NCBI GenBank assembly: GCA_964036045.1
Contig: OZ038378.1
Location: forward strand, 15,066,001 to 15,130,000
Length of the DNA: 64,000 nt
Source of the DNA: Eutreptiella sp. 'Long Island Sound 2002'
Taxonomy: Eukaryota > Protista > Euglenida
Direction of reading: 5' to 3'
In this document: one piece after another, positions 1 through 64,000 of the stretch
Layout: each line of letters begins with the position of its first letter
How positions within the stretch are numbered: position 1 is the first letter of the stretch
Position numbers and translations under genes: made by a program
Notes under the pieces: model-generated
The model's input: only the letters and a program-made list of their open reading frames with translations
What the model was told of the DNA's origin: nothing
Database searches by the model: none

Positions 1-299
1 GGGTCCGGTCTACCCTATTGGCCGTAGTGGGGTGCACTGCAGACCACAGTGCATCAGTCCCTGGCGTGGGCCTCCTGGCCCTTTTGGAGGCCTGAACCGG
101 GGTGCAAATTTCAATGTCCCACAGTGGCGTTAACGATGGTGGCTAGTGGCGCTGATGATGGTGGCTGTGACTTCGCTGGCGTGGTTGGTTGTGTTGCCGG
201 CGGCGTGTAGGCTTCCTTCCCGGCGGGTGGGGCCGACTCTAGCTGTGACATTTGTCCCTCCTCCTAGCCCCAAATAGATTCTTCCTCCGGGTCCGGGCC

Positions 300-1358
300 C
301 TAATCCTCCTGGCCGCAATTGGTCAGGGCCCTAATCCTCCGGGGGGGGGGGGGGGGGCGCACGGACACCTGCCAGAACAGTAGGGGGAAGCGACGATGTC
401 CCACATCAGCCGGGTGGTCCGCCCGTTCATTGCCTTTGATGCCAACACGGGAGGGAATGTGCAGCCACTTTACCGCGTCTCCGAATTGCTCGACGAGGTC
501 CAGAATTGCTGTCCACAGGTCCACATGTTTTCGTGCACCGGACGTGTTTTGCCATTTGTGTCGGCGCCACCGCTGTGCTCAACCTAGCACCCCATTGACC
601 ACCAGCAGTGAGTTCCGGCAGATGAGGGAGCGGTGTTTTGCCCGGTGCCCCTGCAGGCTACACAGCGCTGCCTGCGGTTCGCCTCGGCTGTTGGTTTGGT
701 CCTCCCCAAGGGGAATGTACTCCACCACATCGCGATGGTCCCCAAAGGATACGCCATACCCCCACCCACCCACCCACCCTTTCTCCGGGTGTTTTTCTGA
801 GGAGCCATCCGGGTAGATGATGTCCCATCCCTGGTTTTATTATGAGTTGATGATGGTTTCATATTGGGCCGCTAGGGCTGCGGCATTGTCGAATTTTTAC
901 TTCCTTTTGCATGCAGGGACGAACAATTTTTTTTGGGGGGGGGTGTTTGATATTGCCACTTTGGGGTGCTGCAGCACTGTGTTGTGACTCATGGATTGGA
1001 GCGCATGCACCAGTAGGGCAATTTCCTCCCTCGGCAACGTCGGGGTGGGGTGTTCCTCCCACCCCTGCAACACCTTCACCCACAGGGTTAGGAAGAGGTC
1101 CCACGTGCGACGGCCCATACGGCCGTTGTGCTTGTGCACGCATTGCTGGGACCACGCCGCCCTTACCGCTGACCATAGCGTAACGCCAAGGGGGGTGGTT
1201 AGGGACAGTTCGGGCTGCTCCCAAAGAATGACACTGGGATCCGTTGTCGGGCCATGGTCAATGGACGCAGGGCCCACGCATTGTGTCGCCACGTGGGCTG
1301 CCACCGAAAAGAACTTGCACCCCGTTACTGCATGTTGCATGGTTTCCAAGGACCCACA
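300..1358 (-). pseudogene. 3' part of an L1/Tx1-like non-LTR retrotransposon ORF2: second half of the CCHC (zf-RVT) finger followed by an RNase H domain, frameshifted
   Basis: Minus frames read CGSLETMQHAVTGC (1358-1317), then GWGYGVSFGDH...QTNSRGEPQAAL (773-579 ORF) and DLWTAIL...WLHIPSRVGIKGNERADH (524-300 ORF). These are RNase HI motifs spread over several frames. Confidence 0.85.
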
Positions 1359-1699
1359 CGACCGCGCGCACCCACACAGCGAACAGCAACATCAATAGCG
1401 CAAGCAAGAGCACCCTGAACCCTCGTATGGCCAGTAGCAGCCTCGCGCTATGCGGTGGTCAAGCCGGAGGAGTACGACACGCATCCGGTGGGCCGACGCA
1501 CCCTTTTGAAGGCACCCGACGGAGCTTCCTCGCCGGCTCTGTCTCGCTTGAACTTGGGGACCAGTCGCAACACGGTTGGCGCTCCATGGGCGGAGTTGCC
1601 GCCCGTCGACGTTGAGGTTTCCGCGGGAGCCAGCACTTGCTGCCGGCCCAGGCGTTGGGCCTCTGGTGTCGCCGGGTTGCTGCCCCCCCCCCCCCCTCC

Positions 1700-2659
1700 C
1701 CGCGCCCTCCGCTGTCTAGCGAGCTGTCCCTTGGGCCGCAGCCGGCCCCCAACCACCCGCGAAGACTCCCAGCCCCCGGACGGCTGCTCGGCTGCTTGCA
1801 CTGCCCGCTGCGGCCTGAAGGCCACGTGTTCTTTTCTCTGCCTCCACTGTTCCCGGACCCCGGATGGCCACAGCTGCTCGAGCCGGAGGGACACAGTACG
1901 GCTTCGCCACCGGCCTCCCGCCCCTTCTCGCGGCGGTCTCGGCCAGAAGTCTTCGGCCTCCGCCGCCGACTCCGGGTAGTAGCGCGCCAGCCACTGCAAC
2001 CACTCCCGTGTGAGCGCCGTGAGCGATCTCTGCTGCCACGCCTGTCGGGTCTTGGAGTCGAAGAACTTGACCGCGTCATCCCCCACTGCCCATGGCTGCA
2101 GATTGGTCGCCTCTCTGACCCACAGGAAGAGCTGGAAGGAGACGACCGCCAGCCCCACCACGGCCTAGTCGTCTGTGCCGCTGGCCTTTGCCGCCATGTG
2201 GAGAAGCATGACCGGTGACCCCCAGATACACTCCTTGGCCGCCGATCGCGTCGTTTTGGCCGCCTTGACGGACCTTTAGATTGTGGTACGTATGCTTGCG
2301 TCCGCCAACCACACCTCCCCTGCCATGGTGGCCGCGCTGATGACACCTTTGAGTGTGCTCTCGGACTTCCCCAGTCTGGTAGACTCCAGCAGCGTGTGTT
2401 CGAGTACCCGTTCAGCCGTGTCGTGCGGGAATCGTCCCTCCACCGCGACCAGTCGCCGCAGATGGCACTTGTACGTCCCCAAAGACGAGTCCTCCCATCC
2501 CACCAGGACGAGGGTCTGCCAGCTGTGAAGGGCGTCTTGCCACTGCAGCCGCTCCAACTTGTGGAGAGCGCCCTCCCAGGTGTGAGCACCTCGTCCACCC
2601 GTGGTACGTCCCCGTGGCTTTCCCCCCACTACCCCCAGTCGTCGGGGGCCTCCCTCCAT
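1700..2659 (-). pseudogene. Decayed tyrosine recombinase (SAM-like N-domain + catalytic domain)
   Basis: WEDSSLGTYKCHLRRL...GKSESTLKGVISAA (N-domain), AVVSFQLFLWVREA (F-LR-x-x-E box with R>W), KFFDSKT, and a degenerate H..R / GGWES region. In-frame stops at 2278-2276 and 2167-2165. Confidence 0.7.
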
Positions 2660-3670
2660 TAGTCGCTCTCGACGGGGCATTGGAACCACCAGTGCTTGAC
2701 ACGGCAGACGTCGCAAGGATACCCCGGCTTGCCGCGGCGGCTTGCCGGTTTTGAGCACTTTGCCCCCTTTGGACTCGTATGTTTCCTCTGGTGTCCCCAT
2801 GTTGGTGAACCTGTCCTTCGCGCACTCATTGCGTCTATCTTGCACGTGTTGTGGGGCCACCTTCCCGGTCTTTGGCTTGTCCGCGGGCTTGGTTTCCGAA
2901 GATCTCGGCTTCGACTGGCGTTGTTGCTCCGGTGCCTCACTCAATAGGGCCTTCACCTCCTCCTTCTCGACCTCAAAGAGCACGTGGGACCACACCTCGG
3001 ACAGGGCCCCAATGGCCGCCTCGTACTCGGAGTCCAGCATGCTCTGAACATTGTCAGACGCCCAATTCGCCGGCACCCCTGCCAGCGCTCGCGCCCAGTC
3101 TGGCTTTGCAACATTCGCCTCCAACTTGCGGCCTGCCTCCGGCACAAATACCACTTTGCGTAGCTGCGGCCCTGTTTTGGCCGCTCTCGGCTCCTGAATC
3201 GTCTGCACCTGCTTTTCCATGATGAGCTTCATGGCCTCCATCTCCTGCCGCATCCGCTCCAGGTCCGCTGCCACCGACTTGTCTTTTTGGGAATCCCCCG
3301 CAGCCGAACTGCCCCCAAGGGACACCACGTCTACGTGTCCCTTTTCAGGGGTTCCGCTCCCGGTTGCCGCCTCCGCGTGCTCCGCGGACATGTAGAACGT
3401 GCGGTCGTTCCAGTTGGACGTGCGCTTGTGCAGGGATCCGAAGGCTACGACTTGCTCGTATATGCCTTCCATGGACCCTTTCAGCCCGTACTTCTGCCGT
3501 AGCCCGTCCGCCAGCTCCACGACGTCGACCGCTGCTTCCTTGGCCGCGGCCATGAGTCTGTCGGTGTCCTGTTGCAGGGTAGCCGCATTCAGCAGCTGCT
3601 TTGCCAGTTTATGTTGGCCCTGCTCGACGTAATCCTCAAAGGTGATCGGCTGGGAATCTTGTTCTGACAT
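2659..3670 (-). pseudogene. Gag-like ORF1 of the YR element, ending in a C-x2-C-x3-H-x4-C knuckle; frameshifted by a 10-bp duplication
   Basis: ATG at 3670 (MSEQDSQP...), with a coiled-coil-like stretch (DLERMRQEMEAMK). The +1 frame ends YPCDVCRVKHWWFQCPVESD* (stop 2661-2659). Removing the duplicated CGGCAAGCCG near 2726-2745 restores KVLKTGKPPGYPCDVC. Confidence 0.7.
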
Positions 3671-3780
3671 GTTCAGGGCGACGGCACACCACAAAACAAA
3701 CAAACACTAGGCGAGCGCGCACAAGGTACCCTCCTCCCTCCCCCTTGCCCAATTTAAACTCAAGTTTACTTCATAAAATT

Positions 3781-4745
3781 TAGGCAAGCCGTCCCCGCTG
3801 GTTGCCAATTGGCGAGGCAGACGCCCACCGTGAGCTTTTTCCCACAACGTGGTTTGTATAAAGTGCCTATCTACTGGGGGGAGGAGTAGTTTGTGCCATG
3901 CTTGCCATACCTCTGGTCGTTGGCGCGGAGTTTCTGGTGTTAGCCCCATCAGATACCGGAGCATGCCGCGCCGGTTCAAGTCCAGCCAAAAGGAGGGGGT
4001 TGCCGTCTCCGGGGTGGATGGTCAGGTTTTGGGGTGGGCTCATAGTAAGCAGAGGCCTACCTGGTACACCGGTTCCCATGTACGGGGGAGCCCCCCCCCC
4101 CCCCCCCCCCTCGAGGGCTTCCATTTGGGTGACCGTCCGTACCCCCCGCCTGATCATGGCCGGTGAGTAATATGTGTTCTCATGGGTGTCACAGAACCAC
4201 GCGGAGTGCCACAGGAGCATTCCCAGGACAAGTTCTTCTTTGGGCGTTAGTATCGGCGCCTTTTTCCGCAGCAAGGAGAAAGCCTTGCATGACATTCCTA
4301 AGAAGAGATAGGTTTTCCACGGGATGGGGCCCAGCTGGAGCCACGGTAGATACCGTCCGTCCAGATGTATCCCATTGTTTTGCACCCATGCCTCAAATTG
4401 TCGCCGGGACGCCGGGACACTGTTGGCACTCCCTGTGGCTCCGTCTTGAACAGCATAAAGGGGGTGGTGTGCTGCCACAGGAGGAATATGCGTGGTTGGG
4501 GTAGGTGGTACCCTCCCTGAGTGGGGGCAGGGCCATGATCGGCAGTGTCAGCCCCCAGCTATTGAGCCTTAGCGCCACCTTGTAAATCACCGAGATTTTT
4601 GCCACCACCGGGTCCGTCAGGAAGTACGCCCTTGCGGGGAAGATAAACAAGGGGAGTACCCATTCCTGGAACAGCGCCACCCGTTCGTCCTGGGTCAGCT
4701 GGAGCACGGGCGTTCGGTAGCTGAGTATCCGTTGCTTCATGGCCC
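3781..4745 (-). pseudogene. Middle part of the same LINE ORF2 (post-RT region to the start of zf-RVT)
   Basis: MKQRILSYR...ERVALFQEWVLPLFIFPARAYF, then WQAWHKLLLPPVDRHFIQTTLW-KKLTVGVCLANWQPAGTAC, with frameshifts. Confidence 0.8.
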
Positions 4746-4799
4746 AATGCCCCCCCCCCCCCCCACCCGGAATGAAGAATCATGCCCCCCCCCCCCCCC

Positions 4800-5240
4800 C
4801 CCTTGCTACTTATGTCAATGTTCAAGGCCCAATTTATTTTTGCCAGGGTGGTCAAGAATATAGCCGTCTCCCCCCCCAATCAGGAATTAAGCAAGGAGAC
4901 CCCCTGTCCTCAGCAGTGTTCGTAATGGTGTGCTCAGTCCTGATACACGCACTGCGGGCAGTGTCACCGCATGTGCACATCTTGTTTTATGCAGACGACC
5001 TACTGTTGTATATCCCCCTTCCTGCCCCCGCCCAACGTGCATCCTCCTGCCCCCCATATTCAAGCATCTTCGACAGTTTGGCTTTTTTGTGGGGTTACAA
5101 ATAAACCTGTGCAAATCGGCATTCCTAACCAAGGGAGCCTGGACCGACTAGTGGATCACAGTCCTAAAGTCCTTTGGAGTAGAGGTAAAACGAAAGGTCA
5201 AATATCTGGGAAGTCTACAAAAATGGTGCGGTACATCGGT
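4800..5240 (+). pseudogene. Non-LTR reverse transcriptase fragment (domains 4-7), inverted relative to the rest of the LINE
   Basis: GIKQGDPLS (QGDPLS from 4892), FYADDLLLY (YADD 4988-4999), GLQINLCKS, VKYLG (5197-5211). Confidence 0.9.
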
Positions 5241-5791
5241 AAGTGACAGTTCTACTAAAGCACGCGGTGCGCGCGGTGCGGGCGCGCGGTGCGTTGAGGC
5301 ACCCTCTCAGTCAACGTTTGACAGACTTTTCGAAGACTTTGGGGTTTTTTATGGTCAGTTCTCCCCCTCTCACCTCCCGTCGGCACAAAGGATATCAGAA
5401 AGCGGGAATTAGGGTTGAAGAGACAATAGGGTGCTTGTTGTTGCAACGCCACTTGCTCACCAGCAGAGCTGGAGAGATATTTTCGGTGTCGTGGTGTATT
5501 TAGCTTTGCAATTTTTCCTATGGTTGAATTGCATTTTGCAACCCGCCCCCAATTCCCAAGATCGGGGGTCAATAGCCCAAATGGAACAAAGCGTTGTGGC
5601 TTAGACCCTGAGCAGGTGATGCCTAATCACCTCAAAGAGAGGTTGCTAGCTCAAGCGTAGGGGTAGGCATCATGTATCCCTCTTTTGGGGGGTCACGTGC
5701 GTAGCATACCTGAATGGGTGATGTTGGGATTTTGACCCCACCCTGTATCTGTACCGGTACGGATTTGCTAGTGATGAACGCATGCATGTGA

Positions 5792-6235
5792 CATGGTACC
5801 CCGCCCCGCTTGTATAAGCTATGCCAATGTACACAATTATTACGGTCCCTACGCCTATTGTAGCTTGGACAAGGGCGTGGCTTGCGCGCAACACATACAA
5901 TTGCCGACACACACGTGCGCAGGCCACGTGTGCTGAAATTGGCAATTCAGGACCTATGGGATGCATCAGACTGAAAAAGAAATTCTTGGTGCACCAGCAG
6001 GGGGCCACATGTGCTGAAATTGGCAAATGTGACAACAAACCCATGTCTTATGTGGCCGCACTACATTTCGTACATAAATTAAATTACGTACACAATTATT
6101 ACGGTCCCTACGCCTATTGTAGCTTGGACAAGGGCGTAGCTTATACAAGGGGGCCGCAAGCAGGTCAACAAAGCACTCCAAACATGCACAGCCTGGTATG
6201 CATATGCAGCAATGTTCGGGGGGGGGGGTACCATG
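5792..6235. mobile_element. MITE-like non-autonomous TIR element, related to the element at 60553-61833
   Basis: Left CATGGTACCCC..CTTGTATAAGCTATGCC; right GGCGTAGCTTATACAAG...GGGGTACCATG (split by about 60 bp). Internal direct repeat AATTATTACGGTCCCTACGCCTATTGTAGCTTGGACAAGGGCGT at about 5836 and about 6095. Confidence 0.6.
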
Positions 6236-7289
6236 CCCCCCCCCCTTGCCGATGGCGCAGTGGCCCAAGGGGTTTTGTGAAATGAAAGTGCAACTTGAAA
6301 ATGTTTGGTGTCATCCTGCGGTGCATCGCTGAGGCTCTCAGTCTCAAGACAATTGTGAACGTCGGTTGCAACTCCTCCAAACCCGATGGCAGTGGTAGGC
6401 GGTGGGGACAGACAACGTTCGGAAGTGGGGGACTCCACGCGCTCAATGGGGAAGGTGAGCCACTCCACGGGGCAACCACAGCAAAGCTGCTGTGTATGGC
6501 CTGCGCGCTCGTAGGTGATGGCGACACACTCCGGGAAGGATAAGAGGCCCACAACAGTGGCAGGCACACCCTGTGATGCTTCTCAGGTGAAAGACAGTAC
6601 TGCCTGGCGCCAAAAGGTCAGCATTCATTGCCATGTGACCAGTGGAAAGCAAAGGAGGCAAAATATAGTCACACCAATATTTTCGAATGCACAAGGTGCC
6701 CTGCTGCCCACTCAGCCTGCTGCCCACTCTTACACCCCAACATGGATAATTCCACCCAAACACAACAATTGGCCACCCATTTGTGATGCTAAGGCTCCTA
6801 TGACCGCTTTTGCGCAACATTCCATGGTACCGCCATTCTACGCCAACCGGGCTAAAGTCACACCACGCGCCCGCACTGCGCACAACGCACGTTAGGCACC
6901 CTCTGACACACCCTGTAGTCCATCTAATGAATGTGGGCTGCTGCAAATGTACACAGTGTGATTTGCTGGTTTTCCAGTCTCTGCCCCATTCCCTTGCACA
7001 TTCTTCGTGCTAGCTGGGGGTTCCTCCACCCCTTGTGGGGCAATAAATATGGTGGGTATACCAACCAGACCTTGGGGGAATGTTTGCCCGGCGCGCGCCC
7101 GGCGCGCTACTTTTAGGGGGCGTTGTCGCACGGTGCGCGCACGGTGCGCGCACGGTGCGTGCACGGTGCGCGCACGGTTCAATGTTTTTGGGATGGTTGC
7201 CCAACTTGTACCCTGTTGAATGGCCCCCATAGAAACCAGGGGTTGCCATAATAAAAAAAAAAAAACTCGGAGTGTCCAATACGCCCTAT

Positions 7290-7562
7290 GATGGCGGCCG
7301 GTGGGTAACTGATGGCGGTTGGTGGGTAACCGATGGCGGTTGGTGTGTAACCGATGGCGGTTGGTGTGTAACCGATGGCGGTTGGTGTGTAACCGATGGC
7401 GGTTGGTGGGTAACCGATGGCGGTTGGTGGGTAACCGATGGCGGTTGGTGGGTAACCGATGGCGGTTGGTGTGTAACCGATGGCGGTTGGTGGGTAATTG
7501 ATAGCGGTTGGTGTGTAACCGATGGCGGTTGGTGGGTAACCGATGGCGGTTGGTGGGTAGCC
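7290..7562. repeat. 21-bp minisatellite, about 13 copies (GATGGCGGTTGGTG[G/T]GTAACC)
   Basis: Directly visible; translates as (PTNRHRL/HTNRHRL)n on the minus strand. Confidence 0.95.
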
Positions 7563-7909
7563 ACCAAACATCAGAGAGTGGCTGCCTTAGTAAAAAAAAA
7601 AAAAGGCTGAGCGTCCTTATGGCAACCCCTGATAGAAACACACCTAGGGTCCTGATTTCTGCACCTTGCAGTCCATACTGGCATACCAGGTTTCTTCAAT
7701 TTTTAGTCTGATGCTTGTCACAGGTTCCAGGGTCCTATTTTCGGCACCCTGCAGCCCCTATTGGCGTACCGGGAATTTTTTTTTTGAATCTGATGCTTGT
7801 CACAGGTTCCAGGCTCCCAATTTCTGCACCTCGCACGCATCTCCGTAACAAACCATGCACAGGCGACAACACAAGCGACAACAATGGTTGGGTTACGGGA
7901 ATTTCAATT

Positions 7910-8317
7910 TCATCCGCCACAGCATTCTGGCTCATGATCATCAATTCTAGGGGCTTCAGCTTCCACTTCAGGTAATTGGGGCTCCAGCAAAGCGTCCATC
8001 GGCGCCTCATGGTGCACAGGTTGGGGGGAATCGGGGCTCTCAGCAGTCACAATTGCAAACTCCAACCGCTCCTCGGGTGCATGCTCGTACAAGACCTCTT
8101 CACCACCCAATTCGTACCGAATAGAGACGCGGCGCCCACCTCTTGAAGAAGGGTCAACGACAGTGGCCGACACCCTATCCCCGTTGGAGCGGTGGTAGTA
8201 CACAGGCAGTCCGGCGACAAGCCAGGGCAGCTCAGATTCAGGCAATGTGGATCTGCCGGAGACAGAATAAGCAAAAGGACGCACGGTGCGCGCACGGTGC
8301 GCGCACGGTGCGCGCAC
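7910..8317 (-). pseudogene. ORF fragment with a small beta-barrel-like (Tudor/SH3-like) module, carried by the nested element
   Basis: AGLPVYYHRSNGDRVSATVVDPSSRGGRRVSIRYELGG; similar to GCPVIFTRSTGERVDATMKGPSEKG in the 61434-61655 ORF. Confidence 0.45.
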
Positions 8318-8599
8318 GGTTCAGGCAACACCCCCTTAGACTATGTTCCCCCCGAAGAGCCCCCAAGCACACCCCTTGGAAACGCCCTTAGAATTAGGTG
8401 ACCCAAACTGCCCCAGCTCAAGAATTGCAAACTGGGGTACACGAGACCACTCTCGCTCCTTTAAGGGCGATCTTGGTCAACACCTTAGCAAGTTGGGAGA
8501 ATGGGGGGTTAGGATAGCAGAACCGCATCGATCTCCAGTAGAAGCGATAGGCGTTATTGAGGTATCGCGAACAGTAGAGCTGCATCATAACATTGGTCC

Positions 8600-9026
8600 C
8601 ACAAGTGTGGGTGTCAATACATTCAGTACAATAGTGCTCCTTACACTCATCACAAACTGCGATGGTGGAGCGTTCTGGCAACACAACACACACACTTCTG
8701 CCTCATCCTCTGCCTCATCTTGCGTGCCACAACCGAGCAAACAGCTGCTCAATGTGTGCCCTATACCACCCGTGCACGTCATTGTAACATTGTTGGCGGG
8801 CTGTCAAAGCGCCATTCTTTCTTCCAATGAATGGCACAATGACATGAATCCGGCCCTTATAAGCACCATCATGGCCCCCAACTTCGAAATCAAAGAAATC
8901 ACCTCGGGTACGAGAAGGTCCATACCCATCCCAAATCAAAACATCTGCTGATGTCCCGGGGGCCAAGGGGCAAATCCATATAATGTTGCCCAACATATCA
9001 ACGGCAACAGTCCACCGGTAGGGCAC
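8600..9026 (-). pseudogene. C-terminal half of a DDE_Tnp_4 (Harbinger/ISL2EU-type) transposase followed by a B-box-like Cys/His cluster
   Basis: VAVDMLGNIIWICPLAPGTSADVLIW...GGHDGAY...VPF...LTARQQCYN...RAHIEQLFARL matches the G-I/D, DxAY, P, LT-N, R-IE-F pattern. Downstream frameshifted CDECKEHYCTECIDTHTC. Confidence 0.8.
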
Positions 9027-10567
9027 GGGTCACAAAAGATGCCCGGCGCGCGCCCGGCGCGCTAACGTTCCCCCCTTAGACCAAGAAAGCGTATCTTTGA
9101 CAGTTCGACAGGGGGAAGGGCAGTCGTAGCGGTCACAGCCCGTCACTGCAAGTAGATGGCGTAGCGCGCAAATTGCCTGAATTGTTCATCTCCGTCAAAA
9201 AGGGTCAGAATCCAGTGCAGGGGTCAAAAAATATGATACAGCGAATGGCCCTATTTACACAAAACTGCCTGTTGGTGCCCATGAGAGAACCCGTCCACAT
9301 CCTGTGCATAACTTTCAATGTGTGGCATGTGAGCCACGCCTAGTGACCTATACATAGCTCAGCAGGGCCTCAGTCAGAACCACATCAGACATCACGCCTT
9401 GGGTATCCAAACAATCCCGCAACAAATCTGCTTTGGATGGGCTATCCTAGGCAGCTGTCAGTCTGAGATGAGCCCTGTGCTCGTGAAACGGGAGCTTGGT
9501 TTAGAGGTGCCGCTTACCTTGCACCTTTATGCTAAGTAAGGACACCACATGAACCATATCATGTGAAGGATAATGACCTCAATGAGCCTGGTTTTGAACA
9601 GCTGCAGCTCTGGGTCCAACGGCAGCTGCCTGCAGAGATTCATGTGCACTAAAACAACTGCAGGCTGCCACCTCCGCTGAGGGCATTGCTGGTGTTGCCA
9701 GCTTGCAGGTCCTAGCAAGGCAGCAACCAATGCAGGCGGCACGCACACAGAACGTGCAGTGGATATAAATATATGTGCTCTAGAACGACAGCAGTGGGAT
9801 AGCAAAAAGTTACGAGATAGATGGATGCTGCTGCTGCACCAGTTGCTGTAACAGCTTGAAAGATGGCGGTTAGAGGGCAACCAACAGTAATTGCAGGTCC
9901 AAAAGCTACACACCATACAGAAGTAGAGATAGATTCCATGCAGCAATGCCAATTCACCACCTTCAAGCGATCTTAAATCAGTCATGCCCCTCGCATGCAG
10001 TCGAAAGTCTAAGAATGGAGAGATTAGAAAAATGAAGTAATATGGCCCCCAAAACACCCCAAAACATCCTCCCATAGTGGGTGCGGGTGCACGGTGCGTG
10101 CACAGTGCGCGCACGGTGCGCACCGTTTGGGGCAATCACACAGCTTTCACCCCCCAATTGGACCTTCACAGAAAGGTACTAGACAGCAACATTAGCACCA
10201 AGAAAACAGCCAGAAAATGGGTATCACATCAGTCTCTTGCAGTATAAAATTGAATCTGGATTGTACACAGCAAAATGATTGATGTACAACAGCTGTTCAT
10301 CAAGTTCCTTGGGGGTGCCGTTCAGGTTTGGAAGACATTGAGGGGGATGGGGATGGGCTCCGAATGTGGAACTCGAGGCGGTGGAGTGCAGCAGTATCAT
10401 GAATCACTGCCTTCCCATTCACCTCATATCATATGCGTAGGTAATCACCAGGGTGTTGCGAGGGACCCAGAATTGTAGCAGGAACCCGCTCATTTGCACT
10501 GCTGCGGTTGTAGAAGACAGGGTGCCGGCTTGAATCCAAGACAAAGACATTGTGTTGCTGAGCTCTA

Positions 10568-11269
10568 GGGGGAATGTTTGCCCGGCGCGCACCCGGTGCG
10601 CTACCTTTCTATTAACTATCCCGACTTCAGCCCGAGATTTACCCTCTGATGGAGAAGGCCCCCCAAATAGACCATTATGGACTGCACACCTTCCCTACAA
10701 AGCACGTTGCATAATTAGACAATAGCTGTGAATTCAACAACTCCAAATGTCATTTGTATTGTACTAAACAAACGGTACTTTGCCTTTACCTTTCGCATAG
10801 ATTTTGCTGTGGTAATGAGTCCCCAAGCCGCAAGCGGTTTGGACGGCGTTTCTGCCTCACGTCACAAGAACGAAGCGCAAACTCAGTATTCGCTACATCA
10901 CCCCTGCCTTCTCGGGGTCCCCATGGTGGGGAGAATCAATATGGCTACATTACCTGCTTTCTTGGGGTCCCCATGGTGGGGAGAAAGCAACCTAGTAATG
11001 AGTAGATGTGGTGGACCGGAGCAAAAAATGGAAGAAAATTGGTGAAACTGGGTGAGAATCCAAATATACCATATCCCGAATGTGAAAGAAGCATCAAAAT
11101 ACCCGTTGTCAAACAACAATAATGCCCATAGTATCACAAAGTATGGGGTTCTAGGATGGCTAGCCGTCCAAATAGTTGCACTGCGCACGCACTGCGCTTA
11201 GTGCACCCCCTAAAAGGTCACCGGTGGGGCACGGGTCAAAAAAGATGCCCGGCGCGCTAACGCTCCCCC
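10568..11269. mobile_element. Non-autonomous member of the 7074-9074 Harbinger-like family
   Basis: TIR GGGGGAATGTT / AACGCTCCCCC; TSD CTA (10565-10567, 11270-11272); same subterminal repeats, and the right-end ~55 bp is shared with 9015-9074. Confidence 0.85.
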
Positions 11270-14199
11270 CTAGACCCAGAGATAATATGTACAATGCAGT
11301 CCTCGGGGCATGCAGGCTGAAATGGGGCACCAGCTCAGCAACACGGCACCTCACGGGGCAACGGCAAAGGGGGCAAACGGGGGGGGTGGCCTGCGCCAGT
11401 TTTGCTTTGGCGGCTGGATTGGGGCTGGGATCGACGCAACGGTGACCAACGGTGAAACGGAGAAAAAAAAACCTATCTTCAACCCGTTCATCCCTGGCTT
11501 TTTGTATTTGTTTAAGATAGGTGTTCCCAGGAAAGCGGGAGTTCGTCTGCTAAAACTGGGGGACAGTGGGGTGGAATCAGGTCCCATGGGAGCAAAATGG
11601 CGCCCTTCTCAAATCTCCCCACACCATTCTCCCTCCGCACCATCAACCCCCTCTCTCCTCATGCAGGGCCTTTGGAATGCTTCTGGCCCCCATGAGCGTC
11701 CATTTTGGTGGGCACGAAATTTGTGGCCACAGAGCACGCCGAGGCGTCTGCGGACATGCGCTTGTCAGCCTTCTCCCCTGACCACCTGGGGCACCTTGAG
11801 AGAGTCGTTGAGCAACATGCAAAACACCGCTCACCCCTTAGTGTGACGTACAAATGTATGGGCCCTGCCCTCCTGTTGACCACCTCATCATATCGAGGAA
11901 CTGGCTTGGGAATCTCAGACCCCGCCAACCCCAACCCCAAACCCCACACCACAGTCCAGGCAATAGGGCATACAGGGTGCGCGGAAAGTCCGATGCAAAA
12001 GCACCGAAGGAGGACCAAGGTCACTCGCAGGCTCAAGACGTGTGCTATCCCCCCCCCCCACGCGCGCGCAACGACCAGCAATGTTTCACTGTTGGCCACG
12101 TCACAGGCAGTGTGGTCGTTCCACAGTGTTCAGAGGCAACAAAGCGCCTTTTGGTTGGTCGTCGCGCAAGGCGGTCGTTGTGCAAAAGGGGGCTGGGGGT
12201 TTAAAAAGTGCGGGGCTCCAGTCAACCTGCCCCAAGTCCCAAAAAATGACGGTCCTGGTTGAGGCGTAGGCTTGATGTTTGTGATCATGCGGCTGGGTAA
12301 GGGGGGGGGGGGGCAAGGCTATTCATCACAAATGAATGTAATGGATAAACTACGTCCAGTCATTCAACGAGCGGCCTCTAATGACACAGCAATTGGTGTC
12401 GGTATCAAAGCAACTTCGGTGCCAAGGAAACACTAGCCCCACGGGTTGTGTGACTGGGCCAAGGCTTGGCCGTAACTCTGACACCGGTCGTCACACTCTG
12501 GAATCTCTCACAATACATCGAGTAGAACTGCGGCGAAGCTGAAGCGTGGCTTGGCCAAAGGGGGGGAAGGCAGAGAAGGGAGGCTTGAGGCACAACAGAG
12601 AAACAGGGCCGACCAGCAAATGTCCGTTACTGTCCAACCGACATCGGTTGACTACCAACCAGTTGCTTGACTGCCAAACCGTCGCTGGTGACTGCAGTCC
12701 AGCCACCGAAAGCCTTACGTTGTCTGTGTGCAAAAAAGGGGGGGGGAAATAACGAAACACCTCATCCTTGCGATTTAAATACCTTCCATCCACAATGACG
12801 AGCAGTTTTGGGCAGAAGATGGGATGCTGCACTGGTCCTACCCGCACTTCAAACAAATGTTGGCTCCATACAGATTTACTCGCCGCAGTACTGTTGAGGT
12901 CTCTGCGCGTCGTTTGAAATCCCCCTGATGGTGACATTTCAATGGTGTCCACGTTCAGCGACAGAGTCGGACATACTCATGCCGGCCCAGATCGGTGCTG
13001 GGGCACTCATTGTGTGCTGCACTTCTCCCACTTGTTTCGACCCTTCATTGCGGGCAACTGCACTTGAGTACCTTCTGGGGGCACGTAGCCCGGCGGGTGA
13101 AACTGGGGACGATGCTGTGGATTGGGGGGTTGGGCGGTTGGAAGCCAGACATTGTGATGCGTTGCCTGCACTTGACCAGTGGTGCTGCATGAAATACTGA
13201 TGTGCGCTATCAAAGCTCTTCCTCAAACCATCTCGATTTTCGCCACACCAGCCCTCCAGACCCGCCCAAACGACCTGCATCACAATCCCATACCACCCCT
13301 TACAACACACTCACCAATGAGGCAGCCATAGCACCATGGGCCCACGGGGTCCTGACCCTACTGGATGCGCCCGCGCAGTCGCATGGGGCGCCCACCAGCC
13401 CCTCGTCGCGGCCGATGGTTGGCTTGACTCTGCAGTCGTCGCCATACAAACCACCCATGCAGGCCCTATTGCAGCGTACCTGGATGCTAAACCCATGCCG
13501 AGACAACAGAGTCACGCAGGTCTGTGCGCGCACAGACCAGGGGGTGCATGCATTGAAAAAGAAGACCCGGCTTGCGCTGTTTGGAGGATGCCAGTGGGAT
13601 GATGAGTGAATTCCCCACAGACACATGCACCCACCCACCCCCATGCCCTGCACTCTGCATGCCACCCCAGGGATGAGACGCATAATGCCACGCCAGGCAG
13701 TCCCCACCACAGCTACTGACCAATCCATATTTACAGTGAAAGGATGCGCCTGCTTGCGCATGGAGAGTCAACAAGACGGAGGGTCCAGGTTGGCAGTGAT
13801 GCACACCCCTTGACTGCAGGGATGGGCATGCGCGGTGGCTCGTCCCACTGACGCCCCCGCACCCGTGTGTCGTTCAGACATATGCCATGCAACCTACTGT
13901 GGCGAGGCCCTCAGTGGCACAGACAACCATGCCAACCATGATAGGGGAGGCCAAACCCCGTCTCCCCACCATCGAATGTCCACGGATTCATACATATCAC
14001 AGCGCCGCCCCCTGTTGCACTGCGGGCACAAATGGCATTTTCAGGCAATCCCCTATGAATGAGCAACGCAAGCTCACCACTTCAGCCTCTTGCAAGAGGC
14101 ACCGGAACCTCATCAGGTCATGTCTCAGTACCAAAACGAAAACTGGGACCGCCTGGTACCCCGACAGACCATTGGGTAACGTAACAGGAGGCTTGGTGC

Positions 14200-15364
14200 C
14201 CTGACTGACCCACCCCACATCAGAAAATTCTTCCTCAGAAGGCAAATGAAATTCAGAAAAGACACCTGCTCTCTGACCCGCCACCCCACCAACCAACCAA
14301 CAGGCCCTGGATCCACCCACCGATTCCCCAACCTCCACTCCAATGGGACCCACCTTAAGAGACTGCACCCAGCTCAACATACACGCAGGGGCAGGCCATT
14401 GCCATCTCTTCATAGCATCTGCCTGGTGGCTCACCGCTATCCGTTGTGAGCACACCAATGTCGGTTGTGGGCCAACCGATTGTGGGCTGACCGACGCCGG
14501 GCGTTGTGGGCTCAGCGATGCCGGCTGGACGTTTTTGGACTCAAGAACTGAAAAAAAAATCATACGTTTCGGTGGCCAATAAACGCTCTCTGAACACATA
14601 AATGTGTCGGGGGGGCACATGAATCCACTTACCTGTTATATCCTCGCAGTATTCCATGTGCAGAGTGTGCGGTGCAGTGCACAGTGTGCAGAGTGTGCCC
14701 TGCGGTGCCATGCCGAGTGCGCATCTACTCCACGCCACAAGTCAGATGAGCCCGTACCCTGCCTCACGGAAGTATCGATGCAGCCCAGATAGGGGGTCAC
14801 AGAGGCTTAGATTAGCATCGTAGCAAAAGGCATGCCATGCAACAGCAGCAGTCATGCTTCGCCCGAGTTGGGGGATTGGTCTGTCTTCGCGTCGGATTTC
14901 GGAATCCGAGACCAGCAGTGCGCTTGTCGGGGCCCAGTCCTCATTAAGCCTGTCGCTCATGCGCGGGGCAGACACTCTCCCGCAGCAGATCCCGGACTCC
15001 TTATGTCAGAGAGCCCACTAAGAGTGCCCGAATGACAGCCCGTCGTTCAGGGCGCCTCCTGTTCAACATCTGATGACGTTTGACTGGGCAACCCCTCCAA
15101 AACTTCTGGAGACAGGGGTCGCCTGCGCACGCCACCCTCCTCCACAACTTCCGACTGTTTGCGCACATCCTCCGCAACTTCGGAGGGCAGTGGCTGCATC
15201 AGGACATCCTCAATCCCCTGGGGCCGAGAAGACTCAAAAGCATCCAAGAAGTCAAAATCGTCGTCCGAGTCCCCTGTGCCCTGCAGACGGAAGAACGTGA
15301 AGGGCACTGTTTGCCCCGAAAAACGGAATGCCGCACTTCTAACCCCATAGCCAACCAATGGCAA
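14200..15364 (-). pseudogene. Decayed long ORF of unknown (probably TE) origin
   Basis: ORFs 15047..15364, 14742..14975 and 14541..14738 are in one frame, separated only by isolated stops. Acidic N-part and a CTLCTAPH motif. Confidence 0.35.
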
Positions 15365-15965
15365 TTACGGGCAACAGTGTCACCCTGTGACCCAGTGTGG
15401 GGCCACTTACCAGCTCGTGTGGGGACCCTGCGGGGTGCCACAGTCCGAGGCTGGCAGCCCAACCATACACGGACCTCAGTTCACGGGGTCGGTGGGAAGG
15501 GTAGGAGTTTTGCAAGTTGCCGAAATTGCCCCCCTCCCCCCCCAAATAAACCTCGGTCCGGCACAACAACTGGGCACCCCCGTGGTGTTCGGCACGCGTT
15601 GGGTACCTGCACCTGACTCCGTTACCACGCCCTGAAGAGGCGCCCCTAGCCCACAACTCCTCGGCCTTGACACCTCGCACTCAAGGGCCTACACCCATGG
15701 GATTGCCTTATGCCATGCCATGGATATGTGAGGTTCCATGGGTTTTCTGTTGAGGTGGTCTTTTCCATTTTCCTGTAGGGGGCTAAAAACTGTGAGCAAG
15801 CCACCGAAGATGTTGACACTGGGACGGCACATTCTCCAACAGCTACGGAAGATTACAGTGTTTGCGCCCTGGGGCGTGGCAAACAGTGGAGGCTAGACTC
15901 TGCAATTTTGATGGGGTTATAAAGTATTTGCATAACAGAGCATAGCATAACAACACTGCACGACG

Positions 15966-16076
15966 CAACACCAACACTAACCAACACCAACACCAACACC
16001 AACACCAACACCAACACCAACACCACACCACACCACATCACACCACACCACACCACACCACACCACACCACACCAT
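15966..16076. repeat. (ACACCA)n/(CACAC)n microsatellite
   Basis: Directly visible. Confidence 0.95.
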
Positions 16077-16259
16077 GGGTACGCTGGGCTGGAACGTGGT
16101 GCTCCTAATCTGTAAGCAGTCGCCTAGCAACCTCCCGAGTGACACCCACCTCTACTGGCTCCTGATGACCTTCTTGGATATCCACACTCAGGTGGAGCCC
16201 TCCCCTGCATGCGTGCCTAAAGGAGGACTAGCGGGTGTCCTTCCTCCGTGAGGCGCTGG

Positions 16260-16420
16260 CCATCGGCACCCAGGGCCCAGCGATGGTATGGCACCAGGCA
16301 CAGCCCACTCCAGAATACTGAGGTTGGGTGTCCCAATTGCCACACCTGGTGATCAGGGTTGTGGGTACGCCGCTGCCCAACCTGCGGAGCAATCTTATGG
16401 AAGAGGTACTGGCCCGTTTC
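16260..16420 (+). pseudogene. Possible remnant of a tyrosine-recombinase C-terminus
   Basis: WYGTRH...LGVPIAT...SY across frames loosely resembles WHxxRxxG...LGVPxxxL..WG.W.S...Y. Confidence 0.3.
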
Positions 16421-17804
16421 CAGTCCCTGACGAAAAGCCAAACGCATGAGTGTCCAAGGCACCCAAACATTGGAACACTCCTTCTGGCCCTCCAAGCAGC
16501 GGGTGCCTTGCCCCCAGAGTTGGACGCGGCGCTTCGAACCCATCTTTTGGAGCATTTTGGGGCAGGAGCAGTCCTAACCCTGCAGGAGCAGTCCTAAGCC
16601 CCCACCAAGGGCCCAGGGCACCACCCAGGTTCCACGACCTGCCACAGCTGGCCACCATACAGGGGACTATCATGGCAACAGGTGCGGGCGCCACCCTAGT
16701 TGAGGTGGCCATGGCAATGGTCTCTGAACACGAGCCCGGACTCATTCGAGGTTTTCAAACGCTCCCCTCAGCCCCTCAAAGCTGGGATCGTAGCCACTGC
16801 AGTGTTCAGGAGGTTCTTGGAGTCCAGTATGTACAGTCAGAGGTGCATAAGTGTTGGCTCTGTGGCGTCCCGCCTGCCTGCGATCGGTTCCGTCCTGCTG
16901 CTTCCCCCTACTTGTCCCCCTGTACCCTTGCTAAACCTAAAGAGTCAAACAACAGATCGGGCACGCGAAGGCAGGCCCTGAAAAGCAATGCTCTCATCAT
17001 GCTCTCATCTTCTTGGCAATACGGGTATATCTGCTCTGGGTGATAAGACACCCTGAGCTGTGCCCGTGACAAAACACGCGGCTGTTTTCACTAATACTGC
17101 CTGACGGATGGGAGAGTCAGCAACAATGTGTACAGAAAACGTGTCGCATCCCTTGAAATGGGGTCACTTGTATGGAATAATGTCTGTTGAAAGTGCCTCA
17201 GCACTTCTGGCATCCTACAAACCACATGCAAAAATAATCCCCGGACATGCCGGCTGAGGTGCGCACTGGCCGGCGCCCTGCTGCAGTGGGTACCATCAAA
17301 ATGGCCTCCCAATTGAAGGTGTGCATCTGGTCTTCTCTTTTTCGGATCCAACTGATGCGCATATTTTCACAAGCACACCGTTTAAGCAGCCAATACATGG
17401 CGACCATCTGCGAAAACAACTCCCGATGCGACATTGGTTCTGGTGTGCCGAGCGTTGTTACGATTTCGACCATCACTGGTACCACTGGATGGCGTCATGA
17501 GTGAAGTTGAGGAACCCCAGGGCCTCATCTTCAACCTCCTGCAATTTTTTGAGTGCTTGCACTTTGAATCGTTGGCGTGTTTCTTGTGGTGTGGGCGGTA
17601 TGGGCGGTCTCGGCCGTCCACGCTGTTGCCCTCTCCCACGATTTGTGCGCCGTCCACCCCGCGTCATGACGCTGGGGTGTGCTCCCGTGACAGGACACAG
17701 GCAAAAGTGGTTGTAACAATCTAAAAGCAATAGAAAAGAGTAGGCACCGCATTGTGTCTCACAGGAGTGAGCCGTAGTGGGTGTGGTGGGAGCCTAGCTG
17801 GGAG

Positions 17805-19430
17805 TTATGGCGAAGACCGTCGACTCTTCAGCTTAGCTCTCTTCTTCGGGGCTTTACAGGTATCACTGGCATCAGTGCTGCAATCATCTGAGTTGAGAAA
17901 GAGGCATCGTTCTACCGAATCTTGAGGCTCAGGGTCCAGTAGGGCTGATGCGCGCAAGTACATTGGTTGGGACGTCGGCGACAAGGCCTCTTTATCCCCA
18001 CAAGGAAGGCAAGTGTGGGACATTAGTTCCAGTCCCAACGCCCTCCAAACCGCCAGGGGGGAGGGGGTCGCATAAGGTGGGGGTGAACCCAATAGCGAGC
18101 ACACCACAGAGTGTGGTGTTGGAAAATCATCTGTTTACTGGCCGTCTGAGCTGGCCTGAGAAGGAGTGTTGAATAGGGTCATGGCCACGGCCGTTTCCAT
18201 GTCGGAATCGCAGTCAAAAAATGGCTTGACTGGGGCTGCCAGGCTTGGTGTGTGGGACATCTCCTGTTTGTCTGGAGAAGGATACCTGAGGAGAGGGTGG
18301 TCTTGCCTCCCCTTCTTGGCTAGGGTGTCCGCCCTTTCATTGCCTGGAATGCCCTGGTGTGATGGGGACCAGGCCCACCTAATTAAGTGCTGTGCCATGT
18401 CAATGGCGAGCAGCAAGGCTTCCCACAGATCCAAGTTGGGCACGGGACCTGTGGGCAGGCACATTGCAGTTGCCGCCAGGTATAGGCCTTTCAAGCCACA
18501 CCATCCAGTACATAACTAGAGTCCCCAAAAATCACTGTCTTTTGCGAGACTTTCACTACTGCCGAAATTGCCGCTTTTAACTCCGCCCTGTTGTTGGTTT
18601 GTTTTTCGAGTGTGTCCAGGGGGGAGGAGAATTCCTAGTGCCCCTGGTGGCAACTGCCAAAACCCCCCACCCAGCCGGCCTTGGGGTAGTATTTGGCTGA
18701 GCCATCAAAATGAAAGATGTGCCATCCCTCAGCAAGGTAGACTTGTTGGATGGCAATGACTTGCTGTGCCATTGTCGCCTTACGTTCATTGCGTTTTGCT
18801 GTTTAGGATTGTTGTGCAGGGTTGAGGGTGTGTCATGCACTCGACGGGTACGCCAATTGATGTGCACTGCCTTAAAAGTACCCTCCTGTGTGAAGTGCAT
18901 GAGTGAGTTGAAGAACCTCTGGACGCCACCACGGTGGCCTTTCAGTGGTTCCCAGGTGAGTAATGTTTTCAGCTCTTGAAGCCACCGGTGGACATATTGT
19001 TCAAATGTGGGTTTGTTGTTCGGTGCAGCCGAGCAGCGCGTTGCCCAGTGTGCCTTGCGGGCTGCCCAGAGGATGAGCCCTGGTGTGGTGTTGAACGTGT
19101 GTTCCAATGGGAAGTGCATCCAGCGCCCTGTTTTACCATTCACCCTCCATTCCCCAAAGCACTCCACCATGAATCTGTGTGTGCGCCATAGAATGCAGAG
19201 TTGTGCAAGGTGTGGAACACAGTCTCCCGCGCTCCACACATGGGGCAGGCAGCGGTTTTTAGCCATGGTTCCAGGCGGTGCCGTACCTTTAGTTTGTGCC
19301 ACGTGCACTGATATGCAAAGTCTTTTAAGCTGGGGGGTAGGTTGGCTGGCCAGAACCAACATCCACACGAAGGTGTAATGGTAATGGCCACGATGCCTTG
19401 CACACACGAAAATGCAAAACGGGTGGGTTT
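17805..19430 (-). pseudogene. 3' fragment of a second L1/Tx1-like LINE: zf-RVT + RNase H + basic C-terminal tail
   Basis: WHKLKVRHRL..CPMCGARETVFH; then DGSAKYYPKAGWVGGFG, QTNNRAELKAA, GDSSYVLDG, NLDLWEAL, WSPSHQGIPGNERADTLAK (full D-E-D-D set); tail STDASDTCKAPKKR. Confidence 0.9.
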
Positions 19431-19499
19431 TGATCGTGAACCCTAAAATCCAACCATCAGTCGTATGCACGTGCAGCTGGGTGCAATTCAAGGTCTCCT

Positions 19500-20130
19500 T
19501 GGGGACGGTTTGTTGCTTTGCCTGATGGTGCAGTTGGAGTTCCCGTGGGGCCTGCACCATCCCCCCCCCCCCCGGCCCTAAGCAGGGGTTGATGAGGACG
19601 GTACACGCTTTGGTGTGGGCCAGCCAAACCTTCCGGGACTGCCGAATAAACTCCGTTCCCTCATAATGTGGGCCAACCAGCCCCATGCACACCCTAGGCA
19701 AGGACGGCATGGCTATGGCCGCGGCCCAATGCTCGCACACTACAGGGACCCATAGCTGTAGTTGCATGGGCGCCACTCTCAGTCCCACATGAGCCTCCAG
19801 CCACGCATGTAGGCTTTGCGAGGCGTGCCTCCAAACATGGGACAGCACCTTGCACTCCCAGATGTGCAATGCGGTCTCCGGGTAGCCACCACACAACAAG
19901 CACGGCGTGCACAACTACACATTGCTCTGCTCTGTGCGCTCCGCCAACACCGTCATGGTGGGGAGGTTGCGCATGCGGTGGGCCGCTAGGATCTTGATGG
20001 TCACTCGTGAACCTGTCTAGCGGCAACCTGAGGCCCCATTGGTAGGTGGGGCCCCATCGGTGCTCATATTGCACCCGTGCCGCGACCGCCGCCTTTGAAG
20101 CCAATGCTCTCGGTCCGACGGGGCTAGTTG
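19500..20130 (-). pseudogene. 3' fragment of another LINE family (zinc-finger region, no RNase H seen)
   Basis: RVQYEHRWGPTYQWGLRL...CTPCLLCGGYPETALHIWEC...QSRKVWLAH. Confidence 0.75.
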
Positions 20131-20419
20131 GCAGTGGTCCCGAAATTTGTGGTGGGACAAGAGTAGGGACGGCGCAACATCCAGGGTGAGGTCTGCCTAT
20201 GGCTCATCCTTGGGGCAGCCTCCACTCTCACGTTAATGTCAGTGAACTAGTGGAACAGGATCACCACAATGTTGATGGCCGCTTTGGACGCCGGGCGGTT
20301 TGCCCCCCGGGTGTGCGCACACTGTATACCATCCGCACGGTGCCCGTGCTCCTAGTATGTGCACAGGGTACCTGCGGCAGACTCCAAGTCGGGGAGACAA
20401 AAGCACGGGCCAAGCGGAG

Positions 20420-20852
20420 CGCCCCGAACACAGAAACGTGCCGTTGTGCACGCCGTGCTTGCTTGCTTGCTGTGCCGCGGGAGCCCGGAGACGGCCCGGC
20501 ATCTGTGGGAATGCCCGGTACAGTCCCATGAGTGGTGGCCGGTCCGGCAGTGCCCGCACACATGGCTGAGCACCTATGTGGGCCCAGGGCGTCACACGTG
20601 CAAAGCCAGCTGTTGGACTCTACGGTCCTCGAGCAGTGGTTGGCAGCCATCGCCCCACCATCCCTGCAGATGGCTCATATGGGGCCGGCGGGACCGCACG
20701 ACATGGGAATGGAGTTCATCCGGCACGTACTGTTGGAGTCACAGAAGGTGTGGCTGGCCCACGCCAGAGCTCGTGACAGCCTCGTCAAGGCCCGTGCGGG
20801 GCCCGGGGGCACAATGGTGTGGGCATTGAAAGAACTACAATTGCACCAGTAA
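20420..20852 (+). pseudogene. Second, diverged copy of the 19500-20130 LINE 3' fragment, in the opposite orientation
   Basis: CLLCRGSPETARHLWEC...EQWLAAIAPPSL...ESQKVWLAHARARDSLV...ELQLHQ*. Confidence 0.75.
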
Positions 20853-21533
20853 GCGGAGCGGCAGGGCGTCCCCACGCGGCTCTGAACTGCCACAGAATGT
20901 GGAGACAGTGGCCCATGCCACCGCAGGTGCGAAACACAGCACACGTTGAGACACACAACCCTCCCGTCTTGCATTACCTGTATGCACTACCATCGCGGCC
21001 ATTGCCATTTGGTAACAGCGCCTCCGGCACACCACACCACACTACGCCACGCCACACCACACCACACTACGCCACACCACACCACACCACATCTCTGGCG
21101 GTGCATAGCAGGAGCTCCACTGCCCACTGCCCACAGGCAGTGAGGCAGTGCATAGCAGGAGTTGCACTGCCCACAGCCTCCAGGCAGTGTGGCAGTGCGT
21201 TGCAGGAGTTCCACTGCCCACTGCCCTCTGCCTACAAGTGCAGTGCAGCAGGGCACACACAGTGCAGTGCAGTGCACAGCACCAACCAGTGCGGCACCGC
21301 ACAGAAAGTACTGATGGTGCAGCGCGGCACACACGGTGCAGTGGGCCTACTAGACCCTGTGTGACTGTGCACAGGCGTCGGCAGAGCAATACCGGCCAAG
21401 TGCGACTGTGCACTGGTCCGGCTGTACAACAACACACTAGCACACAGCGCGCACTTAGACACACAGCCCTCCTGTTTACCTGTACCCATGGGTAGACATC
21501 CCAGCCATTGCCTTCTGGTAACAGCGCCTTCAG

Positions 21534-21775
21534 CACACCACACCACACCACGCAACACAACACAACACAACACAACACAACACAACACAACACAACACAA
21601 CACAACACAACACAACACAACACAACACAACACAACACACCACACCACACCACACCACACCACACCACACCACACCACACCACAACACAACACAACACAA
21701 CACAACACAACACAACACAACACAACACAACACAACACAACACAACACAACACAACACAACACAACACAACACAA
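21534..21775. repeat. Compound pentanucleotide microsatellite (CACAA)n-(CACAC)n-(CACAA)n
   Basis: Directly visible. Confidence 0.97.
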
Positions 21776-22883
21776 TGAAGAGGCTGCGAGATGCAGGACT
21801 TGAAGGGGCTGCACAGGTTTGGAGGAGGAGGAGGAGGTTGGCTGGAGAGATGTAGGGGGTGGGCACACTTTGAACATCGGCGGAGCATCCGGAAGAGGAG
21901 ACCGGGCGTGGGAATCACTGGAGACGGTGGAAAACGATTGTATACGTGGGATCCCCAACTTTGCCGCGGGCTGGGCCTTTGCAACAGGCGCTGTGTGAGG
22001 CAGGACGAGGACCTACATACCGCAGCACACCACCTCCGGACAACGTCTCCAACACCACAAACACCTTCGCATACCAACGCCACCCACCACCTCCGCACAC
22101 CGTCTCCGCACAACATCTTTGCATGTCATCATGAAGGCAATACTTACTTGCTCAAGATTACTTGCTGCGATTACTTGCTTACCCAGGCCTAGCGGAATCC
22201 AGGCAAGGCTCTTGATTCCCCCCTGTGACCCAGTGCAACAAAGGGTACAGTCACAAGCACGCACCTGTGGGGCTCGGAGGCTTTGCATTGATTTCGGGCA
22301 GCAAATCCATGAGGTTTCGGTCCAGGGCCCCCTCATCTTCAGCAGGTTGCAATCCAGACATCAGTGTGGAGACCAGACTGGCAGCCTTCTCCCCTTGGAG
22401 AAGAGGAGCAACCGATGCAGCAGGATAAATGTGACAAACGGGCAGCGATTCACAGGTTCTTATGGGGGCACAATCAGACAAAACAAATGGCAGACCCCCC
22501 CCCCCAAAGTATACGCCCAGGAAATTCGCATACCGGCCCTCGCGCTAATGAGACACAGGCAAACGTAGAGAGGACCACGTCCATCATCAAAACAAACACG
22601 GTGACATACATCCACACAAACCACAGTGCAACGGTTAGCTGGTCAGTGTAGAGACTACTCTATGACGGCCTACAGCAGCAAGTAGTTAAACGCGGGCTTG
22701 GCGCAAATGCCTTGCAACAGACAGGTGATTCATGCCCGTTTTTCGAGACCGTGAAGCTGCACGGTGGACGTGCCAACGCGCAAGGACAAAAGGAGCAAGG
22801 GAGGGAAGGCAGGGGATGGGGAGTGAGGTACGTGCGGCGACACACCGCGCAGTGGGGATGTCGGTCTTTGGGGCCTGGCTTAC

Positions 22884-22935
22884 CACGACTGACCGGCACT
22901 ATGGCCGTGCGTTGTGCAGGAGTAAAGATCAATTC
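22884..22935 (-). CDS. Ankyrin-repeat protein, putative exon 3
   Basis: CAG| acceptor at 22937-22936 after a CT-rich 87-nt intron; phase compatible; followed by GTAAGC at 22883. Downstream exons were not found. Confidence 0.4.
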
Positions 22936-23022
22936 CTGCTGCATTCACCCCAAGCACAATGAAACACAGAAACAACAGGAGGGAGAGAGAGGGAGAGGGA
23001 GGGAGAGAACTCCAACGGGAAC

Positions 23023-23494
23023 CTGCTGAGGTTGCAGTGGCATGGACGGCGTCCTTGACGTGCCCCGTGATCTCTACTACATCCGTAAATGCACTGCGCT
23101 CTGCGAACCCCTCCTGCCCCAGCTCCTCCCGCAAGGGCTCGAAGAACGCGGTGATCGCTGCCCTGGCCTTCGTGGCTACCCCCTTTGACACCTGCTGCAC
23201 CGTCGGTTGGGCAGAGCAAGTGACGTCGACACAGTCCAGAGGAAGACCGCGGGCCTCCCTGTCGAGCTGCATGTACACTTCCAGGACCGACCGTACCTGC
23301 CCACAGCCACGTTCCTGCGCCCACTGCAGCGCCGTACGGCCATCCGCCGCCCGCAGATTCACGTTTGCCTTCCGCTGCACAAGATATCCCACCATTGCAG
23401 CGTTGTCAGCGTCGGCGGCATAATGCAGTGGTGTCCAGTCGTAGAACTTGGTGTTGGCGCTGTTGACGTCGGTACCGTCCTCTTCTATGGCCCC
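23023..23494 (-). CDS. Ankyrin-repeat protein, exon 2
   Basis: Acceptor TCCCAG|GGG; GTDVNSANTKFYDWTPLHYAADADNAAMVGYLVQRKANVNLRAADGRTALQWA has two ANK repeats; donor G|GTTCCC at 23022. Confidence 0.85.
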
Positions 23495-23691
23495 CTGGGA
23501 CAGTAAGTGAGGCAATCTTAGTAGTAGGCCACAAGGGAAGGGAAACACCAGCAACGCACGCCAAACAAATGTACGATTGACTGAAAACAAGACACCCAAT
23601 CCTTGGCCAAAACGATAAATAGCCGAGAATGTACTTTGCATCCCTAGGCTGCTGTGCTCATTACTGATATCCGGCACACACCAAGGCATGT

Positions 23692-23723
<32 letters not shown>

Positions 23724-23730
<7 letters not shown>

Positions 23731-24993
23731 GCAACAATGCATAATGAAACAAGACTCGGGTGTATGGGGCGCAGACTCTGGGTCCAGGGAATGCAGTTCT
23801 GGGCCTTGATTCTAGCATGGATTCAAGCATTCACATCAACGAGTGAAAAGAATGATCATTGACACAAGTGCAAAGTGAAGTAAACAAAAGAAAGGACCAC
23901 GAGTAGAAAAAGGTAGTGTATAGACGAACGGTGCTCGGGACTTGCTACAACCTGCATCCCGCGAAGTTATCCCTCTCCATCAGCGAGCACCTTGGTGTGA
24001 CGTCTCACTGACATCGCTGACTTCATTGAAGGGCAAGTCGCTGCACCAAGGGTCCATTCGCCGCATACAACACAGTGCCATACCACTCCGGGGTATCATA
24101 CATAAGGTAGCCAAAAATGTTCCTACACACGTACCCCGGATGGTAACGTATGCAACAAAGACCAAAACGAATGAGGGAACCAATCAGCAAGGAGGAAGAA
24201 CCACGCTCCATTTGTGAGGGAACGAAGACATGGCAGGGCTTGTGGAGAGGTAGAAACAAAGAACAGAGACTCAACCAACTAAGGAAAACACAGGTGCAGC
24301 AGCAGCGAGCATTTGCTCCCGTGTACACGAGCAGTAACCGGCTCTCAGAGAGAGCTTACGGGTGTCTTGGAGCTCCTGTTACCACCCACATGCGAGAAAG
24401 CACATGCACTTACCACCCAACTTTTACACACTCGTGACATACAACAAAGTTGCCGTCCCTAACAAAAACAGCCCCCACAACCGGCACGCAGAGAGAGCTA
24501 ACGGGTTTCTTGGTGCTCCTGAAGTGGGGCGTCATGTGAGAGTTCAATAAGATGAATCTTGCGGTGTAGGCGAAGAATACTAATCGCTGCACAAGATATA
24601 CACAATGCAACAATGCATAATGAAACAAGACTCGGGTGTATGGGGCGCAGACTCTGGGTCCAGGGAATGCAGTTCTGGGCCTTGATTCTAGCATGGATTC
24701 AAGCATTCACATCAACGAGTGAAAAGAATGATCATTGACACAAGTGCAAAGTGAAGTAAACAAAAGAAAGGACCACGAGTAGAAAAAGGTATAGACGAAC
24801 GGTGCTCGGGACTTGCTACAACCTGCATCCCGCGAAGTTATCCCTCTCCATCAGCGAGCACCTTGGTGTGACGTCTCACTGACATCGCTGACTTCATTGA
24901 AGGGCAAGTCGCTGCACCAAGGGTCCATTCGCCGCATACAACACAGTGCCATACCACTCCGGGGTATCATACATAAGGTAGCCAAAAATGTTC

Positions 24994-25001
<8 letters not shown>
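23724..25001. repeat. Near-identical ~405-bp direct duplication (23724-24130 and 24600-25001) inside the ankyrin gene intron 1
   Basis: The copies look identical except for a 5-bp indel (GTGTA); flanked by (CA)n tracts at 23695-23728 and 24995-25031. Confidence 0.95.
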
Positions 25002-25035
<34 letters not shown>

Positions 25036-26259
25036 GTACATATACACAAAGAGAGATGAAGAATGACCCGCATGGTCACCTATTCCTCCATTCATTCATT
25101 CATTCAGTCATTCATTCTGTGGCGGCTTAGGCCCCCGCCTGGGCAAGTCCATGATAGTTCAGCAAATTGGCAAAAGGACACACAGTATGTACAAGAAAAA
25201 GATAATCAGAAAACGAAAAATGCACAAAGATCATGCTTTAGTATAAAGAAAAACCCTTTGGTCATGTTGTGTGTGCAGAAGCTGGGTATTGGTCAGTGAA
25301 TGGTCTGGTTGTCCACTGAAGTGAAGAGTGTATGTGACTTGGTAGATGTCAAAAAGTCTTCCAAAGTTTTCAGGGAGTTGTGCAGAGGTCCCCTATGGTG
25401 GTATCATGGTGGAACTCTGACACGTTTCGCCATGGCCCCAAGTCCAACGGAGGCTGATGGTCACCGAGCTGTTGTCTTGTGCTACAATCCATGGTACCAG
25501 CTTTGGTGCAAAAAACCCTAACCTTATGCAATACGGCAATGTGCAGCGAACACAATGTGGAGGGTAGAGTTATGGGATGTGGCGACAAGTTGCGGTATAT
25601 GCCACTCAAATGTAGACTGGAGGGGACCGTCCCACACATTAGGGTTGAAGTATGGAGGGACTGCAGTCACCCCTTTGAGGGTCAAAGGACAGGGTTGTTC
25701 GCGTGCACATCACAACACATTCACCCCAGTGGAAAAATTGGCCCTCGGTAAAATATGTCTTGAAAGCACCACCAAGTCACGCACTCTGGGATGGATGGAG
25801 GCCGGGATGTTGCAAAAGCTACCAAGTGTTTGTTACCATGTACCGGTAAAAAGTACAGCCAACATGTCATCCGTCAGGTGTACATAAGACAATGTTTCGG
25901 CATTTGTTCCAAATGAATGGGTGGGTCCTAAAACTGGATATCAAAGGTGTGCCCTTTGAAGGTTTTCTGAGCGCACAGTTGATTTTTTTTGCACTTGGGC
26001 GCTAGTCTAGGAAACTCATTTCATCGGGCGCCCAAAACTGGTCTTGAACGATGGGACCTAAGTGCGAAGCCACCTATTGCATTGTTCTCAACTCCAACAC
26101 TCACTTTCCCAAAGATTGCATGGGTAACCCAAAGATACCCATTGGTTTGACAACTCAGTTATAATCGGCTGGTTTGAGCAGTCCTACAAGCTAGTATGTA
26201 CCTCTCGAAACAACGTGTTTCAGTCGAATATTCCTTTGGCTACAGGTACGCATTTCATA

Positions 26260-26800
26260 AAGTCCGGTCTTCCGGTCTGCCCGGTCTTCCCGTTTCGCGC
26301 AGTTTATTCTAGCAAAACTTCTACTTTACGCCGGTTTACGCAGTTTATGCAGTTTATGCAGACCGAACAGTTTATGCAGTTTATGCGGTTCGTTTTAGTT
26401 TACCAGAAGACCGGTCCAGACCGGTCCAGACCGGTCCTTGAACAAACCGCGTAAAACGATCTAAACGGGCCGGTCCGATCATTTCAAGCAGTTTATGCAG
26501 TTTATGCAGTTCACATCAAAAACAGGTATAAACAGGTCGAACCGGTCGGACCGCCCAGTTTAGCGCGTTTTATGCAGTTTGTTCAAAGACCGGTCCGGAC
26601 CGGTCCGGTCTGGTCTTTACACGAAGTGAAATGAACGGTTCGGTCCGGTCGGTTCGATCAGTTCGTCTCGTTTTATGCAGTTGGCGCAGAAGAAGTAAAA
26701 ACCTTGTAATCCTTGTATCCCTTTTTCGTTTGAGTTCGTTTGAGTTGGTACAAAGACCGGTCTAGACCGGTCTTGTGATCTGCCAAACTGGTCTACATGC
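26260..26800. repeat. Array of short motifs (GCAGTTTATGC; GACCGGTCC) in both orientations; probable non-autonomous DNA transposon
   Basis: Many TTTATGCAG and ACCGGT-core copies; no coding signal. Confidence 0.6.
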
Positions 26801-27141
26801 AAAACTCTAATCCTTCGTTGAATCATCAAAAAACACCAAAACCACAAGATCCGCCACATGCAAATACCCCTGACCCAACTTTTCACACAAAAGTCACAAT
26901 TTGCACAAAAATCCAGACCGGACAAGACCGTTGTGCTAGTAGCCAAAGGAATATGCGCGATGCTACTGTGGGATTCAGATCCAGGGCCACATCATTCAAT
27001 CGGCACCACGAAGCATTTGTTTTACACAACTATTTTTTGAATGTGCACTCCTGAAGTGTATGATTGAAGTATTGTGATGCGTATCCCACTTGAACACATC
27101 CTCGATGGGGATCGCTCCAAACCCTAAATTAGGCACCTTAC

Positions 27142-27210
27142 CAACTTGGTCTACGAGGCACTCCCTTCCTTTGGCAACTTGGTCTACGAGGCACTCCCTT
27201 CCTTTGGCAA
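27142..27210. repeat. 33-bp tandem duplication
   Basis: CAACTTGGTCTACGAGGCACTCCCTTCCTTTGG x2. Confidence 0.95.
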
Positions 27211-28140
27211 TGCTGAAGAAGATGAGCCCCCTCGTACCTCTGTTTTTGTATTGTTCTCATAGCACATTCGACCACTTAAGACACCATCCTTGGGTAGTTC
27301 CAAATACGCATTGTCAATATCCCATCGTCTGTGGACTAAATCTATAAAATCCCTTGCACCGTGCAAGGTTGGGGTTATCTTTGCGTGGACAAGACTTTGC
27401 AACAAATTTACGTTTACAGTATTCCATGCGAAAAGCACACTCGTGCAAACGTGCTGAATGTAGGTGTTTGCTCCCTTTATTTAACCGGAGAAAAGGGGGG
27501 CTATAGAATGAGAGGCGTCCCATGGGTTCCAAAACACCTCCAACTTGTTTTCACATTCTCGTTCGTGTGTTGGTATCACGGAACTCAAATGGCATGTGAG
27601 GGTAGCGTATGATGTTTTGTCTTCGGGTGGCGTCTGTCTGCAGTCCTACAAATCTTGCGTACAAATGTCCCAATCGGCAAAGTTTCCACATCTCACCATC
27701 ATTGACCCAAGTAGTTCTAGGGGTGTAACAGGAAGGGGTGGGAGAGCAGACGATGCAAGCAGGTGGACATGGAGGCTCTACATTTTGCCATTCGACTCAT
27801 GGCTCGGTGTCCTACATTGTGCGTGCCACTACTAGCGGTCGGACCACGACTAGGTCGGTGGATGCACCCAAGGAGATGAAGGAAATATTAAATTGACTTT
27901 GAAAACTCCGCAAGTTCGCTACACGTCGACTGGTGGGGGCCCTCTCTCCTTGGCACATGAAGACGTAAGCAAAAGAAAGAAAGACCACAACTTGGTTTCT
28001 GTGCAGCGAGTACAGGCGAAACCAAAAAATGACGACTAGAAATTTCGTTGGTGCCAAGATGACAGAATGCAATCGTCCAACGCAACCTAAAGTAACGCAC
28101 ATCAATTCCGCGTTAATGACCCAAGCTTTGGAGAAGACAC

Positions 28141-28296
28141 CTGGATCGACTCGAAATCACCGGCTTTGCATGATTCAAAGAAAAGGTCCATCTTGGTCTT
28201 GGGCACTGGTTGAGAAAGAGTCTCGCCATATCTTTGAAAAGAATAAATCATCAACCCTACGCACAAGACAACACACAAAGGGATCATGGGCCCCAT
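28141..28296 (-). CDS. Ankyrin-repeat protein, exon 1 (signal anchor + start of first ANK repeat)
   Basis: MGPMIPLCVVLCVGLMIYSF...KMDLFFESCKAGDFESIQ ends CAG|GT at 28141|28140 in phase 0, matching the phase-0 acceptor at 23494. The exact start (28296 or 28287) is uncertain. Confidence 0.7.
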
Positions 28297-30017
28297 CGGT
28301 TTCGTCGTGTTCGAGTTGTGTTGCTTGTGACTTATGTGGACGTGCACCATCTAAGACTTTGGGTGATGGTCTTCCGGTTGTCCTCCACAATGGTCCTACA
28401 CACGTTGGGGTTGCCCATTGCTATGGAATGCATTGTTGGGCGATAATTTCATAGTGGCGACATTTGCATCATGGCGTGTTGCGCCATTCGTGTGTACAAA
28501 ATGTGTACACAATGCAAAGCAAGCAAGCACGGACCAAGCAGTGTCAATGAAGCATAATTTGTAGAACGGTAAAAGGCTTTGGGACGGGATATGAGTTGCA
28601 CATTGTTCAAATGAGCTTTCAAGTCCAACTGCTTATGATCTACCTAGAGTGAGAATTTTGTAAACAATCTTGGCGAGCACACAAGAGCAAGCTCTCAAAT
28701 GATAACCGGCATGTCGTGATGGATTGGAAGTGAAAAATTGAGCCGTCGGCATGTGCTTGGCGGTATTCATTCCTTGGATGGCTAGTACATTGGTTTTCGT
28801 AGGGAGGTACACAGGCAGTTGGTGTGAAACATTGGTGCTCGTAACTCAATATTTGGTTTGGCTTAGTCAAATCTTAACACAAACTTCCCGACATAAGTTG
28901 CTGCGCTTTGATTCTCAAGCAACTCACATTTGCACAGCAAGTGCCCATGACCACTATGGCCCTTTATTCACCACCCTTACGCCTACAATGGGCAAGTATC
29001 AAACACAATGGAAGCGTGCACAACAATAGCTTAAGAAATCCGCAACACATTGATTCGTTGAAGAAATGAAACCAGCAACCAAAAGCGATGACCCATACCT
29101 CTACTCGTGGCTGAGAAGAATATCACAGCATCGCAACAAACAACTACTCCAGCTGAGCACACAGCCAATTGCTTTGCTTTGTGATAATTTCGGCCTGTGT
29201 GGTACTCAAGGCACAAAGGAGCCTCATGCATTGTGCCTTGGTCAACCCCCAATGCTTCGTGTGCTCTTGTAGGAGACACACGGGTGGAGTAGCCGAGTTG
29301 CCATTAGAACATGTGTGCACATGCGCAACAGTGTCAAAATCGCATGTCTACTTGTGTGTGGAAGGTGAACGTTTGTGCGACGTGTACCCGCCCAATTCCT
29401 AGCATGCTTCGGTCGCACGCACCCATAGCATCCAAGTATTATGTAATCTTGAAGTGGACCAAGGGCGCACGTAGGGCACAAGGAAGGCTAGTAAGAAATG
29501 CATTTGACCCAGATGATCCTAGCTTCGCATACTTCACATAATTTGGCACCCATCGGTCGAAGGAAGGCCGCAGGCAGTGAGCGTTGTGCAAGCTCCCCAA
29601 CCGGTGCTGGTCATGCATGCATCTTGTGTAGAAACCAAGTATTTTGTGTTCTTGGCAACATCATCAACCTCACATCTAAGGGTTGTTCGGGAAGACGCGG
29701 CAAAACACTCATATGTGATTAAAGATTGTGTGACAAGAGTTGGAAACTCTCTTGTGATTGTTGCGACTCAATACAACTCAAAAGCAAAGGCTCAAAAGCC
29801 ACATTTCGCGAATGGATTGTCCCTTTTTGCTACTTCCAAAGATAACCTCATGCTTCGAACATTGCACTGTGCCCGTGTCGCTTGTAATTCCAACTCACGG
29901 ATCCCAATTTGTTCGCCCAATGGTTGACGTCAACACCATCGTGCGTGTTGAATGTCCGGTGTAATTCAATCATCTAGATAGCCCAATCCGCTTTTCATGC
30001 AGTAGTGTTGTCCACTC

Positions 30018-30107
30018 ATGTCACACACGGAAGAACCACGGTTTGTTCGCCACTCCAATAGGGAGGAAACCGCAAAGTTAGAGCGCATTTTGAGGGATGA
30101 GCTCACG
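30018..30107 (+). CDS. Putative first coding exon of the C2-domain gene
   Basis: ATG at 30018, 30 open codons (MSHTEEPRFVRHSNREETAKLERILRDELT), then a consensus donor GTAAGT at 30108 in phase 0, compatible with acceptors at 31091 or 31100. Confidence 0.5.
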
Positions 30108-31090
30108 GTAAGTACACGAATGTCGGTGTTTCAAATAATTTGTGGCTCATAGTTTTGAGTGGATTTGTGGACTCCACTTAAGTTCATAGCACCAACAACT
30201 TAGGGTACGACGGACAATATTCAAGAGTGCGTTTTCTTGAAACCATTTCATAAGTACCTTGGGTCGAACTTGAGGTGATTTCATTTGAGCCCTTATTTAC
30301 ACGCATGCATTTGTTGTTGCCCTTTGGATTGTCCAAATACTTTTTGTTTTCCTCTCAAAAAGGGTCTTGTGTGGAGGCATCAAGTCTCTAGTGTTTCCAC
30401 TCGTAACTATGCCGGGCGGAGCACATCAAACAGCACTTGCTGGCACCATAAGTGTGGAAGCGTAAAGAAGGGTGTGCAGGGATGGATTCATGCACAATAT
30501 GTCCCCTTAGAGCTGAGGCGTCCAGCTACACCATGTTCCTGTCGCGGGTGCTCTCAGTGCTCCTCGCACAAGCATCAATTTTTAATTGCAAGTGATGCTT
30601 TCGAACTGGAACTGATGGCAGGCATATTCTTGCACCTGGGGTGGCATCCCTGCAGGCCAAGCCCTCAATTGAGCACTCCTTCGTACCCTTCTGCCAAATT
30701 CCGAGATTCGGTTAAGGGTGAAAAGGGGTCATATTTTCCTTGTGAACCATGCCGCGAAGCACTGGCACAAAGGGCTTCCGACACGCAGGCATACTGGTAC
30801 TTGCGAATCAAGGCCAGTGGCTTGAAACTTGCCAGACCCGTGAGCCGTGAGCCGTGAGGGACCACGGTCATAATTTTCTTAAAATCACGCCAAAATTTCT
30901 GCGGCCCCAACCTTCCTTCTGTTCACGGCTTGATGGATGAGTGCAGAATCCACAACTGGACTGTCGATGGGTTTTGAAGTACAGGGCCAAGTAGTTTCTG
31001 AAACATGCAGCACGCTGCCTCTGACTGCGATGACCTGCTCGTTGACTCGCATGTTGTGCGCAGCCGCTCTTGGGCATGAAAGAAATACAG

Positions 31091-31711
31091 TCGCCGCAGT
31101 TGTCTGTCACCGTTGCAAATGCACAAGACCTTCGATGGGAGCAACGTGAAATTCTTGTCACTCTGGGTCAACAAACCCGGCAGCTGTCAAAAGATGAAGA
31201 TCCACTTCGTTTCGACTTCACAAATCCACTAGATGTGCTGGAAGTTGTATTGAAGGACACCCGCGATCCCACCAGCTTTGGAATATGCGTGCTTCCTGTC
31301 GATCGCTTCAAAAGAAATGTGGTGAACGATTTTGTTGCATCCCTAATACGGTACAACCTAATCGAGGGCAACGTGCAATCTTCTTGCATGCTGAAGCTGC
31401 ACCTCAAAGTGACAATCACGGGGCTCGAACTTGCAAAATTTATAAACGTCGGATGCGATTCGTTGAGGGAGAGTCCACAAGCAGAAATCCAGTGTGAAAC
31501 CATAAAGGACGTCCACATTAGACTATGGAGACACTCAACCAGTTTGCCCCTTGAGTATGAAACCTTCGAGGTCAACGAGGACGATTTCAGTGAGTGGCCT
31601 GTTCATGCATACATGAAGTCCGTGAACAACCACGAGAGGAGTTCCTGCTCAGAAACGAGCTCCGACATATTGCAATCTGCAAGTCCAAAAGCCGCAGGGG
31701 AGGGAGAGGAG
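31091..31711 (+). CDS. C2-domain-containing protein, exon
   Basis: QLSVTVANAQDL...LRFDFTNPLDVLEVVLKD...FGICVLPV is a C2-like beta-sandwich pattern; donor GAG|GTATGG at 31712. Confidence 0.75.
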
Positions 31712-32045
31712 GTATGGTTCGCATTTTTTTTATAACTCATGGTTGGGTTTTTTGCGCTTTTCGCAACGTTCGTGTGCACGATGCAAAGCACTCCCTGATC
31801 AATACTTTACCGTGGGTCCAAAGGAGGTCCACAGAGCAAGGCCTGTTCAAGTTTTTCAGTTTTTGTTGCCCCTGATTCTCTTGGTCCGTGCGGTTCACGA
31901 CTTTGGATTCCGGCCTCCCTTCAGAAGTTTGCGAGAATTTCAGCAACAGCGGGGAGTGTTTGCTCTGTGTGTATGAGGCACCGAGACCGCTGAAACGCAA
32001 CACATTTACAGCACTTAACACACTGCTCTCGCTTTGCGCATCCAG

Positions 32046-32175
32046 CTGGACTCCAAGTTCAAGTCCCAACTGCACGGCGTGATAGCCTCCGCCAGGAACT
32101 TGCCAAACGACACTGCTGGAAGTTCATCAAGTTCCGAAAGAGACCCCCTGTCATGGGGAAGCAAGGTGTTCGAAG
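32046..32175 (+). CDS. C2-domain gene, next exon
   Basis: Phase-0 acceptor CATCCAG|CTG; phase-1 donor G|GTATAC at 32176, matching the phase-1 acceptor at 32370. Confidence 0.6.
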
Positions 32176-32369
32176 GTATACAGTGTCCCCCTATTTTCCG
32201 CGTGGTTCTTCGGATGGTCAACCAAAGCTTGCGTTTGTGAGTGCGGTATGTTCCGCCGCCTGACTGCAGACCGTAGAAGGGGGGGTCCCGCCCAGACCCC
32301 CCCTCTTTTCCCTCTCCTCATGCTTGATGCCCTGTGCACTCCCTTTGCCCGTCTTTCCTCGATCTACAG

Positions 32370-32929
32370 AGAAAACTGCATCCAAGCCGTGCCTTTTTGT
32401 GGAGTCGGACTTGTTGCCATCGCCCAGGCTTCCACACGAGAACTTCCACACTCCACGTGCAGCACTTCGCAAGCGCAGGCAAACGCTACCCGACTCTCTT
32501 GACTTATCGGTCTTTGCGCCAGCGGCGACCGATACAGTGATCGTTTCGGCGCCAACCGTTGCACTTTCTCGCAAACGCAGGCACTCGCTGCCGAAACTTT
32601 TCGAGGCTTCAGCTTTGTCCCCGACGCACGAGCCCACCGCAGCTTCGCTACAGGCAGCCCCAGCCCCTCCCGCAGTCCCCAACCCTCCTGACTTTTCCCC
32701 CAAACCCATGATGTACCGGCGCCGAATGTCGCTGCCGGGGAAAAAGCCTCTGCCAGGGAAATTCCCAGAGCCTGCTCTGGACAGCAATTTGCCGTCGCGC
32801 AAGGTTGGGCAGCCAAGGAGCAGTGCTCGGGTGTCCTCTGAGGCCAGGCAGGGATCATTCAGCTCCTCTCACTCAAACGCAGGCCTCTCTAGATCGGATG
32901 ACGATCAAGGACACGTGGCAGGGCCTGAG
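32370..32929 (+). CDS. C2-domain gene, low-complexity Ser/Pro/Arg-rich exon
   Basis: Acceptor CTACAG|AG after a pyrimidine tract; open frame; donor GAG|GTATGT at 32930. The 3' end of the gene was not resolved. Confidence 0.65.
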
Positions 32930-35900
32930 GTATGTCTTTGTGCCAATGTTCTTTCACACTCCACTGCGCTTTCATTTCACTGCTGTCAGGCCCTAAATGC
33001 TTTGGTACGGGGCAACCCACCACCCAAGCATGGGTCTGATGGTCTGTGTAAGGCTTCACAGTGCTGCCAGCAGGGTGTTCACCCAACTAAACGTTGGCCA
33101 AAAGAGAAACCAACCAACCACACGCACACAGCTGGTCCTTTTTTTCTTTCTTGTGATCGTGTTAGTGATGAGGATGCAGTTGACAACATCGATGCTCAGG
33201 AAGACCTGTGTACTCGCAATAGAAAGAGAATGTGTTTATTTTGTGCCGCTGGATTTTCTTCTGTGCGCGCATTTCTCTGAAGCCAACCACCCCTTCCCCC
33301 CCATTTGAAATCGAGCACATGTGTGGGGATTCGTTGAAACTGTGGTGTTGAAAGCACCCCAAAATGCTTTTCCACAAATGGGGGGCGCTAAATTTTTTCC
33401 CCTGCTCATTGTGCAGACTCAAAAATGCGAAGTCCTCTTTGCGGGATGCAACCATGCATGAAAAACTAAACAAGCAATTTGACTTCTGAATCTAATTCAC
33501 TGGCGGAAGCCCAAGGAAGACGCATAGGTGGACTCCTTATTCATTGTTCATGGAAGGATGAGAGGAGTGAAAATGCAAATGAACTGGAAGAGGTGAAGAG
33601 TTGCCAGGGCCACACATAATACCATGTGGGTTGTCGCTACATATCCCCTGGAGGGACCCAAACCTTGAGCTGGGACAAACCCATCATTTGTGCACCACTG
33701 GTAGGTGAAATGCAGCCCGGAAGTAAAAATGGAATTGTTCATGACTACAAAATGGTGCTCAACAGGCGTCATTCTTACACGAACACAAGAGCACATGGAA
33801 TTGCAGCTACACCCACACCTTGACAGCCAATGGGACCGCTTCCGCAGCTTTCACAGGGCTACAAATCACAATTTCGTAATACTGGTTCCCAAAAAAAAAG
33901 CAAAAAAAGTGCAGAAACACGGGGTCACCATGTTAGGAGAAGGGCATGCTTGCGCAAAAGGGGGGGGGGTACCCGGTGTTGTGGCTACATATTCCTTGCC
34001 ATGTCAGGGATACACCCATTAAAAATGTGGATTCATGGCTACATATCCTGCTGTATAGGGGTGACACCCATCAAGAAATAGATGATGAAGACCAAGTGCA
34101 CTCCTGAAAGGCGCCAATATGGAAGGCCATGGTTGGACACTGCCAACTGCAGTTGGAAGGGGTTGTGTCCCCATTTTCTTACTTTGCAGGGCTAAGGGTG
34201 CTCAAGGTCACAGGACGGGCTGAGGGTGCAGCAATGTTTTGGTTGGTGGTCTTGGTCCACGGCCACATATTTCAGCTTGCCCTCCCATGGTCACCAGCCT
34301 CTTTCGAAGCCACAGCAAAAAGAAGAGTGCATCAAATCAATGCACTATGTGTGATGAGCACCCATAACACTACCTTACTGTGTTTCCCCCGTTGTTCTTG
34401 GTCATCCTACTGTGACCCACCACAGCTAATGGAAACAGCAATTTCCAATCCAAAAGCAAATTAAATACTCAAACACTCAAAAAGCATAGTAGAAGCAGCA
34501 ATGACCCAAAATCGAAACCCAACTCGCAGCCACCTCAAAACAAATACCCCGCTCCCATTCAGAAGGGCCCTAGTTAATGAGGTCATTCCCTGTGGCTTGG
34601 TGTGCAGGCGGGAAACCAAACAATTGTGGTGCCTGTCTAAGTCCGTTGCCTAATTTTCCATCATCTGGTTGATGTCGGCGAGGCATGTTGTATGTTTTGG
34701 GTGGAGCGCCACCAGACCCCCCTTCCCCATGACTACTAAATCACCTCGAAGAGGATTGTTAGATCAATCAAGCGTAGGTGCGGGCGCCGTATACCCCTCC
34801 TTTGGGGATCATTCGCCCACCAAAATGGCCCCGCATGCCACCCCCAAAGTCATGAAGTTAGCGGTTGGGGCTTTGTCACGGTGTCTTCATGAACGGGATC
34901 CCCAACTCTCGTTTTGCATTCCATTAGGGGTGTGGATGATGAGATTGAATATGTGGTATTTGTAATATGGTGTGCAAGTGATTTTGGACAGGATTGCCGT
35001 GGTGAAAAAGACAAGACACAATATCATTTCGATGATTGGATCTGAGTGGTTGTGTATTTCCTGACTCAACTCCTGCAATTTGCTTGGAGTGCCAGACCCA
35101 AGGGCCTGCCAGAAGAGTCTTTCTACTAACCTTTCCCACAAGCGTGCCACTTTCTTGGAGCAGTGTAGGATGGGGGGCAATAAAGGCTACATACGCAGGG
35201 GAGGGGGGAGGAGGGTAAAAAAATTCTATTGCCTTGAGCAAGGCACCTTGAAGAGGGTGCTAGAACACTAAGAGTCGCCCAACACAGAATCTAATGCTGA
35301 AGATGCAAACACTGCATCCGCTGGCAATATTTGTTTTTAAAATGTGAGGTGCCTCAAAATTGATGATTGGTGAGGGATGCAGTTGTTGTGGCACACGCTG
35401 CCACACCCAGCCTTGACACAGCGTAAATCATAAGTGGTGGATAATGTCCTTCTGCCCCGCCCCTCCATGACCCCTTCCCCAGTTGGACGGCTCCTAATTC
35501 GCTGCACTGCACTTTGGTGCCACTGCTCAACCCCATGCATCTGACAGTCTGCAAGTGTGTTCGTCGCCAATTATTCTGCCGCTTCCGCCTGAAAAAGCGC
35601 GGGCCACAAATCCTTTCCACCCTGATTCACAGATGAACTCTGCATCACAGCCCCAGGAAGAAGAGCTGGTGGATATAAGTAACGAGTTGTGCAAATGCAC
35701 AAGTGGAAGTACTATGGGCCCTTTGGATGCCAACATCGGAGGTATTGCTTCTCATGTGCCGTGTGCTGCTGAGCAGCATTAGGTAGCGTGAGGCCTTTGT
35801 CTTTTATGTCAAAATTTCAATTTTTCAAATGATTGCTTTTGTGTGGTGTTCCACAATTCCTTATATTCCTTACACATCCTCCTAGGTCGGCGGCACACCA

Positions 35901-38900
35901 CCAAACCAGGGTAGGAAATACAAACAGTGTTACCCCCCCCCCCCCTTTCGTATCCAAAATGGGTGGAAACCATAGAAAGCAGGCATAAAACATTTGTTAC
36001 AACTGTTTTCTGACCATTTTTGATGGTCATCTGCCAGCCGCTAGATTAATGTGTGCCTCACCAGAACTATTGGCAGAGCATGAGACATCGCGCGCATACC
36101 AAGGGCATTAAGAAGCAGGCCTACAAAAATTGTAGCAAACTTAAACCCGACCGCAACATGTGGTGCATGTTTCTTGCGCCACATTTTGGCACACCAAATT
36201 TTTTTTTGCCTCTACAAATTCCTGCGTTGGCATGGAAGTTGTGACTCCGCCAGTCGATGTGGGCTGCACATTGCCTATTGGGTCCAGGAAAATGACACAC
36301 ACATCAAATTCTCTCAAGTGTTGACCTCACTCATTGAAATTCCCCCGGATTTTGACCTGTTGGGTCATTCCATGACAACAGTCGCTCCTAATGACTGCAC
36401 ATGCTTGTACTGCACCTCACCATCACACGAGAGACTGCACCTATGTGAAACATAAGTATTTTATTACACCATCAAGATACTGTGAAAATTTGGCTCAAGA
36501 TTCCGAAATGTTAGCACAGGAAGCATGGACCCAAACCTGGCACTCCCCTGAAACAAGCATGGCACTGCAACACAGAAACAACACATACATTGCAACGACC
36601 AACATGTCGTCACGAGGGTCAACCACACAGACTGTACTGTAATGGTTTTTTTATTGCCCTCCAATACCGTCATACACAAATTACGAGCACCAATGCTACA
36701 GTGTGCTACGACTAAGCTGAGATCTAATGCTCATTGCTATGCCCACATCCACCTGCCAATGGCCCATGCAACTGAGTATGTACTCAGCTCTATCGCCACT
36801 TGCAGGCATGACCCTATTGCGAATAGGAGCTGCCGCTCCACTTGCCTCAGCAGAAGCTGCCTACGTATCATGGCCTGCCCTCACCTACCAACGCTTTGAC
36901 CTGGGCAGCCTACCAGAGCCACTGACCTTGACAAGCGGCTTGGGATTATTGATCCCAGCTGTTTGGCGGCCAGTGTCATAGGGAGGGGGTGCGACATCAG
37001 CAGGTTCGGTAACAGGTGCTGTAGCAGAGGATTGGTAAGGCCTGAATTAGAAAGTTGTTTTTTGGCAATGGAGTTGCCCCCCCTCCCGCACCCCCACCTA
37101 CACTTTTGCTTAGCTCACCTGAAATAGGTCTCACCCACCCAGAAGCCCCCTCACACCCACAACACCCCTTTCAAGCTCCAGGATAATCAGCAAACGGGTC
37201 ATTGAGATTTTTTTGAATTTATCGAGGAATTGTTGGTTCATATGATTCACTGAGTGTCAGCAATGCCTTCTTTTGGATGCCTAGGGGCTGTTGTTGTTTG
37301 TCCCCATTATCCTTGGCACTATTGGAAGAAGTTTTAAAGCTCAATGTCAAAGTGCCAGCACTTTTCAATATTGTTGAGCTAATATTAGCCATACAGTCCT
37401 TCAGGTATGGGGACTAGGAAGAAGTTGGACTCCCACAATGTGGTGCAAAAGGCTTCTGCAAGTTTGCTTGCACAGTCGCCTCAATCTCAAAGTCGTGCTA
37501 TGATTGATGAAGCAACACGACAAGTGGGCTCTTTGGATCACATTCTTCTCTTTGTATTGACGCACATTTGTGCTGACATTGTGACATGTTAATAAATAAA
37601 ACCCTGCTTGCCCAATCCACGGCTCCTATGTTAATGATTCAGTTTATGAGGAGGGTGTTTCCTCCTGCCCTTCCACTGGCCCATGGCCAGGTTCAGCCTA
37701 AGCGCTGCTAGCCACAGTATGATGGCACTCCGGCAAAGTAGCACCGTAGGTGTTAGGAGGCTGGGAGCATCAGATTTGGGGGACAACACCACTAACAATG
37801 TGACAACATGCACCCAAAATCCCTTGGTCAACAATACAATTGGACAAAACTGCTTGAGATGATGAATGAAAATTTTAACACAGTAGTTGCCTGAGCAGCA
37901 CAGGTCAACACATAAAACTCAGGGGTTGCCCAATGATATAGGAGACTGTGTGTCCATGTCTTGCAGGGGTGTTGTGAAACTAGCAGCCATAGGTCGTTGA
38001 GGGGCTGCAAGGGCTGCAAGTGAAGAACACCTCTCCCACACACGACCTTTGACAAAAGTTGGCCCATAGGCCTTTGCCAATAGGTTAAAGTTGCACAGGT
38101 GCCGGGCAACAAAGCGGGGCTTCAAGCACAGCCCTGGGTTCAGGGTTACCACCTTGAAAATGGTCAGGTGGAATGGTATTGGCAGACTCTAGAGGTAGTC
38201 CCCAGAACCCTTAGGGTCGCCACTCAAGAGCCCTGGAGGTGCTATTCGGTGACCCATGGAGGCGTTACTCTGTGGCTCCTTGAGATGCTATCCCCTCGCC
38301 CTGCCCCTGCTGTGTGTTGTATGTGTGGGCAGCAGGGGTGGATATAATGGTGACGCAATTATTTTGGTTGTCCATGAGTTGTTCTTGTTGTTTGTTGACA
38401 CACCTGGCCCAAATTTCTTTCAACTCAGCCGCATGTGTGGCACGGTAGTCTGGGCTAGAGCTTGACTTGTCACTACTGTCATCACTACTGGATGACTCGC
38501 CTCATGAACCTGAGGATGAATGTACAACAACGCAAAGCGGAGATATGAATACTTACTCAGAAGTATTCTCATCACAAGGCAAAACATTGGGAACGTTGCA
38601 CTTTTTCACCTTCAGACCGTGTCTTGTGCTTTCGGTCTCTGAAACGCCTACGATCACCAGATTTGGCTGCTGCCCATGCAGAAGCTACATTTGCAACAGG
38701 ATACTCGTCACAATCTGGGGTATCCCGTTTCCCGATGAGATGCGTGGGGATACTATCCTAGGACATCGAAGAGCGCAGTGCTGTAGCGATGCTATTGAGA
38801 GCAGAAATAGCATGCTTAGCATGAGCGCTGGATGGACAGGCCAAGACAATACGTGCAACAAACAGCCATTCGAAAAAATTTTATTCGCAACCACAGCACA

Positions 38901-41900
38901 CCAGAATTTGTGACAATGACAGGAAGGGGGGTGACTTGTAATGACAATACAGTGGAAGGAGTGCATAACCCGGGCAATGGCAGAGCTGCACATTCACTGT
39001 GCATGCAATGAATAGCTGGCAAGAGGCAGTACACAGCCACCATTGCACATTCCTGCAGAGAAAAATGGCAACAGGCAATTTCGTAATTGTCATTTCGTCA
39101 TCTCAGGCTCAACCCCCCCCCCCCCATGTATTTCAGCTATGTGCACATCCCCTGCAATGCATTGTCCTGTGTCTTGCGGAGGAGGGACCCAGCATCAGTG
39201 TTTCGGCCAGACTAAATTTGCCAATTGTCATTTTGTCATTGGGGGGTGGGGGGGTGGGCTGGGGGAGGGGGGCACTATATCCACCCCTGGTGGGCAGGTG
39301 ATGAGCTAATTTGAGTTGAACTGAAATTACCCGCAGAGTGCTGTGGGGATGAAAGGGGTGTTGAAGTGAGAGCAGTCTGTTCTGCACTCCATGCTGTACT
39401 ACAACGAGTTGCACTATCATCACTGTTCTACAAGGAATGGGTTGCCATCTCAGATTTACCGTCCAAACTTCAAGAAAGCTAAACCTAATTAATTCTGAGT
39501 AGGTCGTGCGTATAAAGTTAGTCCCACGCAATCTAGAATTAATTGCAAAAAAAATTAATTGTAGCCGTACAATCGAAAAATACAACGCAAAATTCGAAAT
39601 AATCGCAAAAATTAAATTAATTCCACACATCACGTCAAAGGTATTTCGTGTTGTACCGGGCCTACAGTGTGTCATTTGTATGCATGGAAATTTGCATTGG
39701 GTGCATTGGTTTTGTTTGTGAATGCAAATTGAAAAAACAATCGCAAAAAAAATGAATTTCTTGCCCGCCATTCAAATTTTTGGTCGCAAAACCAAAAAAA
39801 ATCGCAAAAAAAATAATTCTGGGGGGGTGTCCTTCGCAAAAATGCCGGTTTCGCAAATTTTAAAAGTTTGGACGGTACCAGTATTTGCTGGGTGTCCAAT
39901 GCACACTATCTGCTGCTGCCCTGCACTGTGTGCTGTGTGATGCCCTGCACTGGAACTCTCTTTGTTTTGAGACAAACATGCAGCAGTGAGACCAACTGCA
40001 AGCTTATAAGTGTGTATCTTTCCCTTGTACCACAGTCAGTGCATGTGATGCAGTCCCCACCTTAGTACCCTTATTCGACTCAGCATATGATCCTTGAGTG
40101 CAGTCATGCCAGGGGATTATATGTGAGGTCACACTCAACCTGAGAAAGGACCGCAGCCTGTCCCACCATGTTGAAGGTTATGTCATAATAGTACGCAGTT
40201 GCAACAGTCCTATTGAAGAGCATTTTGCACTTGTTTCTGCGATGTCCAAAGGTACGAAGTACACCTGCGGAATATCGTCACAGTCACAATCAAGCAGCAG
40301 TGTTGCAGCAGCTGGAGGTTCTGTGTTGGTGTTGGATCATGATCAGAATGAAGTCGGTGAGGTGTGTGCTCAACCCTCGGGTGTGCACGTTCAATCACGG
40401 GTGCTGGCTCAACACTGGTCCGTCATAAGAGAATGCGCAAACAGGAGCACACACGTTGCATTGTAGCAGCTCCGTTGTGGTCTTTGGCTATTTTTGTCCG
40501 GAAACCATCCGTCCGTGCTCTGCTGCATTGCCACAGTTGGCAATGGGTCTGTCGTGGCTTTCTTGCATCAGTGGGTTTTGCTTTGAGTGTATTGGTCAGA
40601 GCCACCAGCGCACCCGCCGCCCGCAGATTCTTGGAGGAACATACACTGGTTGTGACACGAACACTTTAGCGCTACTGCATTGGAGTCACACGTATTATGG
40701 TTTGTTTGTTTTCCTCTGAAATCCCCTTCAGCCTCCCCCGCGCAACAGCCCTGACCACCACCCCTCTACGCCAGAAATGCGAAGGATTGGATTTGCCCAG
40801 CACCAGTCTGGGGGATGTCATCATGAGTCCATCAGCCCCCAGTAGTTGGTTCAGAACCATGAGTTTCAGCTTCCAGCGTAACCGACCCAGACGCTTGACG
40901 CCTCCGACGCCTCTGTCCCATACATGTCAGAAGCAAGTCTCAAGGTGTGGTGCCCTTAATCGATCACTGCCCGTGCATACCTGCTGCACACCGCATCGCT
41001 GCACCTGTCTGCCTGCTGTGCGCCGCATGTCTACCACAGAGTGCCGGCGCCAATCTGCTGGAAGTTGTACTGCTTCCCCTTGCCTGTCTCCGGTACACAG
41101 TGTCCAGGAACTGAGCATAGACGTTTCATCTGCATTGCATAGCTCATATCCTGAACCTTGTGGGTGGTGTGTTTGAAGAGCTCCAATCCCTCACTATTTT
41201 TTTGGGAATTCATGGGAAAGGGCCGATAATTCTCAACGGTAAAAAAAAAAAGCACCGGTAGGACAGATGGTTTGATGCTACTACATGGTAGGCTCGCATG
41301 TTTAGTCCGATTGCTCAGGAGCAAAACTCGATCCTTTTGCTTCAATGCTGTGGTCCTACCACCATAGAGTGTACCAACACCATAAGACAGTTGGCAAAGA
41401 GTTTGTACAAAGGCCTTCGCAACCCACAGCAGCCCTCGATCACCATTTCCACCACTGCAAAAGTGTATTTCCCCACGCTTTCCCTGCTTGTCCCCGCTTT
41501 CCCCACTTTCCCACGGGGTCCATGTCGTCTGGAGTGGTCCGGAGATGGAGAGCGTGGAGCCTTGTGTACAGCAGATCGGCATGGGTAGCGATGGCATGAA
41601 GCACCGGAGTATTGACTGGCATCTTCTGGAAACCGTAGCATCATCACTGAGAATGTTTGTGTGGGTGTTGTATTCGGTTGGTGGGGCCCAAAGATGAGCC
41701 CCACGCCTGATTGTGCGTTGTCCCGTTTGGATACCTGCAGGGCTGAATTGCCTCTTTTTCCTCTTAGTGTGGTGCACGAAGACAGTCATTCCCCAGCTAT
41801 GCAGCATGATTGCAGCTGGCTTCCTATGGTGGATTCCAAGCATGAGGGCTCGGCCCCCTAGAGGCGTCGGAGCCATCCAGGCGACCATTTGGTTTATGCC

Positions 41901-44900
41901 GTGCCTGATACACCAGGGGGACGCACGCCTGGTGCACCATCCACAAGTGCACGTGTGCAGTGGCTCAACCCTGCAGGTGAGAAGACAGATTTTGCCTGTA
42001 GAACCCAACGTCCAGGCAGCGCAGGACAAAAAGTATCAGAGCCTCCTTGGAGGAGGTTCCTGCCGCAATGGCACATGTGAATATGCCGTACAGCAGCAGT
42101 CTCTTTGGTCATGGATATCAGCTTTGGTGCTTTCATGCAACGAGAATGCCCAGTTTGAACGGGGGTCCGGAAGGTGTGCCAGTGGAATACGTCGGATGGC
42201 CGGTTCCTCAACGGCGTGCCGATGACTATGATCTGCAGCCAAAAGATGAGCCCATTCTGCAGTGCGAAATGGCCGCCCACATCACCCACGCCTTTGTACA
42301 AATGTCCTGCCCCCAGCAATATGCATGTGCACCAGAACTGCCCCCCGACCTCCGTAGGGTAGGATATGGGGTTTGCGCAGGTGCGATCGTACTTCCACCC
42401 ACCCAGTTCCCCGGCTCAGAAGAGGGCAGCACAGCATTCGCAGCACCGAATGTGTGCCGAATAGTATGTTTGCCGCTTTCATGCACCTAGGGAGTGTTTG
42501 AAGGCCAGTAAGCCCGCCTCCTGATCATCTAGAGCTTCGCGATCCTCCTCTAAGCCTGTTGATCTTCCCTGCTTTCCATTTATTCCTCCCCCTTTTTGGC
42601 AATTTTGTCGCTCCTTCTTTTTTGGCAATTTTGTCGCGCGATTTCACACACTGCTCCTGGACAACCCCGGCACAGCTATAATTTCTGTTGGATGTGCTGA
42701 TCGACGACGTGTACGCGGGCATGGCAAACAACCGCTGCGCATTGTATGTGCTATACTAGGGCTCTCACACTTATCAACCGCACTGACCAACCTTGATGCA
42801 CTCAAGCATCAAACACAGCTCTGAAATCAGAAGTGTGGCCATTGTTGGTGTTATCGTTTCCGTTACTTGCAAGTTCCATGCTGAAAGGAATATGCCTCCT
42901 CTTGGAATTCACAAGCAGCCGTTTTCATCCTCTTTACCACCAACAATTTCAGATTTCAATTAAACAGCCATCATAACCCCCGCAATATCTGGTTTTGCTT
43001 GGGCACATCACCAGGCACACAGTGTGACCACAGCCCCGCCGCTTGACAGTGTTCGTAGGTGGCAGGGCCTGAGGTTTTCAGCAACGTAGGTTCACACATA
43101 CGTTTATATGTTCACATTAAGCCCACTGGTTGCTGCTCCATAGCTAGACGGACAGGGCAGGCTGGCATGCGGCGCAGTGGTCTAGAGCCCTGCTGCCACT
43201 GATGCGACCCACGAGGTCACACACCGTTTGCGGAGCTGGCACACCCGGGGGTTCGGTATGGCTATGGGGATAGTCACCGATGTCAAGAAGTCCATTTGTG
43301 GATGTTAGTTGCCCCAAAAATCTCAGAGCATCATACATCCTTTTCTCCGAATTCCAGATCTGAGATAACGCTCTGTCTCCTGATTGCGCATGGCCTATGG
43401 CAACCGTGGAAGAAGCAGAACAGACCAAGGTGATGAGGTAGTGTGGTTGGCAACCAAGAGCCATGGGTAGTGGTGGTTGTTGGACAATCTGCAGCTGGGA
43501 GCACCACACCAGCATACTTTGCCTTATTCCTAGATGGGATTGAACTCGGCTGGACATGGCTTCCCTTCTTTTGCCCTTGTTTGGTTTGGAGATTGCTTGA
43601 ACAATCCACTCTCCACCTGGAGGTGGTGTGGGATCACATCCAGCAGAATGGCTGCAAAGGGCAGGTTTGATCTCAGAGATTTGAGATCTCCCTATTGTAT
43701 CAATCTCATTTACCCCTTGGAATGTGCTTCATGGTCCTGCAGTGGGGCGGGATCTTTGATTTGTGTTCGAGCTGGTTGTTTTCTTTGGTGGTGCGTTAGA
43801 GACCAGGTCTTGTGGATCCTACCTACAAGGTATCCAATTTTCATTGATGAGGTGCATTGCATGCAGTTCATGAGACTGTGTGTTCACAGAGTGGGGAGGG
43901 CTTTGCACCAAGAGGATGGGGATTCTCTTGTGACTGTATGGGCAGAATGGGTTTGTTGGCCCATTATGCCGGCAATTTCACTGATGTGCCAGATGCTGAG
44001 TGACAAGGCCGTGGACATCTCTCTCAGATTTTTTGCAGGCAGTGACCCCCCCCCCCCCCCAGGAAAGCAGTAGCAACATGCATTGAAACGGTCTGAGTAA
44101 CTGGAAGTTCACGGCATGGGGGTCGTTTGGCAGGCTATCGAGGGAGTGCAACATTGGTGGTTTCATAGGCTTGATGTTCATACCACTCAGGCTGTGCATT
44201 ATATTTGTATGTCTGTACTTGTTTGCTTTTACATATGAAGTTGCTTTGGGCTATGCAAGTCATCTCGGGCCTCCTCCAGTGGTAAAACCATCCTGCATTG
44301 CTGCCTGGGTCCCTGCATCCCTAGACCCATACTGTTGAGATCCGTCCATTTGTCAAAACCCAGATAAAGGAAATACTTCTGCATGGCACAACACTGAAAC
44401 GGATTTTTTTTGGGGGGGGGTTGGCCGTTTTGGGGTGGCCCTTCCACACCGTGACATTGGTTTCTTCGTACAAGAAGCCTGGGCGCAGCTGCACAATGTT
44501 CGATTGCCATGTCACTTGTGTGCAGCCGTCTGAGTCTTGGCCTGCGATCTTGTATCACACACCCAACAAGTCCTCTCTTTGGGTGCCCACAATTGGCACC
44601 CTTTGTGGGGTCCATCGGTGAGAAATGTGCCCCTTCGTCCAACATCGTTGGAAACCCTTCGGGACCCAGGCTCCGGATCTCTCTCCCTGGCATCCTCCTT
44701 TTACGGTGGGCAAAAGCCCATTTGGCCCTTACACCCCTCTCCCACCTGGGACCCCACCATTGGTGAGGGGTGAAATCATCTCCAAGGGAGTGGTGAGATC
44801 AAGAGCAGGTGTTAGCGCCACATACCCCCCACTTTTGGGGGTAATTTGTGCAGCATGCCCCAAGATATGAAATTGGGTGTTTCACCCTTTCTAAAATCAT

Positions 44901-47900
44901 CGTTCTGAGATCTCCCAAAAGTGTTACCCAAGGATTTTATTTTGACCCCCCAGATTGCCCTCGGTTGGATGCCACTTTTTTTGGGGGGGGGGGGGGCAAA
45001 AATGTTCGGCCTCTCAATCACAATCACCTTGCAGGGGCTGTTAGATCAAAACCAGGCATTTTAGTCCATGTCTTTGGCAGGCACCTCCCGCCCAGTTTTG
45101 GGGGGCTTTATCGCCCGCCCCCGCTTCCCATGCAATTGAGAGTCCAATCTCCCCGGTGCTACCATCAACAAGGTCTCCAGTGAAGTATCCTGAAAAACGT
45201 ACCAACCCCCAGACAAATTGCCAATACAACACCTTGGCCCATGCAAGCTCACCCTCGTAGTCAGCCTTTTCCTTGATCTGTGGTGGCTCTGAACCATGAG
45301 ATTTGTGTGAACAGCCAGAGCTATCAGCACTGCCAGAATGATCACGGCTGTCATCGTTGGAGCCACCAGCGGTATTGGAGTTGCTGGAGTCCTTTCAGCA
45401 CTGGTCTTAACAAAAATGACCATTTTCAGTGCAGACAGTACGTTGCAAAAGAAAATTGCCTCACAGAATTTGTGAGATAAAAAGTAGGCAGGCCTGCATA
45501 CATGGGATGACCGTTTTGGGGCCAATTCCCGTACTATGACCCAAGGGATTAAATTCGGGCGTAATTTTGTTGAAAATCTGTATTTTTGCGCAATTTGTGC
45601 ATTTTTGGTTGGAGACCCCCACCTTACAATTCATGTTATGGGATGGGGTGGGGGGGGGGAGGGTGGATGAAGCTCGAGATGCCCTGCAGTGCAATATGTC
45701 ACTTCAGACCTAGGTCCCATTCCGTTTTTTCCTTCTATACCAGCGCCCAAATGGGACCTGGAGGAGTGGACGGATGCAGTGTCAAAATCCCGGTTTGAGC
45801 CATGCAGTGTCAAAAAGTAACATTTCCGCACAGGTATTTTTCCAACTCTCTTGGCTACCAGAAACCATGAAAGGCCCACTAGTTTTGCACCCTATTGCAT
45901 GGTGTTCAGTGTTTTGCGTGAACCCTGCATATCAGTTCCTTGGCTGTGGTGGTCAAAACTCAAACATTTCCTGGATGGAAATGTGCTTTCTGCCCACTGG
46001 TTCACTGCAGACCCTAGTCCGGCTGGGGTCCAGGCTCAAGGGGTAGGGAAAGAGGGCCTTTTTGCCAAAGGTAGTAGAATTTCTTTGCTGATGGTCACAC
46101 AACCTGTTGGTGGAGCCGAGATGGACCAGTCATGCCCATGGTTAAGCCCTCTTCTTTTCCTTCTACAGAATCCTGATGAGCCATCTATGCAAAAAGGCTA
46201 GTACACTAGCGCCTACCGCATTTTTGCACATGCTGTTCTGTTATGTGGAAACCACTTTTCTGTCCTCTCACATTCAGCATATGCTGTGACCATTGTCCCC
46301 TGAGGGAGTCAACCGCGAATCTCCTCCTCTCTGCTTGTCTGTGTTTCTGCTTCTCGTGGTGTGTGGGCTTTGCTGTGCTATCCGGTTGACGCCAGTGGAT
46401 GTTGGGGGCGAGGGGTGCAACCGTACCCATGGTTGATGCCCTGCCCTTCCCCTGGGACACTTGTAGTCACAGCTGATCCTCCCACCGCCAGAGCTGTCAC
46501 CATGGGTGTATGGGTGTGTGTTCGTTCAGCAATGTAACACACACAAGTCCCCTGCTTTAAATTGGTGTGGGTGAACCTCTCTATTCACCGTTTATATGTT
46601 CAGGTTTCAGTTTCTGCGTTTGATTTTCTAGGGTTTCTTAGGACTGGGAACTCAGTAATCTGCTTGTGTTTTGCAGCAGCTGATATGTTTATGCTGCCTA
46701 TTTGACAAAGTTGCTTGCCACTGAATTGGTCAGTGATTTCTTTTAGGAGCATTTGCTGGAAGTGTCATGGTGGGGACACCAGCATCAATGGATTGACCAG
46801 TGCTGCCACAGATCTTTGTTGTTCATTGTGCATGGAGTGCTCAATGGGTTGCAAACCCCAACACGCTGCATTACCGGTCTGGGGTAGTACAGTCTGAGCC
46901 AATTCAGGGACAAAAGTTTCCTGCAAATATCAGAATGCTTTATATCTATACTTAGCACCATGATGAGGCAGCCAGTCACACAATTGAGTGCAGATTTGCT
47001 CATGTGTGATTGTTATGAGCCAGAAAGGCATCATTGATTTCCCCATTATTTTTCCATACCTGTAATGCCTCTGCTGGATGTGGTTTGGTGAGGAGAGTGT
47101 CTGGGATTCCATATCGCCTGCAAAATTGGAATTTGTACACAAGCGGGAAAATGAGGTTTACAACTACTTTTGCCGAGTAATTGGAAAAATCTGTTATTGA
47201 CAACAACCGGAGATTGTTTAGAAAATAGTTTTTTGTTTGGAACATTTACTTGTGTTACAACTTGAACCAAAAAATCAGGAAGATTAGAAATTGTCAAAAT
47301 CGCTTAAGCCGAAACTACGGTGTTATGTTGAAAAATGTTGGATAGATGGAGAACAATTGATCATCTCTAGTTTGCATTGTGCCATGTGTTCTTCCTGTGT
47401 TTGTTTGACATGTTTTTTGAAATATTTCTTTCCATCAATCCATCAATACCCGACAATTTTGAATTACATGGAGCACAAAAGTTGGAAGATTTGTTAATTC
47501 TTTCTCTTGTCATTTTTCGTCAAACTTCGTAGTATTCCGCCTCTTTATGTCTGAAAGTACACACAGCTTTAGCCCTCAAAGGCTTGCTGTTGGGGCATCA
47601 ATCAATGTACTTTGGTACTATCCCAAAGGGTCCCTTCTTGCTTGATAAGGTTTTTGAGTTGTTGTTGTTGTAGACGAACCATTCTTTATGTAATGGATAA
47701 CCGATGAAAAGGTCATCATTGTAAAGTAAAATGCCAGCTCTACCATTCGTGTGGTAATTGTGCCGATCGTATATTTGGGTAAAATGTTGAACTTCAAATG
47801 GTTATTTTGGCTTTACTTTGAAAGTCGAGATTAAGTTGTGAAATGTTGCGAGAAAAGCGGGTCGCCGGCGTTTCAGGTCGCCAGAAATTGTACCAAGAAG

Positions 47901-49313
47901 ACAAAGCCTCAGATAAATTTGCACAAAAGCTTGAATGATCTCAAGAATTTTGATTCTAAAACAGGGACTATAGAAATACGAGCTAAAGAAGTCGTTGCCA
48001 AGCACAAAAAGATACCGAGCCGGTCTGTCTATGTCCTCGTTGGAATGGCCTCTAGCATCCCAGTTTATATGTTTTCTACGATACTTCATTCAAGCAATCG
48101 CAAGTGGTGACAAAATATTGTGTTCTTGAAAATTGATTTTGCTTTCAATAAAATAACAAAAGTATTTTAGCGAAAAGTGATAACTTCAACAACACTGCCA
48201 TCGACAATGTGTAGAGCTTTGTAGTGCTTGTTGTCTAGATTTGTCAGTCGCGGCACTCTTTAAGCTAAAAACATGCCCAAATAAGAAACAACAATTTGAC
48301 ATATCAAACATCCGCAATTCAGTACACGATTTGATTACTTACTTAAAATGCGATTGCCTTCCACTTGACTTCAATATTCCAAGCTGTATGATAAAGACAA
48401 AATTGATACAAGAGAGGCGGGAGGGGGGGGAAGGGGGCTCATTCTTGTCTACCATTCAAGTCAACTGTACCAAGATGTCCTACACGGACCAACTTTGGTC
48501 CAACCATTGATTCATCATCACGAATCACATGTCAAAATTGCAGGCGACGCAAAATGTCATTTGAATGTATCGAAATCTGTGATCATGCAGTAGCTCTTCT
48601 TATCATTTAAATGCAGATTTCATGCGGGTTGCTTGTAGGTTGCAATTGTTTGTAGGGTTCCGGGTTGCCGCTTTGTAAATCCATTGAGCTAGTTACCTGT
48701 TTTGTAGATGCCTGGTACTAAGACAGGCCACCCGCTTTGTGAACACAGACACAACAAATGAAGAACGCAACGGACTCCAAAAAGGGCACGGATTGCATGA
48801 GGTAAAGTCACCTGGCGGTCCAAAAACTATTAGTTTTTGTACCACTCCAAGCTGAAAAGGACCGTTCACTTTTTGCCTTTTGTTTCTATTCCAAACACTT
48901 TCTTACAATTTCGCTAGTCTTACGACATATGGATACTCTAACCTCAACATCCGTCAAAATTGGTAGAGCTGTTTCATTCGGTGCAAGAATGTAGATCGCG
49001 ACCTAATTAAATCCGTTATCACTTCATGAAAAGGCGATTGCATGCCGACGAACAGAAAGCGCCGAGACTGCATGACCACGAAAGACCGCAGCATATAGAG
49101 AGTGCTCTGTGCCTGGAAGGCGCATTGCCATGTAGACAATTCAAGACCGCTGGGTGGCGGAGAGCGCGAAGGGCGGGCAAAGCCTCTTATCGTGCAATAG
49201 TTGGTGTGCTAGGTTCATTGTTTTACACACCTCGGTTATTCATATTGCCGCACTGTTCTTGCCTTGCTTAGCATTGGCCCTTGTTTGTATTCATTGAATC
49301 CCATCGTATTTTA

Positions 49314-49369
49314 GTCAACTGTTTTCATTTGGCTTAGCTCTGTCAACTGTTTTCATTTGGCTTAGCTCT
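49314..49369. repeat. 28-bp perfect tandem duplication
   Basis: GTCAACTGTTTTCATTTGGCTTAGCTCT x2. Confidence 0.95.
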
Positions 49370-49746
49370 ATGCTAAGATCGTTTCGGTTGAACACATTTT
49401 GTTCCGTTCTACAAGAGCATGCTCTTTATCTCTCTCCGGCGCCATATCGTTTGCGGGGAGGTGCCACAAACTATGGCACCCCGAAGTCAAAAGCCCCTTG
49501 TAACAGAATAGAAGAGGTAATGCTTAAATTAGGGTATGTGCAGGTGTACGTTAGGATACATGCCCGATGTTCGCTAAAAGCAGTAGGATATGCCGGCGCG
49601 CACATCCTTACAACCACCGGTACGTACATCCATTACTCTTGGTAGATGCATAGCAACACATAGCAGGCCAACTTATCAAACTTAGAGGCGTAGGAATTAG
49701 AATTTTAGACATTCAGAATAATCTACAAAATTTAACAACATACATG

Positions 49747-50557
49747 CATGGAACCCTAGTGCTGAAATTTCGCCGCTCTTTCGAGATTGTTCTTCACTGA
49801 ATTTTCTAAACATTGTCAATTATTGGCAAATAATGCTGCTTATTTTTGCCACAACAATTCCGTAAAAGACCAAAACAAAACAAACAACATCGTGTCCGAA
49901 AATATGGGAGCTTCTTACAAAAAGTTTCATGCATGCAATTTTTGAAACAGCATGCATTGGTCCCGAAAAGATGACGGTTTCCAACTGAACCCATTGTTTG
50001 ACTTGCGGTGCAGTCATGGAACCCTAGTGCTGAAATTTCGCCGCTCTTTTGAGATTTTTCTTCACTGAATTGTCCAAACACTGTCAATTATTGCCAAATA
50101 ATGCTGCTTATTTTTGCCACAACAATTCCGTAAAAGACAAAAACAAAAAAAACAACACCATTTCCGAAAATATGGGGGCTTTTTGCAAAAAGTTTCATAT
50201 GCATACAATTGCTCAAACTGCATGCATTGGTTCCGAAAAGATGACGGCTTCCAACTGAACCCATTGTTTGACTTCCGGTGTAGGCATGGAACCATAGTGC
50301 TGAAATTTTGCAGCTCTTTTGAGATTTTTCTTCACTGAATTGTCTAAACATTGTCAATTATTGGCAAAAAATTCTGCTTATTTTTGCTACAATAATAGCG
50401 TAAAAGGACAAAAACAACAAAAAAAACAACACCATTTTCGAAAATATGTGAGCTTCTTACAAAAAGTTTCATGCATGCAATTTCTGAAGCAGCATGCATT
50501 GGTTCCGAAAAGATGACGGTTTCTAACTAAATCCATTTGTTTGACTTGCGGTGTAGT
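49747..50557. repeat. AT-rich tandem repeat, 3 copies of about 270 bp
   Basis: Units start CATGGAACC(C/A)TAGTGCTGAAATTT at 49747, 50015 and 50285. Confidence 0.92.
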
Positions 50558-52069
50558 CACGGAGAGGGGGGGGGGGGTATATCTTTGCTGAAACTGGTCC
50601 TTTGCAACAAATCTTAACATGTCTCTGTTTATCATGTGTGCTGCCACGTAGGTGGGCTCCAAACTCGATTTTCTCTGCTTTCAAGAAATTTTGTGACAAA
50701 GCGGGTTATTGGCTCCTGAGGAGTGATGCGATGAGGAGTGATTAATGGTTGTGGGTGGAATACGGTTTTCTAGGTGCATAATATCACATGCTTTGCGCAC
50801 ATCAATTCTCAAAATGCGCAGTTTTGTGATGCGATGAATGTTGCCACCACTGGGGATGGTCTTTCATGAAAGCATGCACTATGTTCAGTGCTCTTTGTAT
50901 CACCATTGGTACTGCGTACACATCTGCAGGGCCTCTTGACTTCCATTCTCCCTTGTAACCCACGCATCGTGCAAGGTGGCATACACTCTGTCTGTGTAGA
51001 ATGCCCTGTGCCCTGTGCCCTATACCCTTTGCCCTGTGCACTGTGCCAGGGCAGTGTTTTTGCACCTGGCTGGGAAATTCCTTTCAAAGCACAAAGAGGA
51101 GGAGCTGCAACTGCACCTAGGTTGCAATTGGTGAACTACGTTATCGTGGTTGAGGGGACAGCCCCTTTGTTGCATGCAATGCCACGTCCCACGGTTCGGC
51201 ACCTGTCCACAGTCGGCCAGTGTCACTGGTGGATATTAGAAAACCCTCCGAAGGGGGTGAACCCCCCCCCCCCCGGATTTTTTTTTGGTAATGTTCCCGT
51301 AGGAGAACCCCCCCCGCTCATACCCCCTTTTGGGGTGACACCCCCCCACCCCACACCGAATAACCCCCCCTCCCAAAGTGGTTAACCCCCCCCCCCCCAC
51401 CTTGGCCCGCCCCAACCACTTTAAGGCGACAAATCCAGAGCAAGTGAAAGGTGCTGTCGGGCCCAAATTGAAATTTCTCTGCACAGCTCCCATACAGGTT
51501 TCCCACGTCATTAGCTCAAAAATAGAAAATTCCAAACCACTTTTTTCAACACTGTGACAACGATCAAATCCCATGTAAAACATGGGATGGCTACATGGTA
51601 GCAGCATGAACAGAGCGGAACACAACCCTGCCGTCATCCTGCCCTTACCCCTGCCGTCTTGGCGGCCCAAATGTGGGCAGAATGGCCACATAATCCCTGC
51701 TGTGTGGGGGGTCTCCAACACTCAGCGCAGAGATAAAATCAGAAATGGCCTAAGTTTGGGCCAGATGGCTACATAACCCCTGCCTTGGTTGACAAGAGGC
51801 AATGTAGGGTTACACACCCATGGTTGTACGGTTGCCACCATGCCCCCCCCCCCCCAGGAAAACATGGGCTGGCTGTAAAATGGAACCCCCCCCCCCCCAT
51901 GCACAACCCCCCCCCAAAAAAAAACAGGGAGGGACCCCCCCCCCTCCACCTGGTCACAAAAATACCCCCCCACTATGGCACAATGAAGGGGGGGACCACA
52001 AATGACCCCCATTGCATCACAACACAATCCTTATGCCACAACCCCCCTAGTGCCTACCAAAAAAACCCC

Positions 52070-53100
52070 CGGCAGATACCAAAGAAACCCCTGAAATGTA
52101 CAAAAAAAACCCCCAAATGTACCAAAAAACCCCCCGTTTGTACCAAAAAAACCCCCCTATTGAAATTGCCGGATTAGACCCCCACAAATCCTATATGTAT
52201 CACCAAAAACACCCTTTCTACCTTGTTGTGGAACCCTGTGGCAGCCATGCGTGCACTTGGACACAAACCCACCCCCCCACCCCCCCTCACACCCTCCTCC
52301 TGCACCCCATTGCTGAAGCTTGTCCATCCTAAAACCCCATCCCAACCTTGTGTCCATGTGCACCCCCTAAACATGTCCCAAGCACCATCCCAGACCCCAT
52401 GCCCCAACAACAGCCATAAACCCGCACCCAGCCCTGTCAAACATCCCGACCCCAGACGGCAATTCACCCCCTGTACCAGTCGCCTATAAACCATGTTCCC
52501 CTGCAACACGCACCCAAAGAGCAATGTGAAGCAAAACACTGAGTGTACACTCACATTTAGTTCCATGACCTTCCATTCCCTCTCCTACCTCCATGCCTGA
52601 AATCTGCCTGAATGGACCAGCAACATGCACTACAAGCAGACCTAGACCTGGGCATACGATTTGGGGGTGGGGGGGGCGGGGCTGACAGTTCTGAGGATGC
52701 AGCTAACACCCTGCCTGGGCTCCCACACCCCACTCACTCCCCGATGGTATTAAAACAAACCCAGAAAGTGACCCGACAAAATGTACTGAAAATCCCAGAT
52801 GTGTACTTGAAACCCCCTGAATTGTAACATAAACCCCCCAGTTGCACTGCAAAACCCCCCTAATTGTACCATAAACCCCCCTTAAAATGTACCAAAAAAC
52901 CCCCCGTTTTGTACCAAAAAACCCCCCAAAATGTACAAAAAAACCCCGTCAAAGACCAAAAAACACCCCAAAATGTACCAAAAAACCCCCCGCACAACCC
53001 CCAAAATGTACCAGAAACCCCCCCCGCGGGGGATTTTCTGGTACATTTCGGGGGGCTTTTTGGTACATTTTAGCCGGGGGGCTTTTTGGTGCATTGTGCG
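52070..53100. repeat. Clusters of AAATGTACCAAAAAACCCCC-like motifs ending in an imperfect palindrome; probable TE termini
   Basis: Motif clusters at about 52080-52160 and 52780-53020; inverted copies at 53030-53097. Confidence 0.75.
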
Positions 53101-54379
53101 CCGGAACACCTTGCAAGGATGTTGTACAGCACAACATATGCTCAACGGACAACCTGCAGCCCCCAAGAAGGGTTGACGAAGAGCCACCATGGGGTTGCAC
53201 ATGCCCGACATGCCCCCCGGTGGAAACTACGGGCGAGCCCCCCCCCCTCCTTGTAATCCCCCCCCATTGTCAGGCCGGTCCCTCCCATGGAGGAGGGGGG
53301 GCGGTCATGAAATGATGGTCCCCCCCATGGAGGGTGGTGGGGGGGGATTGCACCACACAATTGTAGCACTAAACCTGCAGCAGCTCCAATGTAACCTGAA
53401 GAAAATTTTTCTTTGGCGCCTGGTATTTCCTATGCTTTTTTGTCAAAGTGACGGTCCCCCCTCTGTGGGGGGGATTGCAAGGGGGGGGGTGGTACCAGTA
53501 AAATGGTGAACCCCCCCCCCCCGGCCAGGGGGAGAGCCCCCCCCCCCCTGTCACCTGGTTAGAAACCCCCCATGGGGTTTTTTCACCTAAACCGAGGGTG
53601 TTTTTTTTCCCTCCCCTACCACCGTGTCCACGGGTTGCAGCCAGAGCACTGTTCCAAAAAGACAAACGCCCAGTAAATGCCCATTGAGATCCACATATAG
53701 GGCCTACTGGAGGCTGATAGGAGCAGGGGTTAGGTCAGCCCTGCAGTCCCTCCGCTTCCCCTGCCTGCCCTGTATTGCGACACACCTGCACAGGTCGTGG
53801 CTTGGATGTCGACTTTACTCCACTCTGGAAAATCCCCCGATCATGCTTCTGCCGTCTGGGGTCCAGAAGCCCCCTTTCCCAAGCCCCAAGTCACGTGCAA
53901 GTGTATCGATCCGTGGGATCATGAGGCCATCCGTCAGGAGGTCATGAGGTCATAGGGTCATCCGCCCCCACTGCGACTGGGGATGCATCTCCAACGGTGC
54001 CTCTTGGGGGGGTCAGCAGTCCGGTCCGGGGGGACTCGTGAACAGTGCTCACGCATGCCCCGCTGTTGGTGTCCCGGCACCCGGGATGCGCTCAGGACGA
54101 TACCTTCGTTTGGGGATAGGAAAGACAGGATTCGCGGTGAGAAAAGAGTTGGCTGGTCATCCAAAACGTTGGGTCGCCGTGCAGTTGCTCAGGCAATCAC
54201 CAGCCAGTCGCCACTGAGCTGGGGAGCCACGCACTTGGTTGGTTGGGTTCCACGGGGCGCTGGGGGTCAGACGAGCGGCAGCTGGGCACCCAGAAGCCCT
54301 AGCACCTCACACCACCACCGCCCCAGGCCATCCGGATTATACGCAATAAACAGCGCATCAAGCCGCTTCTGATCGGACG

Positions 54380-54700
54380 GGACTTTGCCCTTTTCATTGA
54401 CATGCCAACACAGGCCAACGGACTGGGGCAGGTGGCTAAGGGTTTCCAATGGTATGACCTGCAGCCAACACCAAAACGACGTGCAAGTGCCGTCCTCGAA
54501 GCCCCTAACCACTGCAAAAGCCCGGTGCCTCATTCACAAACCATCAATCAAAAAGCATTGGAACAGGGAGCCATGATGGAAGTAGAAAACATAATTGGCC
54601 AATCGGCGATTCCTCACAGAAGGTACTTTGGAAGATTGCACCGCATTTCGAAAGATGACATATGGGGGCAGTGGGGCAGTACAGTGCCGCAGCGTGAGCC
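54380..54700 (-). pseudogene. Possible decayed tyrosine-recombinase catalytic region
   Basis: SSKVPSVRNRRLANYVFYF ... GL*-GTGLLQWLGASRTALARRFG across frames resembles the K and HxLR..W-LGAS..W boxes. Confidence 0.3.
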
Positions 54701-55707
54701 GTGAGGTCCGGGGTGGGAATGGGGGGGTCAAAAGCATTGGGGGGGGGGGGGCTCTGGCTCAGATCCTGACACCTCCCCCCCCTTAACTGTTTGGGCCCTG
54801 TGGGGTGGGGGGGGGGGGGGTGGGGGTGGGGGTCCTTGGGGGGGCCCGGGGCGCCACCGGGCTGGGGTCCTGGGTACCCCAACGGAAAAACATAGAAAAA
54901 GATTCCCCTGTCACACTGATCACTTTGAACACAAATATGTGGGGGTTTTGGCAAAAACACTTTTACCCCCAGGGGGGTCTGGTCCCAGCAGCCAGGCTTG
55001 TGGGGCTGGATGGGGGAGGTCAGGGGTCAGAAAAAATTTTCCTGTTTTGGATTCCCCATGAAATTGGGAGCATTTTGAGCATACACATGGGGTAAACATG
55101 AAATTTACCCCCCACCATATGCTAAATTTTTTTTTCCTGCGGCTTTGGCGCCAACTTGGGGCCAAATGTGGTCCAGACCTCCTCAACGTTCTGGACCTTC
55201 TGAGTGTGGGGGGGTGGGGGGGTTGTTGGCATCAGGTCTGAGCCTGAGGGGCCCCCCAAGGTCAAAAATTTTCGAGTCTTTTTTGGGTGGGGGTTTGGAT
55301 TACCCGTTGAATTCTGAGCAGTTTGCATGTACAACGGGGGCGGGGGGGGGGCGTTCCCCATTCCCCTGAGTGAAAACACCATCCGATCAACGCCTGAATC
55401 GCTGACCCGGGTCGCTCCACGCCAGAAAGACTGCTCCTCCCCATTGGCGTAGGGGTGGGATCCGACCCTGCATGTAAATGCCCTCGGTGATGACACTCAC
55501 CCACGCCTTGTGTCCCTGCCCCCTGACGCTGGGCAGAGGTGCCGTGTGCCATGCCGTATGCCAGAAACAGACACCTGCTGCGGAGTGGTCAACGGTCCCG
55601 GGTCACCAACCCCCAAGCGCCAGTCCGAACATGGAAAATGGTGCAGACCCGCTCTGTGCCCGCCGACCGGGCGCCCCAGCGTCCCGTTGTGCCCGCCCCC
55701 GCGCGCC

Positions 55708-58437
55708 TCACCAGCGGTCAATGTGCTCCGGGGTCCTCCACTCCTCCCACCGCCAGTTGCGGACCCCCAGGCACTTGGGGGGCCACAGGTCCGCCCCCGA
55801 GTACGCGGGCAGGCGGCTGCACACCAAGTCACTGCGCGGGGGCTCCGTGAGTAGCAGCCGCATGTGGCGCATGAGGCCCTTGTACGTGAAGTGCGAGTCG
55901 CGGTACCTTTGGAGCGTGTCCTGCATTTTGCCGAGAGCACGCGGGTTGTCCTGGAGCGCCTTGAGCCGCATGCCCATGGCCGGCAGCTGCTTCATTGAGT
56001 ACACGAGAGCGAACGTGCTCCAGTTGAGCGTCGGGGAGTACGGCAGCCACGGCACGTCGTCGTAGACGTACAGCGGGACAGTGTGCGACTGCAGGAGCTC
56101 CACGAGACGGAACGACGTGCGCCCGTGCCCCCGCCCGGCAAACCCGAACGCGCACTCCGTCAGGCTCTTCTCGTAGTCCCCCGTGCTCCCCTCGGTCACG
56201 TTGAAGTGCGCGCGGAGGAAGTGCAGGGCCTGCGCCCGATGCCAAAACCCCGGGACCTGCCCCTTCCAGAAGACGTCCAAGGAGCGGGGGCCCCGGGGGC
56301 TGGACCACGGCAGCGACACGTGTTTGGGGGCGGCGCGTGGGGCAGGCCGCTCGCCGCGGATCAGGGGAATGGGGACGTGGCCGTAGCCGCCGGAGGAGAG
56401 GACGATGACGTTCGGGTACGTGTTCGTCAGGCGGTCATTGCCGCAGTCGTGCTGGTTCACGGTGACGTACGGGAACCGGGGGTCTACCACGAGCTCGAGC
56501 GTCTCCCAGAGGTCGGCGGAGCGGTCGTGCTGCTGCATGTAGTTCTGCCAGTTGATGAAGAGCGGGATCAGGGGCTTGAAGGCCAGCGGCGGGATGCGTT
56601 TGGCCTCGTTCATCCAGTGCTCCTCGACCCAGGGCCCGCCGTAGCCGCCGTGCTTGAACATGAAGATGTGGTTGCCCCGGAGGTAGTGTGTCAGTTTGCG
56701 GGCCCGCTCGTAGGCAATGAGGTACTCGGCGTCCGTCACGGACTCCAGAAAAGTGCGGTTCAGGTGCACGAATGACTTGCCGAGACAGTCCAGAGCGAAT
56801 TGAATGCGTTGCCGCCCAAACGGGTTCGGTTGGGGTGGCGTCGGTCGCTGGCACGCCGACGGCCTTTGGGCTGGGGCTGCCAACAGAATCGGATCGGCGA
56901 TCACTTTTTTGGTGCCGCGGGGGCAGGTCTGGCAAGCAAACTCGACATTTGTGCTGCTCCCGAACATGGCCTCGTCAAAGAAGCCGAAATGCTGCCGCGC
57001 TGCCGCCGGCGCCTCGCGCAGGGCCTTCTCGAGGGCAAGGGCCGGCCGGCGGTGCTGCGGGCTCTTGGGGTGTGCGCACATGGCGCTGGCGCTGCTGAGG
57101 ACGTCGATGGCGTGGGCTGTCGGGTGGGCGGAGTAGAGGCGGAGGGACAGAGTGTCATGCTCACAGAGGCCCGCGTGATGCCGCCGCCGCCCCCGCGACT
57201 TGTGGCGCTTCCACGTGGTTGCGACCGTGAGGTCGTGGGGGGACAGGGGGTAGAAGGGGTCGGACAGCACCGTCCAAGTGGGCTCGATCCAGTGCACTCG
57301 GAGACCCTTCTGGAGGACCCCCAGGGGCACCGCGAGGGCCGCACAGCCACGCACCACGTGGGCCTCCGGACGGTAAAACACGCGGTCACTGGCATTGGAC
57401 CCACTTCCGTCGTAGAAGAGCACATCGACGCCACGCAGGGCCCCGGTCGCTTGCAATGCGCAGTGAAAGTCGTTGACGGACGCGTTGGACTGATCCGGCG
57501 TCACGGGGACGATCGCTGCCGCAAGCGGTGCTGCCGGCGGGAGCGGGGGCGCCGGGGACGTCCCGAGGCCATCAGGCGTCGGCTTTGGGGGGCCGGGGTC
57601 GGCGGGGGAGTCGGGGGTGTAACACCCGAACATCGTCCGGTGCTCCGAGATCACCCACAGCTCGTGCACAGCGCTCGCCATTGCAGCCTCTGCCTTGTGG
57701 TGCTGCCGGGAGTCAGGGTGCTGACATGCGAAGTCGGCGCGGCGGAGGGCGTTGATGGCGTTGACCGTCGGGTGCACTGTGTAGAAGCGAAGCGATGTGA
57801 CCTTCTCGGGGCAGGGGCCCGGCGTCGGGGACCGGTGCCCCGTCCTGCGGTCCGTCGTGCTGAGGGTCAGTTCGTACGGGGAGGGGGGCCAGAAATGGCC
57901 CTGGGTGATGTTGTGTGAGGGGTCCAGCCACACGGCGGAGTACCCGGCCTCCAGGACTGCAAGGGGCACACTGATGGCCCAGCACTCCCTCGGCAGGAGA
58001 GACAGCGAGCGCTGCGGAAGAGAGAGGGGCGGGACATCGTCACTGAGATGCCCATGGCCGAAGATGTTTGCGTGTTTGAATGCCCCCAGGTCCCCCAGCC
58101 GGCGGTACAATGCCGCGGCGTCGGAGGCGGAGCGCTGGTCGCTGGGGATGACGGCAATGAGGCCAGGGCTGGTGCGCAGGGCCGTCGAGACGTTGGCGCT
58201 GAGCTGTGCAGAGTCGTCGCTGATGGCGGTGCGCAAAACGTCGAGGAGGGGCGTGCGCCGGCGCACGAAGAAGGAGAAGGTCACGAAGGAGAACAAGAGC
58301 ACAGCAAAGCCAAAGATGTATGCAACGACACCCGTACTGGCCATGAGATGGACACTCAGAAGGTGGACTGTGACAAACAACAGAGCCCATGTCTCGTCCA
58401 ATTTCGAAAGGTCGTGAAGGGCGGTGCTCCTGAGCAT
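55708..58437 (-). CDS. Intronless multidomain glycosyltransferase: N-terminal TM, two degenerate nucleotide-diphospho-sugar transferase (GT77-like) domains, C-terminal exostosin/GT47 domain
   Basis: Uninterrupted ORF (958 aa to the upstream start; ATG at 58437 more likely). GT47: PYVTVNQHD...LSSGGYGHVPIPL...FGFAGRGHGRTSFRLVELLQSHTVPLYVYDDVPWLPY...WSTF. Hydrophobic segment AYIFGFAVLLFSFVTFSFFV. Confidence 0.9.
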   Translation of the reverse strand: MLRSTALHDLSKLDETWALLFVTVHLLSVHLMASTGVVAYIFGFAVLLFSFVTFSFFVRRRTPLLDVLRTAISDDSAQLSANVSTALRTSPGLIAVIPSDQRSASDAAALYRRLGDLGAFKHANIFGHGHLSDDVPPLSLPQRSLSLLPRECWAISVPLAVLEAGYSAVWLDPSHNITQGHFWPPSPYELTLSTTDRRTGHRSPTPGPCPEKVTSLRFYTVHPTVNAINALRRADFACQHPDSRQHHKAEAAMASAVHELWVISEHRTMFGCYTPDSPADPGPPKPTPDGLGTSPAPPLPPAAPLAAAIVPVTPDQSNASVNDFHCALQATGALRGVDVLFYDGSGSNASDRVFYRPEAHVVRGCAALAVPLGVLQKGLRVHWIEPTWTVLSDPFYPLSPHDLTVATTWKRHKSRGRRRHHAGLCEHDTLSLRLYSAHPTAHAIDVLSSASAMCAHPKSPQHRRPALALEKALREAPAAARQHFGFFDEAMFGSSTNVEFACQTCPRGTKKVIADPILLAAPAQRPSACQRPTPPQPNPFGRQRIQFALDCLGKSFVHLNRTFLESVTDAEYLIAYERARKLTHYLRGNHIFMFKHGGYGGPWVEEHWMNEAKRIPPLAFKPLIPLFINWQNYMQQHDRSADLWETLELVVDPRFPYVTVNQHDCGNDRLTNTYPNVIVLSSGGYGHVPIPLIRGERPAPRAAPKHVSLPWSSPRGPRSLDVFWKGQVPGFWHRAQALHFLRAHFNVTEGSTGDYEKSLTECAFGFAGRGHGRTSFRLVELLQSHTVPLYVYDDVPWLPYSPTLNWSTFALVYSMKQLPAMGMRLKALQDNPRALGKMQDTLQRYRDSHFTYKGLMRHMRLLLTEPPRSDLVCSRLPAYSGADLWPPKCLGVRNWRWEEWRTPEHIDRW

Positions 58438-59784
58438 CGTGGAGGCCGCACGAGGGGGAGGGGGGGTGAAAAAAGGCCCCGCGAATAAGCTCCACGCCTC
58501 AGGGCCTTCGATGGTTGAGCCTGGGAGCTGGGGGGGCTTTGGAAAAGGGGCTCTGATGCCACCCCCCTGCACTCCCCCGGACAAATTTCCCCCGGCCCAA
58601 TTCCTCAGGACTAATTAAGGCATTGACCCGAGATCACTCTCGGGGACTCCCTGGACGCCATCCTTATCTGGCGAATACGGAACAGGAAATGGTCCCATAC
58701 AGACGCACAATACAATTCGCAAGCCGACCAGTCCTATCTCGAAGTACCGAGGTCTCGTGCATTGACAGGGCCGGGATGGGATCTCCCCACATATACAGTG
58801 CTTACTTTAAGCGGCTCCTTTGCGCAATATTTGCTTCTTTGCATATTACGTATCACTGTCTGCTGTTACTTGATGGTGTGACCAGAACAGCCTGATCCGT
58901 GCAGGTCAAGTGGACCACTAGTCCAGCCAATATCCACAAAGATGGAGGATCCTGCACGGCATCCTGTCGGCCTCTCCACCTTGTCTGCCTTTTGTTGTCG
59001 ATGGCACTCAGAGTGTGTCACTTTGGTGGCAATTTCTCGCGCAGGGCATCTGTTCACATTGCGACCCTCAACTCCTGCCCTCATATCCATACCCTGCCCA
59101 GGTCTCCCAGTCCCTTGCACGTGATGGCCGTCCAGTGTCGTCTTTACAGACAAGCTTCTCCCACTCATTTTGGCATGAACATAGCGGAACGCCTATTAGG
59201 ACAGGTCGACAAATGGGGACAGATTGTAGCTAGGGACACTGGGCGGGAGACCATGGCACAGAGAGGGGTAGCCACGAAGGAAACGAAACTAACAGACAAC
59301 AGCGTCGGAAATACAGTCCCCCAAATACATCAACTCCCGTTTCTAGAGAAACTACGGTCTTCCTGTGTGTGTCTTCCTTTGTGGTGTGACCCACATTTCT
59401 TTTATGAAAACATAGTAGCAGCCTGAGCGGAGGATGAAATGGTCTCTGACAATATCATAGGGATGGCCTTAGATCTTGAGGACAAAAGCACCACCAGTGT
59501 ACAATCTAATAAGAACACAATTTTTTTTGGGACTTCTGGTAATCTACAAATTCACCCGCACCTGAGGGGAGCAGAGTCATGGCAAAGCCATGGGCTGCGA
59601 TGTTTTCAACCCTTGTCCGACTTGTGGAGGGAGCTATAGCGCTTCCGGCCTGGCCACCAGCTAAACTACGGGTGCATGGTCACACTAGACGTGCAAATCT
59701 CCCCACCCACGCACTGCGGCAGGTGCTGCCCTGTAGAAAGGGGAACATGCAGCGAAAATGATTAAAAAATAAGTGAAAAGGGGT

Positions 59785-59970
59785 GAAGAAAGGCGCAAAT
59801 GGGTGAAATTGGGTGAACTTCCAAATATGCCATATCTCCAATGCAGAAGAAGCATCAAAATACCTGTCATGAGACAACAATGATGCTCCTGTTATCACAA
59901 AGTATGGGTCTCTCGTACAGTCAGGCGCCCAAACAGTTGCACTGTGTGGGCACTGCACTAAGGGCGCCCC
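59785..59970. repeat. Dispersed repeat homologous to about 11030-11212
   Basis: Shared GGTGAAA(T/C)TGGGTGA..CCAAATAT.CCATATC..AATG..GAAGCATCAAAATACC...TATCACAAAGTATGGG...CCAAA.AGTTGCACTG. Confidence 0.85.
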
Positions 59971-60552
59971 CAATAAAGGCACCTGTGGGTGGCATGTGCT
60001 TAGGCACTGTGATATACACTCTCGCTGCAACTGTGATGTGTTTATATGGCCTTGCCGTGTGGCACAGGATCGCAAAGAACATGCCATGCCAAAAAAAAAT
60101 GAACGTCGAAAAAACCAGTGCACATGCAATTGCCGCCTGGAATACCCTCCACAAAGCTCCACAAAGGGATACCCCCCACAAAGCTCTACCCCCCGCCCCC
60201 CCCTTTGTACAAGAAAGACCTCTGCACGACGGTTCCCTCAAACCCCCGAGGGAACGTACCCCAAGTGACGGTTCCCTCGCCCCCCCCTGAACCACTGAAC
60301 GACCTGAAAAAGGCCTGTTGACATGCATGCTTAGGTCCACTGAGACACATGCTCTGTGTGCCACTTTTTCTGGCAGGAGTATTCGATTTTGAAGAGCTGT
60401 ACATGCTCAACAGGGACCACCTGAACTACTGAAACACCTGAAAACTGCTGTTTGAGATGCATGTTCAGGTCTCTTGAGGCACAGGATCTGTGAATTTGGG
60501 AAAGTGAAAGTGACGGTTCCCTCGCCCCCCCGCTTACTATGCAAGGGCATTT

Positions 60553-61833
60553 CTTGTACCCTCCCCCCCCCTTTGTAATAGCTACGCCAAAGTACGGAAT
60601 TAATACGGTCCCTACGCCTACTGTAGCTATTACAAGGGCGTAGCTTGCGCAGGACACATACAACTACCGACATACACGGGAGAGAATGCATTGTATGAGT
60701 GCACCTTAACCTCCGCCCATGTTCCCAAAGGCATGCAAACACAAGAAAGTGTTTGAGACATGAAAATTCAGGTTCATACCCAAGTTCTCACAAGCTATGA
60801 AGCATGAGAAGCCTACAAATGTTCGGACTGGAAACCCTTCTTGCGATCATACACCATGCGGAACAACTGCACATGCTCACCACTTGAAGAAGCCTTTGAA
60901 GATGCCTTTGCCCGAGGTTTAGGGGCCGGTTTGGGCTCGGGCAACTTCAAATTCTTGGGAATGAAATTGCCTTGCATGTGGTCTCTTGTAAAGTACAACT
61001 TCCCATCAAAGACATGGGCCATTCCCCACACACCTCGGGCAGCCTTAGCCCAAATAACTTCATCGGGATTATCATCGGAGTCACTAGAATCATCACTTGA
61101 GGAGGAGATGTCAGAAATGGGTTCATCCTCATCAGTGTCCGTCCCCGAATCAGAATCGAAATCAGAACTTGAATCAGAATCAGAATCAGAATTCTGAAAA
61201 TAGGTCAAATCCTCAAGCTCCGACAACTTCATCCCTTTGGGGAAGTAAGCCGCACGGCATGCGGCCATAATATCATCCTCGGTGATTGCATTAAATGCCT
61301 CCAAATCCCATGTGGCGGTCTCCTCGCGCGAAGGAACGGGGACCGGCCCACGTTTCTTTTTTTTTTTTCCCCATGAAATGATCCTCCACCCATTGCGCAT
61401 AGCTCTCCTCCAATGAGGATTTGAATGCACCGTTCACCATTTGTTTATCATGTACCCCAACACCGCAAATAGGTCCCCCTTCTCCGATGGCCCCTTCATT
61501 GTGGCATCCACACGCTCACCGGTGGAACGTGTGAAAATCACTGGACACCCAGGTTGAAAAAGAGAAGATTGCATGGTGAGCTGGTGCAAGAAAGGGGGAT
61601 ATAGTACACAAATATCCCCCAAATCAGAGCTATGTGGGTTCAAGTGGGCAAACACTCACAACAAATGTGTCCATGACCCAATGTAGTTGGCAAATTTGTC
61701 ACCAAACCCATGTGTTATGCGGCTGCACTACATTTGTACCGAATTAAAATTAGGTACCAAATTAATACGGTCCCTATGCCTACTGTAGCTATTACAAGGG
61801 CGTAGCTATTACAAGGGGGGGAGGGGGTACAAG
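60553..61833. mobile_element. TIR element (~35-bp TIRs), non-autonomous, carrying a disrupted ORF
   Basis: Left CTTGTACCCTCCCCCCCCCTTTGTAATAGCTACGCC; right GGCGTAGCTATTACAAGGGGGGGAGGGGGTACAAG; direct subterminal repeat at about 60598 and 61760. TSD not identifiable. Confidence 0.8.
60813..61655 (-). pseudogene. ~280-codon ORF (beta-barrel-like module + acidic Asp/Ser tract) broken by one TGA
   Basis: ORFs 61434..61655 and 60813..61430 are in the same frame, separated only by the TGA at 61436-61434. Confidence 0.55.
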
Positions 61834-64000
61834 GGGGGGGGGATTAGCACCACCACCAAGCGACAGCCTTGCTGTATCACACAGCTGCGTGCAGCACAAG
61901 TCAGTGGCTGAGCGGCACAGAGCACAGCACATGGTTCAATGCAAACAGTGCAGCAAGTCTATGTACTTGTTTTGCCTGTGTCCACCCCCCCCCCCCCCCC
62001 AGGAACCGTTCTGTGACAGAACAGCAAAACATATGAAAGCCCAATGGCCCTGGGGGGAGTGTCGCCAAGTGACGGTGGATGGACACCACCGCAGACCAAA
62101 CACTAATCGAACAAATGGTCTTGCTCAAAACAAATGCGTTTGAACACTGTTGAGCTAAGTACAAACGATTCGAGTCTGTCTAAAGAGACTGGCCTTGGAC
62201 GTTTGTGACGCATGAGGCCTCCCATCAGCTGCAATATCACTCGCCTCTGACTTGTGAGCTGGTGCTCGCTAGACTTGCGACCGGACAAATGAGACAATTG
62301 AAAAAATGTGGTGAAAAGGGATGAGCAGTGCACACAGTGCGTGGTGCATCCCAAACCGTGGCTCCACAACAACAGGGTGTCAACTGCGTTGGCCGAACAC
62401 CTCAAAAACCATCCAAAGCCTCCTATCCCACCTTCCACACAACCCCTCATCACATGGATGCTGTCAATAGAATTCAACTCACGTTGCACCCCAAAAATCC
62501 AGTAGCTTGTGGAAAAGGCCCAAAACTAGGGTTAGGGTAGTTGTTGACATAGAAACCTGTGCGCTGCGTGCAAAGTCATCCCGGATGAGTGAGGCACATG
62601 CACAGCCTTTTGGCGCCGCCCTGTTGCAACCCCTTTGCTGCTCTCATGCCCAGCGCCCTATCACCACCCCAGAATGCTTTACCACAAGCTCAGCACTCAG
62701 AACACACGCGGGGGAGGCATGACATTGAATGAATAAATGAATGAATGAAAAGATTGCTGAGGCAGTCGGAGCACATTTGTGCTTCTCTGGAGACCACACA
62801 CAAAATGTACAGGTTGACACAGGCGGACATGCACTGGGCTGAAGAGATCCATGACTCAGGAGTGTCTTGCCACTGCTAAGTACCCGACGCAACACAAAAC
62901 GCAAACTCAACAGATACTACACACGGCACACGATGTAACCCGGGGCCATGATCTCATCACAACATCTGCTCAAACTGCGAGGTCCTCAACTGGTTGCAGC
63001 AAACCAAATCGTTCACAGTGCAAGTACACTGCTGCTACGACATGGGAGGGGGGGGGGTACGGGAGGGATTTGCGCCGCGCACCCCTTTGGAGGTGATTGT
63101 CTCAGCAACAGCCGAACGATTTCCCGCCATCAGACGGAGTTCCTCTTGTAGCTCCGGACACTTCACACTTTCCACTATGCTCTTCCCCCGGCCGGGTCGC
63201 CCCCAGTTGCCCCAATAGTTGCGCCCTGCGCACGCCGCGTGCCTCCACTAGACCCTTATCTATTCGCTTCGCTATGCAACAAAACAAATGGTGCTAAAAA
63301 AATCGTCGTCTGACAGGGTCTCTGGGGCTGGCCACGTCGCGGGGGTCTCGCTGCTCCCCAGCAATCCAAGACTCGCCAGAGATGAGGGTCATCAACTTCA
63401 GGAGTGATACAGTACATGGCAGGACGAAGCCGACGCGTATTGCACTGCAGATACACCGCCTGCACCATGAGGCACCATTGACAGATGTCACATGATAAAG
63501 CAAGGTAAACAGGTGACCCCCGCCCTTGTGCAACGACTGGCAATGGTTTGCTGGATGGACAGGGGGTGACCATCAGGGTCAATTAACGGGGGAAAAGCGC
63601 CGTTTGGCCGCGTTGACTTTGGGGTCCGGAAATGCCACCAAACACTGCACCCGAGGAATGGCATGCTGGGGGCTCACAGCAGCTCAATGGTGTTGCACAA
63701 CGTCCCACTGCAGCAAAGAGACACGCGACATCAACACTCGTCACAGAGACACAAATTCACGTGCATTTGAGGAAGTCGGCACATGTGTCTGTGTCTCAAT
63801 AATCCACATGCAACTCGTACATACGACATGCGCCCTGCATGCACTGCGGGCTACTGTTAGACTTGTATGCCTGGGAAAGGCCTATGGTTATCCCAGTCCA
63901 ACACAAAGTCCCCCCCCCAAAAGGTTCTGTCGCTACAATGCGTCGCCAGCTCCCCCATGGACGATCGCGTCTCACCCATATGCCTCCACCATGGCTATTG

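Follow-up and report, generated by a model that had tools for sequence, protein, structure and literature searches.

In all probability, the 2.4-kb insert at 3783-1347 on the minus strand of the window (the whole 64-kb stretch of DNA that was analysed) is a single, old and non-functional copy, truncated at its 3′ end, of an autonomous tyrosine-recombinase (YR) retrotransposon family of about 6.1 kb, and it owes its present form to a full-length insertion followed by a later deletion. An earlier note on this DNA had read the insert as an RT-less Gag-YR family that “moved in this form”. A mobile element of that kind would stand as a new class among eukaryotic transposons. This reading does not hold, since longer copies in the genome carry RT downstream of YR, and no locus shares the 3′ end of the window copy or either of its junctions. 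The features of the window to which we refer are these:

3784..4704, minus strand: host L1-like LINE relic, upstream of the insertion; it ends ...GGGACGGCTTGC (G-T-A-C) and is collinear with eight LINE copies at 70-90% identity.
1347..3783, minus strand: 3′-truncated, decayed YR retrotransposon copy (about 6.1 kb when whole), equivalent to the first ~2,670 of 6,066-6,123 element positions.
3675..3783, minus strand: A1 unit of the split direct repeats, 93-94% identical to A1 and A2 of the full-length elements L031 and L049.
2662..3670, minus strand: remnant of the gag-like ORF, with its body (3670-2732) in one frame and a C-x2-C-x3-H-x4-C knuckle (2769-2662) in another.
1448..2659, minus strand: dead tyrosine-recombinase ORF, with in-frame stops at 2276-2278 and 2165-2167 and a deletion of ~220 bp at about 1953-1957.
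1344..1350, minus strand: deletion junction between internal element sequence (...GGGTCCTTG) and LINE sequence (GAAACC...), with TTG(G) microhomology, placed by aligning the window base by base to three element copies and eight LINE copies.
1..1346, minus strand: host LINE relic, downstream of the insertion, resuming with GAAACC (E-T-M-Q-H...); 18 bp of LINE are missing between the two parts.
4806..5212, plus strand: inverted RT-palm fragment of the host LINE-like repeat, head-to-head with the minus-strand part (RVT_1, 32.5 bits, window 4739-5104, plus strand).

The insert comprises 2,437 bp and, as had been claimed from the sequence, lies on the minus strand within the codons of the C-terminal Cys/His motif of an L1-like LINE relic. 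The GC content of the region is 60-70%, and its minus-strand ORFs are a long one at 3703-2276 and a second at 2161-1448. A Pfam search of the window's own ORFs gave no match for gag, YR or the minus-strand LINE pieces. The domain search and self-comparison also bore out the claim that the insert holds no RT, no ITR and no internal repeats: neither an ITR nor an RT domain was found in it, and a search for internal repeats able to serve as termini returned chance-level matches only. A1 is the sole terminal repeat that the window copy has kept, one of four repeat units; A2, B1 and B2 were sought across the whole window and were not found. Equivalents of pol residues 1-540 are retained, and the RT domain sits at pol 788-922. 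The fragment amounts to the 5′ 40% of an element of the VIPER/TATE type.

When the 2.28-Gb genome from which the window comes was searched for similar DNA, 54 matches were returned; 29 related loci were compared in detail. The window copy is 91% identical to the C8 copy (L034/L049), 83% identical to the C9 copy (L003/L050) and 74% identical to 26 further copies. The relatives at ~74% align over its first ~1,860 bp, and the copies aligning to its last 600 bp are those of C8, C9 and C25 (L032). Three of the relatives, L031, L033 and L049, are 6.07-6.12 kb long and bear split direct repeats in the arrangement A1...B1A2...B2. The closest, L049 on C8, is a complete 6.12-kb element (429-6551) that continues for 3.5 kb beyond the point at which the window copy breaks off. 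Its A1 (422-537) and A2 (5920-6035) are 93% identical and its B1 (5719-5927) and B2 (6343-6551) 97.6% identical; in L031 the A repeat measures 113 bp and the B repeat 218 bp. Read from the 5′ end, a full-length member consists of A1, the gag-like ORF (350 aa, CCHC-type knuckle), the YR ORF (479 aa), pol, B1-A2, a spacer and B2. In all three elements YR directly follows gag, and the pol ORF of 1,258 aa, which lies in another frame than YR and overlaps it, has its RT downstream. The RT fragment of L049 matched RVT_1 with 43.5 bits, over the cut-off of 29.6 bits, and the pol ORF of L033 matched it with E=3e-13; longer copies with RT downstream of YR are thus at hand. A search for methyltransferase (MT) and SGNH hydrolase domains in pol, including its C-terminus, detected none.

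The 74% subfamily is young and largely intact (L031 and L033 are 98.7% identical), and among the 29 relatives gag is intact in 24 and YR in 17. The window copy and those of C8, C9 and C25 form an older YR-retrotransposon subfamily, 74% identical to the young one. The A repeat is better conserved than this: window 3675-3783 is 93-95% identical to L031:287-399 and 5732-5844, a comparison between subfamilies, where coding DNA stands at ~74%. This suggests either a strong cis-acting constraint or an exchange of terminal repeats between the subfamilies.

The two ends of the insert, which the earlier note took to be fixed to about 3 bp, fared differently. Homology begins at window 3782-3784 in all 29 related loci compared, the flanks of these loci are mutually unlike, and the element starts with CTAAA(G/T)TTTATG; the 5′ end is genuine and had been placed ~3 bp off. 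The 3′ boundary, however, lies at 1347/1346 and not at 1360, and it is no terminus. The three closest copies (L034/L049, L003/L050 and L032) read straight through the equivalent of window 1347, and past it L034, L003 and L032 share a conserved continuation, ...GGGTCCTTG|CCAACGTCGCGCGG... (also given as CCAACGTCGCGCGGCGG...). Every one of the 29 compared loci extends past the equivalent of the breakpoint, at about element coordinate 2,670 of 6,066, and among them homology stops at 1347 in the window copy only. As a check for rearrangement, the missing 3′ part of the element was sought elsewhere in the 64-kb window and was absent. Window position 1347 is a deletion scar, not an element terminus. 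Probes of 120 bp over the 5′ and 3′ junctions were each single-copy in the 2.28-Gb genome, with no second spanning locus. As both junctions are unique, the form with the ends of the window copy never spread.

These observations bear on the possibility that the insert represents a distinct compact Gag+YR family without RT that moves as it stands, whether by borrowing a partner's RT in trans or, like a Crypton, as DNA. Its homology to gag and YR, its lack of RT and its exact 5′ end are what such a family would display, and YR retrotransposons are known to have non-autonomous derivatives, such as SIRE and VIPER (PMC6681497). However, its 3′ end is common to no other copy and both junctions are unique, all 29 relatives run on into pol/RT, and the A2, B1 and B2 of the full-length elements are missing. 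In addition, the YR of the window copy is without its catalytic residues, a frameshift has put the gag knuckle out of frame, and the ends that suggested clean excision are an artefact. We consider an RT-less family of this kind hardly credible. A non-autonomous family of deletion derivatives was also rejected, as no copies share termini, the junctions are unique and 29 of 29 relatives pass the breakpoint. The fallback offered in the earlier note, a deletion derivative of a VIPER/TATE-like element, was essentially right, except in the nature of the loss, which was neither internal nor clean-ended and took away the entire 3′ 3.5 kb, with A2, B1 and B2, and also ~14-18 bp of LINE.

The sequence of the LINE site accounts for the impression of clean ends. 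Eight intact LINE copies bridge the site as ...ACGGCnTGC-CCCATCTGCGGGCAATTG-GAAACC..., that is ...GGGACGGCnTGC CCCATCTGCGGGCAATTG GAAACCACGCAACATGCAG..., and encode G-T-A-C-P-I-C-G-Q-L-E-T-T-Q-H there. The window reads ...GGGACGGCTTGC | element ... GTCGTGTGGGTCCTTG | GAAACCATGCAACATGCAG, and the 18 bp of LINE that encode P-I-C-G-Q-L in the eight copies are absent from it. The proposal that the insert splits the LINE motif exactly therefore fails, and the “CGSL” codons of the window (TGTGGGTCCTTG) are element DNA. The same stretch is found in L032 and L034 outside any LINE, and it matches the element copies at 15 of 16 positions (L032, non-LINE context) as compared to 9 of 16 for LINE. The motif appeared exactly split because TGTGGGTCCTTG of the element encodes C-G-S-L and mimics the lost C-G-Q-L. 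When TGTGGGTCCTTG is set against the lost LINE stretch TGCGGGCAATTG, 8 of 12 positions are alike and there is an exact TTG (or TTGG) at the join; this TTG(G) microhomology accounts for the position of the junction. The case is a cautionary one: the scar of a microhomology deletion can resemble a host motif that was split with precision, and the ends then look clean although they are not.

The host repeat has a history of its own. All eight related LINE copies (70-90% identical) carry the same head-to-head inversion, in which the RT-palm is set against the thumb, the Zn-knuckle and the 3′ part. Since the inversion is common to eight of eight copies, the inverted form itself was propagated or duplicated and was not made anew at each insertion.

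The most likely explanation for the locus has two steps. A full-length copy would have integrated by means of its own recombinase at TGC|CCC, within the Zn-knuckle codons of the LINE relic, and recombinase integration would give the exact 5′ end at 3783. Later, one microhomology-mediated deletion of about 3.5 kb would have joined a site within the element, ~100 bp after the stop codon of YR, to the LINE at a point 18 bp outside the original 3′ end. It would have used the imperfect homology TGYGGGnnnTTG and would have removed RT, B1, A2 and B2 as well as 14-18 bp of LINE. Direct observation covers the truncation, the absence of LINE bases, the microhomology, the decayed state of gag and YR and the fact that both junctions are unique; from this we infer that the deletion came after the insertion and not with it, an order of events that a single locus cannot reveal. 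It speaks against this history that a distal breakpoint only 18 bp from the presumed original 3′ end is a coincidence for a random deletion, although the locus was picked precisely for looking exact.

Another possibility is that truncation preceded insertion: a DNA intermediate that was incomplete would have been end-joined to a broken LINE, with a normal terminus at the 5′ side, TTG(G) microhomology at the 3′ side and a loss of 18 bp of target. End-joining capture usually leaves behind just such a combination, target bases lost and microhomology at one of the junctions, and a single break explains LINE breakpoints 18 bp apart more easily than a later 3.5-kb deletion does. Three other copies of the family are exact at the 5′ end and truncated at the 3′ end, and DIRS-1 reportedly amplifies via linear single-stranded cDNA (PMC7192593). 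On the other hand, the 5′ end of the window copy is the exact, recombinase-made terminus of 29 copies. The standard model for split direct repeats rebuilds the ends from B1A2, so that a partial intermediate should lack such a 5′ end, and in partial minus-strand cDNAs it is the 3′ end of the element that should survive rather than the 5′ end. That the copy had lost its 3′ part before it inserted is less likely than full-length insertion followed by deletion, and we regard it as improbable. If it were true, the joining of an incomplete replication intermediate at a chromosome break would show that VIPER-like YR retrotransposons have a side route of integration that does not depend on the recombinase.

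The three copies that start at the exact 5′ end and break off abruptly on the 3′ side are L051 (C1:14983285-14984718), L052 (C22:10025451-10026769) and L053 (C9:62038474-62039302), which stop at element positions 1460, 1325 and 835, respectively. L052 is 98% identical to intact copies and is therefore young; a search of its flanks against the genome gave matches to short repeats that end before the junction. Together, L051 to L053 hint at a recurrent process rather than independent later deletions. Another irregular member is L054 (G000:C16:10385000-10394600), a young copy, 98-99% identical and otherwise complete, in which element positions 1737-2223 are inverted internally.

Whichever way it was truncated, the window copy is decayed. 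The gag-like and YR ORFs described in the earlier note are both present by homology, and both are damaged. In a tblastn search, the intact 350-aa gag aligned to the window at 72% identity over residues 1-330, and residues 318-350 then followed in a different frame. DNA alignment attributes this shift of the knuckle to a 10-bp insertion at about 2724-2733. At the gag stop and YR start, a loss of 1 bp (TAAATG to TAATG) joins the shifted frame to YR, and for this reason the window shows an artificial ORF of 475 aa. The claim of a gag-like ORF with a Cys/His knuckle is thus correct as to the ORF, for which there was no Pfam match, while the knuckle is out of frame owing to the 10-bp insertion and then the 1-bp deletion. 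Similarly, the second ORF is YR-related as had been claimed, while it gave no Pfam match, contains two in-frame stops and has lost its HxxR, W and Y codons. Global alignment with the intact 479-aa YR of L033 showed that the window YR lacks 73-74 codons, equivalent to residues 235-308, and with them WHAWRRAGA (HxxR), GRW (W) and ARWY (the catalytic Tyr). In translation, the Arg of the first catalytic motif is replaced by Trp. The fragment is a dead piece of an autonomous family and has no functional consequence in itself.

The assignment of the family's second ORF to the tyrosine recombinases draws on several lines of evidence. The intact 479-aa YR contains the motifs LRVGEA, WHAWRRAGA, GRW and ARWY, so that the pattern R...HxxR...(H/W)...Y is present in the parent ORF and has been deleted from the window copy. 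Against PF00589 the YR of an intact relative scored E=3e-4 and 21.1 bits, below the cut-off of 27.1, and a distant homologue, P0015, scored E=4e-3. An HMM profile built from eight YR homologues gave nothing meaningful against PDB sequences. An AlphaFold model made from the eight-sequence alignment had a mean pLDDT of 48, reaching 70-83 over residues 150-300 only. When this model was submitted to Foldseek, the top matches were all tyrosine recombinases (XerA, Cre, lambda Int, P2 Int, XerH, Tn1549 Int and XerD; best E=1e-3). On the sub-threshold PF00589 match, the R/HxxR/W/Y motifs and the Foldseek result with a model of partly low confidence, we accept the ORF as a tyrosine recombinase. A word-based protein search retrieved 16 unnamed ENA proteins with YR and one with the RT half of pol, and no named VIPER/TATE relative. 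In the Atlas, the RT half has as its neighbours clusters with few recorded taxa, all of them Euglenozoa.

The parent family closely resembles the VIPER/TATE elements of kinetoplastids, which have the order gag-YR-RT/RH and A1...B1A2...B2 repeats (Ribeiro et al. 2019, PMC6681497). Both have a gag-like ORF, YR and RT/RH in that order with overlapping frames, and the split direct repeats are of 113 + 218 bp in the parent family compared to 173 + 219 bp in T. cruzi. Both also possess a CCHC-type gag knuckle, which is C-x2-C-x3-H-x4-C in the parent family and C-x2-C-x4-H-x4-C in VIPER/TATE, and a host within the phylum Euglenozoa. In contrast, the host here is a euglenid and not a kinetoplastid, the two being sister lineages within Euglenozoa, and according to PMC9210276 the VIPER/TATE architecture is confined to kinetoplastids. 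The parent family thus displays this architecture, in gene order and repeats, in a euglenid. It carries the RT expected of YR retrotransposons (order DIRS in the broad sense), the part that is lost in the window copy. The older subfamily adds a data point, in that a euglenid genome holds YR retrotransposons with split direct repeats and the gene order of VIPER/TATE.

Other known systems fit less well. SIRE, the VIPER-derived element of T. cruzi, is like the window fragment a shortened YR-retrotransposon derivative without RT. However, SIRE is a multi-copy family, whereas the window fragment occurs once, its junctions are found nowhere else in the genome, and it shows no sign of amplification. 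Ngaro/PAT elements share split direct repeats, a gag-like ORF, RT and YR with the parent family. Their gene order is gag-RT/RH-YR (PMC9210276), and membership was rejected because YR precedes RT in the parent family and the C-terminus of pol has no MT domain. The likeness of the window fragment to Cryptons, in having YR and no RT, is superficial; a Crypton identity was rejected because gag and an A1 repeat are present in the fragment, whose sequence is 91% identical to that of a 6.12-kb element with RT.

The order of YR before RT is also found well outside the family. L055:2-2640 on the minus strand (G000:C1:15036001-15038640) is a distant element with YR and then RT, and its DNA gave no match to the parent family. 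In this element and in L048 (ENA ERZ25074135 ctg9830), YR lies upstream of RT, with 26-33% identity in YR and 28% in RT. As these lineages are very divergent, the gene order marks a diverse group in this organism, not one family.

Two structural observations complete the description. At the B|A junction of L031 (5726-5770; also L049:5918-5960) there is a near-perfect palindrome of 45 nt with a 19-bp stem and a 5-nt loop. It folds at -15.6 kcal/mol as DNA (z = -6.8), and 0 of 200 shuffles fold as well. The palindrome is whole only at the internal B1-A2 junction and at the putative B2-A1 circle junction, and the window retains its right part only, at about 3783-3749. It may serve as a recombinase or priming site. 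The second observation concerns the 24-mer of the Euglena spliced leader. Used as a probe genome-wide (G000), it occurred in 5,458 copies, compared to 0 for the reversed control, and it is on this count that the host is taken to be a euglenid. The copies are dispersed on both strands (for example C1:29492-29515 and C1:15592071-15592094) and are far more scattered than a few tandem arrays of SL-RNA genes would be; one possibility is that they are retroposed copies of cDNAs that carried the spliced leader.
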